Positions 1 to 64,000 of a DNA stretch of 64,000 nucleotides are shown one piece after another. This DNA is from Actinomycetota bacterium. Its GTDB lineage: Bacteria > Actinomycetota > Acidimicrobiia > Acidimicrobiales > CAIXPF01. The notes below the pieces were generated by a model. The model was not told where the DNA came from. It searched no databases and was given only the letters and a program-made list of their open reading frames with translations. The translations under genes were made by a program, and so were the position numbers. Numbering within the stretch: position 1 is the stretch's first letter; each line of letters begins with the position of its first letter. The stretch spans positions 5,964 through 69,963 of the forward strand of contig JAXHUH010000257.1 in the NCBI GenBank assembly GCA_034211175.1, given 5' to 3'.

Positions 1-888
1 CTTCACCGCCTGGAGGAACAGCGGCAGGAAGAACGTGGCGAGGAACATCGACGAGCTGATCAGGAAGCTCACCGCTGCGCACACCGTGAAGATCCGGTTC
101 GAGAACAGGTGGAGCGGCAGCATCGGCTCCGGCGCCCGGCGCTCCCACACCACGAACACCGCGGCCAGCGCCAGGCCGAGCGCGCCCAGCCCGAGGCTCG
201 TCGGTGACGCCCAGCCCCGCTCGGGGCCCGACCACGACGTCACGACGAGCAGCGCGGTCACCGAGGCGACGAGGAGCGTCGCGCCGAGGTAGTCGATGCG
301 GTGGTCGCGCACGGGCAGGTCGAGCCGCAGGTTGCGGGACACGACCACGAAGGCGACCGCACCGATCGGCAGGTTCACGAGGAAGATCCAGCGCCAGTCG
401 ATGGCGTCGACCAGGAACCCGCCGATCACCGGCCCGGCGACCCCGGCGAACGCGAACGTGCCGCTGAAGTAGCCCATGTACTTGCCCCGCTGGCGGGGCG
501 TGAGGACGTCGCCGAGGATCGTGAACGAGATCGCCATCAGGCCGCCGCCGCCGATGCCCTGCACGCCGCGGGCCAGGACGAGCTGGAGCATCGACTGGGC
601 CAGCCCGCACAGCAGCGAGCCGACGAGGAACGAGCCGAGCGCGATCTGGAAGAGCAGGCGGCGGCCGTAGAGGTCGCTGATCTTGCCGAACAGCGGCGTC
701 GACGCCGTCGCGGTCAGCAGGTACGCGGTGACGACCCAGGAGAGCTGCTCGATGCCGCCGAGGTCCTCGAGGATGCGGGGGAGCGCGGTGGCGACGATGG
801 TCTGGTCCATCGCGGCGAGGAACATGCCGGCGAGCATCCCGCTGAGGATCCGCATGATCTCGCGGTGCGTGAACGACTGCTCGGCCAT
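1..888 (-). CDS. MFS multidrug transporter, DHA2 (EmrB/QacA) family; runs off the window start
   Basis: Manual translation MAEQSFTHREIMRILSGMLAGMFLAAMDQTIVATALP...GKISDLYGRR shows the DQTIV motif and MFS motif A; G-rich RBS upstream of ATG at 888. Confidence 0.92.
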   Translation of the reverse strand, partial: MAEQSFTHREIMRILSGMLAGMFLAAMDQTIVATALPRILEDLGGIEQLSWVVTAYLLTATASTPLFGKISDLYGRRLLFQIALGSFLVGSLLCGLAQSMLQLVLARGVQGIGGGGLMAISFTILGDVLTPRQRGKYMGYFSGTFAFAGVAGPVIGGFLVDAIDWRWIFLVNLPIGAVAFVVVSRNLRLDLPVRDHRIDYLGATLLVASVTALLVVTSWSGPERGWASPTSLGLGALGLALAAVFVVWERRAPEPMLPLHLFSNRIFTVCAAVSFLISSSMFLATFFLPLFLQAVK

Positions 889-1014
889 GGCTCCCCCCGG
901 AACGATCCCGGCGGCGAAGCTAGTCGGACCTCACGCCGCCACCCCAGTGCGCCCCCGACGCCCGCGAGCTCCCGTCCCGCCCGTCGACCCGCCTGCCCGG
1001 AGGTCGACGCGCCG

Positions 1015-1527
1015 TCATCGGAGGCCGACGTGGCGGGTGTGGCTGAACCCGCCCTTGGCGAACGCGAGGATCTTGGCGGCACGGACGGCGAACACCAGGG
1101 CGGGACCTCCGGGCGCGGGATGGGCGAACCCGGTGTCGGTCACGTCGAAGCGCCACCGGCCGTCCCACCTCTCCGTCCACGCCGCGGCCAGCCGCTCGAG
1201 CGTCGCCCGGTCGGTGACGGGCTCGGCCGTGCCCTCGACGACGACGTCGAGGCCCCGCTCCCACTCGTTGCAGCCGGTGGTGAGCACGACCGCCCGGTTC
1301 TGCTCCAGGTTCCGCGCCTTCTGCTCGTCGGGGCCGGTGCAGAAGTGGAGCGTCTCGTCGACCCACACCGTGACGAGCGGCGTGACGTGTGGTCGCCCGT
1401 CGGCGCGCACGGTCGTGATCCACGCCAGCTGGGCGTGTTCGAGCGCCTCGCGGGTCGTGGCCCAGGGTGTCGGTTCGGCTCCTGGGTCGCTGAAGCGGTC
1501 GTCCAGGCGGGTCAGCAGTTCGGTCAT
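1015..1527 (-). CDS. Pyridoxamine 5'-phosphate oxidase-like (split beta-barrel flavin/F420-binding) protein
   Basis: WITTVRADGRPHVTP and KARNL motifs; GGAGG RBS before ATG 1527. Confidence 0.88.
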   Translation of the reverse strand: MTELLTRLDDRFSDPGAEPTPWATTREALEHAQLAWITTVRADGRPHVTPLVTVWVDETLHFCTGPDEQKARNLEQNRAVVLTTGCNEWERGLDVVVEGTAEPVTDRATLERLAAAWTERWDGRWRFDVTDTGFAHPAPGGPALVFAVRAAKILAFAKGGFSHTRHVGLR

Positions 1528-1548
1528 GAGCACCTCCGTGGGTGCTCA

Positions 1549-1574
1549 GACGATCGTGGACGACCGAACTCACC
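1549..1574 (-). promoter_or_regulatory. Putative ECF-sigma promoter GGTGAG-N16-CGTC
   Basis: Same motif with identical spacing at 48977-49002 upstream of the YCII gene. Confidence 0.4.
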
Positions 1575-1578
1575 GCTC

Positions 1579-1626
1579 GCCGGCGTGGAGACCCGCGGCC
1601 GGCGTGGAGACCCGCGGCCGGCGTGG
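1579..1626. repeat. Tandem repeat, 19-bp unit GCCGGCGTGGAGACCCGCG x2.5
   Basis: Exact copies at 1579-1597 and 1598-1616, partial third copy. Confidence 0.9.
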
Positions 1627-1631
1627 CCGGC

Positions 1632-2717
1632 TCAGCTCTGGTCGTTGCCGCTCGGGAGGCGGAGCCAGGAGTCCGAGCGGGCCTCCACCGGGGGCAGCAG
1701 GCGCTCGAAGTCGCGGCGAGCGAACGAGTACGGCTCGGTGCCGGCGGCCTGCTCGGCGAGGCGGCTGATCTCGCTGGCGTCGGGCACCCGCATCGGCACC
1801 GACAGCACCTTCCGCATGTCGAACGCCGACGTCGTGGCCGACGCGCCGATGCCGACGACGGGGATCAGGCCCTTGAGGAGGCGGCGGCGCATCCGGTGGG
1901 TGGCCTGGTTGGCCAGCCAGCGCAGCAGCGCCTCGATCGACTGGCGGCTGGCGTCGACGCGCTCGACCCGGTCGCGGCCCAGCGCCTCGGCGAGGTCGTG
2001 GGCGAGGACCTCCGGGCCGGGGAGGCGTCCCGCCCGTCGGTACTGGCCGACCCGGGCGGACGCGGCGAGATAGGTCTCGAACAGCTCCCCGACGACGGCG
2101 GCGGTCACCGACGCGGCGGCTGCGGTGCCGGCGGAGCCGAACGCCACGATCTCGGTGACGCCGGCGCTCAACCCGGAGGCGCCGGCGGCGACGCCGACGT
2201 GGCGCACCGACGACCCCGGCATCGGGGCGTGGGCACCGACGACGATCATCAGCCGGTTGGCCTCGTCGATGCGGGCGTTGAGCCGGTCGAGGACGCGCAG
2301 GATCAGCGTGCGGTCGAACAGGGCGCGCCGCCCGGAGCCCCGCATCTCGTCGTAGACGTCGGCGACGAGGCCGTTCCAGATCGCCCGCATCACGTCGCGG
2401 GCCTCGGACGGCAGGCCGGGCGCGCTGCGCAGGGACGCCGGCGCCGCGGTGTCGAAGTCGAGGCGCTCGCGGACCTCGGACGGGAGGTCGTCGAGGCGCA
2501 GGGGCGCGGGTGAGGACTCGGGCCGGCGGGTCGCGATCTCCGTCGCCGGACGATCGTTCTGGCCGGGAGCCCCGTTGCGCACGGGCTCGTCGGATGCAGG
2601 CTCGGAGGTCACCGGTGGCCCATTCTGCCCGCCAGCGGCGCCTCGTGGAAGCAGGGTTGCGCGCCGGACCAGGTCAGCGGCCCGATCGCGGTTCCTGCGG
2701 GATCGGCTCCCGGTCAC
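1632..2717 (-). CDS. Hypothetical protein, possibly EcsC-like; true start may be ~100 nt downstream
   Basis: Long ORF with typical codon bias; hydrophobic Gly/Ala helices and a C-terminal LIPVVGIG motif. Confidence 0.65.
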   Translation of the reverse strand: MTGSRSRRNRDRAADLVRRATLLPRGAAGGQNGPPVTSEPASDEPVRNGAPGQNDRPATEIATRRPESSPAPLRLDDLPSEVRERLDFDTAAPASLRSAPGLPSEARDVMRAIWNGLVADVYDEMRGSGRRALFDRTLILRVLDRLNARIDEANRLMIVVGAHAPMPGSSVRHVGVAAGASGLSAGVTEIVAFGSAGTAAAASVTAAVVGELFETYLAASARVGQYRRAGRLPGPEVLAHDLAEALGRDRVERVDASRQSIEALLRWLANQATHRMRRRLLKGLIPVVGIGASATTSAFDMRKVLSVPMRVPDASEISRLAEQAAGTEPYSFARRDFERLLPPVEARSDSWLRLPSGNDQS

Positions 2718-2998
2718 AGGTCGAGGTCCAGTTCGGCGAGGCGTTCACGGATCCAGTCGAGGAGGGCGAACGTGAGCCGCGCCCCCTCGCGGAGGAGGTC
2801 GAGCAGCCAGGTGAGCACCGACACCGCCTCGGGCCCGGCCGCCCACTGCACGGCGGCGAACACGCCGATGACGGCGGCCGCGGCGACGATCGCGGTCTCG
2901 ATGACACGTCCGATCGCCCGGTCGGTGCCCCGCCGGAGCGGTCCGGGTTCCGGGCCGCGGCCCGTCGCCCGCCGTCGTCGATCGTGGGTGGACAGCAC
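2714..2998 (-). CDS. Small hypothetical membrane protein
   Basis: One TM segment (IVAAAAVIGVFAAV); 4-bp overlap with the next ORF. Confidence 0.55.
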   Translation of the reverse strand: MLSTHDRRRRATGRGPEPGPLRRGTDRAIGRVIETAIVAAAAVIGVFAAVQWAAGPEAVSVLTWLLDLLREGARLTFALLDWIRERLAELDLDL

Positions 2999-3196
2999 GA
3001 CTCCGTCCTACCCGCTCCCGGCGACGCAGTCACCACCCGCGGTGCGCAGGGTGTCGCCACCCCGACGACGTCGGCGGCGCGGATCGGCACGGACGCCGAG
3101 GTCAGCCGGGGTCGGGCCGAGGGAACACTCGTTGGTTTCACCGGTCGTTCACCACACCCTTGGCCGTGGGCCACGGAACCGTGGTTCGCTCGTGCC

Positions 3197-3988
3197 ATGC
3201 GCATCCTCGTCACCAACGACGACGGGATCACCTCCGAGGGGTTGCACGTGCTCGCCGAGCGCGTCGCGGCCCTCGGTGACGTGATTGTCGTCGCCCCCTC
3301 CAGCGAGTTCTCCGGCGCGGGGGCCGCCGTCGGCCCGATCCACCTCGCGCTGCCCGAGGTGCACGATGCCGAGGTCAAGGGCGCGTCGACGGCGTTCACG
3401 GTCGACGGGCCGCCGGCGCTGTGTGTCTTCCTGGCCAGGCTCGGCGCGTTCGGGGAGGTGCCGGACCTGATCGTCTCGGGCGTGAACCCCGGGTACAACG
3501 TCGGCCGCTCCGTCTACCACTCGGGCACGGTCGGTGCGGCGGTGACCGGCCGCAACGGCGGGATCAACGGCGTGGCCGTGAGCCAGGGCACGGTCGCCGA
3601 GGAGCCCCAGCACTGGGACGCGGCGGCCGAGGTGGCGGCGTGGGTGGCGGAGACGTTGCTCGTCGACCTGCCGTCCGAGCCGGTCGTGTGCAACGTGAAC
3701 GTGCCGAACCTGCCGCTCGACCAGCTCGGCGAGGTGGTCCACACCCGGATCGGCGAGACGCCGCCGTTCGCCACGGCCAAGGCGGCGCTGGAGCCGATCG
3801 GCGCCGGCCGCTACCGGGTCGAGATGACGGTGGCCGACCCGGTGGAGCAGCCCCGGGACCTCGACACCGGTGCCGTCGTCGCCGGTGCGGTGTCGATCGG
3901 TTGGATCGGCCCGTGGAGCGAACCGTCCCCGCCCGGCCACACCGACCGCGTCCTCGACACCGTCGCCACCCGCCTCACCCCCACCTGA
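3197..3988 (+). CDS. surE: 5'/3'-nucleotidase SurE
   Basis: MRILVTNDDGI, SGVNPGYNVG and SGTVGAA signature motifs. Confidence 0.95.
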   Translation: MRILVTNDDGITSEGLHVLAERVAALGDVIVVAPSSEFSGAGAAVGPIHLALPEVHDAEVKGASTAFTVDGPPALCVFLARLGAFGEVPDLIVSGVNPGYNVGRSVYHSGTVGAAVTGRNGGINGVAVSQGTVAEEPQHWDAAAEVAAWVAETLLVDLPSEPVVCNVNVPNLPLDQLGEVVHTRIGETPPFATAKAALEPIGAGRYRVEMTVADPVEQPRDLDTGAVVAGAVSIGWIGPWSEPSPPGHTDRVLDTVATRLTPT

Positions 3989-4383
3989 CCCAAAACGCGC
4001 AACGGCCCGGGCCTGGCACCCGGGCCGTTGGCGTCTATCCGCCCATCCGCGAGAGAGGTTTCCGCCCGTCGGCTTCGCCTCCCTCGACACCTATTCAAGA
4101 GGAGTCGAACGTCCCTGAGAATGAGGTGATCTACCCAGACGCGACGTCGCTATCATCGTTCGCCTCGCGTCGGTCCTGATCCGAGCGTCGTTCGCCGGGG
4201 GACTGGGGCACGTTCGGCGTTGGGTGGGGTGGCGTGGCCGATACCATCCATGGCGCGTTCGTGTTCTCGTCCGTGCACCTGCGAGCAGGGTTCCGGTCGA
4301 TGTGACGCGACCGCGTTCGGGGCGGGTGAGCTCGTGATCGGTCGGAGTGCGCAGGCACGCCGCAGGGAGGCAAGACGGACCAC

Positions 4384-5418
4384 ATGGAACGGCCCCGAGT
4401 CAGCATCGGGCTGCCCGTGTACAACGGGGAGCGCTTCCTGGACCAGGCGATTCGTACGCTGCTGGCCCAGACGTTCACCGACATCGAGCTGCTGCTCGCC
4501 GACAACGGCTCCACGGACGGCACCCAGGCGATCTGCGAGTACTGGCAGAACGCCGACCAGCGTGTCCGGTACCTGCGCAGTGAGGAGAACCACGGCGCGG
4601 CGTGGAACTTCAACCGCCTGCTCGACGTCGCCCGCGGCGAGTACTTCAAGTGGGCGGCGGACGACGACGAGCACGAGCCGGGGTTCATCGGTTCGTGCGT
4701 CGAGGTCCTCGACCACCACCCGGACGTCGTGCTCGCGTACACGCAGGCCGTCGAGATCGATCCCGACAGCAAGATCCTCGAGTACCGCGGCCCGGTGAAC
4801 CACGTGGACTCCGAGAGCCCGAGCGCGCGCTACCGCGCGGTGCTGCTCAAGGAGGTCTACTGCTACGCGATCTTCGGGGTCATCCGGACGGCGCCGCTGC
4901 GCACGACGGCGCTGATCGGGCCGTTCACGATGTCGGACCGGGTGCTGCTGGCCGAGCTGGCGCTCCATGGCCGCTTCGTCGAGCTGCCCGAGGCGATGTA
5001 CCGCCATCGCGAGCACCCGGGCCGGTCGATGTACAAGTACGCGGACGACCGCGACCGCCTGTGGTGGTTCGACACGAGCCGCAAGGGCGGTTCGAGCATG
5101 CCGCGGTGGAAGGTCGGCCTCGAGTACGCCCGGTCGCTGCGCCGTGCCCCGGTGACGGGCAAGGAGCGCCTGGCGTCGTGGGCGTCGTTCGCCCCGTGGG
5201 CGCTCGACAACCAGCGCGTGCTGTCGCGCGAGCTGGCCCGTACGGTGCTGACGCTCAACGGGAAGCTGCGGCTGGTGCCCCCGTCGTCGGAGACCGTGCC
5301 GGCGACGATCCCGTCGGTGGAGGCGCCGCCGTCGTCTCACAACGGTGAGGCGACCGGCGGTTCGGGTACGGACCCGGACGACGCCGGGGCGACGGTCCGG
5401 GCCGGCGACCCCGGCTGA
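4384..5418 (+). CDS. Glycosyltransferase family 2
   Basis: VSIGLPVYNGE, DNGSTDGT and WAADDD motifs. Confidence 0.93.
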   Translation: MERPRVSIGLPVYNGERFLDQAIRTLLAQTFTDIELLLADNGSTDGTQAICEYWQNADQRVRYLRSEENHGAAWNFNRLLDVARGEYFKWAADDDEHEPGFIGSCVEVLDHHPDVVLAYTQAVEIDPDSKILEYRGPVNHVDSESPSARYRAVLLKEVYCYAIFGVIRTAPLRTTALIGPFTMSDRVLLAELALHGRFVELPEAMYRHREHPGRSMYKYADDRDRLWWFDTSRKGGSSMPRWKVGLEYARSLRRAPVTGKERLASWASFAPWALDNQRVLSRELARTVLTLNGKLRLVPPSSETVPATIPSVEAPPSSHNGEATGGSGTDPDDAGATVRAGDPG

Positions 5419-5533
5419 GGGGCCGCGGGCGCCGCGGGCGAACCCGTCGGGTGCGCACGCACCGGTGGGGCCGGGGTCAGCTGAACATCACCCAGTGGCC
5501 GCGAGACGGACACGCGCGCGCCACGGGGGTGCC

Positions 5534-5563
5534 TTGACACCGTCTCGCGCACCGGACCACGCT
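5534..5563 (+). promoter_or_regulatory. Putative housekeeping-sigma promoter of the ABC operon (TTGACA-N18-CACGCT)
   Basis: Perfect -35 hexamer, imperfect -10; ~200-nt leader to start 5770. Confidence 0.4.
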
Positions 5564-5769
5564 TGAGCCGCCTGCCGCCAGGGCAGGCGTTATCCCGGGC
5601 CGGGCGACGGGACGCGCTGCACGTTCGCAGCCGGAACGCAGCCACCCCGCCCGGCGTCGTCGAGTGGTCTCGACCTCGTGGAGCCGGCTCCGCACGCCGG
5701 CCAGGACGATCGCGATACCGCTCGCCCGGCGACGCCCAGTGATGTCCGCCGCCGCAAGGAACTCACGCC

Positions 5770-7362
5770 GTGCTCCGTCGTCCGCTCTCGCTGGTTGCGA
5801 TCCTCCTCGCCTTCGTCCTGACCGCCGCCGCGTGCGGTGCCGGCTCCGACGACGACGACTCGTCGGCCGATGACACCGAGCCGTCGGAGCAGTCCGACGA
5901 CACGGCGACCGATGACACGGCCACCGATGACACCGCCGCCGACGACGAGGGCGATGCCGCATCGGGCGAGGTGGTGATCGGCCTGACCGCCGAGCCGGCC
6001 AACCTCGACTTCACGACGACCGACGGCGCGGCGATCCCCCAGGCGCTGCTCGACAACGTCTACGAGGGCCTGGTGGCGCTCGACCCGAGCGGTGAGATCG
6101 TCCCCCGCCTGGCGACGGACTGGGAGGTCAGCGACGACCGGCTGACCTACACCTTCACGCTGGCCGAGGGCGTGACGTTCTCCGACGGCGCCGAGCTGAC
6201 CGCCGAGGACGTGAAGTTCAGCATCGAGCGGGTCCAGACCGACTGGGAGATCGCCATCGCCGCCGGGATGGAGATCGTCGAGAGCGTCGAGGTCGTGTCG
6301 CCGACCGAGGTGAGCGTCACGCTCGCCGAGCCGTCGAACAGCTGGCTGTTCGCCATGACCAGCCGCATCGGGGCGATCTTCTCGCAGACCGGCGTCGACG
6401 ACCTGGCCAACACGGCCATCGGGACCGGCCCGTACGAGGTGGCGGAGTGGAACCCGGGCGACTCGCTCGTGCTCGCCGCCCGTGACGACTACTGGGGCGA
6501 GGCGCCCGACATCGAGACGGTCACGCTGCGCTACTTCGAGGACGCCACCGCGCTCAACAACGCGCTGCTCAGCGAGGGCATCGACGTGATCGCCGGCGTC
6601 CAGGCGACCGAGTCGCTCGACCAGTTCACCGACGACGACCGGTTCCAGCTCATCGAGGGCACGACCAACGGTGAGCTGGTCCTGTCGCTGAACAACGGCC
6701 GGGCCCCGTTCGACGACCCGCTCGTGCGCCAGGCCGTGATCTCGGCGATCGACCGCCAGGCCCTGCTCGACGTCGTCTACAGCGGCCTCGGGGTCCCGAT
6801 CGGGTCGATGGTCCCGCCGACCGACCCGTGGTACGAGGACCTCACCGGCGTCTGGCCCTACGACCCGGCCCGGGCCGAGGAGCTGCTCGCCGAGGCCGGC
6901 GTCGAGGACCTGTCGTTGACCTTCGACGTGCCGCAGCTGCCGTACGCGGTGAACGCCTCGCAGGTGATCCAGTCCCAGCTGGGCGAGGTCGGCATCGACG
7001 TCGAGCTGGAGACGCTGGAGTTCCCGGCGGTGTGGCTCGAGCAGGTGTTCAGCGGCCACGACTACGACATGTCGATCATCGCCCACGTCGAGCCCCGCGA
7101 CATCGGAACGTTCGGCAACCCGGACTACTACTGGGGCTACGACAACGCCGAGGTCCAGGCGCTGCTGGCCGCGGCCGACACCGCGCCGGAGGACGAGTAC
7201 GTCGCCCAGATGCAGCAGGTGGCGAGCACGCTGGCGGAGGACGTGGCCGCCGGGTTCCTGTTCGTCCTGCCCAACCTGATCGTGGCCGAGACCGACATCG
7301 AGGGCCTCCCCGAGAACGCCGTCGGTGAGGCGCTCCAGCTCCGCGAGCTCAGCCGCTCGTGA
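5770..7362 (+). CDS. ABC transporter substrate-binding lipoprotein, family 5 (peptide/nickel)
   Basis: Lipobox TAAAC; YEGLV...PRLA, YTFTL.EGVTFSDG and GTGPY motifs; acidic linker. Confidence 0.95.
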   Translation: MLRRPLSLVAILLAFVLTAAACGAGSDDDDSSADDTEPSEQSDDTATDDTATDDTAADDEGDAASGEVVIGLTAEPANLDFTTTDGAAIPQALLDNVYEGLVALDPSGEIVPRLATDWEVSDDRLTYTFTLAEGVTFSDGAELTAEDVKFSIERVQTDWEIAIAAGMEIVESVEVVSPTEVSVTLAEPSNSWLFAMTSRIGAIFSQTGVDDLANTAIGTGPYEVAEWNPGDSLVLAARDDYWGEAPDIETVTLRYFEDATALNNALLSEGIDVIAGVQATESLDQFTDDDRFQLIEGTTNGELVLSLNNGRAPFDDPLVRQAVISAIDRQALLDVVYSGLGVPIGSMVPPTDPWYEDLTGVWPYDPARAEELLAEAGVEDLSLTFDVPQLPYAVNASQVIQSQLGEVGIDVELETLEFPAVWLEQVFSGHDYDMSIIAHVEPRDIGTFGNPDYYWGYDNAEVQALLAAADTAPEDEYVAQMQQVASTLAEDVAAGFLFVLPNLIVAETDIEGLPENAVGEALQLRELSRS

Positions 7363-7413
7363 CCCGGCCGGGCCCGGTGCCGGGCGGGCGGCCGCCGATG
7401 GCCGGCTGAGCCG

Positions 7414-8361
7414 GTGGCGCGACAGGTCCTGCGGCGGCTGGCGATCTTCGCCGTCACGGTGATCGTCGCGTCCGTCCTGATCTTCGCGTTCATGGCGGTG
7501 CTCCCCGGCGACCCGGCCCGGGTCGCGCTCGGGGTGAACGCCACGCCGGAGGCGATCGACCAGCTGCAGGCCCGGTTCGGCACCGACCGCCCGCTCGTCG
7601 TCCAGTACGCCGACTGGGTGACCGGGCTGCCGGTCGGCGACTTCGGCGAGTCGTACGTGACCCGCAGCGCGGTCGGGCCCCGCATCGTCGACCGCCTGCT
7701 GGTCACGCTGTGGCTGGTCGGCGCGTCGATGGTGCTGGCCCTCGTGGTCGCGGTGCCGCTCGGCACGATCGCCGCGGTGCGCCACCGGCGGGCCAGCGGG
7801 GCGATCATCGCCGGGCTGAGCCAGGTCGGGGTGGCGGTGCCCGGGTTCCTCGTCGGCATCCTGCTGGTCACCGTGTTCGCGGTGCGCCTCGGCTGGGTCC
7901 CCTCCAGCGGGTGGACGGCACCGGTCGACGGGTTCGGCGAGTTCCTCTCGAAGCTCGTGCTGCCGGCGGTGTCGCTGGCGGTGGTGCAGGGGGCGATCCT
8001 CACCCGGTACGTGCGGTCCGCCGTGTTGGGTGTGCTCCGTCAGGACTACCTGCGCACCGCCCGGGCGAAGGGCCTGCGGCCGGGCCAGGCACTCGTCCGT
8101 CACGGCCTCCGCAACGCCGCGGTGCCGGTGCTGACCGTCACCGGCCTCCAGCTGGCCACGTTGTTGATCGGCGCGGTGGTGATCGAGCGGGTGTTCGTGA
8201 TCCCCGGGCTCGGCAGCCTGCTGCTCGACGGCGTCGCCAACCGCGACCTGCTGTTGGTCCAGGGTGTGGTGATGGTGCTGGTCGTCGGCGTGCTGGTCAT
8301 CAACCTCGTCGTCGACCTGCTGTACACGGTCGTCGACCCGCGCCTGCGGAGGCCGTCGTGA
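7414..8361 (+). CDS. ABC transporter permease (DppB/OppB-like)
   Basis: LPGDPA, DYLRTARAKGL (EAA loop) and DPRLR motifs. Confidence 0.95.
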   Translation: MARQVLRRLAIFAVTVIVASVLIFAFMAVLPGDPARVALGVNATPEAIDQLQARFGTDRPLVVQYADWVTGLPVGDFGESYVTRSAVGPRIVDRLLVTLWLVGASMVLALVVAVPLGTIAAVRHRRASGAIIAGLSQVGVAVPGFLVGILLVTVFAVRLGWVPSSGWTAPVDGFGEFLSKLVLPAVSLAVVQGAILTRYVRSAVLGVLRQDYLRTARAKGLRPGQALVRHGLRNAAVPVLTVTGLQLATLLIGAVVIERVFVIPGLGSLLLDGVANRDLLLVQGVVMVLVVGVLVINLVVDLLYTVVDPRLRRPS

Positions 8362-9287
8362 GCGTCGGGCTCGGCGACGGCGCCTCCGCGGCCGATCCGA
8401 CCGACGCCGCGGCCGGGGCCGCGCTGGCCGACCCGGCCGGCGACGGGGACCGGCCCACCCTCGGCGGCGGTCGCCGGATCACGCCGAACCTGGTCGTCGG
8501 CGCGGTGCTCGTCGGCCTCGTCGTGGTGATGGCGCTCGTGTCGTTCGTGTGGACGCCCTACGACCCGACCCGCATCGACGCCAGCGTCCGCCTCCAGGGC
8601 GCGGGCGTCGACCACTGGTTGGGGACCGACCGCTTCGGGCGCGACGTGTTCAGCCAGCTGATGGTCGGCGCCCGGACGACGTTGTTCGTCGGGTTCGTGG
8701 CCGTCGGGATCGCCGCGGCGGTGGGTACGCCGCTCGGCATCGCCGCCGCCATGGCCCGGCCGGGGGTCGGTGAGGTCGTGATGCGGGGCAACGACCTGCT
8801 CCTGGCGTTCCCGGCGCTGCTGCTGGCCGTGATGTTCAGTGCGGTGTACGGCTCGAGCACGTTCACCGCCATGGTCGCCATCGGCATCGCCACGGTGCCG
8901 ACGTTCGCCCGTCTCGCCCACAGCGGCACCCTCCAGGTCCTGCGCACCGAGTACGTGCTCGCCGCCCGGGCGGCGGGGCGGCGGTCGGTCCACATCGGTT
9001 GGCGCCACGTGCTGCCCAACATCTCGTCGATGCTGATCGTCCAGACGTCGGTGGCGTTCGCCATCGCGGTGCTCGCCGAGGCGGCGCTGTCGTTCCTCGG
9101 CTTCGGTACGCGCCCGCCGACCCCGACATGGGGGCGGATGCTCCAGGAGTCCCAGGAGTTCCTCGCCACCCGGCCCGAGCTGGCGCTGTGGCCCGGGCTC
9201 GCCATCGCGGTGGCGGTCCTCGGGTTCAACCTCCTGGGCGACGGGCTCCGGGACCTCCTCGACCCGCGCCTGTCGGTCGGCCCGTGA
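8358..9287 (+). CDS. ABC transporter permease (DppC/OppC-like)
   Basis: HWLGTDRFGRD, EYVLAARAAG and LGDGLRDLLDPR motifs; GTGA overlap with upstream gene. Confidence 0.95.
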   Translation: MSVGLGDGASAADPTDAAAGAALADPAGDGDRPTLGGGRRITPNLVVGAVLVGLVVVMALVSFVWTPYDPTRIDASVRLQGAGVDHWLGTDRFGRDVFSQLMVGARTTLFVGFVAVGIAAAVGTPLGIAAAMARPGVGEVVMRGNDLLLAFPALLLAVMFSAVYGSSTFTAMVAIGIATVPTFARLAHSGTLQVLRTEYVLAARAAGRRSVHIGWRHVLPNISSMLIVQTSVAFAIAVLAEAALSFLGFGTRPPTPTWGRMLQESQEFLATRPELALWPGLAIAVAVLGFNLLGDGLRDLLDPRLSVGP

Positions 9288-11230
9288 GCACGGTCGACGG
9301 CCGCCCGGTCGGCGCCCCGGACGCGACCGCGACCGGTGGCGCGGCGCTCGTCGCCCGGGGGATCGGGGTGTCCGCCAGCGGCGTCGAGCTGGTCCGCGGG
9401 GTCGACCTCGAGCTCGGGACCGGCGAGCGGGTCGGGCTGATCGGCGAGTCGGGGTGCGGGAAGTCGCTCACCGCCCTGACCTTGATGGGCCTGCTCCCCG
9501 AGGGGCTCGACGCTCACGGCTCGGTGCGCCTGGCCGGTGTCGACGACGAGCTCGTCGGCGCGCCCGAGCGCCTGCTGTCCCGCCTGCGGGGCCGCGACCT
9601 GGCCATGGTGTTCCAGGAGCCGATGACGGCGCTGAACCCGTCGATGACGGCCGGCGCCCAGGTGGCCGAGGCGATCACGATCCACGGCGACAAGGCCCGG
9701 CGGCGCACGGCCGACGAACGGGCTGTCGAGCTGTTGGACCGGGTCCGGCTCGACGACCCGGCCGGCGCCGCGGCGGCCTACTCCCATCAGCTGTCGGGCG
9801 GGCAGCGCCAGCGGGTCGTGCTGGCGATGGCACTGGCCAACGACCCGGCCGTGCTGCTGTGCGACGAACCGACCACCGCGCTCGACGTGACGGTGCAGCG
9901 CCAGATGCTCGACCTGATCGCCGAGTCGGTGGCCGCCAGCTCGATGGCGTTGCTGTTCATCACCCACGACCTGGCGGTGGTGGCGTCGATCTGCGAGCGG
10001 GTCGTCGTGATGTACGGCGGGCGCATCGTCGAGCAGGGCCCGGTCGGCGACGTGTTCGGCCGGCCCCGTCACCCGTACACGGCCGGCCTGCTCGGTGCGT
10101 CGGACCTGGAGGCGACCGACGCCGCCGGCCGGCTCCCGACGATCGCCGGGTCGGTGCCGGCGGCGGGCCTGTTCCCGTCGGGTTGTGTGTTCCGCGACCG
10201 GTGCCCCCGGGCGCAGCCGGACTGCGAGACCGAGCCGACGTGGTCGTCGGACCACGGCACCGGCGGCGGCTTCGCCTGCCACCACCCCGTGCCCGTCGAT
10301 GTCCCTGGGAGCGCCATCGGGACGGTGACGGGGTCGGCGCCGGACGCCGGGCCGGGTGGCGCCGCCGGGTCGGCAACCGCACCGGGGACCGGGCGCCCGG
10401 AGCCCGGCCCCGGTTCGGCGAGCGACGACGCCGGCGCCGAGCCGCTGATCGTGGTCGACGGGCTGCGGCGCAGCTACCGGCGGCCCCGGCGCTCGCTGTT
10501 CGGGCCCCGCCCGACGGTCGACGCGCTGAAGGGGGTGTCGTTCGAGGTCGGCGCCGGGCAGCGCTTCGGGGTGGTCGGCGAGTCGGGCTCGGGGAAGTCG
10601 ACGCTGGTGCGGCTCCTGGCGGCCCTCGACCAACCGACCGGCGGCTCGATCCGCGTCGAGGGCCGCGAGATCGGTGGCGTGCGTGAACGCGACCTGCGGT
10701 GGCTGCGACGGGACCTGCAGATCGTGTTCCAGGACCCGATGGGCTCGCTCGACCCCCGGATGCGGGTGCGTGACATCGTCTGCGAGCCCCTCCACGCCCA
10801 GGGTGCGGCCGATGCCGGTGATCGGCTCGACGAGATGCTCGGTGCGGTCGGCCTGTCGACCGCGATCGCCCACCGGTTCCCCCACCAGTTCTCCGGCGGG
10901 CAGCGACAGCGGATCTCGCTCGCCCGGGCGCTCGTGACCCGGCCCCGGATCCTGCTGGCCGACGAGCCGGTCAGCGCGCTCGACGTGTCGGTCCGGGCCC
11001 AGATCCTCAACCTGTTGGCCGACCTGGCGGACCAGTACTCGCTCACCGTCGTGTTCGTGTCCCACGACCTGGCGGTGGTGCGCCACGTGTGCGACACGGT
11101 CGCGGTGATGCGGGGCGGCGAGATCGTCGAGCTCGGCCCGACCGAGCAGGTGTACACCGACCCCTCCCACGACTACACGCGGGCGCTGCTGGCCGCGTCG
11201 CCGTCGCTGCGGGGCGCGCTCACCGGCTGA
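9284..11230 (+). CDS. ABC transporter ATP-binding protein with two fused NBDs (DppD/F-like)
   Basis: Two Walker A motifs (GESGCGKS, GESGSGKS), LSGGQ and FSGGQ signatures, Cys-rich C-terminal subdomain after the first NBD. Confidence 0.95.
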   Translation: MSTVDGRPVGAPDATATGGAALVARGIGVSASGVELVRGVDLELGTGERVGLIGESGCGKSLTALTLMGLLPEGLDAHGSVRLAGVDDELVGAPERLLSRLRGRDLAMVFQEPMTALNPSMTAGAQVAEAITIHGDKARRRTADERAVELLDRVRLDDPAGAAAAYSHQLSGGQRQRVVLAMALANDPAVLLCDEPTTALDVTVQRQMLDLIAESVAASSMALLFITHDLAVVASICERVVVMYGGRIVEQGPVGDVFGRPRHPYTAGLLGASDLEATDAAGRLPTIAGSVPAAGLFPSGCVFRDRCPRAQPDCETEPTWSSDHGTGGGFACHHPVPVDVPGSAIGTVTGSAPDAGPGGAAGSATAPGTGRPEPGPGSASDDAGAEPLIVVDGLRRSYRRPRRSLFGPRPTVDALKGVSFEVGAGQRFGVVGESGSGKSTLVRLLAALDQPTGGSIRVEGREIGGVRERDLRWLRRDLQIVFQDPMGSLDPRMRVRDIVCEPLHAQGAADAGDRLDEMLGAVGLSTAIAHRFPHQFSGGQRQRISLARALVTRPRILLADEPVSALDVSVRAQILNLLADLADQYSLTVVFVSHDLAVVRHVCDTVAVMRGGEIVELGPTEQVYTDPSHDYTRALLAASPSLRGALTG

Positions 11231-11290
11231 CGGCGCCGCCGGGGAGAAGGCCCCCGGGGAGAGAAGACGGACCGGGGCCGAAAACGGCTC

Positions 11291-11319
11291 CGGCCCGAGG
11301 AGCTCAGCTCCTCGGGCCG
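11291..11319. terminator. Perfect 13-bp hairpin, probable terminator (followed on the minus strand by GCCG-UUUU-CGGC)
   Basis: CGGCCCGAGGAGC-TCA-GCTCCTCGGGCCG between convergent transcription units. Confidence 0.7.
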
Positions 11320-11750
11320 CAGACCAGATTCCCGCCGTAGGGTTCCGCTCGCTCTGGTCGAGATCGGCCTGGAGGCCCGCCAGCCTCCGGTGGCCGACCT
11401 CGCGATTGAGAGGTTCCCGCCGTATGTGCCGGTGGTTCCGACCGACCCCGCCAGGCCGGTCGGCCACCGTCTTTGCCCTGACCGGGATCCGCCTCCCGAT
11501 CCGAGCTCCCGCCGCGGGTATCGCCTCCGCCGGTTCCGCCACCGGCTTCGGCACCCGCAGTGGGTGTCCCCGCAATCGGGATCCGCCTCCCGATCACGCT
11601 CGGTTGTCCGCCGAGAGACGCATGGCCCGCCGTGCCATCCGTCCCTCGGCGTCCCGCCGTTTCGAGCGACTCGGTTCCGCCGTTCCTTGCCGCTCACCCA
11701 GTCCAACGACGAGGCCCGGAGCCGATAACACTCCCCGGCGGAAACTTCTT
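11291..11750 (-). ncRNA. Candidate structured ncRNA with repeated GGCGG(G)A motifs, many in hairpin loops; ends approximate
   Basis: 13 GGCGG on the minus strand and none on plus in 11330-11700; at least 6 stem-loops; G-U pairs only fit the minus strand; no credible ORF. Confidence 0.65.
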
Positions 11751-11916
11751 CGTTTGCCCTGTTCAGGGGCCACAAATTCGGTCGCGACACCGTTAGCCGG
11801 GCCCGGACGGCCGCTGCTCGGAGCGTCCGCCCGACGGCGCCAAGTGGCCGACGCCGAACGGCCGGTGCCGCGGGGTGGCCGGCGATGCCGGGTGGGCGGT
11901 GTTCAGGTGGGCGGTG

Positions 11917-12612
11917 TCAGGTGGCCGGCAGGTCCCACAGCTCGCGGCGCCAACCGGACTCGGCGAGGACGAGGCGGTTGCGTCCGCCGGGGGCGTCGAG
12001 CTCGAGGGTCTCGTACGCGGCGTCGCCCGCCCACAGCAGGGTGGGGCCGTCGGGGCTCTTGGCCATGATCGTCCGGTGGCGGGCCACGGGCGCCCGGCGG
12101 ACGGCGTCGAGGAGCACGTCGACGCGGTCGTGCTCGGAGATCGTGCCCAGCGTGATCCACGTCGGCGGCATCAGCTCGACCTCCCCCGCCTTGTGGCGGT
12201 CGAGCAGATGGCGGGGCGACACCCACTGGTGCTCGTGGATCTCGCCGCCGTCGATGGTGACGTCGTCGTGGGCGGCCTCGGGCCGGCCGACGAAGAACCA
12301 GGTGTCGAAGCGCCGGGCCGCGGCGGCCGGTGGCTGCCACTGCGAGAGGTGGACCAGGCCCGACGGTTCGACGGCGAGGCCGGCCTCCTCGTGGGTCTCG
12401 CGCACCGCGGCCCGCCGGGCGGCGAGCTCGACGTCGTCGGGGTGGTCGGGGTCGATGTCCTCGGGGTCGATGCGGCCACCGGGGAACACCCACATGCCGC
12501 CCGCGAACGCGAGCTTGGCGTTGCGTCGGAGCATCAGCGTCTCCAGGCCGTCGCCTCCGTCCCGGACGAGGACGACGGTGGCCGCGGGTGTGGCATCGGT
12601 CATGACCGCCAT
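11917..12612 (-). CDS. NUDIX hydrolase
   Basis: WVFPGGRID...AARRAAVRETHEEAG Nudix box; RFDTWFF motif. Confidence 0.93.
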   Translation of the reverse strand: MAVMTDATPAATVVLVRDGGDGLETLMLRRNAKLAFAGGMWVFPGGRIDPEDIDPDHPDDVELAARRAAVRETHEEAGLAVEPSGLVHLSQWQPPAAAARRFDTWFFVGRPEAAHDDVTIDGGEIHEHQWVSPRHLLDRHKAGEVELMPPTWITLGTISEHDRVDVLLDAVRRAPVARHRTIMAKSPDGPTLLWAGDAAYETLELDAPGGRNRLVLAESGWRRELWDLPAT

Positions 12613-12743
12613 TCAAACCGCTGGGGCCCGGCGCGACCCAGCCCCGGCGTCGCAGCCCGGACGCGGACGAGCGCCGGGCCCGGGCCCGGCGCTCGTCTCG
12701 TGGTCTTCGGGTCCCGCCCGCTCGTGGGGCGGGTCGCCGTGGG

Positions 12744-13532
12744 CTACTCGGGCGCCGCCGTGGTCGACGTCACCGGGTTGCCGTCCTCGTCGAGCTCCGT
12801 GGACTCGTCGCTCTCGATGTCGCTCAGGTCCTCGTCCGAGCCTCCGGCGGCCAGGGCGCCGGCGAGCGACGAGAGCTCCTCCTGGGACAGCTCGCCCGAT
12901 CCGCGGAACACGACGGTGCCGTTGCCGTCGACGGCGACGAAGTACGGGAAGCCGCTGAGGCCGTAGGCGCGGGCGACCAGCCCGGCGCTGCCGTCACCCT
13001 CGTTCTGGTCGACCATCGTCGGGACCGTCCAGCCCTCGCCCTCGAGCCACTCCGACGGCGGGTAGTTGCCGCTCACCCTGCCGACCGCGGTGGACACGGC
13101 CACCATCTCGACACCGTCGGGCAGGTTGCCGTCGTCGAGCCAGTCCTGGATCACCGGGACCTCGTCCTGGCAGTGCGGGCACCAGTGGGCCAGGAACACC
13201 ATCATCTTCGGGGTGCCGTCGCCCGGGGTGATGGTCATCGACTCGCCCTCGAAGTTCTGGCCGCGCACCGGCGGGGCGGTCAGACCCTGTGTCACGGCGA
13301 CATCCTCGCCGCCGTTGCCCGGGTGGGGAGGCAGCACGTCGCCGTCGACCGCCACCGAGGCGATCTGGCCGGGCTCGCCCGGCGCCTCGGCGTACTCGGG
13401 CGGTGCGCTGCTGTCACCACCGGTCACGGCGATCACCGTCGCCATGATCGCCGCGGCGGCCACCACGGCCACCACACCGATCAGGACCCACGGGGGGCCG
13501 GAGGACGTCGAGCTGGGTGTGCGGGTGCTCAT
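12744..13532 (-). CDS. Membrane-anchored TlpA/thioredoxin-like disulfide oxidoreductase
   Basis: N-terminal TM, FLAHWCPHC active site, GFPY cis-Pro loop. Confidence 0.9.
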   Translation of the reverse strand: MSTRTPSSTSSGPPWVLIGVVAVVAAAAIMATVIAVTGGDSSAPPEYAEAPGEPGQIASVAVDGDVLPPHPGNGGEDVAVTQGLTAPPVRGQNFEGESMTITPGDGTPKMMVFLAHWCPHCQDEVPVIQDWLDDGNLPDGVEMVAVSTAVGRVSGNYPPSEWLEGEGWTVPTMVDQNEGDGSAGLVARAYGLSGFPYFVAVDGNGTVVFRGSGELSQEELSSLAGALAAGGSDEDLSDIESDESTELDEDGNPVTSTTAAPE

Positions 13533-14104
13533 GCTGGGGTTCCCTCGAGGACGGCGTCGGTGGTCGGGACGGGCTGCTCGCCACGCCGGGCGACGAGCAG
13601 CAGGGCGGCGATGGCGACGAAGCCGCAGCCGGCCATGAACGGGATGGACACGAACCCGAACTCGTCCACGTAGCGGAGGTTGCACGGGACGTCGGGATCA
13701 CACGATCCGCCGGAGTCCGGGTACACCTGGATCCAGTAGTGGCGGATCGAGATGGCCAGGCCACCCAGCGCCGCGGGGATCCCGATGAACTTGATCCACG
13801 TGGCCCGGAAGACGGCGGCGACCGTGAGGACCACCGCGAGCGGGTACATCACGTAGCGCTGGAGCCAGCAGTAGTGGCACGGCTCGAACCCGGCGACCTC
13901 AGACATGTACAGGCTGCCGAGCATCGACGTGACCGCCACGAGCGCGGCCAGCGCCAGCGCGTAGGGGCGGACCTCGGCGAGCACCGCGTCGGCGGCGCCG
14001 AGCCCCAGCTTCGAGGCGACGAGCGCGAGCAGCGTGACCGCCGCGCCGGCCAGGGCGATGAGCGCCAGCATCGAGAAGAAGAGTGTGGCCGTGTCGGTAG
14101 CCAT
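13529..14104 (-). CDS. dsbB: Disulfide bond formation protein B (DsbB/BdbC family)
   Basis: EPCHYCWLQRYVMYPL, second Cys pair SC...PC, FVSIPFMA; multiple TMs. Confidence 0.9.
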   Translation of the reverse strand: MATDTATLFFSMLALIALAGAAVTLLALVASKLGLGAADAVLAEVRPYALALAALVAVTSMLGSLYMSEVAGFEPCHYCWLQRYVMYPLAVVLTVAAVFRATWIKFIGIPAALGGLAISIRHYWIQVYPDSGGSCDPDVPCNLRYVDEFGFVSIPFMAGCGFVAIAALLLVARRGEQPVPTTDAVLEGTPA

Positions 14105-14337
14105 GGCGTTGGTTCGTCGGAGCTCCGGTGAGGGGCCGCCCGGGGCGATCGTGCCGCATCCGCGACGCCTCTCGACGTCGTGGCGACCGGCGGTGCCGAT
14201 CTCCCGGAGGATCGTATGGCGACGCACGACGCTATCTCCCGCGCGTCCGGCCCCGATCCATCGGCGGTGGCGGACGAATTGTTACCGTTTCGTGTCACTG
14301 CGCCGGTCGAGCCGTCGAACGGCCCGGGATCGGCGAC

Positions 14338-14919
14338 TCAGCGCTTCACGGCGCGCACCAGGTGGTCGAGGGCGACGTGGGCGTCGACCTGTCGTTCGAG
14401 CACCTCGGCCCGCTCGACGGTGACCGCCTCGCCGAGCTGGTCGACGATCTCCGGCGGGGTGGTCAGGATCGCCGGGTCCTGGGGCCCGCCGTGGCCGTCG
14501 GCGATGTTCGAGCGGTCGTGGCCGATGATCACCAACGTGCCGCCTGGCCGCAGCGCCGCCACCGACGTGGCCAGGACCTGCGCCCACTGCTCGGCGGGTA
14601 GGTGGAGGTAGCACACGAGCACCAGGTCGAACGGCGCCGGCGGCTCGTAGGTGAGCACGTCGGCGCACACCCAGTCGACCTCGACCCCGCGCTCGGCGCC
14701 GAGCCGCTCGGCCTTGGCGATCCCGGCCTTCGAGAAGTCGACGGCGACGACCGACCAGCCCTGCTCGGCCAGCCAGATGGCGTTGCGCCCCTCACCGGCG
14801 GCGACGTCGAGCGCGCGGCCCGGGGAGAGGTCGGCGAGCTCGGCGACGACGAACCGGTTCGGCTCGACCGACCACACCTGCCCGCCCTCGTAGCGTGCGT
14901 CCCACGCGGCGGCATCCAC
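14338..14919 (-). CDS. Class I SAM-dependent methyltransferase (TehB/TPMT-like)
   Basis: WDARY...RALDVAAGEGRNAIWLA; LRPGG motif. Confidence 0.92.
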   Translation of the reverse strand: MDAAAWDARYEGGQVWSVEPNRFVVAELADLSPGRALDVAAGEGRNAIWLAEQGWSVVAVDFSKAGIAKAERLGAERGVEVDWVCADVLTYEPPAPFDLVLVCYLHLPAEQWAQVLATSVAALRPGGTLVIIGHDRSNIADGHGGPQDPAILTTPPEIVDQLGEAVTVERAEVLERQVDAHVALDHLVRAVKR

Positions 14920-14984
14920 GCCCCGAGATCCTACGCGCCGACACCGCACCGGGCCCCGACCACGGCGACTGGTACGTTCCGCCC

Positions 14985-15851
14985 ATGTCGGGACGGCACG
15001 ACGTCACACTCGGGCATCTCGTCGCCGGCGTGGTCGGCCTGGCGATGATGCGTCACTGGTACGTCGACGGCGCCGAGAACGAGGCGCGGTTCGCCGAGCT
15101 GCGGGACGTCCTCGGCCGCCTCGACGAGGTCCCGTTCTCGATCGCCCTCAACCCGTCCCACCGCGACCTCGATGCCGGCTATGCGGAATGGGCAGCGAGC
15201 TACGACGGCGCGAACCCGATGGTCGCTGCGGAGGAAGCCGTCGTCCTGCCGCTGCTGGATCGTCTGGCCGGGCCCGATGTCGCGGCGTTGGACGCGGCCT
15301 GCGGCACCGGCCGTCACGCCGCGCTCCTCTCCGAGCGCGGCTGCGTCGTGCACGGGATCGACCGCTCCGAGGCCATGTTGTCGCTCGCCCGGGCGAAGGT
15401 CCCGGCCGCGTCGTTCGGCCGCGGTGACGTCTGCCATCTCCCGTTCGCCTCGGCCGGCTTCGACCTCGCCGTCGTGTCCCTCGCGCTGTGCCACCTGGCC
15501 GACCCGACCGACGCGCTCGTCGAGCTCCGGCGCGTGCTGCGCGACGACGGCACGCTCGTGATCGCCGATCCGCACCCCTCCAGCCTCGTCGTCGGCGGGC
15601 AGGCGTTCTACGGGATCGACGAGGCCGGCGGAGGGCGCCGGCTGTCATGGGTGCGGAACCACTACCACACCGCCTCGACCTGGTTGCGTGCGTTCCGGGC
15701 CGCGGGCCTGCGCGTCGAGGACTGCCTCGAGCCCTCCTACTCGGAGGGCCAGATGGCGGCGAGCCCGGCGGCGCGGTTCTACCCCGAGGCGGTCCGCGCG
15801 GCGATGGAGGGCCTCGCCGGCCTGTGGGTGTGGGTGGTCCGGCCGGGCTGA
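14985..15851 (+). CDS. Class I SAM-dependent methyltransferase
   Basis: LDAACGTGRH, LPFASAGFDL and RRVLR..G motifs. Confidence 0.9.
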   Translation: MSGRHDVTLGHLVAGVVGLAMMRHWYVDGAENEARFAELRDVLGRLDEVPFSIALNPSHRDLDAGYAEWAASYDGANPMVAAEEAVVLPLLDRLAGPDVAALDAACGTGRHAALLSERGCVVHGIDRSEAMLSLARAKVPAASFGRGDVCHLPFASAGFDLAVVSLALCHLADPTDALVELRRVLRDDGTLVIADPHPSSLVVGGQAFYGIDEAGGGRRLSWVRNHYHTASTWLRAFRAAGLRVEDCLEPSYSEGQMAASPAARFYPEAVRAAMEGLAGLWVWVVRPG

Positions 15852-15918
15852 GCCGGCAGCTGGCGTGGCGGTCGCAGCCGCGCCGGCGGAACCCGCGGCC
15901 GGCGGACCCGCGGCCGTG

Positions 15919-15948
15919 GGCTCACCAGTCGTCGGCTCACCAGTCGTC
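15919..15948. repeat. 15-bp tandem duplication GGCTCACCAGTCGTC x2 spanning a stop codon
   Basis: Exact adjacent copies at 15919-15933 and 15934-15948. Confidence 0.85.
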
Positions 15949-16764
15949 GATCGGGGTGTGGCCCGACATCCACGTCAGCTCGGTGTCCTCGAGGAACCGC
16001 GTCGGCCACACCTCGAGGAGGTGCTCGGTGTCGATGCCGTAGTGGTCGAACACCCGGCGGCACAGCTCGCCGCTGCGCTCGGTCGACGGCTCGGCGAGGA
16101 GCGCGTCGATCCGTTGCATCAGGTCGGCGGGGCGGTCCGTTGCCGAGGCGGTGACCCGGAGCATCCACTTGTGGAACGGGTACAGCGCCTCGTTGGCCGC
16201 GAGCACGATCCGGCACGTGAACAGGACCACCTTCTGCACGGCCAGCGTGATGACGTAGGCGTCGTCGCGGCGGGCGCCCTCGCGGTGGTACCAGGACCAG
16301 GCCACCGCCTGGGCGGCGAACCGATCGATGCGCTCGTCCTTCTGCTCGATCGGGTACCGGGCGATCGAGGCGAGGACCGCGTCCAGGTCCGGGACCTCCG
16401 ACAGCAGGACCCGGGCGCCCTGGTAGGCGAAGCGGGCGGGGTCGCTGCCCTCGGCGGCCACTCGGCGGAGGAAGTCGAGGTCGACGTACTTGCCGTCGAG
16501 GTACCCACCCTCGTAGGTGCAGATCGAGAAGTCGGTCAGGTGGAGCACGCCGTCGCGTCGCCGGCGCTCGTACTCCTCGGTGTCGACGACGATCGTGACG
16601 TCGATGTCGGAGCTCGGCGACGCGAAGCCGTGCGCGATGGACCCGCCGAGCACGAGCGCACGGCACGTCGGATCGTCCTCGAAGGCCCGGGTGGCGTTGG
16701 CGATCGACTCGGCGTGGTGCGGCGCGAGCGCCAGGCCGTCGAGCGGCGACGCGGCGGATGTCAT
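15937..16764 (-). CDS. Nucleotidyltransferase (Pol-beta superfamily) domain protein
   Basis: GGSIAHG...SDIDV (hGS-x9-DxD) plus a third Asp (YLDGK). Confidence 0.85.
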   Translation of the reverse strand: MTSAASPLDGLALAPHHAESIANATRAFEDDPTCRALVLGGSIAHGFASPSSDIDVTIVVDTEEYERRRRDGVLHLTDFSICTYEGGYLDGKYVDLDFLRRVAAEGSDPARFAYQGARVLLSEVPDLDAVLASIARYPIEQKDERIDRFAAQAVAWSWYHREGARRDDAYVITLAVQKVVLFTCRIVLAANEALYPFHKWMLRVTASATDRPADLMQRIDALLAEPSTERSGELCRRVFDHYGIDTEHLLEVWPTRFLEDTELTWMSGHTPIDDW

Positions 16765-16846
16765 GCGTGGCTCCGTTGGTGTGGGTCGTTCGGGAGTGCC
16801 ACGCCCCCGGCGGGGAACCTACTCGCGCCCCCCCCCGACGCCGCGC

Positions 16847-18559
16847 TCAGGTGCGGGCGGCGTTCACCAGCTCGATCACCGAGGTGGCGGCGTCGGCCAG
16901 CGGGGTGTCGACCTTCTCGCCCGTCGCCCGGGTGACGACCTCGACGGTGCCGTTGGCCAGGCCCCGGCGCCCGACGACGATCCGGAACGGGAGCCCGACC
17001 AGCTCGGCGTCGGTCAGCTTCACCCCGGCGCGCCCGTCGCGGTCGTCGAGGACGGCGTCGACACCGGCGGCGCGCAGCTCGTCGTAGATCGACTCGGCCG
17101 CACCGGCGGCCTCCTCGGACTTCGGGTCGAGCAGCGTGACCACGGCCTCGTACGGCGCGATCGACACCGGCCAGATCAGGCCCCGGTCGTCGTGGCTCGA
17201 CTCGGCCACCGCGGCCATCGCCCGGCCGATCCCGATGCCGTAGCTGCCCATGATCAGGGTCCGCTTCTTCGAGTCGGCGTCGAGGACGGTCGCCCCCATG
17301 GCCTCCGAGTAGCGGGTGCCGAGCTTGAAGATGTGGCCGGCCTCGATGCACACCAGCAGCTGGAGCGGCTCGCCGCAGCGGGCGCACGGCTCGCCGTCGG
17401 TCACGCCCCGCAGGTCGGCCCACTGGGTGACGGTGGTGTCGCGCTCGATGTCGACGCCCCGCCAGTGCCAGCCGTCCTCGTTGGCCCCGGTCGTCATGTT
17501 GGTCCGGCCCTTCAGGGCGGTGTCCATCACGATCTTCAGGTCGGTCACGCCGACCGGGCCGAGGCTGCCGGGGCTGGCGCCGAGCGCGGCGACGACCTCC
17601 TCCGGCTGGGCGGGCCGCACCTGGTTGGCGCCGATGGCGTCGGCCAGCTTCTGGTCGACGAGCTGGTGGTCGCCCCGGACCGCGGCCAGGACGATCTCGC
17701 CGTCGGCCACCATCACCAGGGTCTTGATCTGGCGGTTCGCCGGGGCGCCGCCCTCGAACGCCTCGAGCGCCGCGATGGTGACGACACCCGGGGTCGGGAA
17801 CCGCTCGGGCTCGGCGGGCGGCGGGTCGTCGGTGACCTCGGCGATGGCCGAGGTGGCCCGCTCGACGTTGGCCGCGTACCCGCACGACGGGCACCGCACG
17901 ACGTCGTCCTCGCCGGCGGGTGAGGCGACCATGAACTCGACGCTGCCGCTGCCGCCCATCGCGCCCGACGACGCCTCCACGCCGAACGCGTCGAGCCCGA
18001 GGCGGCGGAAGATCTCCTGGTAGGCGCCGCGGTGGAGCTCGAACGCGTGGTCGAGGCCGTCCTGGTCGAGGTCGAAGCTGTAGGAGTCCTTCATCGCGAA
18101 CTCCCGGACCCGCAGCAGGCCGCCGCGGGGGCGGGGCTCGTCGCGGAACTTCGTCTGGATCTGGTACCAGATCTGGGGCACGTCCCGGTGCGAGCTCAGC
18201 TCGGTGGAGACGAGCGCGAACACCTCCTCGTGGGTCATGCCGAGGACCATGTCGGCGTCGCGGCGGTCCTTGAGCCGGAACATCTCGTCACCGATGGCGT
18301 CCCACCGCCCGGACCGCTGCCACACCGACGCCGGGTGCATGGCCGGGGCGAGGATCTCCTGGCCGCCGATGCGGTTCATCTCCTCCCGGACGATCGCCTC
18401 CACCTTCTGGTGGACCCGCAGGCCGAGCGGCAGGAGCGTGTAGTGCCCGGCGTGGAGCTGGCGGATGAACCCGGCCCGCACCAGCAGCGCGTGGCTCGCG
18501 GCCTCCGCGTCCGACGGCGCGTCTCGGAGGGTGGGGATGAACAGGCTGGACCAACGCAC
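16847..18559 (-). CDS. proS: Proline--tRNA ligase (bacterial type with editing insertion)
   Basis: KFRDEPRPRGGLLRVREF, HIFKLGTRYS and MGSYGIGIGR motifs. Confidence 0.98.
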   Translation of the reverse strand: MRWSSLFIPTLRDAPSDAEAASHALLVRAGFIRQLHAGHYTLLPLGLRVHQKVEAIVREEMNRIGGQEILAPAMHPASVWQRSGRWDAIGDEMFRLKDRRDADMVLGMTHEEVFALVSTELSSHRDVPQIWYQIQTKFRDEPRPRGGLLRVREFAMKDSYSFDLDQDGLDHAFELHRGAYQEIFRRLGLDAFGVEASSGAMGGSGSVEFMVASPAGEDDVVRCPSCGYAANVERATSAIAEVTDDPPPAEPERFPTPGVVTIAALEAFEGGAPANRQIKTLVMVADGEIVLAAVRGDHQLVDQKLADAIGANQVRPAQPEEVVAALGASPGSLGPVGVTDLKIVMDTALKGRTNMTTGANEDGWHWRGVDIERDTTVTQWADLRGVTDGEPCARCGEPLQLLVCIEAGHIFKLGTRYSEAMGATVLDADSKKRTLIMGSYGIGIGRAMAAVAESSHDDRGLIWPVSIAPYEAVVTLLDPKSEEAAGAAESIYDELRAAGVDAVLDDRDGRAGVKLTDAELVGLPFRIVVGRRGLANGTVEVVTRATGEKVDTPLADAATSVIELVNAART

Positions 18560-18611
18560 GGCCCGGAGGCTACAGGCCCCCACCACCCCCACCCCGATCA
18601 CCACCGTCCCA

Positions 18612-18757
18612 CCGTTCTGGTCTACACGGCCGGTGTGACGACCAGCGGTTCCGTGAGGGTGTCCGTAGACCGGAACGGGGAGGGTGCGGCGAACTGGTCT
18701 ACACGGCCGGCGTGGCGACCTGGGGTTCCGTGAGGGTGTCGGTAGACCAGAACGGGG
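18612..18757. repeat. Two direct copies (~65 bp each) of a REP-like element with inverted termini
   Basis: Copies at 18612-18680 and ~18692-18757, each CTGGTCTAC...GTAGACC(A/G)GAACGG. Confidence 0.8.
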
Positions 18758-18783
18758 TCGGGTGGGGCGGGTAGCGTCTGTCC

Positions 18784-19482
18784 GTGGCCGGGGGAGTCGA
18801 CGGAGCGCGAGGCGGGGAGTTGCCGCGGCCGGCCGCGGCGGGCGATGTCGTGCGCGAGGACGTCGAGCTGGCGGGTGGGCCGATCAGGCTGCGCCGTCCC
18901 CGCAGCCCCGACGCCATCCTCGACGAGCTCGTGGCCATGGACATCACCGACGACGCCCGGCTGCCGTTCTGGGCCGAGCTGTGGCCGAGCGGGGTGATGC
19001 TCGCCCGGGCCGTCGAGGCCCATCGGCCGCTCGGCAAGCGGGTGCTCGAGCTCGGCTGCGGCCTCGGGCTGGTGGCGATCGCCGCCGCCCGCGCCGGCGC
19101 CGACGTCGTGGCCACCGACCACTCGCCCGAGGCGATCGACGCCACGGCCGCCAACGCAGCGGTCAACGAGGTCGCGCTGCGGGCCGAGATCATGGACTTC
19201 GCCGACCCGGGTCTCGCCCTCGACGGCCGGCCGTGGGACCTCGTCCTCGCCGCCGACGTGCTCTACGAGCCGCTCAACGAGGAGCCGCTCGTGGCCCTGG
19301 TGCCCGAGCTGGTGGCCGGCGGCGCCGAGCTGTGGCTGGCCGACCCGGGCCGCCCGATGCTCGGCACCCTGCTCCACGAGCTGCGCCGCCGCGACCTCAC
19401 CGCCAACCCGATGGACCTGTCCGCGCTCGGCGCCACCGGCCCGCTCACCCGCGTCTCGATCCACCGCATCGCCGGCCCCTGA
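18784..19482 (+). CDS. SAM-dependent methyltransferase, Methyltransf_16/METTL21-like
   Basis: LPFWAELWPSG, VLELGCGLGL and LAADVLYE motifs. Confidence 0.9.
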   Translation: MAGGVDGARGGELPRPAAAGDVVREDVELAGGPIRLRRPRSPDAILDELVAMDITDDARLPFWAELWPSGVMLARAVEAHRPLGKRVLELGCGLGLVAIAAARAGADVVATDHSPEAIDATAANAAVNEVALRAEIMDFADPGLALDGRPWDLVLAADVLYEPLNEEPLVALVPELVAGGAELWLADPGRPMLGTLLHELRRRDLTANPMDLSALGATGPLTRVSIHRIAGP

Positions 19483-19522
19483 CCACCCGGGCCCGGTGTA
19501 GGTGTGCGCCGTGCGGTGCTCG

Positions 19523-19918
19523 TCAGGTGCGGCTGGTCGCGAGCCGGATCTCGGCCGAGTGGCCCGGGGCGGCGGCGAGCTTCGCGTCCGCGGTGAGCAG
19601 CGGGGTGGCGAGGATCTCGGCGAGGGCGACGAACGCGGCGTCGTAGGCGGTCACGTTGTGGCGCAGTGCCCACATCCGCTCGGTCATCGGTGCGTGGGGG
19701 TACCGCTCGATCGGCAGTTCGGCAACGGAGCGGAGCAGGTGGATACCTTCCGACGCCTCCATCGCGCCTTCCCGGGTGAGCCGCCGAACGGCGTGGACGA
19801 CCTCGACGTCGAGCAGGTGCGGCGCGTGGAGGTCGCCGTCCTCGCCCATTGCCGTCGCCGCCGGGTGGCGGGGGTCCGCGAGCGCGACGATCAGCGCCGA
19901 CGTGTCGACGACGAGCAC
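19523..19918 (-). CDS. vapC: VapC PIN-domain toxin
   Basis: VVDTSA, HAPHLLDVEV and TAYDAAFVALAE...LLTAD motifs. Confidence 0.93.
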   Translation of the reverse strand: MLVVDTSALIVALADPRHPAATAMGEDGDLHAPHLLDVEVVHAVRRLTREGAMEASEGIHLLRSVAELPIERYPHAPMTERMWALRHNVTAYDAAFVALAEILATPLLTADAKLAAAPGHSAEIRLATSRT

Positions 19919-19919
19919 G

Positions 19920-20150
19920 TCAGTCGCGGTCCCGTCCGGCCCGGACCGCAGCCACCACCTGGTCGTCGTCGAGTGTCACCGGCCGGGTGGCCGCCCGGCG
20001 GAGCACCTCGGCAACCGGTGGTCGGCTCGCGACCCGTTCGAGCTCGGCGAGCAGGTACTGGGACAGCGACAGCCCGGCTGCGGCCGCTCGCGAACGCAGC
20101 TCCCGATGGGTCTCCTCGGGGACGTCCCTGATCTGGATCGTCTTGGTCAC
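19920..20150 (-). CDS. FitA/VapB-like ribbon-helix-helix antitoxin
   Basis: IQIRDVPEETHRELRSRAAAAGLSLSQYL; directly upstream of vapC. Confidence 0.9.
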   Translation of the reverse strand: MTKTIQIRDVPEETHRELRSRAAAAGLSLSQYLLAELERVASRPPVAEVLRRAATRPVTLDDDQVVAAVRAGRDRD

Positions 20151-20202
20151 ACGGCAAGGCTACACCCGAGATGCATGTGCGACATGCACATTGGGTGTGT
20201 GC

Positions 20203-21039
20203 TCAGGGTGATGTCGGGTCGTCACGGGGCTCGAGCGTCTCGAGGTCGGTGCAGTGGACCAGCTCGAGCTCGGGGACGGCGCCGACGCCGGCGCACTCGA
20301 TGACGGTCGTGTCGTCCACCGCGAAGCCGAACGCCCAGCCGTCGAGCATGGCGAGCGCCCGCGCTTCGTGGGCCCGCCCGTCGAACGGGACCGTGATCGT
20401 GCCGATCTCGACGATGGTTCGCCACGAGCGACCGATCTCGTCGATGTCCTCGCCGCCGAGGACGCCGATCATGACGGCCAGGTGCTCGTCGTCGACGATC
20501 AGCCCGGCCGGGTCGGACGTCGTGTGGACGCGCACGGGGTCGCCGCCGTCGTGCTCGACGACGACGGCGATCGAGCCCGCGCCGGTGGCCGGCCCCGTGA
20601 AGCGGAGCTCGGCCGGCCGATCGGCGAGGCGGGCGACCGTGAGCCAGCCGTTGCGCACGCCGTCGACGGCGCACCGCCGCCACACGGCCACCTCCTCGGG
20701 GGCGATCCGGCGCTGGCTGAGCCCGGCGATGCGGGAACGCCACGCCTGCTCCTCGTCCGTGTCGCCGGCCGTGGTCCACGCGTCGGCGGCGCTCTCCCAC
20801 TCCTGGCCCAGGTGCACGAGGTCCCGGACGCGCAGGTCGAGCACCGCCTCGGCCTCGTCGTCGTCGAAGCCGAACCGCTCGTTGAGCGTTCGCCGGACCG
20901 TGTCCTCGTCCTCGGCCGACCGTGCGAGCCCACCGATCGACGACCACTCCTCCAGGGCGCGCCAGCGGGCGTCGGAGGTCGGGGCGCGTCGAGCCATGTC
21001 GTAGACGGTAGTGAGCCATCTCTCGATGCGGCGCTCCAA
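20203..21039 (-). CDS. Hypothetical protein with a GyrA/ParC C-gate-like N-terminal segment
   Basis: Typical codon bias, GAGG RBS; ERFGFDDDEAEAVLDLRVRDL resembles GyrA RFGLSxxQAxAILDMRLxRL. Confidence 0.7.
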   Translation of the reverse strand: MERRIERWLTTVYDMARRAPTSDARWRALEEWSSIGGLARSAEDEDTVRRTLNERFGFDDDEAEAVLDLRVRDLVHLGQEWESAADAWTTAGDTDEEQAWRSRIAGLSQRRIAPEEVAVWRRCAVDGVRNGWLTVARLADRPAELRFTGPATGAGSIAVVVEHDGGDPVRVHTTSDPAGLIVDDEHLAVMIGVLGGEDIDEIGRSWRTIVEIGTITVPFDGRAHEARALAMLDGWAFGFAVDDTTVIECAGVGAVPELELVHCTDLETLEPRDDPTSP

Positions 21040-21150
21040 TCTCCCTCAGAGATGGGGAACCGGCTGCGCAGGGTGCGCTCGTCACGACACCGGGCGAGTC
21101 ACCCGCGTGGGGTGAGGTGCCCGGCGGACCGCCGCCGAAGACTGCACGCG

Positions 21151-21336
21151 ATGATCCGAGCCCTCCTCGTCTTCGCCGCCGTCTTCCTCATCGCGACCTT
21201 CCCGGCCACGTGGCTGCTGATGCTGTTCCTCGGCAACCTGGGGCTCGGGATGTCCTACTGGGCCACGCTGCCCCTCGGGATCCTCGTGTCGTCCCTGCTC
21301 GGCGCGTCGACCAGCCCCGCCCGGATGATGCGCTGA
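21151..21336 (+). CDS. Small two-TM membrane protein (61 aa)
   Basis: MIRALLVFAAVFLIATFPATWLLMLFLGNLG...; hydrophobic, strong GC3 bias. Confidence 0.7.
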   Translation: MIRALLVFAAVFLIATFPATWLLMLFLGNLGLGMSYWATLPLGILVSSLLGASTSPARMMR

Positions 21337-21367
21337 GCCCCCTTCACGGGTCGAGTAGCGTCACGCC

Positions 21368-23494
21368 ATGACCCCCGAGCGGGCACGGAGGGTGAGGCTC
21401 AGAGGTATCCGCACGTCGATGGCGACGCGCCTCGCCGCGACGATCGTCGCCGTGAGCCTCGTCTCGCTCGGCGCCGCCGCGGTCGTCGGCGCGATCACCG
21501 GGGTCGAGCTCGGCCGCGACCTCGGCGACGACCGGCTCGTGGCGCTGCGCGAGTCGGGTGCCCGCGACGTCGCGTCGTACACGCTCGCCCTCCGACGCAG
21601 CAGCGAGACGCTCGCCGCGAGTCCCCAGGCGGCCGCGGCGATCGAGGCGTTCAGCGTCGGGTTCGACGAGCTCGAGGGCACCGCCGAGGTCACGGCCGAG
21701 CAGCGCGACGAGGTGATCGAGCACCATCGCGAGACCTACGTCGAGCCGCTCGCCGAGGCGGGCCGCGACGTCGAGATCCGCGACGTCGTCGTCGAGGACC
21801 CCGCAGCGCTCCACCTGCAGTACCGCTACGCGGTGGACCTGGGGGTGGTCGACGAGGCCGAGGCGCTCGACGACGCCCGGGACGCCACCCCCTGGACGGA
21901 GGCCCACGCCCGGGTCCATCCGGTCTACCGCGACGTCGTCGAGCGGCGCGACCTGCTCGACCTGCTCCTCGTCCGGGCGGACGACGCCACGGTCGTCTAC
22001 TCGGTGGCCAAGCATCCCGAGCTCGGCACCAGCCTCTCCGTCGGGCCCTTCGGCGGCTCGCCCGTGGCCGCGGCGGCGAACCAGGCGATCGGCGACCCCG
22101 ACGGCGGCGTGGTGATCACCGACGTCGGCTTCTACGACGCCGTGCCCGGTGTCCCGGTCGTCGCGGCCGGCGCGCCGGTGGTCCAGGATGGCGAGCTCTA
22201 CGGCGCGATCGTCCTGCTGGTCGACGCCCGCGACCTCACCGACCTCCTCACCGCCGACCAGTCGTGGGACTCCGCCGGGTTCCCGCCCACCGGTCAGACC
22301 TACCTGGTCGGTGCGGACAGCCGGCTGCGCAGCGAGCCCCGCGGCTACCTCGAGGACCCGGTCGCGTTCCTCGACGACGCCGTGGCGGCGGCCTCGCTGA
22401 GCGAGGCGGACCGGGAGGAGATCGACGCGGTCGGCACGCCCGTCCTCCTCGTGCGCGTGCCCGACGAGGCGTTCAACGCCGCGGTCGCCGGGGACGTCGC
22501 CGTCGACCGCCGCCCGACGATCGACGGGGTCGACGGCTACGGCACGGTCGGCCGGGTGCCGAGCGACGACGTCGAGTGGTGGGTCGTCTCGGAGGTCGAC
22601 GCCGAGGCCGTGGAGGCCGACCTGATCGGCTTCCAGGAGCTGCTGGTCGTCGGGACCGCGGCGTTCGTGGTGATCTTCGCGTTCGTGGCGGTGGCGTGGG
22701 CCAACCGCACGCTCGAACCGATCCGCCGCCTCAGCGCCTGGCTCTCCGACGACGGGCCCCCGGTCGAGCTCGACCGGCGCAGCCCCCGGGAGTTCCGCGA
22801 GCTGACCGAGAGCTTCGAGGCGATGTCGTCCGCGCTCGCCGCCGAGGAGGCCGACCTGTCCGCGGCGCGTGCCCGCCGCCTGGCGCTGCTCCACCGCATG
22901 CTCCCGCCGACCGTTGCCGCCCGGGTCGCCGCCGGCGAGACCCAGCCGTTCGACGAGGCACCCAAGGCAACCGTCGGGGTCCTGCTCGTCGGCGGGCTCG
23001 GCGACCTCGTCCGCCACGACGGCGACGCCGGGCGACAGGTGGTGACCCGGCTCCACACCGAGCTCGGGGAGCTGGCCGAGCGCCACGGCGTCGACCGGGT
23101 GAAGGTGCTGGGCGACGCCTACGTCGTCGCCTGTGGTCACGACCGGGCGCTGATCGACCATGCGCCGCGGGTCGTCGCCTTCGCGGCCGACGCCCAGGAC
23201 GCGGTGCGGGAACTGGGCCGCGACACCGCCGCGAACCTCGACATCTCCGCCGGGATCAGCACCGGCCCGGTCGTCGGGGGCATGGCCGGGGGGTCACGCC
23301 TCGTCTACGACGTGTGGGGTGAGACGGTCACGGTGGCGCACCAGCTCGCCCGGCGGGCGCCCGCCGGCGAGATCCTGGCGACCGAGGAGACGCGGGTGAT
23401 GCTCCCCGCCGCGATCGAGATGTCGGCCCTCGACCTCGAGGGTGGACCGCCCGCGTGGCGCGTGGCCACCGCGACCGTCGGGGGGCCGGCGTGA
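21368..23494 (+). CDS. TM-Cache-like sensor-TM-HAMP-class III nucleotide cyclase-like protein (degenerate catalytic motifs)
   Basis: LLHRMLPPTVA, RVKVLGDAYVV, GISTGPVVGG and YDVWGETV motifs. Confidence 0.88.
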   Translation: MTPERARRVRLRGIRTSMATRLAATIVAVSLVSLGAAAVVGAITGVELGRDLGDDRLVALRESGARDVASYTLALRRSSETLAASPQAAAAIEAFSVGFDELEGTAEVTAEQRDEVIEHHRETYVEPLAEAGRDVEIRDVVVEDPAALHLQYRYAVDLGVVDEAEALDDARDATPWTEAHARVHPVYRDVVERRDLLDLLLVRADDATVVYSVAKHPELGTSLSVGPFGGSPVAAAANQAIGDPDGGVVITDVGFYDAVPGVPVVAAGAPVVQDGELYGAIVLLVDARDLTDLLTADQSWDSAGFPPTGQTYLVGADSRLRSEPRGYLEDPVAFLDDAVAAASLSEADREEIDAVGTPVLLVRVPDEAFNAAVAGDVAVDRRPTIDGVDGYGTVGRVPSDDVEWWVVSEVDAEAVEADLIGFQELLVVGTAAFVVIFAFVAVAWANRTLEPIRRLSAWLSDDGPPVELDRRSPREFRELTESFEAMSSALAAEEADLSAARARRLALLHRMLPPTVAARVAAGETQPFDEAPKATVGVLLVGGLGDLVRHDGDAGRQVVTRLHTELGELAERHGVDRVKVLGDAYVVACGHDRALIDHAPRVVAFAADAQDAVRELGRDTAANLDISAGISTGPVVGGMAGGSRLVYDVWGETVTVAHQLARRAPAGEILATEETRVMLPAAIEMSALDLEGGPPAWRVATATVGGPA

Positions 23495-24990
23495 TCGCGC
23501 TCGCGGAGAACAGCGGCACGTGGGCGGCGGTCGTGATCGTGGCCGTGCCTGCCCTCGTCATCGCCGCCTCGGAGCTCGACGAGCGGCTGCGCCAACGCGA
23601 CTCCCCCCTGCGGGCCGCGGTGGCCACGGTGCGCAACTGGGTGCTGCCGCTGTTCGCGCTGTGGGCGCTGCTCGTGCCCGTCCTCGACGCCGATCGGGAC
23701 GCCCCGGCCGTGCGGATCACGGCAACGGCGTTCGTCCTGGCGCTCGCCTGGGCCACCCTGCAGCTGTTCCGCATCGCGGTCGGGGTCATCCAGCGCCGTC
23801 ACCTCGCCCGTGATCGCCAGCCGCTGCCCCAGCTCCTGCTCGCGCTGCCACGCCTGCTCGTCCTCCTCGTGGTCGCCTGGCTGCTCGTCGGCGTCGTCTG
23901 GGGCATCGACCTCTCCGCCGCGCTGACCGCGCTCGGCGTGACGTCGCTCGTGGTCTCGTTCGCCCTGCAGGAGACCCTGAGCGGCCTCGCCTCGGGCGTG
24001 CTCCTGCTCGGTGACCAGCCGTTCCAGCCCGGTGACTGGATCAGCACCGACGACACCGAGGGCGTCGTCGTCGACGTGAACTGGCGGACGTCGCGCCTGA
24101 AGGACCGCAACGGCGACATGGTCACCGTGCCCAACAGCGCCATGGCCAACGCCAAGATCGTCAACTACTCCCGCCCCGCCCGCCTCCACCGCGTGGTGGT
24201 GCCGGTCCAGGTGGCGTTCTCGAACCCGCCGACGTTGGCGAAGGCGATGCTGCTCGACGCGGCCCGGGGCACCGACGGCGTGCTCACCGAGCCGCCCCCG
24301 GCCGTCCGCGTCGTCCAGATCGACGACCCGCTCATGGGCTACGAGGTCGACATGTGGATCGACGACTACGGGATCGCCCCCCGGGTCCGCAGCGACTTCG
24401 GCAGCCTCGTCTGGTACCAGTCGCACCGCCACGACGTCCCCCTCCCGAGCCCGGCCCAGGACCTGTACCTCTACGACGGTCCCGAGACGTCCACCGCCGG
24501 GGCGCCCGCGGTCGGTGAGCTCCGCCGGGGCATCGAGCAGTCCCCGCTCCTCGGCTTCCTCGCCGACGAGGACGTCGACCGCCTGGCGCAGGCGAGCCGG
24601 CCGTTGCGCTACGCGGTCGGCGAGCAGATCCTCGACGCCCGGCGGGCCGGGCGGGACCTCGTCCTGCTCGCGGAGGGTCGTGCGGTGATCGCGCTCGTGG
24701 ACGACGACGGCGCCGGCGTCCGCACCGAGACCGTGGTCGGCGAGCTGACGGCGGGTGAGTCGATCACCTCGCTCGGCGACGTCGGCGAGGACCGCCACCT
24801 CGTCGTCCGGGCGGTCTCGGACTGCGACGTGCTGGTGATCGACGCCGACGTGATCGGTGAGCTCGGCAGCCGGAACACCGAGCTCGCGGCGGCGTTCAAC
24901 CGCCTCAGCTCGATCCGCCGGCGCCGCATCGACCGGATCGTCGAGCAGCGGTCGGCGCGCAACGGCGCGCAGGAGCCCGCCGAGCGATGA
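23491..24990 (+). CDS. MscS-family channel with C-terminal cyclic-nucleotide-binding-like domain
   Basis: FALQETLSGLASG, PFQPGDWI, VTVPNS motifs; C-terminal VRAVSDCDVLVID CNBD fold; translationally coupled on both sides. Confidence 0.9.
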   Translation: MIALAENSGTWAAVVIVAVPALVIAASELDERLRQRDSPLRAAVATVRNWVLPLFALWALLVPVLDADRDAPAVRITATAFVLALAWATLQLFRIAVGVIQRRHLARDRQPLPQLLLALPRLLVLLVVAWLLVGVVWGIDLSAALTALGVTSLVVSFALQETLSGLASGVLLLGDQPFQPGDWISTDDTEGVVVDVNWRTSRLKDRNGDMVTVPNSAMANAKIVNYSRPARLHRVVVPVQVAFSNPPTLAKAMLLDAARGTDGVLTEPPPAVRVVQIDDPLMGYEVDMWIDDYGIAPRVRSDFGSLVWYQSHRHDVPLPSPAQDLYLYDGPETSTAGAPAVGELRRGIEQSPLLGFLADEDVDRLAQASRPLRYAVGEQILDARRAGRDLVLLAEGRAVIALVDDDGAGVRTETVVGELTAGESITSLGDVGEDRHLVVRAVSDCDVLVIDADVIGELGSRNTELAAAFNRLSSIRRRRIDRIVEQRSARNGAQEPAER

Positions 24991-27266
24991 GCACCGACGC
25001 CGCGCCCCGCAACGACGAGCCCGCCGTCGATCGGACCGCGCCGCCAGCCGGTGGGACGACCGGGCCCGGTGACGACTCGCCGGCCGCTCCGGCGACGGCG
25101 GACACCGCGGTGCCGGGCGCGGACACCGCCGCAGCCACCTCCGGGGCCACGCCGACCCGTCGGGGGCGCCGGGGCGGGCTGCGTCGACGCATCGCGGTGG
25201 CGCTCGTGCTCGCGGCCGTCGTGTCACTCGTCTTCGTGGCGGCGCTCAACTTCTTCGGGGCGCTCCGGCTGCTCCTGAACGGCAACGAGGACCGGCTCGT
25301 CGCGGTGGGTGAGAGCCGGGCCGCCAGCATCGAGCAGGGCATCGACCGGGTGCTCGACAACGTCTCGGTCGCGGCCGCCGACCTCGCGGTCGCCCTCGCG
25401 CTCGAGGGCTTCGGCGAGACCTTCTCCGAGCTCGACGACGAGCCGCTCGAACCGCGGCAGCTGGCCGAGCTCGAGGACGCGTACGGCGAGCTGGTCGTGG
25501 ACGCGGTGGCCGACGCCGGCCTCGAACCGGTGACGGTCGACGAGACGATGCCGGCGTCCGACGCCGGACGCTACGTCCAGTACCACTACGGGCTCGGCGC
25601 CGCGGCCCGGGGCGAGCGCGACCTCGACCTCGCGGACGCCGGCGACGGCTCGGACTACAGCGAGCTGCGGTCGGCGTTCCATCCCTACCTGGCGTCGCTC
25701 GTGGCGACGATGCAGCTGGGCGACCTCCTCCTCGTCGACGCCGACACCGCGGACGTCGTCTACTCGGCGCAGGGCAGGATCGACGTCGGGACGAACCTGC
25801 GCGACGGCCCGTTCGCCGACACCGCGCTGGCCCGGGCCGTGCTCGACGACCTGTCGAACACGCGGGTCGGCGAGACGGTCATCGCCGACTACGAGCGCTA
25901 CCTGCCGGGCGGCGGTCGGCCCGTGCTGTTCGCCGCCTCGGCCGTGCGCAGCGGCACCGAGATCGTCGGGGCCCTCGTCGCCGAGCTGCCGGTCGAGGCG
26001 CTGACCAACATCACGACCGCCGGCGGCGCCTGGGAGCAGATCGGCCTCGACGAGGGCGAGGCCTACGTCGTCGGCCCCGACCTGCTCCTGCGCAGCGAGA
26101 GCCGGCGCTGGATCGAGGACCCCGAGGGGTACCTCGAGGCGATCGACGGCGAGGAGCACGCGTCGCTGGTCGAGGTGTTCGAGTCGCCGGTCGGGCTCCA
26201 GGTCGTCGACACCGAGCCCGTCACCGAGGCGCTCGACGGGCACACGTTCTCCGGTGTGGCCACCGACTACCTGGGCGAGGCGACGTTCAGCTACGCCCGT
26301 CTCCTCGACGTCGCCGGCCTGCAGTGGGCGGTGGTGGTCGACGAGCCGATCGCGTCGGCCCGGGCCCCGTTCGCGGAGTACTTCCGCCGGCTCGGGCTCG
26401 TCGTGGCCATCATCGTGCCGCTCGTGGTCGTCCTCGGCATCGTCCTGGCCGACCGCCTGGCCCGGCGCATCCCGGCGATGGTCCGCGCCGCGCACGAGGT
26501 GGCGGCCGGTGAGCGCGACCCGGACGTGGGCACGCAGGTCAACGACGAGCTCGGCGACCTCGGCCGCCGGTTGCGACGCCTCGCCGCCGACCTCGGTCGC
26601 CGGGAGGCGCAGCTCGCGGCCGAGTACGAGCGGCGCCGAGAGCTGCTGGCCACCGTGTTGCCGGAGCGGATCGTCGACGCGGTCGACTCCGACCGCTACT
26701 CGGCCGCCGAGGGCGACCTGGTCGACGTCGGCACGGTCATCGCCGTGCGGGTCGTGCTCGACGACGCCGGCGGCGCACCCGACGACGTCGACGTCGGCGA
26801 GTTGCTCGCGGAGGACGCACGCTTCGCCGAGTCGTTGGCCCACGAGCGCGGCATCGAGCGGATCCGGGCCGACGCCGACCGCTACCTGTTCGTCGCCGGG
26901 GCCGGCCGGGACGAGGCCGGGGCCGACGACGCGCTGGCCTATGCGACCGACCTGTCGGCCGCGGTCGCCGAGGTCGCGGCGCGCGAGCAGGTGACCATGT
27001 CCGTGAGCGTCGGCCTGGCGACCGGTTCGGTCGCGATGGGCGTCGTCGGCGCCGGCGGGCTCACGTTCGCGGCCTGGGGCGAGCCCGTGCGACAGGCCCT
27101 CGCCGTCTGTGCGCTGGCCGCCGGCGGGCAGGTCCTCCTCGACCGCAGCGCGGCCGATGCCCTCACCTCCGACGACTGGCGGCTCGAGGAGGCGGAGGAG
27201 CTGGTCGACGTCGACGGCCGGCCGATGGCGCTCCTGGCGGCGGTCGCCGCCGAGTCGACCACCTGA
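24987..27266 (+). CDS. Second TM-Cache-like sensor-TM-HAMP-cyclase-like protein (degenerate)
   Basis: Paralogous sensor (HPYL...LLLVD..VVYS...GTNLRDGPF); HAMP DELGDLG; LLATVLPERIV; VGLATGSVAMG; AWGEPV. Confidence 0.85.
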   Translation: MSTDAAPRNDEPAVDRTAPPAGGTTGPGDDSPAAPATADTAVPGADTAAATSGATPTRRGRRGGLRRRIAVALVLAAVVSLVFVAALNFFGALRLLLNGNEDRLVAVGESRAASIEQGIDRVLDNVSVAAADLAVALALEGFGETFSELDDEPLEPRQLAELEDAYGELVVDAVADAGLEPVTVDETMPASDAGRYVQYHYGLGAAARGERDLDLADAGDGSDYSELRSAFHPYLASLVATMQLGDLLLVDADTADVVYSAQGRIDVGTNLRDGPFADTALARAVLDDLSNTRVGETVIADYERYLPGGGRPVLFAASAVRSGTEIVGALVAELPVEALTNITTAGGAWEQIGLDEGEAYVVGPDLLLRSESRRWIEDPEGYLEAIDGEEHASLVEVFESPVGLQVVDTEPVTEALDGHTFSGVATDYLGEATFSYARLLDVAGLQWAVVVDEPIASARAPFAEYFRRLGLVVAIIVPLVVVLGIVLADRLARRIPAMVRAAHEVAAGERDPDVGTQVNDELGDLGRRLRRLAADLGRREAQLAAEYERRRELLATVLPERIVDAVDSDRYSAAEGDLVDVGTVIAVRVVLDDAGGAPDDVDVGELLAEDARFAESLAHERGIERIRADADRYLFVAGAGRDEAGADDALAYATDLSAAVAEVAAREQVTMSVSVGLATGSVAMGVVGAGGLTFAAWGEPVRQALAVCALAAGGQVLLDRSAADALTSDDWRLEEAEELVDVDGRPMALLAAVAAESTT

Positions 27267-27287
27267 CCGATCCGACCCGAGCCCGCC

Positions 27288-27662
27288 TCAGCGCAGCAGG
27301 CGACGCAGCACGCGGGTCACGAGGAACGCCACCGCGACGATGGTCACCGCGACCTTGGTCGGGTCGACCGCCGGCTCCCAGGTGACGTCGCCGTCGCGGA
27401 TCACGTAGGCGCCGACCGGGCGGGCCGTCACCCCGAACCCGAGACCTCCGCCGGAACCCTCCTCCTCGGTCGGCCCCTGGCCCTGCCCGCCCCCTCCGCC
27501 GCCGCCGCCACGCAGCGAGACCACCGGGACAACGGTCACGCCGCCGCGCTCGATGGGCTCGCCCACGACGCGCTCGACGGTGAGGATCTCCCGGACCCGG
27601 GCGCCCAGGGTCTCGAGGCCGGGCGGGAACCCGCCGGTGGTGTGGTCCTCGGTGAGGGTCAT
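27288..27662 (-). CDS. YtfJ/GerW-family protein
   Basis: VVGEPIERGGVTVVPV, Gly-rich GGGGG segment, PVGAYVIRDGDV. Confidence 0.85.
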   Translation of the reverse strand: MTLTEDHTTGGFPPGLETLGARVREILTVERVVGEPIERGGVTVVPVVSLRGGGGGGGGQGQGPTEEEGSGGGLGFGVTARPVGAYVIRDGDVTWEPAVDPTKVAVTIVAVAFLVTRVLRRLLR

Positions 27663-27780
27663 CTGCTCGCTCCTCGCGCTCGATCGCCCGCTGGGAACGA
27701 ACGTAGTGCGAGGTCGCGTCCGGCCGGCGTGGTGGGCGGCCGACGGGCGAAGCCGGCGCGGATCGCTCAAAGTGTGCGGC

Positions 27781-28695
27781 ATGGTTGCAGAGATCGCAGT
27801 CGTCGGGAGCCTCAACCTCGACCTCGTCGTCCCCGTGGAGCGCGTGCCCCTCGTGGGGGAGACCGTCCTCGGTGGTGACCTCGTCCGCAACTGCGGGGGC
27901 AAGGGCGGGAACCAGGCCACGGCCGCGGCCCGTCTCGGCCGGCGGGTGGCGATGGTGGCCCGAGTCGGCGACGACGACGCCGCGGAGATCCTCCGTCGGG
28001 GCCTGGACACCGACGAGATCGACGTCTCGCGGGTCGTCGGCACGCCCGGTGTGCCGTCGGGGGTGGCGCTGATCGCGGTCGAGGCGGCGGGCGACAACGC
28101 GATCGTCGTCGCGCCCGGCGCGAACGCCCGCCTCCGCCCCGAGGACGTCCGGGTCGACGCGGTGGCGACCGCGTCGGTCGTGCTCGTGCAGCTCGAGATC
28201 CCGATCGAGACCGTGGAGGCGGCGGTGGCCCACGCCACGGGGACGGTGGTGTGCAACCCCGCGCCGGCCCCGCCCGGTGGTCTCCCGGCGTCGCTGCTCG
28301 GTGCGCTCGACGTGCTCGTGCCGAACGAGACCGAGCTGTACACGCTGGCCGGTGCGCCGGCCCCCGACGGGGACGCGCCGGGCATCGAGGCGCTCGACGA
28401 GATGGCGCGGGGCCTCGGCGCCCACCACGTGGTCGTGACCCTGGGCGCCCGCGGCGCGCTCGTCGTGACCCCGGACGTGACCGAGCTCGTGCCGGCGCCG
28501 ACGGTGCGCCCGGTCGACACGACCGCGGCGGGTGACTCGTTCTGCGGCGGGTTGGCCGATCGCCTCGCGGCCGGCGAGGACCTGCTCACCGCGACCCGGT
28601 GGGCGGTGCGGGTCGGTGCGGCCACGACGCTGCGGGCCGGTGCCCAGCCGTCGCTGCCGACCCCCGAGGAGGTCGAACGCCTCCTCGCCCCCTGA
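27781..28695 (+). CDS. rbsK: Ribokinase (PfkB family)
   Basis: VVGSLNLDL, GGKGGNQA, PNETE and DTTAAGDSF motifs. Confidence 0.92.
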   Translation: MVAEIAVVGSLNLDLVVPVERVPLVGETVLGGDLVRNCGGKGGNQATAAARLGRRVAMVARVGDDDAAEILRRGLDTDEIDVSRVVGTPGVPSGVALIAVEAAGDNAIVVAPGANARLRPEDVRVDAVATASVVLVQLEIPIETVEAAVAHATGTVVCNPAPAPPGGLPASLLGALDVLVPNETELYTLAGAPAPDGDAPGIEALDEMARGLGAHHVVVTLGARGALVVTPDVTELVPAPTVRPVDTTAAGDSFCGGLADRLAAGEDLLTATRWAVRVGAATTLRAGAQPSLPTPEEVERLLAP

Positions 28696-28712
28696 GCGCC
28701 CGTCACAACCGG

Positions 28713-29537
28713 TCAGGACGGCAGGGCGAGGCGGGAGCCGGCGGCCGAGCGGCGGTCGTTGCACGTCCGCTGGAACAGTCGGCCCTGCGCGTCGACCCAG
28801 CAGTTGGTGTTCGCACACCCGCCCTTGTCGTGGGTCTGGTAGTTGACCCGGACCGACGCGGGCCGCACGACCCGTCCGTCCGGTCGGCCCGCCTCGAGGT
28901 CGCTCCAGCGGACGGTCGCCGCCGGGTGGTCGCAGCGGGCGAAGACCTCCGACCACACCATCGGGTCGCTCAGCGCGGTGCCCGCGGCGTGCAGGTCCCG
29001 CACCCGCGTGACCTCCCCGGTCTCGACGTCGGTGATCGTCCCCGGCCACGCCCACAGCCCGTTGGTGCCCCGGATCTCGTCCGCGCCGGCGAGCTCCTCG
29101 CCGACCGGGCCGATCTGCAGGCGGTACGCGCGCCCCGGCTCCCAGAGGAAGTCCCGCGTGTTGCGGTTCCCGAGCGTGCCCGGCAGCGGCGACTCGCTGC
29201 CGTCGAGCTCCCCGCCGCCCGAGCGGTACCCGCCCCAGTTCGCCGCGGTCTTGTGCGGGTAGCGGTGGTTCCACTGGAGCCCGAGGTGGCCGGCGCCGCC
29301 CCGGCGGCCCTTGTCGACGAAGCTGGCCTGCAGCGCCCAGAAGTAGAGGCGGTCGACCGTCGGCGGCTCGACCACCTCGATCGTGGCGGCGACCCAGTCC
29401 CACTCGCCGGGCAGGTCCCAGAAGAGGTGGAACGACGAGGCCCCGTTCGACGATCGGGGCTCGCCGGCCGTGCGGGCGCCGGCGGCCGGGGCGCCGGTCA
29501 GCAGGCGGCGGACGGTGCGGAGGAACGTGTCGGCCAT
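28713..29537 (-). CDS. Hypothetical Trp-rich beta-type protein
   Basis: 274-aa ORF with typical codon bias directly downstream of the CoA-transferase; LYFWALQASF and ANWGGY segments. Confidence 0.75.
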   Translation of the reverse strand: MADTFLRTVRRLLTGAPAAGARTAGEPRSSNGASSFHLFWDLPGEWDWVAATIEVVEPPTVDRLYFWALQASFVDKGRRGGAGHLGLQWNHRYPHKTAANWGGYRSGGGELDGSESPLPGTLGNRNTRDFLWEPGRAYRLQIGPVGEELAGADEIRGTNGLWAWPGTITDVETGEVTRVRDLHAAGTALSDPMVWSEVFARCDHPAATVRWSDLEAGRPDGRVVRPASVRVNYQTHDKGGCANTNCWVDAQGRLFQRTCNDRRSAAGSRLALPS

Positions 29538-29541
29538 GGCT

Positions 29542-30786
29542 TCAGGCTGGAGGCCGTCCGGCCGTCTCGTCGCCGATCGCCACGATCCCCCGGGTGCGCA
29601 GCTCCTCGAGCTCGTCCGGGCCGAACCCGGCGTCGGCCAGCACCTCGGCCGTGTGGGCCCCCGCCACCGGCGCCGGCCCGCCGGGCGCCACGTCGGCGCC
29701 GTCGATGCGGAACGGGGTCGCGACCGTCTCGTGGGGACCGACGACGGGATCGTCGATCTCGGCGAACGCGCCGAGCGCCCGGACCTGCGGGTCGTCGACG
29801 ACCTCGGGCAGCGTCGCCACCGGGCCCCAGGTGACGCCGTGCTCGTCGAGCCGCGTCGCCCACTCCGCCAGCGTCGCCGACGCGAACCGCTCCTCGATCA
29901 GGGGGATGAGCGTCTCGCGGTGCACGTAGCGGTCCATCGGTGTCGCGTACCGCTCGTCCTCGGCCCACTCGGGGCGACCGACGGCGTGGCAGAAGGCGGG
30001 CCACTGGCGGGGGAACGGCGCGGAGAGGATCAACCAGCGGTCATCCGCGGTCCGGTAGGTGGTGGTGAGCGGGCTCGGCGAGTCGGCGCGGGTGCGACGC
30101 GGCGGCTGGCGACGGTCGACGAGCGCGGCGGACAGGTCGACGGTGAGCGTCCACAGCGCGGTCTGCAGCAGTGACACGTGCACCGTCTGGCCCTCGCCGG
30201 TCTGGTCGCGCACGCGCAGGGCGCACAGCACGGCGGCCAGGAGGTTGAGCGACGTCGTCTGGTCGCCCTGACCGGGCCGGAACCGCACCGGCGGCTCGTC
30301 GGGCTCGCCGAGGAGGCTCATCACCCCGCCCCGGGCGAAGAACGACGTCATGTCGAAGCCCTGGCGGTCGGCGTCCGGCCCGTCGGGCCCGTAGCCCGAC
30401 AGGCAGGCGACGACGAGCCGCGGGTTCGCGTCGCGCAGCTCGTCGGGGGTGAGCCCGTAGCGCTGCTGACGGGCCCGGGTGAGGTTCGTGACCACGATGT
30501 CCACCCCGCCGGCGAGGCGGCGGACGAGCGCCGGGCCCTCGGGGTGGTCGAGCGCAACGGCGATCGAGCGCTTCCCCCGGTTGATCGCCCCGAAGACGTA
30601 GTCGATCGTCGGTGCGCCCGGGTCTGCCTGGTGGGGCTGGCGGAGGGCGCCGCGCATGCTGTCGCCCTGCGGGGCCTCGACCTTCACCACGTCCGCGCCG
30701 AGGTCGGCCATGATCGCCCCGGCCGAGGGCGCGGCGGCCCAGTTCGCGATCTCCAGGACGCGAACCCCTTCGAGCGGTGCGACCAC
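29542..30786 (-). CDS. CaiB/BaiF family III CoA-transferase
   Basis: PLEGVRVLE, ADLGADVVKVE, NRGKRS and GFD motifs; GAGG RBS before GTG. Confidence 0.95.
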   Translation of the reverse strand: MVAPLEGVRVLEIANWAAAPSAGAIMADLGADVVKVEAPQGDSMRGALRQPHQADPGAPTIDYVFGAINRGKRSIAVALDHPEGPALVRRLAGGVDIVVTNLTRARQQRYGLTPDELRDANPRLVVACLSGYGPDGPDADRQGFDMTSFFARGGVMSLLGEPDEPPVRFRPGQGDQTTSLNLLAAVLCALRVRDQTGEGQTVHVSLLQTALWTLTVDLSAALVDRRQPPRRTRADSPSPLTTTYRTADDRWLILSAPFPRQWPAFCHAVGRPEWAEDERYATPMDRYVHRETLIPLIEERFASATLAEWATRLDEHGVTWGPVATLPEVVDDPQVRALGAFAEIDDPVVGPHETVATPFRIDGADVAPGGPAPVAGAHTAEVLADAGFGPDELEELRTRGIVAIGDETAGRPPA

Positions 30787-31340
30787 GTCCCCCTCCTCAT
30801 CGATCGCCGGTGCGCGCCCGCGGACGGTAGTCGACGCCCGTCGAGCCACCCCCACCGTCGGTCCGGGCCGGCCCGGGCCGGACCGGTTGGCTCGGCCCGC
30901 CCGGACGTCGGCGGCGGGTCGTTGGCCGGGACGATCGTCCTTCACCCATTCGGGTGAGCCTCTCCGGGCCGCGCGCGTTGCGTGACTCCCATCGTCACCG
31001 TTTCGTCATGTGGCCCGGAGTGACCTGGTGGTGCCGTCGTTCGCGCCCGCGAACACCGAACGACGTGTGTCGATATTCGTCACGGAGGCGCTGGTGCGAG
31101 GCATCATCGGTGGGCACAACTACGATGACCATCGGCTCACTCGGCGGAGTGGGCCGGGCCGGGTGCTCGCCTCGTGAGTCGAGGCAGCGACGTGTGGGCG
31201 GCGCCCCGGCCGGTGTCGAACGAGCGGGAGGCCGAGCGGTCCCTTGTCCCTCTGCGTGGCGCGCCCCCGCGCCGCCACGGCGGGACGGGAAGCGCTCCCG
31301 GCCGCTCGACACGTAGGCGGCGAGGGCGGGAGTCCGATCG

Positions 31341-34307
31341 GTGCGAGAACTCACACTCCTCATACCACTCGGGATCATCGGTGCGATCCGGTGGTCGGCA
31401 TGGCTCCTCCGACGCATTCCCGCCGTGCTGTACCACCCGGCGCGACGCGGTCATCGGGAGCCGATCACCGTGGTCACGCCGGTGTACCAGGAAGACCCGG
31501 TGCTCTTCGACAACGCCATCCGCTCGTGGTTGGCCAACGGTGTCGACGAGGTCATCTGCGTCATCGACCAGACCGACTCGGCGTGCCAGGAGGTCGCGGC
31601 CCGCCATCCGGTGAAGGTCATCGTGACCGACGTCCCCGGCAAGCGGGACGCGCTGCGCCGGGGCTGGGAGGTGGCCACGACCCCGCTGGTCGCCCTCGTC
31701 GACTCCGACACGCTGTGGGCCGACGACGTGGCCGACCGCGTGTGCGAGCCCTTCGCCGACCCCTCCGTCGGTGGTGTGGGCACCCGCCAGAACGTCTACA
31801 ACCCGATGAGCGTCTGGCAGCGCCTCAACGACGCCTACCTCGACTACCGCTACTACGACGAGATCCCGGCCCAGAGCTTCGTCGGCAAGGCGGTGTCGTG
31901 CCTGTCGGGGCGCACCGCCGTGTACCGGCGCGACCTGCTCCTGTCGATCAGCGACGAGTTCATGGGCGAGCGGTTCTGGGGCGTGCCCTGCAACTCGGGC
32001 GAGGACAAGCGCCTCACGATGATGACGCTGAAGGCCGGCTACCGGACGGTCTTCCAGCAGAACGCCCGGGTGTGGTCGACCTTCCCGCCCGACGCCCGCA
32101 CGTTCATGCGCCAGCGCATGCGGTGGGCCCGGAACACGTGGCGGAGCGACCTGCGCACCCTGTGCAGCCCGTGGGCGTGGCGCCACTGGTTCCTGATGCT
32201 GACCATGGCCGACAAGGCGGTCAGCGCGTTCACCCTGCTCATCGCGCCGACCTTCGGGCTCTTCGCGCTCGCCACCGGCAACTGGACCCTGCTCGCCATC
32301 CTCCTCGCCTGGTGGCTGGTCAGCCGGTCGGCCAAGTACCTGCCCCACCTGCTGCGGCGACCGTCGATGCTGCTGCGCATGCCGGTGCTCATCGGCATGT
32401 CGTTCGTGCTCGCCGTGCTCAAGATCGTCGCCCTGTGCACGATCCGCCGCCAGCGGTGGTTGACCCGTGAGGTCGAGGTCGTCGACGGCGAGATCGTGCG
32501 CACCGGCGGCGCGGCCGACGGCGAGCACGCCGTCGAGGACGGCCACGCCGTCGGCGAGGGCGCCGCGCCCGCCGGTGCCGGTCGGCGCTGGCGCATCGGG
32601 CGCGGCCGTGGGCCGGCCACCGGTGCCGGGCCCGTGCCCGCGGCCTTCGCCCGCATCCCGCTCGCCAGGTTGGTGATCGGCTCCGCGGTGCTCGTCGCCG
32701 CCATCGGCGCCACCGCCGCGGCGGCGAGGGGCCAGACGACGCCCGACTGCCTCCTGCCCGACGAGGAGCTCGACGGCACGTCGATCCTCGTGCCGGCCCG
32801 CGTCGCCCGCTTCGACTGCGACTGGCCGGCCCACGTGCGGGCGATCGTCCTCACCCAGGAGGGTGTCCGCCTCCAGGCCGGCGGGCAGGTCGTCCGGGCG
32901 GTCGAGACCGCCGGTGCGCCCGGCCGCGTCGACTTCTCCGACCTCGTCGAGCGCATCGACGACCCGGCGTGGATCACCGAGCCGACCCCGGACACGTTCG
33001 AGGTCCGTGCCGCGCTCGTGCAGCAGGCGGGCACCCGCCTCGTGATCGAGTCACCCTCGGTGCGCGAGCTGCGCCTCGTGGACCTGCCCTACGTGTACCT
33101 CGGCGGCGAGGACGCCGAGCTGCTCGTGCGCGGCACCCGGATCCGCTCGTGGCTGGTCGACGGCGCCGAGGGCGGCAGCCCCGACCTCTCGGGCGGTCGC
33201 CCGTTCGTCCTCTACGACCGCGGCTCGTCGGTCGAGATGACCGGCGGTTCGTTCGCCGACCTCGGCACCGACCGCTCGCGGGCGACGGGTGTGACCATCC
33301 GTCGCGGCAGCCACGCCACGTTCTCCGGCACCGACTTCGTCGGCAACCACATCGGGCTCAGCGCCCTCGAGGCCGGGCGCGTCGTCGTCGACGGCGGCAC
33401 GTTCGGGTCGAACGCGGCGCACGGCCTCGACCTGCGTGGCGTCGACCGCCTCGCGGTGCGCGACACCGAGGTCACCGGCAACGGCGAGAACGGCATCGTG
33501 ATCACCGGCTCCGCCGGCGAGGCCGCGATCCGCAAGAACGTCGTCGCCCGCAACGGCGGCAACGGCATCGTCGTCGCCGACGACGTGGTCGGCGACATCG
33601 TCGAGGGCAACTCGGTGGTCGACAACGGTCGCGACGGCATCGTCGCCGTCGACGCGGCCAGCCTGACGATCACGTCGAACACCATCGACGGCCAGCGTGT
33701 CGGCGTCCGGGTCAGCGGCGCCACCAGCGAGTTCCAGGTCATCGAGGACAACGAGATCACCGGCGGCGAGGTCGGCATCGAGGCCTACGACGGCGCCAAC
33801 ACGCTGGCGCTGTCGGGCAACGACGTGACCGGCAACCGCCGCGCCGGCATCGTGTTGGACGCCCCGGCGTCGTCGTCCTCCGGCGACGTCATCTCCGGCT
33901 CGGCGACCGGCATCGAGGCCCGGGCGCCGGCCGCCATCGACGAGCTCGAGATCGGGTCCGTCGACGTCGGTGTGGCCGTGAAGGCGACGGACCGGCCGCC
34001 GGTCACCCTCGACGGGGTCGACATCGTGGCGGCCGACGTGGGCGTGCGGGTCGACCGCAACGCCGAGGCCGTGCTCACGGGCGGCGGCTTCATCGATGCG
34101 CCCCGCGACATCGTCGGCTCGCACGTGGAGGAGGGTCCCGAGCGGATCGTCTCCACCGGAGGCGAGCCGACGCCCCGGATCCTCGGCATCCTGGGGATGG
34201 GCTTCGTCGCGGTGGCCTTCTTGCTCGAAGGGGTGCGGAAGTGGCGCCTGCGCGACCTCGCGTCGCTGGCAGGCAACGCACCGCCGTCGGTGATCAACCC
34301 CGCATAG
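31341..34307 (+). CDS. Processive GT2 polysaccharide synthase fused to a right-handed parallel beta-helix domain
   Basis: GKR, DSD, GEDKRLT, QRMRW motifs, then TMs, then many GN..GI repeats and a C-terminal TM. Confidence 0.88.
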   Translation: MRELTLLIPLGIIGAIRWSAWLLRRIPAVLYHPARRGHREPITVVTPVYQEDPVLFDNAIRSWLANGVDEVICVIDQTDSACQEVAARHPVKVIVTDVPGKRDALRRGWEVATTPLVALVDSDTLWADDVADRVCEPFADPSVGGVGTRQNVYNPMSVWQRLNDAYLDYRYYDEIPAQSFVGKAVSCLSGRTAVYRRDLLLSISDEFMGERFWGVPCNSGEDKRLTMMTLKAGYRTVFQQNARVWSTFPPDARTFMRQRMRWARNTWRSDLRTLCSPWAWRHWFLMLTMADKAVSAFTLLIAPTFGLFALATGNWTLLAILLAWWLVSRSAKYLPHLLRRPSMLLRMPVLIGMSFVLAVLKIVALCTIRRQRWLTREVEVVDGEIVRTGGAADGEHAVEDGHAVGEGAAPAGAGRRWRIGRGRGPATGAGPVPAAFARIPLARLVIGSAVLVAAIGATAAAARGQTTPDCLLPDEELDGTSILVPARVARFDCDWPAHVRAIVLTQEGVRLQAGGQVVRAVETAGAPGRVDFSDLVERIDDPAWITEPTPDTFEVRAALVQQAGTRLVIESPSVRELRLVDLPYVYLGGEDAELLVRGTRIRSWLVDGAEGGSPDLSGGRPFVLYDRGSSVEMTGGSFADLGTDRSRATGVTIRRGSHATFSGTDFVGNHIGLSALEAGRVVVDGGTFGSNAAHGLDLRGVDRLAVRDTEVTGNGENGIVITGSAGEAAIRKNVVARNGGNGIVVADDVVGDIVEGNSVVDNGRDGIVAVDAASLTITSNTIDGQRVGVRVSGATSEFQVIEDNEITGGEVGIEAYDGANTLALSGNDVTGNRRAGIVLDAPASSSSGDVISGSATGIEARAPAAIDELEIGSVDVGVAVKATDRPPVTLDGVDIVAADVGVRVDRNAEAVLTGGGFIDAPRDIVGSHVEEGPERIVSTGGEPTPRILGILGMGFVAVAFLLEGVRKWRLRDLASLAGNAPPSVINPA

Positions 34308-34427
34308 ACCCTGAGCGGGACACCGACGGGAACAGGACTCGGCGCGACGGAGGGCGGCCCCGCGCGGGTGGACGGAGGCGACTCCGTCGTAGTGGACGTG
34401 CACGGCGAGGTGGGAGCGGAGCCAGGC

Positions 34428-35396
34428 ATGCGAGTGGTGATGGTCGGAGCCGGAGTGGTGGGTGCAGCGACCGGACGGGCGCTGCACCGACACGGTCACG
34501 ACGTGTTCTTCGTGGACATCGACCCGTCGACCGTCGAGGCGTTGCGCCGCGACGGGTTCGACGCCGGTGGCACGATCGAGTTCGACGCACGGCCGACGGT
34601 CGTGCTCCTCGCGGTGCCGACGCCCTACCGCGACGGAGGCTGGGACCTCGGCGCGGTGCGGGCGGCGGCCGCCTCCATCGGTGACGCCCTCGGCGCCGCC
34701 ATCCGGGCGTCGACGGCGCCGGAGTCGTTGGTGATCGCGGTCCGCTCGACGGTGCCCCCCGGCACCACGACCGGTCTCGTCCAGCCGATCGTGGCGGACC
34801 GCGCCGGCTGCGAGCCCGGGGAGGACTTCGTGGCCGCCTCGGCGCCCGAGTTCCTGCGCGCCGCCACCGCCCTCGACGACGCGCTGCACCCGCGGGTGTC
34901 GGTGGTGGCCGCCCGCGACGGCGACGCCCGCCGCACGCTGGCGGAGCTGTTCTCGTCGTTCGGTGGGGAGCTGGAGGTCCTCGACGAGCCGTCGGCGGCC
35001 GAGATGATCAAGTGCGCCCACAACCTCTACAACGCCACGAAGATCAGCTTCTGGAACGAGATGTGGGAGGTGGCCGGGCGTCTCGGTGTCGAGGCCGACA
35101 CCGTCGCCCGGGTGGTCGCCGCCTCGTCCGAGGCGTCGTGGAACCCGTCGTACGGCATCCGCGGTGGCGAGGCGTACGGCGGCATGTGCCTTCCCAAGGA
35201 CACGTGCGGGTTCCGCGCGTGGGCGGCATCGGCGGGCTACGACCTGCCGCTGCTCTCGGCGACGATCGAGGTCAACGACCGGATGAGCCGCGTCGGCGAC
35301 GTCATCGACCTCCGCCACGCCCACCACGGCGTCGAAGCGGACGACGCCGACGACTCGGCCGACGACGCCGACACCCGGGGCGGTGTCGTCGGCTGA
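34428..35396 (+). CDS. UDP-glucose/GDP-mannose dehydrogenase family protein lacking the C-terminal domain
   Basis: GAGVVG, RSTVPPGTT, PEFLR, K...N...KISF.NE and YGGMCLPKD motifs; ends in an acidic tail. Confidence 0.88.
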   Translation: MRVVMVGAGVVGAATGRALHRHGHDVFFVDIDPSTVEALRRDGFDAGGTIEFDARPTVVLLAVPTPYRDGGWDLGAVRAAAASIGDALGAAIRASTAPESLVIAVRSTVPPGTTTGLVQPIVADRAGCEPGEDFVAASAPEFLRAATALDDALHPRVSVVAARDGDARRTLAELFSSFGGELEVLDEPSAAEMIKCAHNLYNATKISFWNEMWEVAGRLGVEADTVARVVAASSEASWNPSYGIRGGEAYGGMCLPKDTCGFRAWAASAGYDLPLLSATIEVNDRMSRVGDVIDLRHAHHGVEADDADDSADDADTRGGVVG

Positions 35397-35640
35397 GGTG
35401 GCCGGTCCGATGATCTGAGCGACGGGTGGCCGGCGGTGAGCACCGCCGGCCACCGGCGCGTCGAGGGGGCGGGCCCGGGTCGGGGAGGATCCGCGCCGAC
35501 GCTGAAGAGGCCGTGCCGATGGCCGATAGGATCCGGGACGCGGGAGTGGGGCCCCGTCGCGGCCGATCGTGCATGGGCGCGTATGGTGACGTCGGATGGG
35601 CGGACGGGGCCCGGCGGATCTGTCGAAGAGGGGTGTCGGC

Positions 35641-36432
35641 ATGGGCAAGGTGTGGACGCGTGCGCTGGTCACCGGCGCGTCGAGCGGGATCGGTGAGCGC
35701 TTCGCCGAGCTGCTCGCCGAGCGGAGCACGGAGCTGGTCGTCGTGGCCCGCAGCCGCGATCGCCTGGAGGCCCTGGCCGATCGTCTCCCCACCCACGTCG
35801 AGGTGCTCCGCGCCGACCTCGGCGATCCCGACGACCTCGACCGGGTGATGAGCCGGGTTGCGTCGGAGAGCTCGCCGGTCGACCTCGTGATCAACAACGC
35901 CGGGGTCGGCAGCGTCGGGTCGTTCGCCGACACCGACCTGTCGGTCAGCTCCCGCATGCTCGACGTGAACGTCGGCGCCCTCGTGCGCGTCACCCACGCC
36001 GCGGCCAACGCGATGCGTCGCCGCGACCGCGGCCACATCCTCAACGTGGCGTCGGTCGCCGGCTCGATCCCGGGCCCGGGCACCGCGGTCTACAACGCGT
36101 CGAAGGCGTTCGTCCGCAGCTTCAGCGAGGCCGTGCACGAGGAGCTGCGTGACGAGGGCGTCGTCGTGAGCGCCCTGTGCCCCGGCCTCGTGCGCACGCC
36201 GTTCCAGGATGTCGCCGGCGCCTCCGTCGACGGCATCCCGGCGATGATGTGGTGCGACCTGGACGAGGTCGCCCGCGCCGGCCTCGACGGGGTCCTCCGC
36301 GGCCGCGCCGTGATCGTCCCCGGGCTCACCTACAAGGGGATCGTCGGGCTCACCCACGTCCTGCCGAGCGCGGTCACCCGCAGGGTGATGGGCGGCGCCC
36401 GGCCGACGCCGATCGCGGCGCAGCAGCACTGA
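35641..36432 (+). CDS. Short-chain dehydrogenase/reductase
   Basis: TGASSGIG, NNAG and YNASK motifs. Confidence 0.95.
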   Translation: MGKVWTRALVTGASSGIGERFAELLAERSTELVVVARSRDRLEALADRLPTHVEVLRADLGDPDDLDRVMSRVASESSPVDLVINNAGVGSVGSFADTDLSVSSRMLDVNVGALVRVTHAAANAMRRRDRGHILNVASVAGSIPGPGTAVYNASKAFVRSFSEAVHEELRDEGVVVSALCPGLVRTPFQDVAGASVDGIPAMMWCDLDEVARAGLDGVLRGRAVIVPGLTYKGIVGLTHVLPSAVTRRVMGGARPTPIAAQQH

Positions 36433-36568
36433 TCGGCCGCGTCGCCGTCCCGGGCGCTCCGGGGCCGGTGGCGGGCCCCGCCGACCGGCGGTGCAGGCGT
36501 TCGGAGCACGTCCCGGCGGGTCGGTACGCTTCTCGGGTACCGACGCACGCGCCACCCCGGAACGAGTG

Positions 36569-39500
36569 ATGACCGACACCCAGCGCCCCTATCCCGATGT
36601 CGCGGTGAGAGCCGACTACCCCGAGATCGAGCGGCGCATCCTCGCGGGCTGGAAGGACGAGAAGACCTTCGAGCGCTCGGTCGAGCAGCGGTCCGCGGAC
36701 CGCGAGTACGTGTTCTTCGACGGCCCGCCGTTCGCCAACGGGCTGCCCCACTACGGGCACCTCCTCACCGGCTACGTGAAGGACGTCATCCCCCGCTACC
36801 ACACGATGCGGGGCGAGCGGGTCGAGCGCCGCTTCGGCTGGGACTGCCATGGCCTGCCGGCCGAGATGGAGTCCGAGAAGGAGCTGGGCGTCTCGGGCCG
36901 CAAGGCGATCGTCGACTACGGCATCGGCAACTTCAACGACCACTGCCGCACGTCCGTCCTCCGCTACACGAAGGAGTGGGAGGACTACGTCACACGCCAG
37001 GCCCGCTGGGTCGACTTCGAGAACGACTACAAGACCATGGACCTCTCCTACATGGAGTCGGTCATGTGGGCGTTCTCCGAGCTGTGGAAGAAGGGCCTCG
37101 TCTACGAGGCCTACCGGGTCATGCCGTACTCGTGGGGCGCGCAGACCCCGCTGTCGAACTTCGAGATCCGCCTCGACGACGCCACCCGGCCCCGCCAGGA
37201 CCCGGCGCTGACCGTCGCGTTCACGCTCGAGCCCCGCGACGGTGAGCCGGAGACCCGAATCCTGGCGTGGACGACGACGCCGTGGACGCTGCCGTCGAAC
37301 CTGGCCCTCGCGGTCGGTCCCGACGTCGACTACGCCGTGGTCGAGGATGCCGACGGCCTCCGCTACGTCCTCGGCGCCGACGCCATCGAGCGCTACGAGC
37401 ACCAGCTCGACGGCACGACCCGGGTCGACACCGTGAAGGGCGCCGACCTGGTCGGGCGGACCTACACGCCGCTGTTCGACTACTTCGCCGACGAGGCGGA
37501 CGCGTTCCGGGTGCTGGGCGCCGACTTCGTCGACACCGCCGAGGGCACCGGCGTGGTCCACATGGCGCCCGGCTTCGGTGAGGACGACCAGCGGGTGTGC
37601 GAGGAGAACGGCATCGGGCTCGTCGTGCCGGTCGACGATGCCGGCGAGTTCACCGAGGAGGTGCGTGACTTCGTCGGGATGAACGTGTTCGACGCCAACC
37701 CCGAGGTGATCCGCCACCTCAAGGACGCCGGGCGCATCGTCCGCCACGACACGTACACGCACAACTACCCGCACTGCTGGCGCACCGACACGCCGATCAT
37801 CTACCGGGCGGTGAGCAGCTGGTACGTCGAGGTCACGAAGTTCCGTGACCGCATGATCGAGCACAACAAGGCGATCCGCTGGATCCCCGAGCACGTGCGC
37901 GACGGCGCGTTCGGCAAGTGGTTGGAGGGCGCCCGCGACTGGTCGATCAGCCGCAACCGGTTCTGGGGCGCACCGATCCCGGTGTGGCGCAGCGACGATC
38001 CCACCTACCCCCGCGTCGACGTGTACTCGAGCCTCGACGAGATCGAGCGCGACTTCGGTGTCCGCCCGACCGACCTGCACCGTCCCTACGTCGACGACCT
38101 GACCCGCCCGAACCCCGACGACCCGACGGGGAAGTCGGTGATGCGGCGCGTGCCCGAGGTGCTCGACTGCTGGTTCGAGTCGGGGTCGATGCCGTTCGCC
38201 CAGGCCCACTACCCGTTCGAGAACAAGGAGTGGGTGGAGGCGAACAACGCCGACTTCATCGTCGAGTACATCGCCCAGACGCGGGGCTGGTTCTACACGA
38301 TGCACGTGCTGTCGGTCGCGCTGTTCGACCGGCCGGCGTTCCAGAACTGCATCTGCCACGGCGTCGTCCAGGACGAGGAGGGGCGCAAGCTCTCGAAGCG
38401 GCTGCGCAACTACCCCGACCCGGAGACGGTCTTCGAGACGATCGGGTCGGACGCGCTGCGCTGGTACCTGATGTCGTCGCCGATCCTGCGCGGCGGCGAC
38501 CTCCGCATCGACCGGGACGGCGCCGGCATCAGCGACTCGGTGCGCCTGGTGCTCAACCCGATCTGGAACACGTTCCACTTCTTCACGCTGTACGCCAACG
38601 TGGAGGGCTACCAGGCCCGGCGTCGGACCGATTCACCCCAGCTGCTCGACCGCTACATCCTCGCCAAGACCCGCGAGCTCGTGGAGGAGGTGTCGGCCGA
38701 CCTCGACGCCTACGAGATCGCCGCCGCCTGCGCCGACGTGGCGACCTACCTCGACGCGCTCACCAACTGGTACGTGCGCCGCAGCCGCGACCGGTTCTGG
38801 GGCGGCGACGTCGGCGAGCGGGGCCTCGACGAGGACGCGTTCGACACGCTGTACACGGTGCTCGAGACGGTGGCCCGGACGGTCGCGCCGCTGCTGCCGT
38901 TCGTGGCCGAGGAGATCTACCGGGGCCTGACCGGTGAGGAGTCGGTCCACCTGGCCGACTACCCGGACCCGGCCGAGCTGCCGGCCGACCACGAGCTGGT
39001 GGCCCGGATGGACACGGTGCGCGAGGCGGCCTCGGCGGCGCTGTCGCTGCGCGAGACCCACGGCCTGCGCACCCGCCTGCCGCTGGCGTCGCTCACGATC
39101 GCCGGCCCCGCGGCCGAGGCCGTCGAGCCGCTGGCCGCGCTGCTGCGCGACGAGGTGAACGTGAAGGAGGTGCGGTTCAGCGACGACATCGGTGCGTTCG
39201 GGTCGTTCGTACTGCGCCCCAACAGCCGGGTGCTCGGCCCGCGCCTCGGCCCGGCGACCCAGGTCGTGATCAAGGCCGCCAAGGCGGGGGACTGGTCGTC
39301 GAACGACGACGGCTCGGTCACCGTCGGTGGCCACACCCTCGACGACGGCGAGTTCGAGCTGGTGCTCGAGACCGGCGACGGCCAGGCCGCCGCGGCGCTG
39401 CGGGGCAACACGTCGGTGGTCAGCCTCGACGTCGACGTCACGCCCGAGCTGGCCGCCGAGGGCACCGCCCGCGACCTGGTCCGCCTCGTGCAGCAGGCCC

Positions 39501-39706
39501 GCCGCGACGCCGGCCTGAAGGTGAGCGACCGGATCACGCTGACCCTGGCGCTGCCCGACGACCTGCGCTCGACGATCGCCCCCCACGAGGGATACCTCGC
39601 CGACCAGGTCCTGGCCACGTCCGTCGTCCACACCGACGCTGAGCAACCCACCACCTGCATGCTCGACGGCCGCGAGATCACCCTCTCGGTCGCGGTCGCG
39701 GGCTGA
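36569..39706 (+). CDS. ileS: Isoleucine--tRNA ligase, type 2 (eukaryote-like)
   Basis: DGPPFANGLPHYGH, GWDCHGLP, WTTTPWTL, DWSISRNRFWG and KLSKR motifs. Confidence 0.98.
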   Translation: MTDTQRPYPDVAVRADYPEIERRILAGWKDEKTFERSVEQRSADREYVFFDGPPFANGLPHYGHLLTGYVKDVIPRYHTMRGERVERRFGWDCHGLPAEMESEKELGVSGRKAIVDYGIGNFNDHCRTSVLRYTKEWEDYVTRQARWVDFENDYKTMDLSYMESVMWAFSELWKKGLVYEAYRVMPYSWGAQTPLSNFEIRLDDATRPRQDPALTVAFTLEPRDGEPETRILAWTTTPWTLPSNLALAVGPDVDYAVVEDADGLRYVLGADAIERYEHQLDGTTRVDTVKGADLVGRTYTPLFDYFADEADAFRVLGADFVDTAEGTGVVHMAPGFGEDDQRVCEENGIGLVVPVDDAGEFTEEVRDFVGMNVFDANPEVIRHLKDAGRIVRHDTYTHNYPHCWRTDTPIIYRAVSSWYVEVTKFRDRMIEHNKAIRWIPEHVRDGAFGKWLEGARDWSISRNRFWGAPIPVWRSDDPTYPRVDVYSSLDEIERDFGVRPTDLHRPYVDDLTRPNPDDPTGKSVMRRVPEVLDCWFESGSMPFAQAHYPFENKEWVEANNADFIVEYIAQTRGWFYTMHVLSVALFDRPAFQNCICHGVVQDEEGRKLSKRLRNYPDPETVFETIGSDALRWYLMSSPILRGGDLRIDRDGAGISDSVRLVLNPIWNTFHFFTLYANVEGYQARRRTDSPQLLDRYILAKTRELVEEVSADLDAYEIAAACADVATYLDALTNWYVRRSRDRFWGGDVGERGLDEDAFDTLYTVLETVARTVAPLLPFVAEEIYRGLTGEESVHLADYPDPAELPADHELVARMDTVREAASAALSLRETHGLRTRLPLASLTIAGPAAEAVEPLAALLRDEVNVKEVRFSDDIGAFGSFVLRPNSRVLGPRLGPATQVVIKAAKAGDWSSNDDGSVTVGGHTLDDGEFELVLETGDGQAAAALRGNTSVVSLDVDVTPELAAEGTARDLVRLVQQARRDAGLKVSDRITLTLALPDDLRSTIAPHEGYLADQVLATSVVHTDAEQPTTCMLDGREITLSVAVAG

Positions 39707-39889
39707 GTGATCGTGACGGGCCGGGACGATCCGGGCTCCTGGGCAGATCCACGTGCAGACCATCGTCGTCGGCCCAGACGACGGTCCGGCGCATGGGCCG
39801 GCCGGGTCCAGTACGGCGATGACCTGGTCGGGTCTGACGCCGACATCGTTGCGCTCTTCGACGAGTCCGCCGACGCGCCGTTGCCGTGA
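39707..39889 (+). pseudogene. Probable fragment of a Phd/YefM-type antitoxin C-terminus
   Basis: RRRSGAWAGRVQYGDDL...DIVALFD resembles the antitoxin tail R.PG.W.G.I...DD; no N-terminal domain and no toxin. Confidence 0.4.
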
Positions 39890-39976
39890 GGCTGCTGGCG
39901 GCGCGGCGCTGACCCGCGGCGAGGGCCGTGGGTCAGTACCGGGGGAGGGCCGGGTCGATCCCGACGGGGCGTCCTC

Positions 39977-40342
39977 TCAGTCGCCCCAGCAGAGGCAGAA
40001 CGGGTGGCCGGCGGGGTCGGCGTAGACCTGGAAGCGGTACTTGTGGTCGGGGTCGTAGGCCTGGAGCAGGGTGGCGCCGAGTGCGGTGACCTCGTCGTGG
40101 GCGGTGGTGATGTCGTCGACGTAGAGGTCGAGGTGGATCTGCTGGGGTGTGCCGTTCGGCCAGTCGGGGCGGATGTGGTCCGGGGCGAGCTGAACGCCGA
40201 TGCGAGGCGTCTTGTCGGCGTCGTGGACGGTGTGCCACTCGTCGTCGGCGCTGACCGAGCCGCCGAGCACGGCCGCCCAGAACTCGCTCTCGGCGTCGAG
40301 GTCGGCGGCGTCGAACACGATGATCTGCTGCTTGATCTGCAT
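39977..40342 (-). CDS. VOC/glyoxalase family protein
   Basis: IVFDAAD...FWAAVLG, QQIHLDL and YADPAGHPFCL motifs. Confidence 0.93.
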   Translation of the reverse strand: MQIKQQIIVFDAADLDAESEFWAAVLGGSVSADDEWHTVHDADKTPRIGVQLAPDHIRPDWPNGTPQQIHLDLYVDDITTAHDEVTALGATLLQAYDPDHKYRFQVYADPAGHPFCLCWGD

Positions 40343-40535
40343 CGGGGGCTCCTGTCGGGCTCGTGGACGCTGCCGAACCTACGAACGGTTGTGGACACCG
40401 GCGGTCCTCGACCTGGCGCCTGTCCGGATCCGGCCGATGGCCGGCCGGGCGAGTCGGGGCCTCCGGCCCTATCCGGCGTGGTCGCCGGGCGGTTCGATCG
40501 GCGGTGAGCACGATGCCGGGTACGGAGGTGACCCG

Positions 40536-41057
40536 ATGACCGAGGTGCACCACGACTCGCCGGCCGCCGACGTATCGGAGCCGGGGCGACCCGGAGGCAC
40601 GCGGCCCGAACGCCGTCCCCGGTTGCGGGCCCGGATCGAGCACGAGCTCGACACCCGGTCGGTCCGGCTGGCGGTGTGGCTCTACCGGCGCACCCGCGGC
40701 CGGATCATGCGTCTGTGGCGACGGCGGGGCGTCGTGCTCACCACTCGGGGCCGCCGCACCGGCCGGGCCCGCACCGTGCTGGTCCAGTACTTCCCCGACG
40801 GCGACGACCTGATCGTGGTCGCGGCCAACAGCGGGCTCGACCGCCCACCCGCGTGGTACCTGAACCTGCGGGCCGAGCCGAGAGTGCAGGTCGAGGTCGA
40901 CGGGCGGACGTTCGAGGCCCGCGCCGAGGAGCTGTCGGTCGAGGACGCCCGGGTGTTCTGGCCCCGGGTCCTCGCCTCGGCTCCCGACTACGAGCGCTAC
41001 CCGCAACGCACCGACCGGCCGCTGCCGCTGGTTCGCCTCGTGCCGACACCGGGTTGA
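40536..41057 (+). CDS. Deazaflavin (F420)-dependent oxidoreductase, Ddn/FDOR-A family
   Basis: LTTRGRRTG, ANSG...PAWYLNL and Y...TDRPLPLV motifs; GGAGG RBS. Confidence 0.9.
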   Translation: MTEVHHDSPAADVSEPGRPGGTRPERRPRLRARIEHELDTRSVRLAVWLYRRTRGRIMRLWRRRGVVLTTRGRRTGRARTVLVQYFPDGDDLIVVAANSGLDRPPAWYLNLRAEPRVQVEVDGRTFEARAEELSVEDARVFWPRVLASAPDYERYPQRTDRPLPLVRLVPTPG

Positions 41058-41070
41058 GCCCCGTCAGGTT

Positions 41071-41086
41071 TCTACGTAGGGTTCGA
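41071..41086 (-). promoter_or_regulatory. Putative operator TCGAACCCTACGTAGA (shared motif, site 1 of 5)
   Basis: Matches TCGAAY-N6-TAGA; ~40 nt upstream of the acyl-CoA dehydrogenase start. Confidence 0.5.
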
Positions 41087-41123
41087 TTCTGTCGCTCAGG
41101 GGCGCGGCCACGAGGGGGACCCG

Positions 41124-42347
41124 ATGACGGTGACGGACGTGCCGGCGCGAGCCGCGTTCGAGGCGGAGGCCGAGTCCTGGCTGTCGTCGGTCGCCGAGCC
41201 GAAGCCGGCGCATGGCGCGTTCCGCTGGGGTGAGGGCGACGACACGGTCGTCGAGATCTGGCCCGAGCACGACCCCGCCGCCGATGCCGCGAGCCTCGAA
41301 CGGTCCCGTGCGTGGCGCCGCCGGCGGTTCGACGCCGGGTTCGGATGGTGCGACGGGCCGGTCGAGCTCGGCGGCCGGGGCCTGTCCCGCGGCCATGCCC
41401 GGGCCTACGCCAAGCTCGAGGCCGGCTACGACGTGCCGGCCCAGGACTGGTTCAAGCTCGGCCCGGTGATCGGCCCGATCCTCCTCGACCACGCCGAGCC
41501 GGAGCTGGCGGCCCGCTACGTGCCCGGGCTGTTCCGGGGCGACGTGATCGCGTGTGAGCTGTTCAGCGAGCCCGGCGCCGGTTCGGACCTGGCCAGCGCG
41601 AGTTGTCGGGCGGTGCCCGAGGGTGGCCACTGGGTGCTCGACGGGCAGAAGGTGTGGACCTCCGACGCCCAGTTCGCCGACGTCGGCCTCGTCCTCGCCC
41701 GCACCGGCGACTCGGCGAGTCGACACCGGGGGCTCACGACCTTCGTGATCGACATGGCCGACCGGGCCGTCGACGTGCGGCCGCTACGCCAGATGACCGG
41801 TGGCGCGGCGTTCAACGAGGTGTTCATCGACGGGCTCCGAGTGCCCGACGACCACCGGGTCGGCGAGGTCGACGAGGGCTGGCGGGTCGCGGTGCGGACG
41901 CTGATGCTCGAACGCCAGCTCGTCGCCGGCGGCCACGGCCGGGGCGGCGTGGGGATCGCCAACGGTCAACGGCTGATCGAGCTGGTTCGCCACTGTGGCG
42001 TCGCCGACGACCCGCTCGTGCGGCAGGAGCTGATGCGGGTGCTCACCGGGTTCCGGGTCGCCGGCTACCTGAATCGCCGGCGCGACCTCCCGCCCGACGC
42101 CCCGATCATGGCCAAGCTGTCGCTGGCCCGGAACCTGACGGCCGTCGCCGAGCTCGTCGGCTCCGTGCTCGGCCCCCGCCTCGTGGCCGACACGGGGGAG
42201 TGGGGGACGTACGCGTGGACCCGGTTCGTGCTCGGCGCCCCCGGCAACCACATCGCCGTGGGCACGGACGAGACCATCAAGAACATCGTCGCCGAACGCA
42301 TCCTCGGACTCCCCCGCGACCCCTCACCTCCGTCCGGGTCCGCCTGA
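41124..42347 (+). CDS. Acyl-CoA dehydrogenase family protein
   Basis: FSEPGAGSDLA, GQKVWTS, FNEVF and GTDETIKNIVAERILGLP motifs. Confidence 0.95.
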   Translation: MTVTDVPARAAFEAEAESWLSSVAEPKPAHGAFRWGEGDDTVVEIWPEHDPAADAASLERSRAWRRRRFDAGFGWCDGPVELGGRGLSRGHARAYAKLEAGYDVPAQDWFKLGPVIGPILLDHAEPELAARYVPGLFRGDVIACELFSEPGAGSDLASASCRAVPEGGHWVLDGQKVWTSDAQFADVGLVLARTGDSASRHRGLTTFVIDMADRAVDVRPLRQMTGGAAFNEVFIDGLRVPDDHRVGEVDEGWRVAVRTLMLERQLVAGGHGRGGVGIANGQRLIELVRHCGVADDPLVRQELMRVLTGFRVAGYLNRRRDLPPDAPIMAKLSLARNLTAVAELVGSVLGPRLVADTGEWGTYAWTRFVLGAPGNHIAVGTDETIKNIVAERILGLPRDPSPPSGSA

Positions 42348-42448
42348 GCGATCGAGGCCGGCCCCCGGACACGAGCGTCGGCCCGGAGCGGTGAACGGGC
42401 GTGGCGGATGGGCGGGGTGGGCGCGACTCGCCGCGGGTGCCCGGCGCC

Positions 42449-43387
42449 TCAGGTGCCCGGCGTGACGAGCGGGGCGACGGCTCGGGCGTCGACCGACCCG
42501 GCCACGATTGGCGCCCGGCAGGCCCGGCAGCGCGTGAGGACGTCGAGGTCGTGCCCGCAGGGCCGGTGCGCGACGTGGAGGTGGTCGGCGACGCCGAGGC
42601 TGCGCATCGCCCAGTGGCGGAGGGTCACCGACACCCCGTAGAGGTCGAGGCCCTCCTCGGTGAGGCGGTACTCGGCCCGTGAGCCGTTCCTGCGGGGGGT
42701 GTGGCGGAGCACGCCGAGGTCGGTGAGCCGACCGAGCCGGTTGGACAGGATGTTGGGGGCGATGGCCAGCCGGGTCTCGAACTCGTCGAAGTGGCGGAGG
42801 CCGAAGAACGCTTCCTGGATGACGACGACGCTCCACCGGTCGCCGGTGGCGGCGAGGCAGCGGGCTATCGGGCACGGACGGGCGCGTTCGAGCTGGTCGA
42901 GCCGGGGCACCCGCGTCTTCACGTCCGGTACCTGACGGACCGCGTCGTGCGGCGGTCGCTCGGCGTACACCTCGTGGGGCGTGATCACCTCACCGCACTC
43001 GGAGCACGCGAGCTCGGCGTGCAGCGGCGCGCCGCAGTCGAGGTGCGTGAGCTCGAGCAGCGGCCCCTCCTCGGGTTCGACCATCCACCGGCGGCCCCAC
43101 TCGGCCATGTGCAGGAGCACGGGCACGTACTCGTGCGCGGTGACGGTCGGGACGTACTCGTGGCGGTCCGTCCCGGCGGCGACGCTCCGCCGCTCGAGCA
43201 GGCCGGCGTCGGTCAGGGAGCCGAGGCGCGACGTGAGCGTCGCCCGGTTGAGCCCGAGGGCGTCGCGGAAGCCGACGAACCGGCGCTGACCGAAGAGGCA
43301 CGCCTCCCGCAGGATCAGCACCGACCACGCGTCGCCGACGATCGCCGAGGCGATGTGGACCGGCGTGGCGGGGATCTGCGGCGACAC
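42449..43387 (-). CDS. Tandem HxlR-type winged-helix transcriptional regulator
   Basis: Two repeats (GDAWSVLILRE, GDRWSVVVIQE), each followed by an H..CG...C..C motif. Confidence 0.9.
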   Translation of the reverse strand: MSPQIPATPVHIASAIVGDAWSVLILREACLFGQRRFVGFRDALGLNRATLTSRLGSLTDAGLLERRSVAAGTDRHEYVPTVTAHEYVPVLLHMAEWGRRWMVEPEEGPLLELTHLDCGAPLHAELACSECGEVITPHEVYAERPPHDAVRQVPDVKTRVPRLDQLERARPCPIARCLAATGDRWSVVVIQEAFFGLRHFDEFETRLAIAPNILSNRLGRLTDLGVLRHTPRRNGSRAEYRLTEEGLDLYGVSVTLRHWAMRSLGVADHLHVAHRPCGHDLDVLTRCRACRAPIVAGSVDARAVAPLVTPGT

Positions 43388-43573
43388 CCGTCAACCCTAC
43401 GCACCGGTGTCGTGCTGGCCGTGCCGCCGGCCGCGACCTCGGATCGCCCATTGGCCGCTGCGGGGGTGCGCGGTCGGCACCGCTGCTGCTTGCACTAACA
43501 GACCAAGCGCCTTAGCTTTCGTTGGCAGACCAAATGCCGCGATCGCGCGGCTTCGTGGGGGGAGGGTGCAGCG

Positions 43574-44377
43574 ATGCACGAGCAGTCATCACCGTCGGGC
43601 AAGCTGATCGTCGGCCGGGACGGCCCGGTCACGACGATCACCCTGAACCGGCCGGAGTGCCACAACGCGCTCGACCGGGAGGTGTCCGCCGAGCTGCACG
43701 CCGCGGTGAAGGAGATCGACGTCGACCGCGAGTGCCGTGTCGTCATCCTGCGGGGCGCCGGGGAGACCTTCTGCGCGGGCGACGACATCAAGGAGTTCAA
43801 CGACTGGGCTCCCGAGGACGGCAACTGGCAGGTCCGCCAGTACCAGGACACGGTCAGGACCCTCGAGAACCTGGTCCCGGTGACGATCGCCGCGGTGGAC
43901 GGCGTCTGCACCGGCGGTGGGCTCGAGCTGACGCTCTCGTGCGACTTCGTGGTGGCCACGCGCCGGTCGCGCTGGGGGATGCCGGAGATCAACTGGGACA
44001 TCACGCCCGGATGGGGCGGGACCGCCAAGATCGCCAAGTTCGCCGGGCGGCGAAAGGCGAAGGAGTGGAACCTGCTCGGATCGCTCTTCAGTGCGGAGAA
44101 GGCCGAGCGCTACGACCTGGTGAACCGGCTGTGCGAACCCGACGAGCTCGACGGCGAGGTCGCCGCGCTGACCGAGGTGCTCCTGGCGAAGCACCCGGTG
44201 GCGCTGCAGTGCACCAAGTACTTCGTCGACCACGGGGCCGACCTCGACGTCGCCAACAGCATGGTGTTCGAGGGCGCCCCGCCCCGCCAACCGTTCGGCC
44301 AGGGCATCCGGGACTTCGTCGAGACCGAGACCCGCGACCGGCGCCGCGAGCTCGTCCGCGACTTCTGGTTCGACTGA
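43574..44377 (+). CDS. Enoyl-CoA hydratase/isomerase family protein
   Basis: LNRPE..NAL, FCAGDD, GGGLEL and MPE motifs. Confidence 0.95.
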   Translation: MHEQSSPSGKLIVGRDGPVTTITLNRPECHNALDREVSAELHAAVKEIDVDRECRVVILRGAGETFCAGDDIKEFNDWAPEDGNWQVRQYQDTVRTLENLVPVTIAAVDGVCTGGGLELTLSCDFVVATRRSRWGMPEINWDITPGWGGTAKIAKFAGRRKAKEWNLLGSLFSAEKAERYDLVNRLCEPDELDGEVAALTEVLLAKHPVALQCTKYFVDHGADLDVANSMVFEGAPPRQPFGQGIRDFVETETRDRRRELVRDFWFD

Positions 44378-44491
44378 CCGGCATCACGGTTCGCGGCGCG
44401 TGGCGTGGCCTGCGAAGCACGCCGCCGGGCAGCCGACGCTCCTCACCGCGTCACGTCGTTCCCGGCGGTTCCAGGACCCGCGCCGGGGCCG

Positions 44492-45331
44492 TCACGGCGA
44501 GAGGGACGGTTCGCTCAGCTCGAGGCGGTCGAGGTCCGACGGCACGTGGATCGCGCCGGTGAACCCTCCCTCCCTGGCCTCCTCGGCGAAGCGGGTCACG
44601 TCCTCCTCGCCGGTCGGAGGGGGCAGCAGGTGGGTGAGGGCGAGCGCACCGACCCGAGCGTCCACGGCGAGCTGGCCGACGGAACGTGCGCTGGCGTTCC
44701 ACGCCAGGGCCTCGGCGTCGACCCGGTCGGAGCGGAGCGCCTCGTGTACGAGGAGGTCGGCCTCGGCGGCCAGGGCCCGCACCCCGTCGCACACGACGGT
44801 GTCGCCGCTGACCGCCACGACGGTGCCCCCGAGCTCGATCCGGTAGCCGACCGCCGCCTCCATCGGAGGGTGCTCGACCGTCGCGCTCCGGACCTCCCAC
44901 CCGCCGTCGTCGAACACCCGGGTGGGCTCGGTCGGCGCGGCGAAGCTCGCGACCTCGATCGACGGTCGCTCGGCGATGCCGGCTCTGCGCTGCGAGTGGA
45001 ACGCCTGGTCCTCGAAGGGGTCGAGGCAGCTCTCGGCGAAGCGGCTGGTCGGCCCGACCGGGGCGACGATCCGCAGCGGGGTCGGCGCGCCCGCCACGAA
45101 GCGCGTGATCACCAGGGTCGCCAGGTCGCTCACGTGGTCGCTGTGGTGGTGGGTCAGGAGCACCGCAGCGAGGGTGCGCAGATCGAGCCCGGCCTCGATG
45201 GCCCGTTGGGTGACGCCGCGCCCGCAGTCGACCAGCACCCACGACCGGCCGGGATCGACCACGGCGGTGCCGGAGCCGCAGCGGCGAGAGTCGGGGTAGG
45301 GCGTGCCCGTGCCGAGGAACCGGACCTCCAT
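44492..45331 (-). CDS. MBL-fold hydrolase, RNase Z/arylsulfatase-like
   Basis: FLGTGTP, THHHSDH, SGDT, VHEA and LTHL motifs. Confidence 0.9.
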   Translation of the reverse strand: MEVRFLGTGTPYPDSRRCGSGTAVVDPGRSWVLVDCGRGVTQRAIEAGLDLRTLAAVLLTHHHSDHVSDLATLVITRFVAGAPTPLRIVAPVGPTSRFAESCLDPFEDQAFHSQRRAGIAERPSIEVASFAAPTEPTRVFDDGGWEVRSATVEHPPMEAAVGYRIELGGTVVAVSGDTVVCDGVRALAAEADLLVHEALRSDRVDAEALAWNASARSVGQLAVDARVGALALTHLLPPPTGEEDVTRFAEEAREGGFTGAIHVPSDLDRLELSEPSLSP

Positions 45332-45367
45332 GACCGGAGTCTCCCGCGCTCGCCCTCGATCACCGAA

Positions 45368-45383
45368 TCGAACTCCGTGTAGA
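45368..45383 (+). promoter_or_regulatory. Putative operator TCGAACTCCGTGTAGA (site 2 of 5)
   Basis: In the divergent MBL-hydrolase/oxidoreductase intergenic region. Confidence 0.5.
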
Positions 45384-45421
45384 TTCCTGTCCGAACGAAG
45401 GGCCACGTCCGGGGGGATCGT

Positions 45422-46432
45422 GTGAAGGCCTGGAGGATCGACGAGCTGGGGCACCCGTCAACCGCCCTGCGGCTCGCGGAGATCGATGCGCCGGTACCGG
45501 GGTCGGGCGAGCTCGCGATCGACGTCGAGTCCGCGGTCGTGAACTTCGCGGACATCCTGCTGTGTCAGGGCATCTACCAGGACCGCCCGCCCGTCCCGTT
45601 CGCGCCGGGCCTCGAGGTGTGCGGCGTCGTCACCTCCGTCGGCGACGGCATGGACGTGCCCGTCGGCGCCCGGGTGTCGGGCATGGCCGCGCTGCCGAGC
45701 GGGGCGTTCGCCGAGGCCGCGCTCGTGCGGGCGCCCAGCGCGGTCGAGGTGCCCCACGAGGTCCCCGCTGCCGACGCCGCAGCCCTGGCCAGCACCTATT
45801 TGACCTCCCACGTCGCGCTCCACCGGCGGGCCCACCTCCAGCCGGGTGAGACGCTGCTCGTCCACGGGGCCACCGGAGGGGTCGGCTCCGCGGCCGTGCA
45901 ACTCGGCGTCGCCGCCGGCGCCACCGTGATCGCCACCGCCGGCGGGGAGGCCAAGGCCCGGGTCGCGAAGGAGCTGGGTGCCCACCACGTCATCGACCAC
46001 CGCGTCGACGACGTCCGTGAGCGGGTGCTGGAGCTGACCGCCGGCCGGGGCGTCGACGTCGCCTACGACCCGGTCGGCGGCGCCCTCGGTGACCTGACGC
46101 GCCGGCTGATGGCATGGGAGGGCCGGCTGCTCGTGATCGGGTTCGCCTCCGGCGAGATCCCGTCGTACCCAGCCAACCACGTGCTCGTGAAGAACTACAG
46201 CGTGATGGGCCTCCACTGGGGTGCGTACACCGAGCACGGCGGCCGCCCCGTGCTCGAGGCCGCCCACGCCGACCTGCTGCGCCTGTACGCCGAGGGCGCG
46301 ATCGCGCCACGGATCCACTCGACGATCGGGCTCGACGAGGTGCCCGACGCCCTCGCCGCGCTGGAGGCCCGAGAGGTGCTCGGGCGCATCGTGCTCGTGA
46401 CCGGCGGTGCTGACCGGGCCCGGCACGGCTGA
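45422..46432 (+). CDS. NADPH:quinone oxidoreductase (MDR/zeta-crystallin family)
   Basis: VNFADIL...YQ, HGATGGVG, YDPVGG and GFASG motifs. Confidence 0.93.
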   Translation: MKAWRIDELGHPSTALRLAEIDAPVPGSGELAIDVESAVVNFADILLCQGIYQDRPPVPFAPGLEVCGVVTSVGDGMDVPVGARVSGMAALPSGAFAEAALVRAPSAVEVPHEVPAADAAALASTYLTSHVALHRRAHLQPGETLLVHGATGGVGSAAVQLGVAAGATVIATAGGEAKARVAKELGAHHVIDHRVDDVRERVLELTAGRGVDVAYDPVGGALGDLTRRLMAWEGRLLVIGFASGEIPSYPANHVLVKNYSVMGLHWGAYTEHGGRPVLEAAHADLLRLYAEGAIAPRIHSTIGLDEVPDALAALEAREVLGRIVLVTGGADRARHG

Positions 46433-46491
46433 GACCGACCGACCTGCCGACGCAGATACGTTCCGCCGGCCCGGCCGGCAAAGGGGGAACC

Positions 46492-48210
46492 ATGACGACC
46501 GCACCGCCGCCGATCGCCGAACGCCGCCGGGTCCTGGAAGCGGGGCGCACGTCGTGGGAGCCGACCACGCTCGGCCGGTTCCTGGCGACGCGGGCCGAGC
46601 GCTACGGCGACCGGCCGTTCGTCCTCGCCGACGACCGCACCCTGACCTACCGCGACGTCGACCAGTGGGCCACCGAGCTGGCCGACGGCCTGGCGGCACT
46701 CGGCGTCCGCCCCGGTGACCGGGTCGGGATCATCATGGCCAACCACCCCGAGCTGGTCCCGCTCAAGTTCGCGGTCGCCCGGGCGGGGGCGATCGCGGTC
46801 CCGTTCAACTACCTCTACAAGGCGAACGAGCTGGCCTGGGTGCTGCGCCAGTCGACGTGCAGCGTGCTCGTCACCATGTGCTCGTTCGGCGACCTCGACC
46901 ACCTCGGGATGCTCGACGAGATCGCGCCCGGGTGGGAGACGGCTGGCGGCGGGACCGCGCTCCCCGAGCTGCGCCGGGTCGTCCAGTTCCCCGCCGGCGG
47001 TCCCGCCCGGGCCGGGGTGCTCACCCTCGACGGGTTGCGTGAGCTGGGCCGGGCCGAGCCCGGCGGCGCCGACGACTCGTCACGGGGGCCCGGCGACGAC
47101 AGCGACATCGTCTACACGTCGGGCACGACCGGCTCACCGAAGGGGGTCGTGCTCACCCACGACGCCCCGATCCGGACCGCCTACGCCTCGGCCCACCATC
47201 GGGCGTTCGAGGACGGTCGCCGGATGCTGTTCTCGCTGCCCTGCTACCACATGTTCGGCTACATCGAGGGCCTGCTCGCGGTGATGCACGTCGGCGGGGC
47301 GGTGGCGCTGCGGCTCACGTTCGACCCCGCCGACCACCTCGCCGCCATCGAGCGCCACCGGGCCACCGACCTACTCGCGGTACCGACGATCACCGTCGCG
47401 CTGCTCGAGCACCCCGACCGGTTCACCCGGGATCTGTCCTCGCTGTTCGCCATCCTGTCGGCCGCCGCACCGGCGCCGCCGTGGGTGTGGGAGCGGGCCC
47501 GTGACGACCTCGGCCTCACCGAGGTGTCGACCGGCTATGGGATGACCGAGACCTCCGCGTCGATGACGTTCACGCTGCCCGACGACCCGATCGAGCGCCA
47601 GACCCAGACCGTCGGCTGCCCGAAGTTCGGAGGTGTGGCCGGGGTCGCCGAGTGGGGCGGCCGGGAGTGCCTCTACCGGACCGCCGACCCGGTGACCGGC
47701 GAGCTGCTGCCCGAGGGCGAGGTCGGCGAGCTGGTGTCGAGGGGCCCGACCCAGATGAGCCGCTACTGGGACCAGCCGGAGGAGACCGCCCGCACGATGC
47801 GCGACGGCTGGTTGTACTCGGGCGACCTCGGCTACGTCGACGACGACGGCTACCTGCGGCTCACCGGCCGCCGCAAGGAGCTGTACAAGTCGGGTGGTGA
47901 GTTGGTGATGCCCAAGGAGATCGAGGAGCTGGTCGGCGCGCTCCCGGGCGTGAGCCAGGTCTACGCCATCGGCCTGCCCGACGAGCGCTGGGGCGAGGCG
48001 GGCTGCCTGTGGATCGTGCCCGAACCGGGTGCAGAGCTCGACGAGGGCGAGATCCTCCAGGTGTGCCGGGACAACCTGGCCCAGTTCAAGGTCCCGAAGC
48101 GGGTGATCTTCTCGACCGCCGCCGAGCTGCCGACCACCCCGACCGGCAAGGTCCAGAAGTTCCTCCTCGTCGGCCAAGCTCTCGAACGGGTGGCAGCCGC
48201 GACCGGCTGA
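46492..48210 (+). CDS. Acyl-CoA synthetase (AMP-binding enzyme)
   Basis: YTSGTTGSPKG, GYGMTE, SGDLG and TGKVQK motifs. Confidence 0.95.
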   Translation: MTTAPPPIAERRRVLEAGRTSWEPTTLGRFLATRAERYGDRPFVLADDRTLTYRDVDQWATELADGLAALGVRPGDRVGIIMANHPELVPLKFAVARAGAIAVPFNYLYKANELAWVLRQSTCSVLVTMCSFGDLDHLGMLDEIAPGWETAGGGTALPELRRVVQFPAGGPARAGVLTLDGLRELGRAEPGGADDSSRGPGDDSDIVYTSGTTGSPKGVVLTHDAPIRTAYASAHHRAFEDGRRMLFSLPCYHMFGYIEGLLAVMHVGGAVALRLTFDPADHLAAIERHRATDLLAVPTITVALLEHPDRFTRDLSSLFAILSAAAPAPPWVWERARDDLGLTEVSTGYGMTETSASMTFTLPDDPIERQTQTVGCPKFGGVAGVAEWGGRECLYRTADPVTGELLPEGEVGELVSRGPTQMSRYWDQPEETARTMRDGWLYSGDLGYVDDDGYLRLTGRRKELYKSGGELVMPKEIEELVGALPGVSQVYAIGLPDERWGEAGCLWIVPEPGAELDEGEILQVCRDNLAQFKVPKRVIFSTAAELPTTPTGKVQKFLLVGQALERVAAATG

Positions 48211-48311
48211 CGAGTAGGCCGTTCGCGTGCGGCTGCACATCCCGGGGACACGCGCCTGAACCCGTATCAGGACCTGGCCGGGTCACGTCATGGGGACAGG
48301 TAGCCGACCCT

Positions 48312-48854
48312 GTGATCCTCGAGAGGTGCCCCGTGGACCCGAACGATCCCGTAACCGTCGCTGCGCTCCAACTGGTCCAGGAGTTCGGGCCCAAGGTTCT
48401 CTACCAGCGGGCGACCGGTACGACCGAGGACGCCTGGCGCGTCGGTTCGGTGGCACCGGTGACGCAGACCGATCCGAACGGCGGGGTCACGCTCGTCGAG
48501 AGCGATCTGTCATGCGAACGCGCTCCTGACGTGCTCGACCTGGGCGGGCGGGACCGCACGGGCGCCGACGGCCGGTTCGTCTGGCGGCTGAGCGACCGGT
48601 TCTGCGGGCCCAGGTCCGACGTACGTCTGCCGGTCTCGTTCGTCGCGACCCCGGCGTACCCGGCCCCGGCCAGGGATCCGTTCCCCCCGCTGCCTCCGGA
48701 TCAGGGCCCGGTCCTGCTGACGTCCGAGGTCAAGGTCCTGCCCGATGATCTCGAGGTCACCGTGACGAGCTGGGATCTCGGCGGCGACAGAGCGGCCGGG
48801 ATCCCGTTCTGCTACCGAGCGCTGATCGTGCGCAGCATCCCCTTCAGCGGCTGA
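48312..48854 (+). CDS. Hypothetical protein (start uncertain)
   Basis: Open frame with moderate GC3 bias and beta-rich C-terminus. Confidence 0.55.
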   Translation: MILERCPVDPNDPVTVAALQLVQEFGPKVLYQRATGTTEDAWRVGSVAPVTQTDPNGGVTLVESDLSCERAPDVLDLGGRDRTGADGRFVWRLSDRFCGPRSDVRLPVSFVATPAYPAPARDPFPPLPPDQGPVLLTSEVKVLPDDLEVTVTSWDLGGDRAAGIPFCYRALIVRSIPFSG

Positions 48855-48976
48855 CGGCGAGCGCCGGGCTCTCACCGCACGTCGCGATCGGCCCCACGGC
48901 CGCGGCCGACGTCGGGATTCCGGCTCAGGGCGGGATGCGCTGCGATCGGGCTCGGCGGCGCTGAAGCGGCGTCATC

Positions 48977-49002
48977 GGTGAGAACCTCCGGTGCCGGCCG
49001 TC
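48977..49002 (+). promoter_or_regulatory. Putative ECF-sigma promoter GGTGAG-N16-CGTC
   Basis: Same motif and spacing as 1549-1574. Confidence 0.4.
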
Positions 49003-49053
49003 GACGAGTCGAGACGAGCGTGGCCCGGAGGGCCGCCCCTGACGAGGAGCTGG

Positions 49054-49395
49054 ATGTTGACCCGCTACCTGATCTCGTTCGACGACGGCGCCATGACCTT
49101 CCCCGAGGAGGACCTGCCCGAGGTGGGCGAGGCCGCCCACGAGGTCCTCCGTGAGGCGAAGGCCGCCGGCGTCTGGGTCCACGGCGGCGGCGTGGACCGC
49201 CAGGTCGCGAGCATCGTGGCCACCGACGGAACGGTCACCGACGGCCCGGACCCCGAGACCAAGGCGGTCATCGGCGGCTTCTCGATCGTCGACGTGGCCT
49301 CCCGGGAGGAGGCGCTTGCGTGGGCTGCCAAGTTCGCCGCAGCTTGCCGGTGCGCCCAGGAGGTGCGCGAGATCATGGATGACCCCGAGGTCTGA
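49054..49395 (+). CDS. YCII-related protein
   Basis: AGVWVHGGG, TDGP..ETK..IGGFSIV and EVRE motifs; GAGGAG RBS. Confidence 0.9.
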   Translation: MLTRYLISFDDGAMTFPEEDLPEVGEAAHEVLREAKAAGVWVHGGGVDRQVASIVATDGTVTDGPDPETKAVIGGFSIVDVASREEALAWAAKFAAACRCAQEVREIMDDPEV

Positions 49396-50651
49396 TCGCC
49401 GGGCGGCCCTTGCTCGGCGGCGGACGTGATGCGCTGCCAAAGCGCGGCCGTCGTCGGTCGTGGATTGCGTCGGTCCGGCCGGGCGGCGGCGGACCGTTCG
49501 GCTCGGCGTCCGCGTTGGGGTGGACCGTCTCGGCTCGGCCAGCCCGAAGAGACTCGACGCCGCGCCGCGAGCGGCGTCCCATCGCTGCGACGGTGCCATG
49601 GGCCGGTGCCGGCCACGGCCTCGAGGCCGACCGCCCACCTCACCACCGGCGCCAGCTCGGGTGAGACCCGGAGAGCCGGGCGCAGCACACGCGACCGGCA
49701 TCGTGACGCGTCTCGACGCGCGTTGTCTCGAGCTCGCCAAGGTCCGGCGACGGCTGAGCCTCGCTCGCCGGCGGGCTGGCGCCCTCCGGTCGAGCTGCGT
49801 TCAGCGGCTGAGCCTCCCGCGCAGCACGGGCCGGTCCGCCGTCGGCGACCGCAGGGCGCCGCCGCCGAAGCGCCGGTCCGGCCGGCGTCGGTGACCTCCG
49901 CCGGCGGTCGCAGCCAGCGGGCCCCGAACTCGTCTGCGGGCACGGCGACCTGAGCTGCCGTCTCCGCTTCATCTGCCAGTCCGGAAGGCAAGGTGGGGAC
50001 CGTCGTGACCATGCCCGAGATCGGCTGCGACGACGTGGCAGCGGGCAGGGCCCCCACCGACCGGGCCGACGTCGAGCTCCGCGAGTCGGATGGCATCGAC
50101 GTCGCGTCACGATCGCCCGCACCATCACCCCATCGGAAGGCCCGCACCTCCCATCGCCGGCTGCCCTCGGCTACCGCCGCTCGGAGTGTCTGGCGGAGGC
50201 GGTCGTCGAGACGGCCCGTACGCAGGGACTTGCGTGCCACCCGGCTGCACCGGTCAGGAGCTGACGGCCCGGCGAACGACGTCGTCCAAAGGCCCGTGGC
50301 GCAATCGCTCAACGGTTCGGCGCCCGCGATCCGGTGGTCGTAGACCGGTGTGTCGGTGGCCTCGAGTCGTCCGGGCGAGCTGTCGTCCGCTCGCTCGGCA
50401 GGATGCGACCGAAGTCGCCAGGTCATCGCGACCGGCGTGATCGGTCCGTCCGGTTGTGAATCGCTGTCCATTGTACGACCCACCTGAATCGACGCACGCT
50501 GTCGCTCGAAGCGAACGCGTCGATCGTCAGGTGATGTGTTCGTGGCCGCACGTTCCGTAGTGAATGCAGTTGCACGGACACGCTATGTGAGGGTTGGGGA
50601 AAGTCGTGATTCCGCTCGAATCATGACGCGTGATTTGTTATGATTGGCTAC

Positions 50652-52013
50652 ATGCGGGCGGCGGAGATCATCGAGGCGGTGCAGCGTCTCGTTGTCGATG
50701 GTGATCTCGATGAGTTCGATGCTGTGGCCTGTGCGGTCGACGAACTGAAAGCGAGGCGCGCGCTGCGGTCGGTGACCGATGCCCGATTTGATCAGCTCGA
50801 CGTCGCGGTCGCGCACGCTGCGAAGACGGCAGCGGATCTGGTCGATGCTGAGCTGGGTGACGCGGCGGTGGAGCTGGCCGGGTTGCGTCGGCGGTTGGAG
50901 TCCGTCGAAGCCGGAGTGGTGGGGCGGTTCGACTCGTCGGGGCAGTGGGCGCTGTCGGGCTACCGCAGCGCAGCGACGTGGTTGGCGGACAAGTGCCGTG
51001 AGTACAAGCCGGTGGCCCAGCGGCGGGTCGGGTTGGCCCGCAAGTTGCGGGACCTGCCGGCCGCTGCTGAGGCGTTCGCTGGCGGTGAGATCACCACCGT
51101 GCATGTGGAGCGGATCGCGAAGGGTCGTTCGAAGCGGCGCGGCCCGCTGGTGGCCGAAGCGGAGGAGCTGCTGGTCGGCGCCGCTCGCGATCTGGTGTAC
51201 GACGACTTCGTCAAAGCGGTCGAGTATTTCGAGCAGCGCACCGAACCCGGCGAGGACCCGCACCCGAACCCGGGCCAGGAAGAACGTTCCTGTCACTCGT
51301 CGAAGTTGTTGGACGGCTGCGGGAAGGTCGACGCCACACTCGACGCGATCGGGTTCGCGGCGTTCGACGAAGCCTTGCGCCGTATCGAACAAGAGCTCTT
51401 CGAAGCCGACTGGGCCGCTTGTGTCGCCGAGTTCGGAACCGAGGCGGCGTCGGTCGACAAGTTGTGGCGCACTGCGTCGCAACGACGCGCCGACGCACTC
51501 GTCGAGATGGCCCACCGCGCCGAGACGGCGCCGAAGGACGGCAAGCGACCTGAGCCGCTCGTCGTGGTCCACATCGACGAGGAGACCTTCACCGAAGAGC
51601 TCAAGCGCCAGGCCGACGCGCCCTACGAGCACCCGGCCGAGGGGACGAGCGAGCTGCACGACGGCACCGTCGTCCACCCCGCCAACGCCGTGGCCGCCGC
51701 GGTCGAGGGCCACGTCCGGCGGGTCGTGTTCCGATCCCCCGGCGTGGTCATCAACTACGGGCGAGCTCAGCGACTGTTCACCGGTGCGCTGCGTCAGCTG
51801 CTCTCGATCCGGGACCGGGTCTGCGACGGGCCCGGCTGTGACATCGACGCCCGCCACTCGGAGGCGGACCACGTCCATGACTGGAACGACGGCGGCCACA
51901 CCGACGAAGCAAACGGGCGATGCCGCTGCCGGTGGCACCACCGTCACAAACACCGATTCCGGATCATCCGCGATCCGGTGACCGGGCGGACAACCTGGCA
52001 CCGCCGAACCTGA
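50652..52013 (+). CDS. DUF222 / HNH endonuclease (13E12-repeat-like) protein, probably leaderless
   Basis: QRRADAL, GRAQRLFT, RDRVCDGPGC, EADHVHDWNDGG.T...N...C.WHH motifs; TATGAT -10 seven nt before ATG. Confidence 0.92.
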   Translation: MRAAEIIEAVQRLVVDGDLDEFDAVACAVDELKARRALRSVTDARFDQLDVAVAHAAKTAADLVDAELGDAAVELAGLRRRLESVEAGVVGRFDSSGQWALSGYRSAATWLADKCREYKPVAQRRVGLARKLRDLPAAAEAFAGGEITTVHVERIAKGRSKRRGPLVAEAEELLVGAARDLVYDDFVKAVEYFEQRTEPGEDPHPNPGQEERSCHSSKLLDGCGKVDATLDAIGFAAFDEALRRIEQELFEADWAACVAEFGTEAASVDKLWRTASQRRADALVEMAHRAETAPKDGKRPEPLVVVHIDEETFTEELKRQADAPYEHPAEGTSELHDGTVVHPANAVAAAVEGHVRRVVFRSPGVVINYGRAQRLFTGALRQLLSIRDRVCDGPGCDIDARHSEADHVHDWNDGGHTDEANGRCRCRWHHRHKHRFRIIRDPVTGRTTWHRRT

Positions 52014-52093
52014 ACCCGCCCCGGCATCGCCCGGCCGAGCCCGACCACCAACGGGCTCGGCCCCACCGGCGCGCACCCGGGTAGCGTCCCGCC

Positions 52094-52588
52094 ATGGCGT
52101 CCCACGACCAGGCCCCGACCGACTGGGCCGGTGACCTGCTCGGGCGGGTGGACGAGCTGATCGACGAGTACCGGGCGTCGTTGCTCGCATGCCTCGACGG
52201 CCTCACCGACGACGAGGCCCGGATGCGCCTCGTGCCGTCGAAGACGACGCTGCTCGGCCTGGTCAAGCACGTCACGTTCGTCGAAGGCGTCTGGTTCGAC
52301 CAGGCCGTCACCGGCCGCACCTACGCCGACATCGGCATCGCCACAACACCCGACCGCTCGTTCACGGTGAACAAGACCGACACCGTCGAGAGCGTGCAGC
52401 GCGCCTACCGGGAGCGCTGCGAGCAGTCCCGCCGGACGATGGCCGACCTCGCACCGGGCGACGAGGTCGACGGCCGCGGCGCTCGGCCGGTGTGGGCGCT
52501 CAAGGTGCAGGTCCTGCGAGAACTGGCCCAGCACGCCGGCCACGCCGACATCCTGCGCGAGCAGGTCCTCGCCCGGCGCGCCATCTGA
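52094..52588 (+). CDS. DinB/DUF664 family protein
   Basis: TTLLGLVKH...E..WF and ELAQHAGHADILRE motifs. Confidence 0.92.
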   Translation: MASHDQAPTDWAGDLLGRVDELIDEYRASLLACLDGLTDDEARMRLVPSKTTLLGLVKHVTFVEGVWFDQAVTGRTYADIGIATTPDRSFTVNKTDTVESVQRAYRERCEQSRRTMADLAPGDEVDGRGARPVWALKVQVLRELAQHAGHADILREQVLARRAI

Positions 52589-52644
52589 CCCTTCGCCAGC
52601 GTCGTGCGCCGGACCCGGCGGACGAGGTGCCCTGGCCTGGGAAT

Positions 52645-52660
52645 TCGAACTCGGTTTAGA
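52645..52660 (+). promoter_or_regulatory. Putative operator TCGAACTCGGTTTAGA (site 3 of 5)
   Basis: Upstream of the second quinone oxidoreductase. Confidence 0.5.
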
Positions 52661-52752
52661 TTCGATCGGCCCGGCGGCGTCGTGCAACCTCGTGCCCACC
52701 AGCTCGGCGGGTGCGGCGGGCCGCCGGCAACCCGATCGTGGAGGCAACCGAC

Positions 52753-53724
52753 ATGCGCAGGATCGAGCTCGACGACTTCGGGCCCTTGGACACCCTGCGT
52801 GTCGCCGAGGCGCCCGATCCCGAGCCCGGCGCCGGCGACGTGGTCATCGCGGTGGAGGCGGCGGGCGTGAACTTCGTCGACGCCCTGATCGTCCAGGGCC
52901 GCTACCAGTTCAGCCCGCCGATGCCGTTCACGCCCGGGTCCGAGGTCGCCGGGCGGGTCGAGCGTGTCGGTGCCGACGTGACGGGCCTGTCGGTGGGCGA
53001 CCGGGTGCTGGCATCGACCGGGGCGGGTGGGTACGCGTCGCACGTCGTCGTGGCGGCCGCCGATGCGGTGCCGCTCCCCGAGAACCTGACCGCCGGGCAG
53101 GCGGCCGCGCTGCTGCAGAGCTACACGACGGCGCTCTACGCGTTCACCCGTCGGATCACGGTGCGGCCCGACGAGTGGGTGGCCGTGCTCGGCGCCGGTG
53201 GCGGTGTCGGGTTGGCGGCGACCGACGTGGCCTCGGCGCTCGGGGCCAAGGTGGTCGCCTGCGCGTCGACCCAGGACAAGCTGGCGTTGGCGAAGGCGGC
53301 CAGTGCGGTGGCGACGATCGCCTACGAGGACACCGACCTGAAGACCGCGATCCGCGACGCCACCGGCGGCGGCGCCGATGTCGTGGTCGACCCGGTCGGC
53401 GGCGACAAGGCCGAGCCCGCGCTACGGGCCCTGCGGTGGGACGGCCGGCTGCTGGTCATCGGCTTCGCCGGCGGCGACATCCCCCGCCTGCCCGCCAACC
53501 AGATCCTGCTCAACGGCCGCGCCGTCGTCGGCGTCGAGCTCGGCGGCTGGGTGCGACGCGACCCGGTGGGCTACCGGGCGCTGATCGGCGAGCTGATGGA
53601 CCTGATCGCCGCCGGCCGCCTCCACCCGATCGAGCCCGAGGCCCGCCCGCTCGAGGACGCCACCGAGGTCCTCGACGCCCTCCAGTCCCGCCGCCTCGCC
53701 GGCAAGGTCGTGTTGCGCCCCTGA
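52753..53724 (+). CDS. NADPH:quinone oxidoreductase (MDR family)
   Basis: GVNFVD...YQ, GAGGGVG, VDPVGG and GFAGG motifs. Confidence 0.93.
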   Translation: MRRIELDDFGPLDTLRVAEAPDPEPGAGDVVIAVEAAGVNFVDALIVQGRYQFSPPMPFTPGSEVAGRVERVGADVTGLSVGDRVLASTGAGGYASHVVVAAADAVPLPENLTAGQAAALLQSYTTALYAFTRRITVRPDEWVAVLGAGGGVGLAATDVASALGAKVVACASTQDKLALAKAASAVATIAYEDTDLKTAIRDATGGGADVVVDPVGGDKAEPALRALRWDGRLLVIGFAGGDIPRLPANQILLNGRAVVGVELGGWVRRDPVGYRALIGELMDLIAAGRLHPIEPEARPLEDATEVLDALQSRRLAGKVVLRP

Positions 53725-53854
53725 GTTTCGGGTCGCCCGGGCGGTCGTCGAACGCCTCGGCTTGTGTGCGACGGCTCGACCGGCAAGCTGCCCCCTACAC
53801 TCGGTTGCGATTCTTTCGATTTCGTCGTACGTTCCTGGCCGAGGAGGAGCAGCC

Positions 53855-54319
53855 ATGTCGACGCCCACGCTGGAACGCACCGTCCTGCCGCCGGCCGAGT
53901 CGCTGGATGCGTTGGTCGCGATCCTGTCGCGCCCGGATGCGGAGCCGACCACCACGCTGGTGGGCCCCAACGGTGAGCGGCTGGTGCTTCCCCCGGAGGT
54001 GTTCGAGGTGCTCCGGGACGTGGTGGGGGCGATGGCTCGCGGTCAGGCGGTGACGATCGCTCCGGTCCACCAACGGCTGACCACGCAGGAGGGGGCGGAA
54101 CTGCTGGGCATCAGCCGTCCGACACTGGTGAAGCTGCTCGAGTCCGGCGAGATCCCGTTCGAGCAGCCGGGCCGGCACCGTCGGGTCCGCCTGGCTGACG
54201 TGCTCGCCTACCGCGAGCGTGCTTCGGTGGAGCGTCAGGCTGCGCTCGATCGCATGGTGGAGATCGCTGACGAGGCCGACATGTACGAACGGACTGCGGA
54301 ACCCAAGCGCACTCGTTGA
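53855..54319 (+). CDS. Excisionase-like HTH (HTH_17) protein, putative antitoxin of a PIN pair
   Basis: LTTQEGAELLGISRPTLVKLLESGEIP...GRHRRV; GAGGAG RBS. Confidence 0.9.
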   Translation: MSTPTLERTVLPPAESLDALVAILSRPDAEPTTTLVGPNGERLVLPPEVFEVLRDVVGAMARGQAVTIAPVHQRLTTQEGAELLGISRPTLVKLLESGEIPFEQPGRHRRVRLADVLAYRERASVERQAALDRMVEIADEADMYERTAEPKRTR

Positions 54320-54325
54320 TCTGTC

Positions 54326-54511
54326 GTGCCGTTCTCGGTCGTGCTCGACACGTGCGTGCTGTATCCGGCGCACCTGCGCGACACGCTGCTGCGTCTCGCC
54401 GAGCGTGGTCTCTACCGGGCGCTGTGGCCGCCTGACATCGTCGACGAGCTTCGGCGGAACCTCCTGGACGACGGCTTCCAGGCAACCTCTGTCGATCATC
54501 TCCCTCTGTAG
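54326..54511 (+). pseudogene. Truncated PIN-domain toxin (first ~60 aa only)
   Basis: [23 protein letters not shown]...W...I..EL, then an early stop. Confidence 0.8.
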
Positions 54512-54618
54512 CCCGGGTGGGATCGGGTGTCGCCCGTCCGTGGATGCGAGCGTGAGTGGCGATGAGCTCGATGGCGTCGAGCGCCTCGGCACGCGCCCCA
54601 ACCGCGTACGCTTCGCGC

Positions 54619-54927
54619 ATGTCTGATGTCGCTGGGCGCTTGCTGCGAGAGCTCGTCGAAGCTCGCCGGGACGAGATCAAGGCGATCGTCGCTCGTCACC
54701 ACGGCCGATCCGTCGCGGTCTTCGGCTCGGTGGCGCGAGGCGACGAACGACCCGGCAGCGACATCGACTTCCTGGTCGAGCTCGAACCCGATGCCCGGCC
54801 GTTCGAGATCCTCTCGATCGGCGTCGAGCTCGAGGAAGCGCTCGGCGTGAAGGTCGACGTCGGAACCCCGGCTTCGCTGCGGGCGCGGCTCCGGGACGAG
54901 GTGCTCGCCGAGGCCGTGCCGCTTTGA
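54619..54927 (+). CDS. Minimal nucleotidyltransferase (MNT) antitoxin
   Basis: VFGSVARGD...SDIDFLV and LG.KVDV motifs; TACGCT -10 six nt before ATG. Confidence 0.92.
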   Translation: MSDVAGRLLRELVEARRDEIKAIVARHHGRSVAVFGSVARGDERPGSDIDFLVELEPDARPFEILSIGVELEEALGVKVDVGTPASLRARLRDEVLAEAVPL

Positions 54928-55115
54928 GCCGTCGGGACGAAGCCCGGTTGCCCGACATCGCCAATGGCGCCGCTCGGGGGCACCTGACCAGGGGCGAGTG
55001 GTGGGCCACTGTCCACGAGGCTCTCGATGCGATGACGGTCGACGAGGTCGCCGACTACCACTCCGATGTCGATCGACTCGACGGAACGCTCGCTGACGGT
55101 CTCGCTGGAGACTGA
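54924..55115 (+). pseudogene. HEPN/DUF86 N-terminal remnant joined to an unrelated short fragment
   Basis: Overlaps the MNT stop; MSRRDEARL.DI resembles the DUF86 start; no Rx4H motif. Confidence 0.5.
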
Positions 55116-55139
55116 CTTGGACTGTAGGCGGGGTGTTGG

Positions 55140-56759
55140 TCAGCCGACCTGGCGCGTGTGGCCGGTCCAGAAGGGGGCGCGGATGGCCTTCTTGTCGATC
55201 TTGCCGACGGCGGTGACGGGGAGGTCGTCGACGAAGTCGACGCGCTTGGGGGTGTGAGCCGGGCCCTTGGCGTCGCGGACCAGTGACTTCAGCGCACTGG
55301 CGAGCTCCTCACGGGAAGCGTCGGCTCCGGGCTTCAGCGTCACCACGGCGGTCACGGCCTCGCCCCAGCGGTCGTCGGGGGCGCCGACCACGGCGGCCAT
55401 CGCAACGGCCTGGTGGGCGGTCAGCACGTCCTCGATCTCGCGGGGGTAGATGTTGAAGCCGCCGCTCACGACCATGTCCTTCGCCCGGTCGACGATGTAG
55501 AGCCGGCCCTCCTCGTCCTGCCTCGCGACATCATCGGTGTGGAGCCAGCCGTGGCGGAACGCCTGCGCGGTCAGCTCGGGCTGGTCGAGGTACTCGTCCA
55601 TCACGTACGGGCTGCGCACGCAGATCTCGCCCGTCTCGCCCGTCGGGACCTCGTTCCCATCGGGGTCCAACAGCGTCACCTCGCACGACGCCACCGGTGA
55701 TCCGCACGACGAGTAGAGGTCGGGCCGGTCGGTGCGGTGGTCCTCCTTCGCCAGCACGCTTATCGGGTAGCACTCGGTCTGCCCGTAGAGCTGGGAGAAC
55801 ACCGGGCCGATCCGCTCCAGCCCCTCAGCGAGCCTCGCCGGCGCCATCGGCGACGCCCCGTAGAGCAGCAGCTCGAGGCTCGCCAGCGCGCGGCCCGACC
55901 CCGCTGCCGACCGGTCGAGCGCCTCGTGGTCGAGCAGCGTGTAGATCATCGTCGGCACCAGCAGCGTCATCGTGATCCGCGCCTCGTCGATCAGGTGGAT
56001 CACCCGCTCGGGGTCGAACCCGTTCTGCAGGTACACGGTCCCGCCCCGCACCAACGTCGGCAGCACCTTCGAGCCGGCGACGTGGCTGATCGGCGCCACC
56101 GCCAGGAACCTCGGCCGCTCCGGCAGCTCGAAGTCCGACAGGATCGCCACCGTCGATGGCCCGAGCGACGAGTGGCGCCGCATCGCACCCTTCGACCGGC
56201 CGGTGGTGCCGCCCGTGTAGTTGATCACGGCCACGTCCTCGGGTCGGGCCAGGTCCTGGTGGCGGGCCGGGCCGACGGCGGCGATCGCCGCGGTGAGGTC
56301 GACGCCGTAGTCGGCCGGGTCCAACGTGAACGTGGTGGCGACCGCGTCGGCGAGGTGGCTGCCCCGCTCGCCGAACGCGGCGACGTCGACGACGAGCGCG
56401 TCGGCGCCGGCGTCGGCGAGCTGGAAGCGTTGGTCGTCGAGCGAACCGAGCGGGTGGAGCGCCGTGGTCCGCATCCCCAGGCCCTGGGCGGCGGTCGTCG
56501 CACACCACGTGCCCGCCCGGTTGCCGGCCAGCAACGCCAGGCACGCACCCCGCCCCAAGCCCCGTGAGGCGAACACCGCCTGCATCCGGGCGATCGTCTG
56601 CTCGGCCTCGGCGTAGGTCATCGAGCCGCCGTCCCACTCGAACGCCACCCTCGACGGATGACGGCGCAACGCCCGGACGGCGAGCGCCGGTGTCGTCGGC
56701 GTGGCGGCGGGACGGGCCGTCGGTGCGGCGCTCGTCGACGGCGTGTCGGTCGAAGTCAT
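55140..56759 (-). CDS. Acyl-CoA synthetase (AMP-binding enzyme)
   Basis: YTGGTTGRSKG, YGQTE and GKIDKK motifs; TGD motif reads TDD. Confidence 0.92.
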   Translation of the reverse strand: MTSTDTPSTSAAPTARPAATPTTPALAVRALRRHPSRVAFEWDGGSMTYAEAEQTIARMQAVFASRGLGRGACLALLAGNRAGTWCATTAAQGLGMRTTALHPLGSLDDQRFQLADAGADALVVDVAAFGERGSHLADAVATTFTLDPADYGVDLTAAIAAVGPARHQDLARPEDVAVINYTGGTTGRSKGAMRRHSSLGPSTVAILSDFELPERPRFLAVAPISHVAGSKVLPTLVRGGTVYLQNGFDPERVIHLIDEARITMTLLVPTMIYTLLDHEALDRSAAGSGRALASLELLLYGASPMAPARLAEGLERIGPVFSQLYGQTECYPISVLAKEDHRTDRPDLYSSCGSPVASCEVTLLDPDGNEVPTGETGEICVRSPYVMDEYLDQPELTAQAFRHGWLHTDDVARQDEEGRLYIVDRAKDMVVSGGFNIYPREIEDVLTAHQAVAMAAVVGAPDDRWGEAVTAVVTLKPGADASREELASALKSLVRDAKGPAHTPKRVDFVDDLPVTAVGKIDKKAIRAPFWTGHTRQVG

Positions 56760-56820
56760 CTGCGAATCCCCCCTGGCGTCATCGACCGGCGAGCCCCCGA
56801 GTGCCTCGCCGGCAGACGAA

Positions 56821-56953
56821 TCGAACGATCGTTAGATTACCGATCGGCGCCGACCGGGGCAGGCCGACCGCACCAGGGGAGCGAGCCCGGCAGTCAGGCG
56901 CGACGACGCGGTTGCGCCCGGGTCCCACTCGCCATATTCTAATCGCGATTCGA
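56821..56953. promoter_or_regulatory. Two putative operators, TCGAACGATCGTTAGA (56821-56836, +) and TCGAATCGCGATTAGA (56938-56953, -) (sites 4 and 5)
   Basis: In the divergent CoA-ligase/Rieske oxygenase intergenic region. Confidence 0.5.
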
Positions 56954-56976
56954 GAATGTTGGTGCAGGGGGAGCGC

Positions 56977-58176
56977 ATGCGTCACGAACGCCAGGTCCAG
57001 CTGCTGGAGCGGGTGGCCGCCGCCGGCCCGCACCTGGAGGGGCTGCACGCACCGGCGAGCATGACCGCGCCGGCCAGCGCCTACACCGACCCGCAGCGCT
57101 TCGCCGACGAGATGCGGCTGCTGTTCCGGCCCGGCCCGGTGCTCGTCGGCCTCTCCAGCGAGCTGGCCGGCGCCGGCTCGTACCGGGCGATCACCGTCGA
57201 CGGGATCCCGATCGTCGTTGTCCGCCAAGCCGACGGCACGCTGCGGGCGCTGGTCAACGCCTGCCGCCACCGGGGTGCCCCGCTCGTCGACACGGTCTCC
57301 GACGGCGACGGCCTCCGGGCGTTCAGCTGCCCGTACCACGCCTGGACCTACGAGCTCGACGGTGCGCTGCGGGCCCGCCCGATGTCGGCCGGGGCGTTCG
57401 ACGACGTCGCCGACGCGTGCTCGCTCCACCCGCTCCCGGTGGCCGAGCGGTACGGGCTGATCTTCGTGCGGCCGACCGGCACCGAGCCGATCGACGTCGA
57501 CGAGGTGCTCGCCGGCGCCCGGGACGACCTCGGGGCGTTCGGCCTCGGCGACTACGTCCACATCGACAGCCGGGTCAACACGTGGAAGATGAACTGGAAG
57601 CTCTTCTTCGACACGTTCACCGAGAGCTACCACATCCGCACGCTGCACCGGACCACGCTGGCGCCGACGTTCAACAGCGACACCGTGATCTTCGAGCCCC
57701 ACGGCCGCAACGCCCTCTCGATCGGCCTGCGCAAGGACGTGCTCGACGAGACGGCCAAGCCTCGCGACGAGTGGTCGCTGCTGCCCTACGGCACGATCCA
57801 GTACTTCCTGCTGCCCAACGCCCTGCTCGTCCACCAGCTCGACCACCTCGAGCTGTGGCGGGTCGAGCCGATCGACGTCGGCACCGTGCGCACCACGACC
57901 TCGCTGTTCGCCCCGACCGAGCCCCACAGCGAGCGGGCCCGCAACTACTTCGTGAAGAACCTCGACCTGCTCCTCCAGGTGACCGGCACCGAGGACTTCC
58001 CCCTCATGGAGCGGATCCAGACCAACCTCGCCTCCGGCGCCCTGCCCGAGGTCATCTACGGGCGCAACGAGCCGCCGCTCATCCACTTCCACCGCTCGGT
58101 CGCCGAGGCGCTCGCCGCCGGCCGGGCCGCCGAGCAGCACGCCACCAACGGGCACGCCCAGAAGGTCGAGGTCTGA
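56977..58176 (+). CDS. Rieske non-heme iron oxygenase alpha subunit (alternative start 56956)
   Basis: NACRHRG...CPYHAW Rieske cluster; NWK, ESYH...H and ED iron ligands. Confidence 0.93.
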   Translation: MRHERQVQLLERVAAAGPHLEGLHAPASMTAPASAYTDPQRFADEMRLLFRPGPVLVGLSSELAGAGSYRAITVDGIPIVVVRQADGTLRALVNACRHRGAPLVDTVSDGDGLRAFSCPYHAWTYELDGALRARPMSAGAFDDVADACSLHPLPVAERYGLIFVRPTGTEPIDVDEVLAGARDDLGAFGLGDYVHIDSRVNTWKMNWKLFFDTFTESYHIRTLHRTTLAPTFNSDTVIFEPHGRNALSIGLRKDVLDETAKPRDEWSLLPYGTIQYFLLPNALLVHQLDHLELWRVEPIDVGTVRTTTSLFAPTEPHSERARNYFVKNLDLLLQVTGTEDFPLMERIQTNLASGALPEVIYGRNEPPLIHFHRSVAEALAAGRAAEQHATNGHAQKVEV

Positions 58177-58178
58177 TC

Positions 58179-59252
58179 ATGGACGTCGGGATCCAGGCGC
58201 TGTTCGCCAGCCACGGCTGGGACGACACCGTGACCGACGGGCAGGTCTACCGGGAGGACACGAAGCTCGCGCTGCTCGCCGAGGAGCTCGGCTTCGACGT
58301 CGTCTGGGCCGTCGAGCACCACTTCTTCGACTACTCGTTCTGCCCCGACAACACCACCTGGCTGGCGTCGATCGCGGCGAGGACCGAGCGCATCGACGTC
58401 GGCACCGCGGCGGTGATCATGCCGTGGAACGAGCCGCTGCGGGTCGCCGAGAAGATCGCCCTCCTCGACCACATCGCCGAGGGCCGCCTCCGCTTCGGCA
58501 TGGGCCGGGGCCTGAGCCGCCGGGAGTTCGCCAACTTCCGGGGCATCGAGATGGACGAGTCCCGCGAGCGCTTCGACGAGGGCTCGGCCATGGTCGTCGA
58601 GGCACTCGAGACCGGCACCATCCGGGGTGACGGGCCGTTCTACCCGCAGCCGCCGGCACCGATCCGCCCGGCGCCCGAGCGCTCGTTCATCGGCCGCACC
58701 TACGCGGTGGCCAGCTCCGACGACTCCCTCGAAGCCGCCGCCCGGATCCGGGGCGCGATGGTCATGTTCGCCGACCGCTCCTGGAAGGGCCGACTGCCGT
58801 CGGTCGAGAAGTGGCGCTCGATGTTCCGCGAGTTCCACGACGCCGAACCGCCCCCGCCGCTGATCTGCGACTTCGTGTACTGCCACCCCGACGCCGCCAC
58901 CGCGGCCGAGAAGGGCCCGGGCTACATCGCCACCTACCTCGAGAGCGTGCTCGAGCACTACGAGATCATGGGCGACCACTTCGCCGACATGAAGGGCTAC
59001 GAGGCCTACGCCGGCGCCTCCGGGGCGCTGCGCCGCATGGGTGCGTCGGGCTTCCTCGAGGGGTTCCTCGACGCCACCGCCCACGGCACACCCGAGCAGG
59101 TGATCGAGAAGTACCGGGCCCGGTGGGAGCTGCTCGGCCCGTTCGAGGCGGCGCCCGCGTTCCGCTTCGGCGGCATCCCCTACGAGGAGGCCGAGGCCAG
59201 CATGCGGCTGTTCGCCGCCGAGGTCCTGCCCGAGATCCGGTCCTGGACCTGA
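58179..59252 (+). CDS. LLM-class flavin-dependent oxidoreductase
   Basis: AEELGFDVVWAVEHHF, GRLRFGMGRG and FAAEVLPE motifs. Confidence 0.93.
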   Translation: MDVGIQALFASHGWDDTVTDGQVYREDTKLALLAEELGFDVVWAVEHHFFDYSFCPDNTTWLASIAARTERIDVGTAAVIMPWNEPLRVAEKIALLDHIAEGRLRFGMGRGLSRREFANFRGIEMDESRERFDEGSAMVVEALETGTIRGDGPFYPQPPAPIRPAPERSFIGRTYAVASSDDSLEAAARIRGAMVMFADRSWKGRLPSVEKWRSMFREFHDAEPPPPLICDFVYCHPDAATAAEKGPGYIATYLESVLEHYEIMGDHFADMKGYEAYAGASGALRRMGASGFLEGFLDATAHGTPEQVIEKYRARWELLGPFEAAPAFRFGGIPYEEAEASMRLFAAEVLPEIRSWT

Positions 59253-59260
59253 GCCGGCCG

Positions 59261-59785
59261 ATGACGCCCGACGAACTGGCGGCCCGGGCCTCGATCCGGG
59301 TTGCGATCGAGACCTACACCAGCGCCGGCGACCGGGGCGCGCTCGACGAGCTGACCAGCGCGTTCACCGCAGACGGGCGGCTCGAGCTGTTCGGCCGGGT
59401 GTGCATCGGCCGGGCCGCCATCGCCGACGCGCTCGGCCGGGTGGTCGACCCCCGCTGCACCGGGCCCGACCGGCGGCCACTCGGCTTCCTCCGCCATCAC
59501 CTCACGTCGTCGAAGGTCGACCTCGACGACGACGGCCGCAGCGCCCGGGGCTGGACGTACTTCCTCGTCCTCACCCCGATCGGGCTCGACCACGGCGGCG
59601 TCTACGTCGACCGGTTCGTGCCCGACGGCGACCGCTGGGCGATCGCCGAGCGCCGGATCAAGGTCGACTGGGCCGACCCGCGCTCGCTGGTCCTCGCGTC
59701 GCAGGTCACCGGCGGATGGCTGCCGTGGGGCTGGGCGACGCCGTCGACGACCCCCGCGACCTCGGTCCGGCGGTCCGCAAGCTGA
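59261..59785 (+). CDS. SnoaL-like/NTF2-fold protein
   Basis: FTADG, RHHLT and GVYVDRF...WAIAER motifs. Confidence 0.88.
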   Translation: MTPDELAARASIRVAIETYTSAGDRGALDELTSAFTADGRLELFGRVCIGRAAIADALGRVVDPRCTGPDRRPLGFLRHHLTSSKVDLDDDGRSARGWTYFLVLTPIGLDHGGVYVDRFVPDGDRWAIAERRIKVDWADPRSLVLASQVTGGWLPWGWATPSTTPATSVRRSAS

Positions 59786-59876
59786 TGGCCGACGCCCGGC
59801 CCAACTCCGACATGGACGGCCAGCCCGTCACCGGACCCGGCCACCCGACCCCGTGTTGACGGCGTCGGGGGACCCG

Positions 59877-60656
59877 GTGGCTGACAACGTCGAGGACGGA
59901 GGTGCGGCGCCGGCCGCGATCGTCACCGGCGCCGGCAGCGGGATCGGCCGGGCGACGGCGGTCGAGCTCGGTCGCCGCGGCCTGCACGTGGTTGCCGTGG
60001 GGAGGACCCGGGAGACGTTGGACGCGACGTGCGACGCCGTCCGCGGCGACGGCGGGAGCGCCGAGGCGGTGACCGCCGATGTCGGCGCCGATGACACCCC
60101 GGCGGCGGTCGTTGCCGCGCTCGGCGACCGCCGGGTGGGCGCGCTCGTCCACGCCGCGGCCCACCACGACCACCAGACGTTCGTCGACACCACGCCCGTC
60201 GCCTTCGACCGCCAGGTCGCGGTGAACCTGCGGGGCCCGTTCTTCCTGACCCAGGCGCTTGTGCCGCGCTTCGCCGACGGTGCCGGGGTCGTGTTCGTCG
60301 GCTCGATCACGTCCGAGCGGGCGAGGGACCACCACATCGCCTACGCGGCGACGAAGGCGGCCCTGCTCGGGCTGACCACGCACCTCGCCGCCGAGCTCGC
60401 GCCGGGCGTACGGGTGAACTGCGTCAGCCCCGGCGCGACGGCAACCGCGATGTTGAACGCCTACGTCGACGCGTCGACCGCCGGCTTGTCCGAGGACGAG
60501 CAACGGCGGCGGCGCATCACCGACAAGGCCCGACTGCTGCTCGGCCGGGTCGCCGACCCGTCGGAGGTGGCGGCGACGATCGTCCACCTCGCGCTCGACG
60601 CCACGGCGGTCACCGGCGTCGACGTCGCAGTGGACGTCGGCTACAAGGCCAGCTGA
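59877..60656 (+). CDS. Short-chain dehydrogenase/reductase
   Basis: TGAGSGIG, YAATK, VNCVSPG and VDVG motifs. Confidence 0.93.
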   Translation: MADNVEDGGAAPAAIVTGAGSGIGRATAVELGRRGLHVVAVGRTRETLDATCDAVRGDGGSAEAVTADVGADDTPAAVVAALGDRRVGALVHAAAHHDHQTFVDTTPVAFDRQVAVNLRGPFFLTQALVPRFADGAGVVFVGSITSERARDHHIAYAATKAALLGLTTHLAAELAPGVRVNCVSPGATATAMLNAYVDASTAGLSEDEQRRRRITDKARLLLGRVADPSEVAATIVHLALDATAVTGVDVAVDVGYKAS

Positions 60657-60695
60657 CGGTTCTCGCCCCGCCCCCCTCTCCTGACCCACCGCCAC

Positions 60696-60749
60696 CCGAA
60701 CTGGTCACCACAGCGGGCGTGGCGTGGTCGAGGTGGTGGCCAGAACGGC
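60696..60749. repeat. Single REP-like element related to the 18612-18757 copies
   Basis: CCGAACTGGTCACCA...TGGTGGCCAGAACGG termini between convergent genes. Confidence 0.55.
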
Positions 60750-60761
60750 GTGGCGGGGCTG

Positions 60762-61811
60762 TCAGGGGATGCCGGCGAGGCGCTTGCCGTCGGCGAGGCC
60801 GTCGATCACGCCCTGGCGGAGGCGATCGAGGTCGTTCGACTGCTCGCCCATCTGGCCGGACCGGTACCGGGTGTAGACCCCGGCGGCGATGCAGGCCGAG
60901 CGCCAGGCGTGGAACGCCATCCAGTAGTCGAGGTCGTCCATCGTCGTGCCGCTTCCCTGCTCGTAGCGCTCGACCAGCTCGTCCCGGGTCGGGAAGCCCT
61001 CGAGGTCGGACGGGACCTCCCGCGCCGGCTCGTCGGCCCTCCCCGCGGCACGGGCCGGGTCGGTCCACGACCTCAGCAGGTACGACAGGTCGGCGCCCGC
61101 CGGGCCGGTGCTGCACAGCTCCCAGTCCAGGAGTGCGGCGACCGTGCCGTCGGGGCGGTGGATGGCGTTGCCGAGGCGGAAGTCGCCGTGGACGATGCCC
61201 GGCTTCGCCTCCTCTGGCATGTTCTCGGTGAGCCAGTCGCGCAGGTCGACCATCCCGGTCAGGTCGCGCAGGTCGGACTTCTCCCACTGGCCGTGCCACC
61301 GTCGCAGCTGGCGCTCGACGTACGGCCGCGGCCGGGCCAGCTCACCGAGGCCGACCTCGTCGATGTCCACGGCATGGAGCGCCACCATCACGTCGACCAT
61401 CGAGAAGCCCGCGGCGCGTCGGGCCTCGGGCACCAGCGTGGCCGAGGCGGCGCGGTCGTGGAGCACCACGCCGCCGACGAAGTCCATGACGTAGAACGGG
61501 GCGCCGATCACGTCGACGTCGTCGCACGCGCCGACCGCGCTCGGCACCGGCACGTCGGTCGGGGCCAGCGCGGTGATGATCCGGTGCTCGCGCAGCACGT
61601 CGTGTGCGGTCGGCAGGACGTGGCCGAGCGGCGGCCGGCGCAGGACCCACCGGGGCCCGCCGGCGGGGGCGGCACCGTCGACGGTCCGGATCAGGTAGGT
61701 GAGGCACGAGTGGCCCCCCTCCACCATGGTCAGGTCCAGCTCGCCCACCTCGTCGACGTGGTTGGCGAACCAGGTCGTGAGCTCGTGTTGATCGACTCCG
61801 ACGGTGGGCAA
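60762..61811 (-). CDS. APH-family phosphotransferase (ACAD10/11 kinase-like)
   Basis: LRRPP....TAHDVLRE, HGDFRLGN and LLDWE motifs. Confidence 0.93.
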   Translation of the reverse strand: MPTVGVDQHELTTWFANHVDEVGELDLTMVEGGHSCLTYLIRTVDGAAPAGGPRWVLRRPPLGHVLPTAHDVLREHRIITALAPTDVPVPSAVGACDDVDVIGAPFYVMDFVGGVVLHDRAASATLVPEARRAAGFSMVDVMVALHAVDIDEVGLGELARPRPYVERQLRRWHGQWEKSDLRDLTGMVDLRDWLTENMPEEAKPGIVHGDFRLGNAIHRPDGTVAALLDWELCSTGPAGADLSYLLRSWTDPARAAGRADEPAREVPSDLEGFPTRDELVERYEQGSGTTMDDLDYWMAFHAWRSACIAAGVYTRYRSGQMGEQSNDLDRLRQGVIDGLADGKRLAGIP

Positions 61812-61884
61812 CGTGTTCCTCTCTCACCGGTCCCGCGTGCCGCCGAAGGCTTGCACCGTCCGCATCGTCCAGTCAATACCGAAC

Positions 61885-61913
61885 TTGACATCGGTTTCAG
61901 CCGTTGGTAGACC
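61885..61913 (+). promoter_or_regulatory. Putative housekeeping promoter TTGACA-N17-TAGACC overlapping a TGA-N8-TCA inverted repeat
   Basis: Upstream of CoA ligase 61999; a TetR gene follows the ligase. Confidence 0.5.
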
Positions 61914-61998
61914 CGGCAGCCTCACCGGGGGGTGATACCGGCCCCGCTCGGGGCCGGTGACCCCGGGGACGCCGGCAGGCTCGACCAGGGGGAATCCG

Positions 61999-63696
61999 AT
62001 GACCGCGCCACGTGACGAGGCGATTCGGGCGTTGACCGCACCGGGTGAGCCGTTCGAGCTCGAGGACGTCACCGTGCGGGGCCGGCAGCTGCGGGTGTTC
62101 AAGCACGCGCCGGCGACGATGCGCGACGTGTTCGAGTCGACCGCGGCGCACGGCGACCGCACGTGCCTCGTCTACCGCGACGAGCGCATCACCTTCGCCG
62201 AGCACCACGGCCTGGTCGGCGCGCTCGCCCACCACCTGCGGGCCGAGGGCATCGGCAAGGGCGACCGGGTCGGCATCGCCATGCGCAACTACCCCGAGTG
62301 GGTCACCTCGTTCTGGGCGACGCTGTGCCTCGGTGCCATCGCCGTGCCGCTCAACGCCTGGTGGCTCGGCTCCGAGCTCGAGTACGCCATCGAGGACTCC
62401 GGGCTGAAGGCCCTGCTCATGGACAACGAGCGGTGGAACCGGATCGGCGAGCGGGCGGTCGAGCTGGTCGACGGCCCGCTCATCGTCAGCCGCCAGCGCG
62501 ACCTCGACGCCCTCCCCGCCGGCGTTCGCTCGTGGGAGCAGCTGCGCGACGAGCTCGAACCGATGGGCCTGCCCGACGTCGACCTCGAGGCCGACGACCA
62601 CGCCACGATCCTCTACACCTCGGGCACGACCGGCCAGCCGAAGGGTGCGCTCGGCACCCACCGCAACCACGTCACCAACATCATGAACACGAGCTTCCTC
62701 GGCGCCGTCGCCGCCCACGTCGCCGGCACGACCCCGCCGGAGGACCCGCCCCAGCCGGCGTCGCTGCAGGTGTTCCCGTTCTTCCACATCGGCGGCCTGA
62801 CCGGGCTCTACACGGCGACGGCGTTCGGCTCGAAGCTGGTCACGATGTACAAGTGGGACCTCGACGAGGCGATCGACATCCTCGCCACCGAGCGCATCAC
62901 CAGCACCGGCATGGTCCCCACGCTGCTGCGGGAGCTCCTCGACTCGCCCCGCCTCGACGAGCTGCCGGCCGAGGCGCTCGCCGCCATCTCCTCCGGCGGT
63001 GCGTCCGTCCCGCCCGACCTGATCCGCCGCATCGAGACCCGGTTCGAGTCCCGGGTGTCGCCGGCCAACGGCTACGGGCTCACCGAGACCACCTCCGCCG
63101 TCGTCATCAACACCGGCGCCGACTACTTCGCCCACCCCGACAGCGTCGGGCGGCCCGCGCTCGGCGCGGAGGTCCGCATCGTCGACGAGGACGGCAACGA
63201 CCTGCCCGACGGCACGGTGGGTGAGCTGTGGGTCAACGGGCCGAACATCGTCGACGGCTACTGGAACAAGCCGGAGGCCACCGCCGAGTCGTTCACCGAC
63301 GGCTGGTTCCACACCGGTGACCTGGCCTTCCGTGACCCCGATGGCTACTACCACGTCGTCGATCGGCTGAAGGACGTCGTGATCCGCGGCGGCGAGAACG
63401 TCTACTCGAACGAGGTCGAGGCGACCCTGCTCGAGCACCCCGCGGTCGCCGACGTCGCGGTCATCGGCCTGCCCGACGAGCACTACGGCGAGGAGGTCGC
63501 CGCCGTCGTCAACCTCCGCCCGGGTGCCGAGGCGAGTGCGCTCGACCTCCAGGAGTTCACCGCCGCTCGCCTGGCCCGCTTCAAGGTGCCGACGACGGTC
63601 CTGTTCCGGGTCGAACCGCTGCCCCGCACGGCGACCGGCAAGGTGCTCAAGCGCGACCTGCGCGACGAGATCTCCTCCGCCGGCGTCGACGCGTGA
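61999..63696 (+). CDS. Long-chain acyl-CoA synthetase (AMP-binding enzyme)
   Basis: YTSGTTGQPKG, GYGLTE, WFHTGD and TGKVLK motifs. Confidence 0.95.
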   Translation: MTAPRDEAIRALTAPGEPFELEDVTVRGRQLRVFKHAPATMRDVFESTAAHGDRTCLVYRDERITFAEHHGLVGALAHHLRAEGIGKGDRVGIAMRNYPEWVTSFWATLCLGAIAVPLNAWWLGSELEYAIEDSGLKALLMDNERWNRIGERAVELVDGPLIVSRQRDLDALPAGVRSWEQLRDELEPMGLPDVDLEADDHATILYTSGTTGQPKGALGTHRNHVTNIMNTSFLGAVAAHVAGTTPPEDPPQPASLQVFPFFHIGGLTGLYTATAFGSKLVTMYKWDLDEAIDILATERITSTGMVPTLLRELLDSPRLDELPAEALAAISSGGASVPPDLIRRIETRFESRVSPANGYGLTETTSAVVINTGADYFAHPDSVGRPALGAEVRIVDEDGNDLPDGTVGELWVNGPNIVDGYWNKPEATAESFTDGWFHTGDLAFRDPDGYYHVVDRLKDVVIRGGENVYSNEVEATLLEHPAVADVAVIGLPDEHYGEEVAAVVNLRPGAEASALDLQEFTAARLARFKVPTTVLFRVEPLPRTATGKVLKRDLRDEISSAGVDA

Positions 63697-63720
63697 ACCC
63701 GCCAGCGGGGACACTGCCGC

Positions 63721-64000
63721 ATGGGTGATCACGGGGCACCTTCCCGCACGAGCGCGACGGCCGACGCAACGACGGCCGATGGTGCGACCGCGGACGACCC
63801 ACCGACCCGGCGGCGACGCGACCCCCGCCGGGCCCGGACGCGGCGGCGCCTGCTCGACGCCGGCCGGGAGGTGTTCGAGCGCGACGGGTTCCACCTCGCC
63901 AAGCTCTCCGACGTGACCAAGGGCGCCGGCGTGTCGACCGGCGCCTTCTACCACCACTTCGGGTCGAAGGAGGAGCTGTTCCGGGCGCTCGTCGACGAGG
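63721..64000 (+). CDS. TetR/AcrR family regulator; runs off the window end
   Basis: Manual translation TRRRLLDAGREVFERDGF...VTKGAGVSTGAFYHHFGSKEELF. Confidence 0.92.
   Translation, partial: MGDHGAPSRTSATADATTADGATADDPPTRRRRDPRRARTRRRLLDAGREVFERDGFHLAKLSDVTKGAGVSTGAFYHHFGSKEELFRALVDE

Follow-up and report, generated by a model that had tools for sequence, protein, structure and literature searches.

Sponge RNAs that titrate a regulator away from its targets are documented, in the abstracts consulted, mainly for CsrA in Proteobacteria, and the sRNA antagonists of CsrA named in these sources belong to E. coli, other Gram-negative bacteria and gamma-proteobacteria. The locus that we describe here is built along similar lines. 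Like CsrB and CsrC or RsmX, RsmY and RsmZ, it strings together several hundred nucleotides of successive hairpins and repeats a short G-rich motif 10-20 times in loops and linkers. As in these sponges, the stems vary and the motif is kept, the genome holds several paralogues, a terminator hairpin stands at the end and csrA is encoded in the genome. It departs from them in its motif, GGCGG(G)A or GGGCGGAG instead of A(N)GGA, with GGCGGA in the hexaloops, and in the lack of any Rfam match to the arrays. The host is also different, a member of the Acidimicrobiia that carries FliW, and the arrays lie directly behind genes rather than forming obvious stand-alone genes. A literature search, mostly at the level of abstracts, returned no report of GGCGG-loop arrays or of sRNAs from Acidimicrobiia.

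The window, the whole stretch of 64,000 nucleotides analysed here, corresponds to bases 5964-69963 of one contig (C257, JAXHUH010000257.1) of a MAG of 8.0 Mb with 72.8% GC, 353 contigs, a completeness of 98% and a contamination of 9.5%. Within it, a 686-nt gap (11231-11916) separates a plus-strand ABC ATPase gene from a minus-strand NUDIX gene. The first-pass annotation had proposed that this gap holds an RNA, read from the minus strand, that displays GGCGG in its hairpin loops and titrates a divergent CsrA or some other RNA-binding protein. The features of the locus are as follows.

8999-11230, plus strand: gene of an oligopeptide-type ABC transporter ATPase (PF00005, PF08352), convergent with the array, start codon not fixed
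11281-11700, minus strand: proposed ncRNA of about 420 nt made of hairpins and linkers, with 13 GGCGG (10 of them GGCGG(G)A) and 20 GGA, delineated by motif counts, fold energy and GC3
11285-11326, minus strand: terminator-like helix, a perfect 13-bp stem (11291-11319) plus 5 more pairs, then UUUU at 11281-11284 (-36.5 kcal/mol, z -4.71)
11360-11402, minus strand: two-tier hairpin in which a 10-bp outer stem and an internal loop carry the inner hairpin GGAGGC-UGGCGG-GCCUCC at 11371-11388 (-32.3 kcal/mol, z -4.68)
11438-11463, minus strand: hairpin CCGACCGGCC-UGGCGG-GGUCGGUCGG (-20.9 kcal/mol)
11480-11501, minus strand: hairpin GAUCGGGA-GGCGGA-UCCCGGUC, 19 nt of which exactly duplicate 11577-11595 (-12.5 kcal/mol)
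11529-11546, minus strand: hairpin GCCGGU-GGCGGA-ACCGGC, seen by folding and in a related RNA-library contig
11571-11598, minus strand: hairpin CGUGAUCGGGA-GGCGGA-UCCCGAUUGCG with an 11-bp stem and a GGCGGA hexaloop (-16.6 kcal/mol)
11605-11655, minus strand: long hairpin with AUGGC-ACGGCGG-GCCAU (11622-11638) at its tip (-38.2 kcal/mol, z -7.51)
11664-11695, minus strand: first hairpin of the array, with AACGGCGGAAC at the tip (MFE structure)
11917-12612, minus strand: NUDIX hydrolase gene (PF00293, E 4.3e-14), upstream of the array and on the same strand

The gap is non-coding. Open frames of 97-220 aa do span it; three of those that cross it (11173-11790, 205 aa; 11406-12068, 220 aa; 11390-11728, 112 aa) have no Pfam match, and the spread of GC3 between codon positions is 0.05-0.32 in the gap as against 0.40-0.70 in both flanking genes, which bears out the earlier view that no credible ORF lies there. 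The longest minus-strand frame, the 205-aa ORF at 11173-11790, translates into an Arg/Gly/Ser-rich product with a low-complexity look. The annotation had also asked whether a known RNA family occupies the gap. Rfam 15 gives no gathering-score match in the window, the CsrB, CsrC and RsmX/Y/Z models included, and a permissive scan of the window (E up to 10) yields just weak, chance-level matches to unrelated families. Thus, the array matches no family of Rfam 15.

What sets the array apart is its motif. Read on the plus strand, CCGCC occurs 13 times, at 11332, 11377, 11417, 11448, 11489, 11509, 11527, 11536, 11583, 11608, 11627, 11654 and 11677, and CCGCC in the minus-strand sense is found nowhere between 11236 and 11737; all 13 positions claimed earlier, and the absence of GGCGG from the plus strand, were recovered. 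The earlier chance expectation of about 2 motifs agrees with the genome average, which is 6.28 CCGCC per kb on each strand and corresponds to 2.34 in 376 nt. When the stretch is shuffled with its dinucleotides preserved, the count is higher (3.84 +/- 1.76, maximum 10), and 13 was reached in none of 2000 shuffles. For the longer GGCGG(G)A, 10 copies stand against 0.35 expected per 376 nt from the genome average, a number again reached in 0 of 2000 dinucleotide shuffles; the (G)A is missing after 3 of the 13 GGCGG. The raw count, on the other hand, is less unusual than first thought: 35 loci of the genome have at least 13 same-strand GGCGG in 350 nt. Of the ones that we inspected, most resemble Pro-rich coding sequence and contain runs of GGCGGCGG, which presumably are proline codons read in antisense. 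GGA follows the same strand, with 20 copies on minus and 3 on plus in 376 nt (genome mean 5.6). In fact, 20 or more GGA are found in just 11 of 315,697 genome windows, at 5 loci that include this array. The other dense GGA or GGCGG loci that we inspected (C48, C134, C93, C218, C172, C325, C246, C289 and others) contain no array of the GGCGGA-hairpin kind. Two internal repeats had been pointed out, and both exist: 11483-11501 and 11577-11595 are 100% identical over 19 nt, and TTCCCGCCGTA occurs twice in the stretch. TRF finds no tandem array in 11231-11880, and 7-mers containing GGCGGA are not over-represented genome-wide (observed/expected 0.81-1.25).

Folding the array places many of these motifs at hairpin tips. 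Six hairpins with stems of 5-11 bp had been drawn by the first-pass annotation; each was recovered at its coordinates and is stable when folded alone. The conserved loop motif on variable stems that it described is likewise borne out, and it gains weight from two more arrays that carry this motif at other places in the genome. Counted over the whole array, 9 of the 20 GGA are predicted to be mostly unpaired, so that the many one-strand GGA of Csr/Rsm sponges, in loops and linkers, have a counterpart here. The region 11270-11760 is far more structured than its shuffles on either strand, with -300.4 kcal/mol (z -8.56) on minus and -256.2 kcal/mol (z -6.46) on plus. The minus-strand fold has 13 G.U pairs and the plus-strand fold 8, and the minus-only G.U pairs claimed at 11363/11398, 11445/11456 and 11513/11559 do exist. 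The perfect 13-bp hairpin followed by UUUU is also confirmed at the minus-strand 3' end, where the helix reaches further than described, over 11285-11326. A consensus terminator scan did not flag this helix, and a consensus promoter scan of the locus found no site. Because the minus-strand fold has the lower energy and more G.U pairs, with the hairpin and UUUU at its 3' end, we regard the minus strand as the better candidate for the RNA strand at this locus, as originally proposed.

By DNA similarity, the element is so far isolated among sequenced genomes. Its own genome holds no second copy of 11281-11700, and searches of 40 relatives and of 400 genomes from the order turned up no DNA homologue, the best match scoring 52 bits over 59 nt. 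The NUDIX gene was used as a syntenic anchor, as had been suggested. Its relatives (at most 56% identity) number 40 genome loci and 41 metagenome loci, and the scan took in 36 of the genome loci (E <=1e-37), with L051-L054 and the metagenome loci outside it. A GGCGG array is found behind the NUDIX gene at none of these 36 loci, the best being 9 motifs in 350 nt of a coding-looking region, so the synteny search gave no counterpart. The pattern GGCGGAG N{15,45} GGCGGAG N{15,45} GGCGGA is found in 181 of 300 genomes of the order, about as often as its reversed control; the listed matches are tandem-repeat- or coding-like, and the pattern is uninformative. A pattern modelled on another array of the genome (C132, see below), AGGGCGGAG N{20,50} AGGGCGGAG, has 5 matches in the source genome and, among 400 genomes of the class, single matches in 4 others; its reversed control gives scattered matches at a similarly low level. 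The C132 array has no DNA homologue in 30 relatives. These tallies include genomes flagged as unpublished (G266 and G396 in the 400-genome DNA search; G155, G181, G226 and G266 for the GGCGGAG pattern; G613 for the AGGGCGGAG pattern), and no conclusion depends on a single one of these. Altogether, about 700 related genomes yielded no counterpart of the arrays.

Close relatives of the element do occur in public sequencing runs, as pieces that are 90-95% identical. The most informative is a 263-nt contig from an RNA library (a metatranscriptome), about 94% identical, which spans 11337-11599, falls entirely within the array and differs from it by 15 substitutions and 2 indels. It is a single contig of depth 3.3 and marks presence without strand or ends, in a kind of library where DNA may also occur. 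In that run the flanking genes have no cover and the other runs hold fragments only, an absence that we do not take as evidence. Among soil DNA contigs, one of 198 nt covers 11615-11802 with 10 differences, and none of the 7 listed ones comes before 11718; another DNA contig, of 151 nt (X5), covers 11503-11645 with 14 differences, one of them listed in that range. The drop in conservation beyond 11718 suggests that the RNA would begin near 11700, and its 3' limit would be the terminator-like helix.

We scored 12 of the 15 substitutions of the RNA-library contig, those that are listed, against the minus-strand structure. Six fall on unpaired bases, among them every base of a three-base internal loop and the bulge facing it, in the two-tier hairpin 11360-11402. 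The other six fall on paired bases, and in five of these (11398, 11445, 11513, 11519 and 11533) the pair is kept through an exchange of G.U with A-U or with G-C; the pair is broken only at 11402, at the end of a helix. Thus, the G.U pair 11398/11363 becomes A-U, the U.G pair 11445/11456 of the hairpin 11438-11463 is C-G in the relative, and in the hairpin 11529-11546 a C-G pair turns into U.G and the closing pair is lost, with the loop motif kept. When these five pair-keeping changes are read on the plus strand, each leaves one of the sequences, array or relative, with an A.C mismatch. Assuming that about 30% of random substitutions keep a pair, five out of six corresponds to a p near 0.01, both figures being rough estimates. 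The motifs follow the same trend. GGCGG is lost at 11509 and 11527, neither of which lies in a hairpin loop, and six copies are kept, among them each of the five that sit in a hairpin loop within the range of the contig, which at 94% identity is weak evidence taken alone.

The array is one of three in the genome. A genome-wide scan for at least 5 GGCGG(G)A in 400 nt returns 25 loci, of which the top three have 11, 10 and 9 sites with GC3 spreads of 0.09, 0.15 and 0.02; below them come one locus with 6 sites and 21 with 5. Six of these weaker loci were read and none resembles the top three, which are unlinked and non-coding:

C131, 40700-41110: GGCGG(G)A array
C257, 11281-11700 of the window: the array described above
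C132, 3040-3700: GGCGG(G)A array

In each case the array lies directly behind a gene on the motif strand. The motifs run one way, 13 against 0 here and 16 against 3 and 18 against 2 in the other two, and GGA is biased in the same sense (20 against 3 here, 21 against 1 and 27 against 8 in the others). All three fold better than shuffles on the motif strand, with z of -8.56 here, -5.87 for C132 and -5.13 for C131, and Rfam has no match at the two sister loci (L119 and L120). Their degree of exposure varies. In a relaxed hairpin test that asks for GGCGG inside a stem of at least 5 bp, 6 of 13 copies pass here, 3 of 16 in C131 and 6 of 20 in C132, over a genome background of 29%, and the array at 11281-11700 alone stands out from that background. 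The other two arrays have 11 of 21 and 6 of 27 GGA predicted mostly unpaired.

C132 shows most clearly what is kept and what is free to change. It comprises 12 units spaced 42-52 nt apart, bar two double gaps, and when these are aligned on an anchor the sole conserved part is CC.RGGGCGGAG, with flanks below 0.9 bit per column. The flanks are nevertheless complementary within units, forming 12 hairpins with stems of at least 4 bp, 10 of which enclose the GGGCGGA unit. Recent copying accounts for just 2.6 repeats of a 46-nt unit. Such an arrangement, in which the tip is conserved and the stems vary, is how a decoy RNA is built and not what a copied repeat looks like. The strand is another matter. 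In C132 the opposite strand folds with -397 kcal/mol and 21 G.U pairs, compared with -372 kcal/mol and 4 on the motif strand, so that the RNA strand is either not uniform across the arrays or not settled by these measures. Many of these G.U positions are one conserved C...A pair that recurs in each unit and are not independent, and both neighbours of the C132 array lie on the motif strand.

Could the factor be CsrA? The check for csrA and fliW proposed in the first-pass annotation finds both genes in the genome. The single CsrA scores 78.9 bits with PF02599 and 76.1 with the NCBIfam csrA equivalog (cut-off 73) and has a canonical sequence, LVLTRR...VRLGITAPREVAIHRSEL. Its gene shares a contig of typical genome composition with the genes of FliW and the flagellins. 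In the family, csrA is present in 9 of 12 relatives, and it is present in 0 of 8 genomes of other families. All four flagellin leaders have CA(C/G)GGAGGA at the ribosome-binding site and, in addition, a hairpin CCCGAC-ACGGA(G/C/U)-GUCGGG whose hexaloop is ANGGAX; Duss et al. (PMC4005645) describe such a stem-borne hexaloop as the form of high affinity. The loop GGCGGA matches ANGGAX in no register and its invariant part is GGCGG, even though the array loops share CGGA(G) with the flagellin-leader sites. With a canonical CsrA, leader sites of the ANGGAX form and array loops off that form, a divergent CsrA, the first binder suggested, is a poor fit. CsrA is the sole protein known to be titrated by loop arrays that this genome encodes, and its GGA core is contained in the array motif. 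It is a candidate that we do not favour, because GGCGG is invariant, few GGA are of the A.GGA form (3 of 20 here, 1 of 21 and 3 of 27 in the other arrays), fewer than half of all GGA are predicted to be unpaired, and in FliW-bearing bacteria antagonism of CsrA by sRNAs is described as absent in the abstracts of PMC4894983, PMC7829508 and bioRxiv 10.1101/2020.07.02.184341. Another partner that reads GGCGGA would be at least as likely.

To explain these results we tentatively propose that the three arrays form a lineage-restricted family of sponge-like decoy RNAs that display GGCGGA, here from the minus strand, with CsrA as just one candidate ligand. From about 11700 down to 11281, the minus strand would give a structured ncRNA that ends at the strong hairpin and UUUU. 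We infer that the array is transcribed, and the RNA could belong to the NUDIX transcript as a long 3' extension, or it could be an sRNA that is processed from this transcript or starts behind it. All three RNAs would show GGCGGA or GGCGGGA repeatedly on one strand, often at the tips of hairpins of diverse sequence. Through this exposed and repeated motif, each may capture a sequence-specific RNA-binding factor in many copies and withhold it from its other targets, as a decoy or sponge.

Several other readings have to be weighed against this one. A true CsrA sponge, an analogue of CsrB, RsmY and RsmZ acting beside FliW whose CGGA sites would bind CsrA dimers and derepress flagellin and other targets, seems unlikely to us. 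The canonical CsrA, which clears its NCBIfam cut-off, the flagellar contig that it shares with FliW and flagellin genes, the CGGAG common to the native ACGGAG and the array GCGGAG, and the three paralogues, as in Csr/Rsm systems, all agree with it, as does the density of 20 GGA in 376 nt, to which that of CsrB is similar. In the abstract of PMC6546359 the number of GGA in CsrB and CsrC is put at 13-22. What such a sponge leaves unexplained is that GGCGG and not GGA is invariant, that the loops are not of the stated high-affinity form, that A.GGA is so rare, that FliW bacteria are described as doing without sRNA antagonists, and that no such arrays were found in the relatives that carry csrA. 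The covariance models of Rfam 15 also fail to recognize the arrays as Csr/Rsm members. Just as unlikely, in our opinion, are selfish or neutral hairpin repeats, REP/BIME-like or decayed minisatellites, which would have no ligand and at most stabilise or terminate the upstream transcript. Here the confinement of the arrays to one lineage, the recent internal duplications (the 19-nt duplicate and the 46-nt unit of C132) and the position of all three arrays behind genes are what one would expect. In fact, a 27-29-nt tandem repeat with GGCGGAG lies directly behind stop codons at about 18 loci of the same genome, so that a link with a repeat element is conceivable. Copying of repeats, however, would conserve the stems and not the loop motif, the reverse of what is seen, and it would account neither for motifs that run one way in every array nor for the pairing spared by substitutions in the relative, and GGCGGA 7-mers would be expected in excess.

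The remaining readings concern what is recognized, and on which strand. The GGCGGA loops could kiss UCCGCC in other RNAs, for example in an opposite-strand transcript of C132 with UCCGCCCUG loops, which would make the array a sponge or partner of RNA and not of protein. Energy and G.U pairs favour the non-motif strand in C132 and the motif strand here, and the loops of two such transcripts, as deduced from their sequences, would be exactly complementary over 6 nt. Given that the G.U positions of C132 are largely one repeated pair, that both its neighbours lie on the motif strand and that 6C, the known RNA with C-rich loops, is not found in the genome, we judge this base-pairing to be quite improbable. 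Still less probable is a functional plus strand, a regulatory RNA whose C-rich UCCGCC loops would, like 6C or RoxS-type RNAs, pair with ribosome-binding regions that are rich in G. The plus strand folds well and its loops would indeed be C-rich, yet the minus strand folds better, all five pair-keeping substitutions work on minus alone, and the strong hairpin would come at the plus-strand 5' end, 60 nt downstream of the stop codon of the ABC gene and not followed by a U tract; no promoter-like site was found either. Lastly, we give next to no credit to a protein-coding gap (the 205-aa frame, for instance) or to a DNA-level array of protein-binding sites. The open frames allow the one, and the direct, iteron-like orientation of the motifs recalls the other. 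GC3 periodicity and Pfam matches are missing from the frames, as noted; moreover, in the relative an insertion and a deletion stand 13 nt from each other, 3, 5 and 4 of the substitutions hit the first, second and third codon position of the 205-aa ORF (a hand count), and sites in DNA would have no need of complementary flanking arms.

If the sponge-like GGCGGA family is real, what would it mean? The three arrays could extend RNA titration of CsrA to a FliW-bearing Gram-positive lineage. Alternatively, they could indicate a novel RNA-binding regulator, in a phylum whose global RNA chaperones are poorly known. The array motif is short, exact and sharply defined, and it is different from that of CsrA. 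A bolder and more doubtful proposal is that the three arrays open up a separate, new class among bacterial decoy RNAs, whose ligand would be a reader of GGCGGA loops other than CsrA, either a protein or a partner RNA with UCCGCC loops that comes from the opposite strand of a sister array. In that case, an actinobacterial lineage that lacks Hfq and ProQ would have its own system of global post-transcriptional titration.

Other known element types resemble the sponge-like arrays in part. Like REP and BIME sequences, they are lineage-specific, GC-rich hairpins clustered in intergenic regions behind genes, and the genome does have a family of short tandem palindromic repeats. In REP elements the stem sequence is the same from copy to copy, the copies are numerous and scattered, and their orientation often alternates. 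Here, in contrast, there are three loci with differing stems, a kept loop and one-way motifs; with just three arrays, no second copy of the element and no conservation of stems, we rejected membership. 6C RNA is also a structured actinobacterial RNA with a repeated loop motif. It has two C-rich loops in about 75 nt, whereas the favoured strand of our array has G-rich loops, and the 6C model (RF01066) matches neither the genome (0 hits) nor the window. Type III antitoxin arrays (ToxI-like) share the non-coding repeated units, protein binding being the feature of ToxI. They are near-identical tandem repeats of fixed length beside a toxin gene. The units studied here differ in sequence and spacing, TRF sees no array and PADLOC no adjacent toxin, and this candidate was set aside as well.

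The surroundings of the three arrays have little in common. Their neighbour genes share no family, and PADLOC places no defence protein beside them, with the exception of a methyltransferase near C131. The composition of all three contigs is typical of the genome.

Besides the GGCGG(G)A hairpin array of the window, the source genome (G000, an Acidimicrobiia MAG) carries two further arrays:

G000:C132:3040-3700 (= L120:2041-2701), minus strand: second GGCGG(G)A array
G000:C131:40700-41110 (= L119:2201-2611), minus strand: third GGCGG(G)A array

Among the arrays, the one on C132 shows the conserved loop on a variable stem most clearly, with 12 units of ~46-52 nt apiece, every one a hairpin tipped by CC.RGGGCGGAG. 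It is flanked by two genes, both on its own strand. Folding energy and the number of G.U pairs, by a small margin, point to the opposite strand. GGCGG occurs 16 times in the C131 array, seven times as GGCGGA and three times as GGCGGGA; this array follows a type II DNA methyltransferase gene, together with an 80-aa ORF, and precedes an FtsX-type permease gene.

The leaders of four flagellin genes of the same genome (contigs C268 and C177; loci L114, L115, L116 and L117) contain textbook predicted CsrA sites in an actinobacterium. Each contains a CCCGAC-ACGGA(G/C/U)-GUCGGG hairpin, and the ribosome-binding site of all four carries CA(C/G)GGAGGA. These CsrA-type leaders adjoin csrA and fliW, two genes that are divergent, with ~1 kb between them.

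Other repeats were found in G000, in its family relative G010 and in the window:

G000:C134:~5050-5430, minus strand: repeat of ~150 nt, two copies
G000:C48:~11650-12030, minus strand: GGA-rich tandem repeats of ~52 nt (…CCCCCGGAGGCTCGGAAGCCCAGCCGGAGGCGCAGGGAGATCAG…)
G010:C2:127636-127921: 15-nt unit GAGCGGGCGGAGTTG, ~20 tandem copies
Window 11860-11928: short tandem repeats, units of 17 nt and 14 nt (GGTGGGCGGTGTTCA x2.6)

The stretch around the C134 repeats lacks coding periodicity and terminates in the tRNA-T-arm-like GGTGGATTCGAACC. Open reading frames are present in the C48 repeats, which probably encode a repetitive protein, and the G010 repeats are probably a coding coiled-coil repeat rather than a hairpin array of the GGCGG(G)A kind. 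The short repeats of the window cover the 3' end of the NUDIX gene and its stop codon.

G000 also contains a dispersed, REP-like family of 27-29-nt tandem repeats (unit ~CACCGCCTGAGCGGCGGAGAGCGGGAAG, 2-4 copies), each unit enclosing a CCGCC/GGCGG mini-palindrome:

G000 contigs C2, C39, C53, C73, C124, C164, C184, C221, C12, C34, C239 and others: 27-29-nt repeat family

Its ~18 loci begin at stop codons or just 3' of them and are frequently at contig ends. Single matches to the unit at <=2 mismatches number 55 loci in G000, which may be due to chance.
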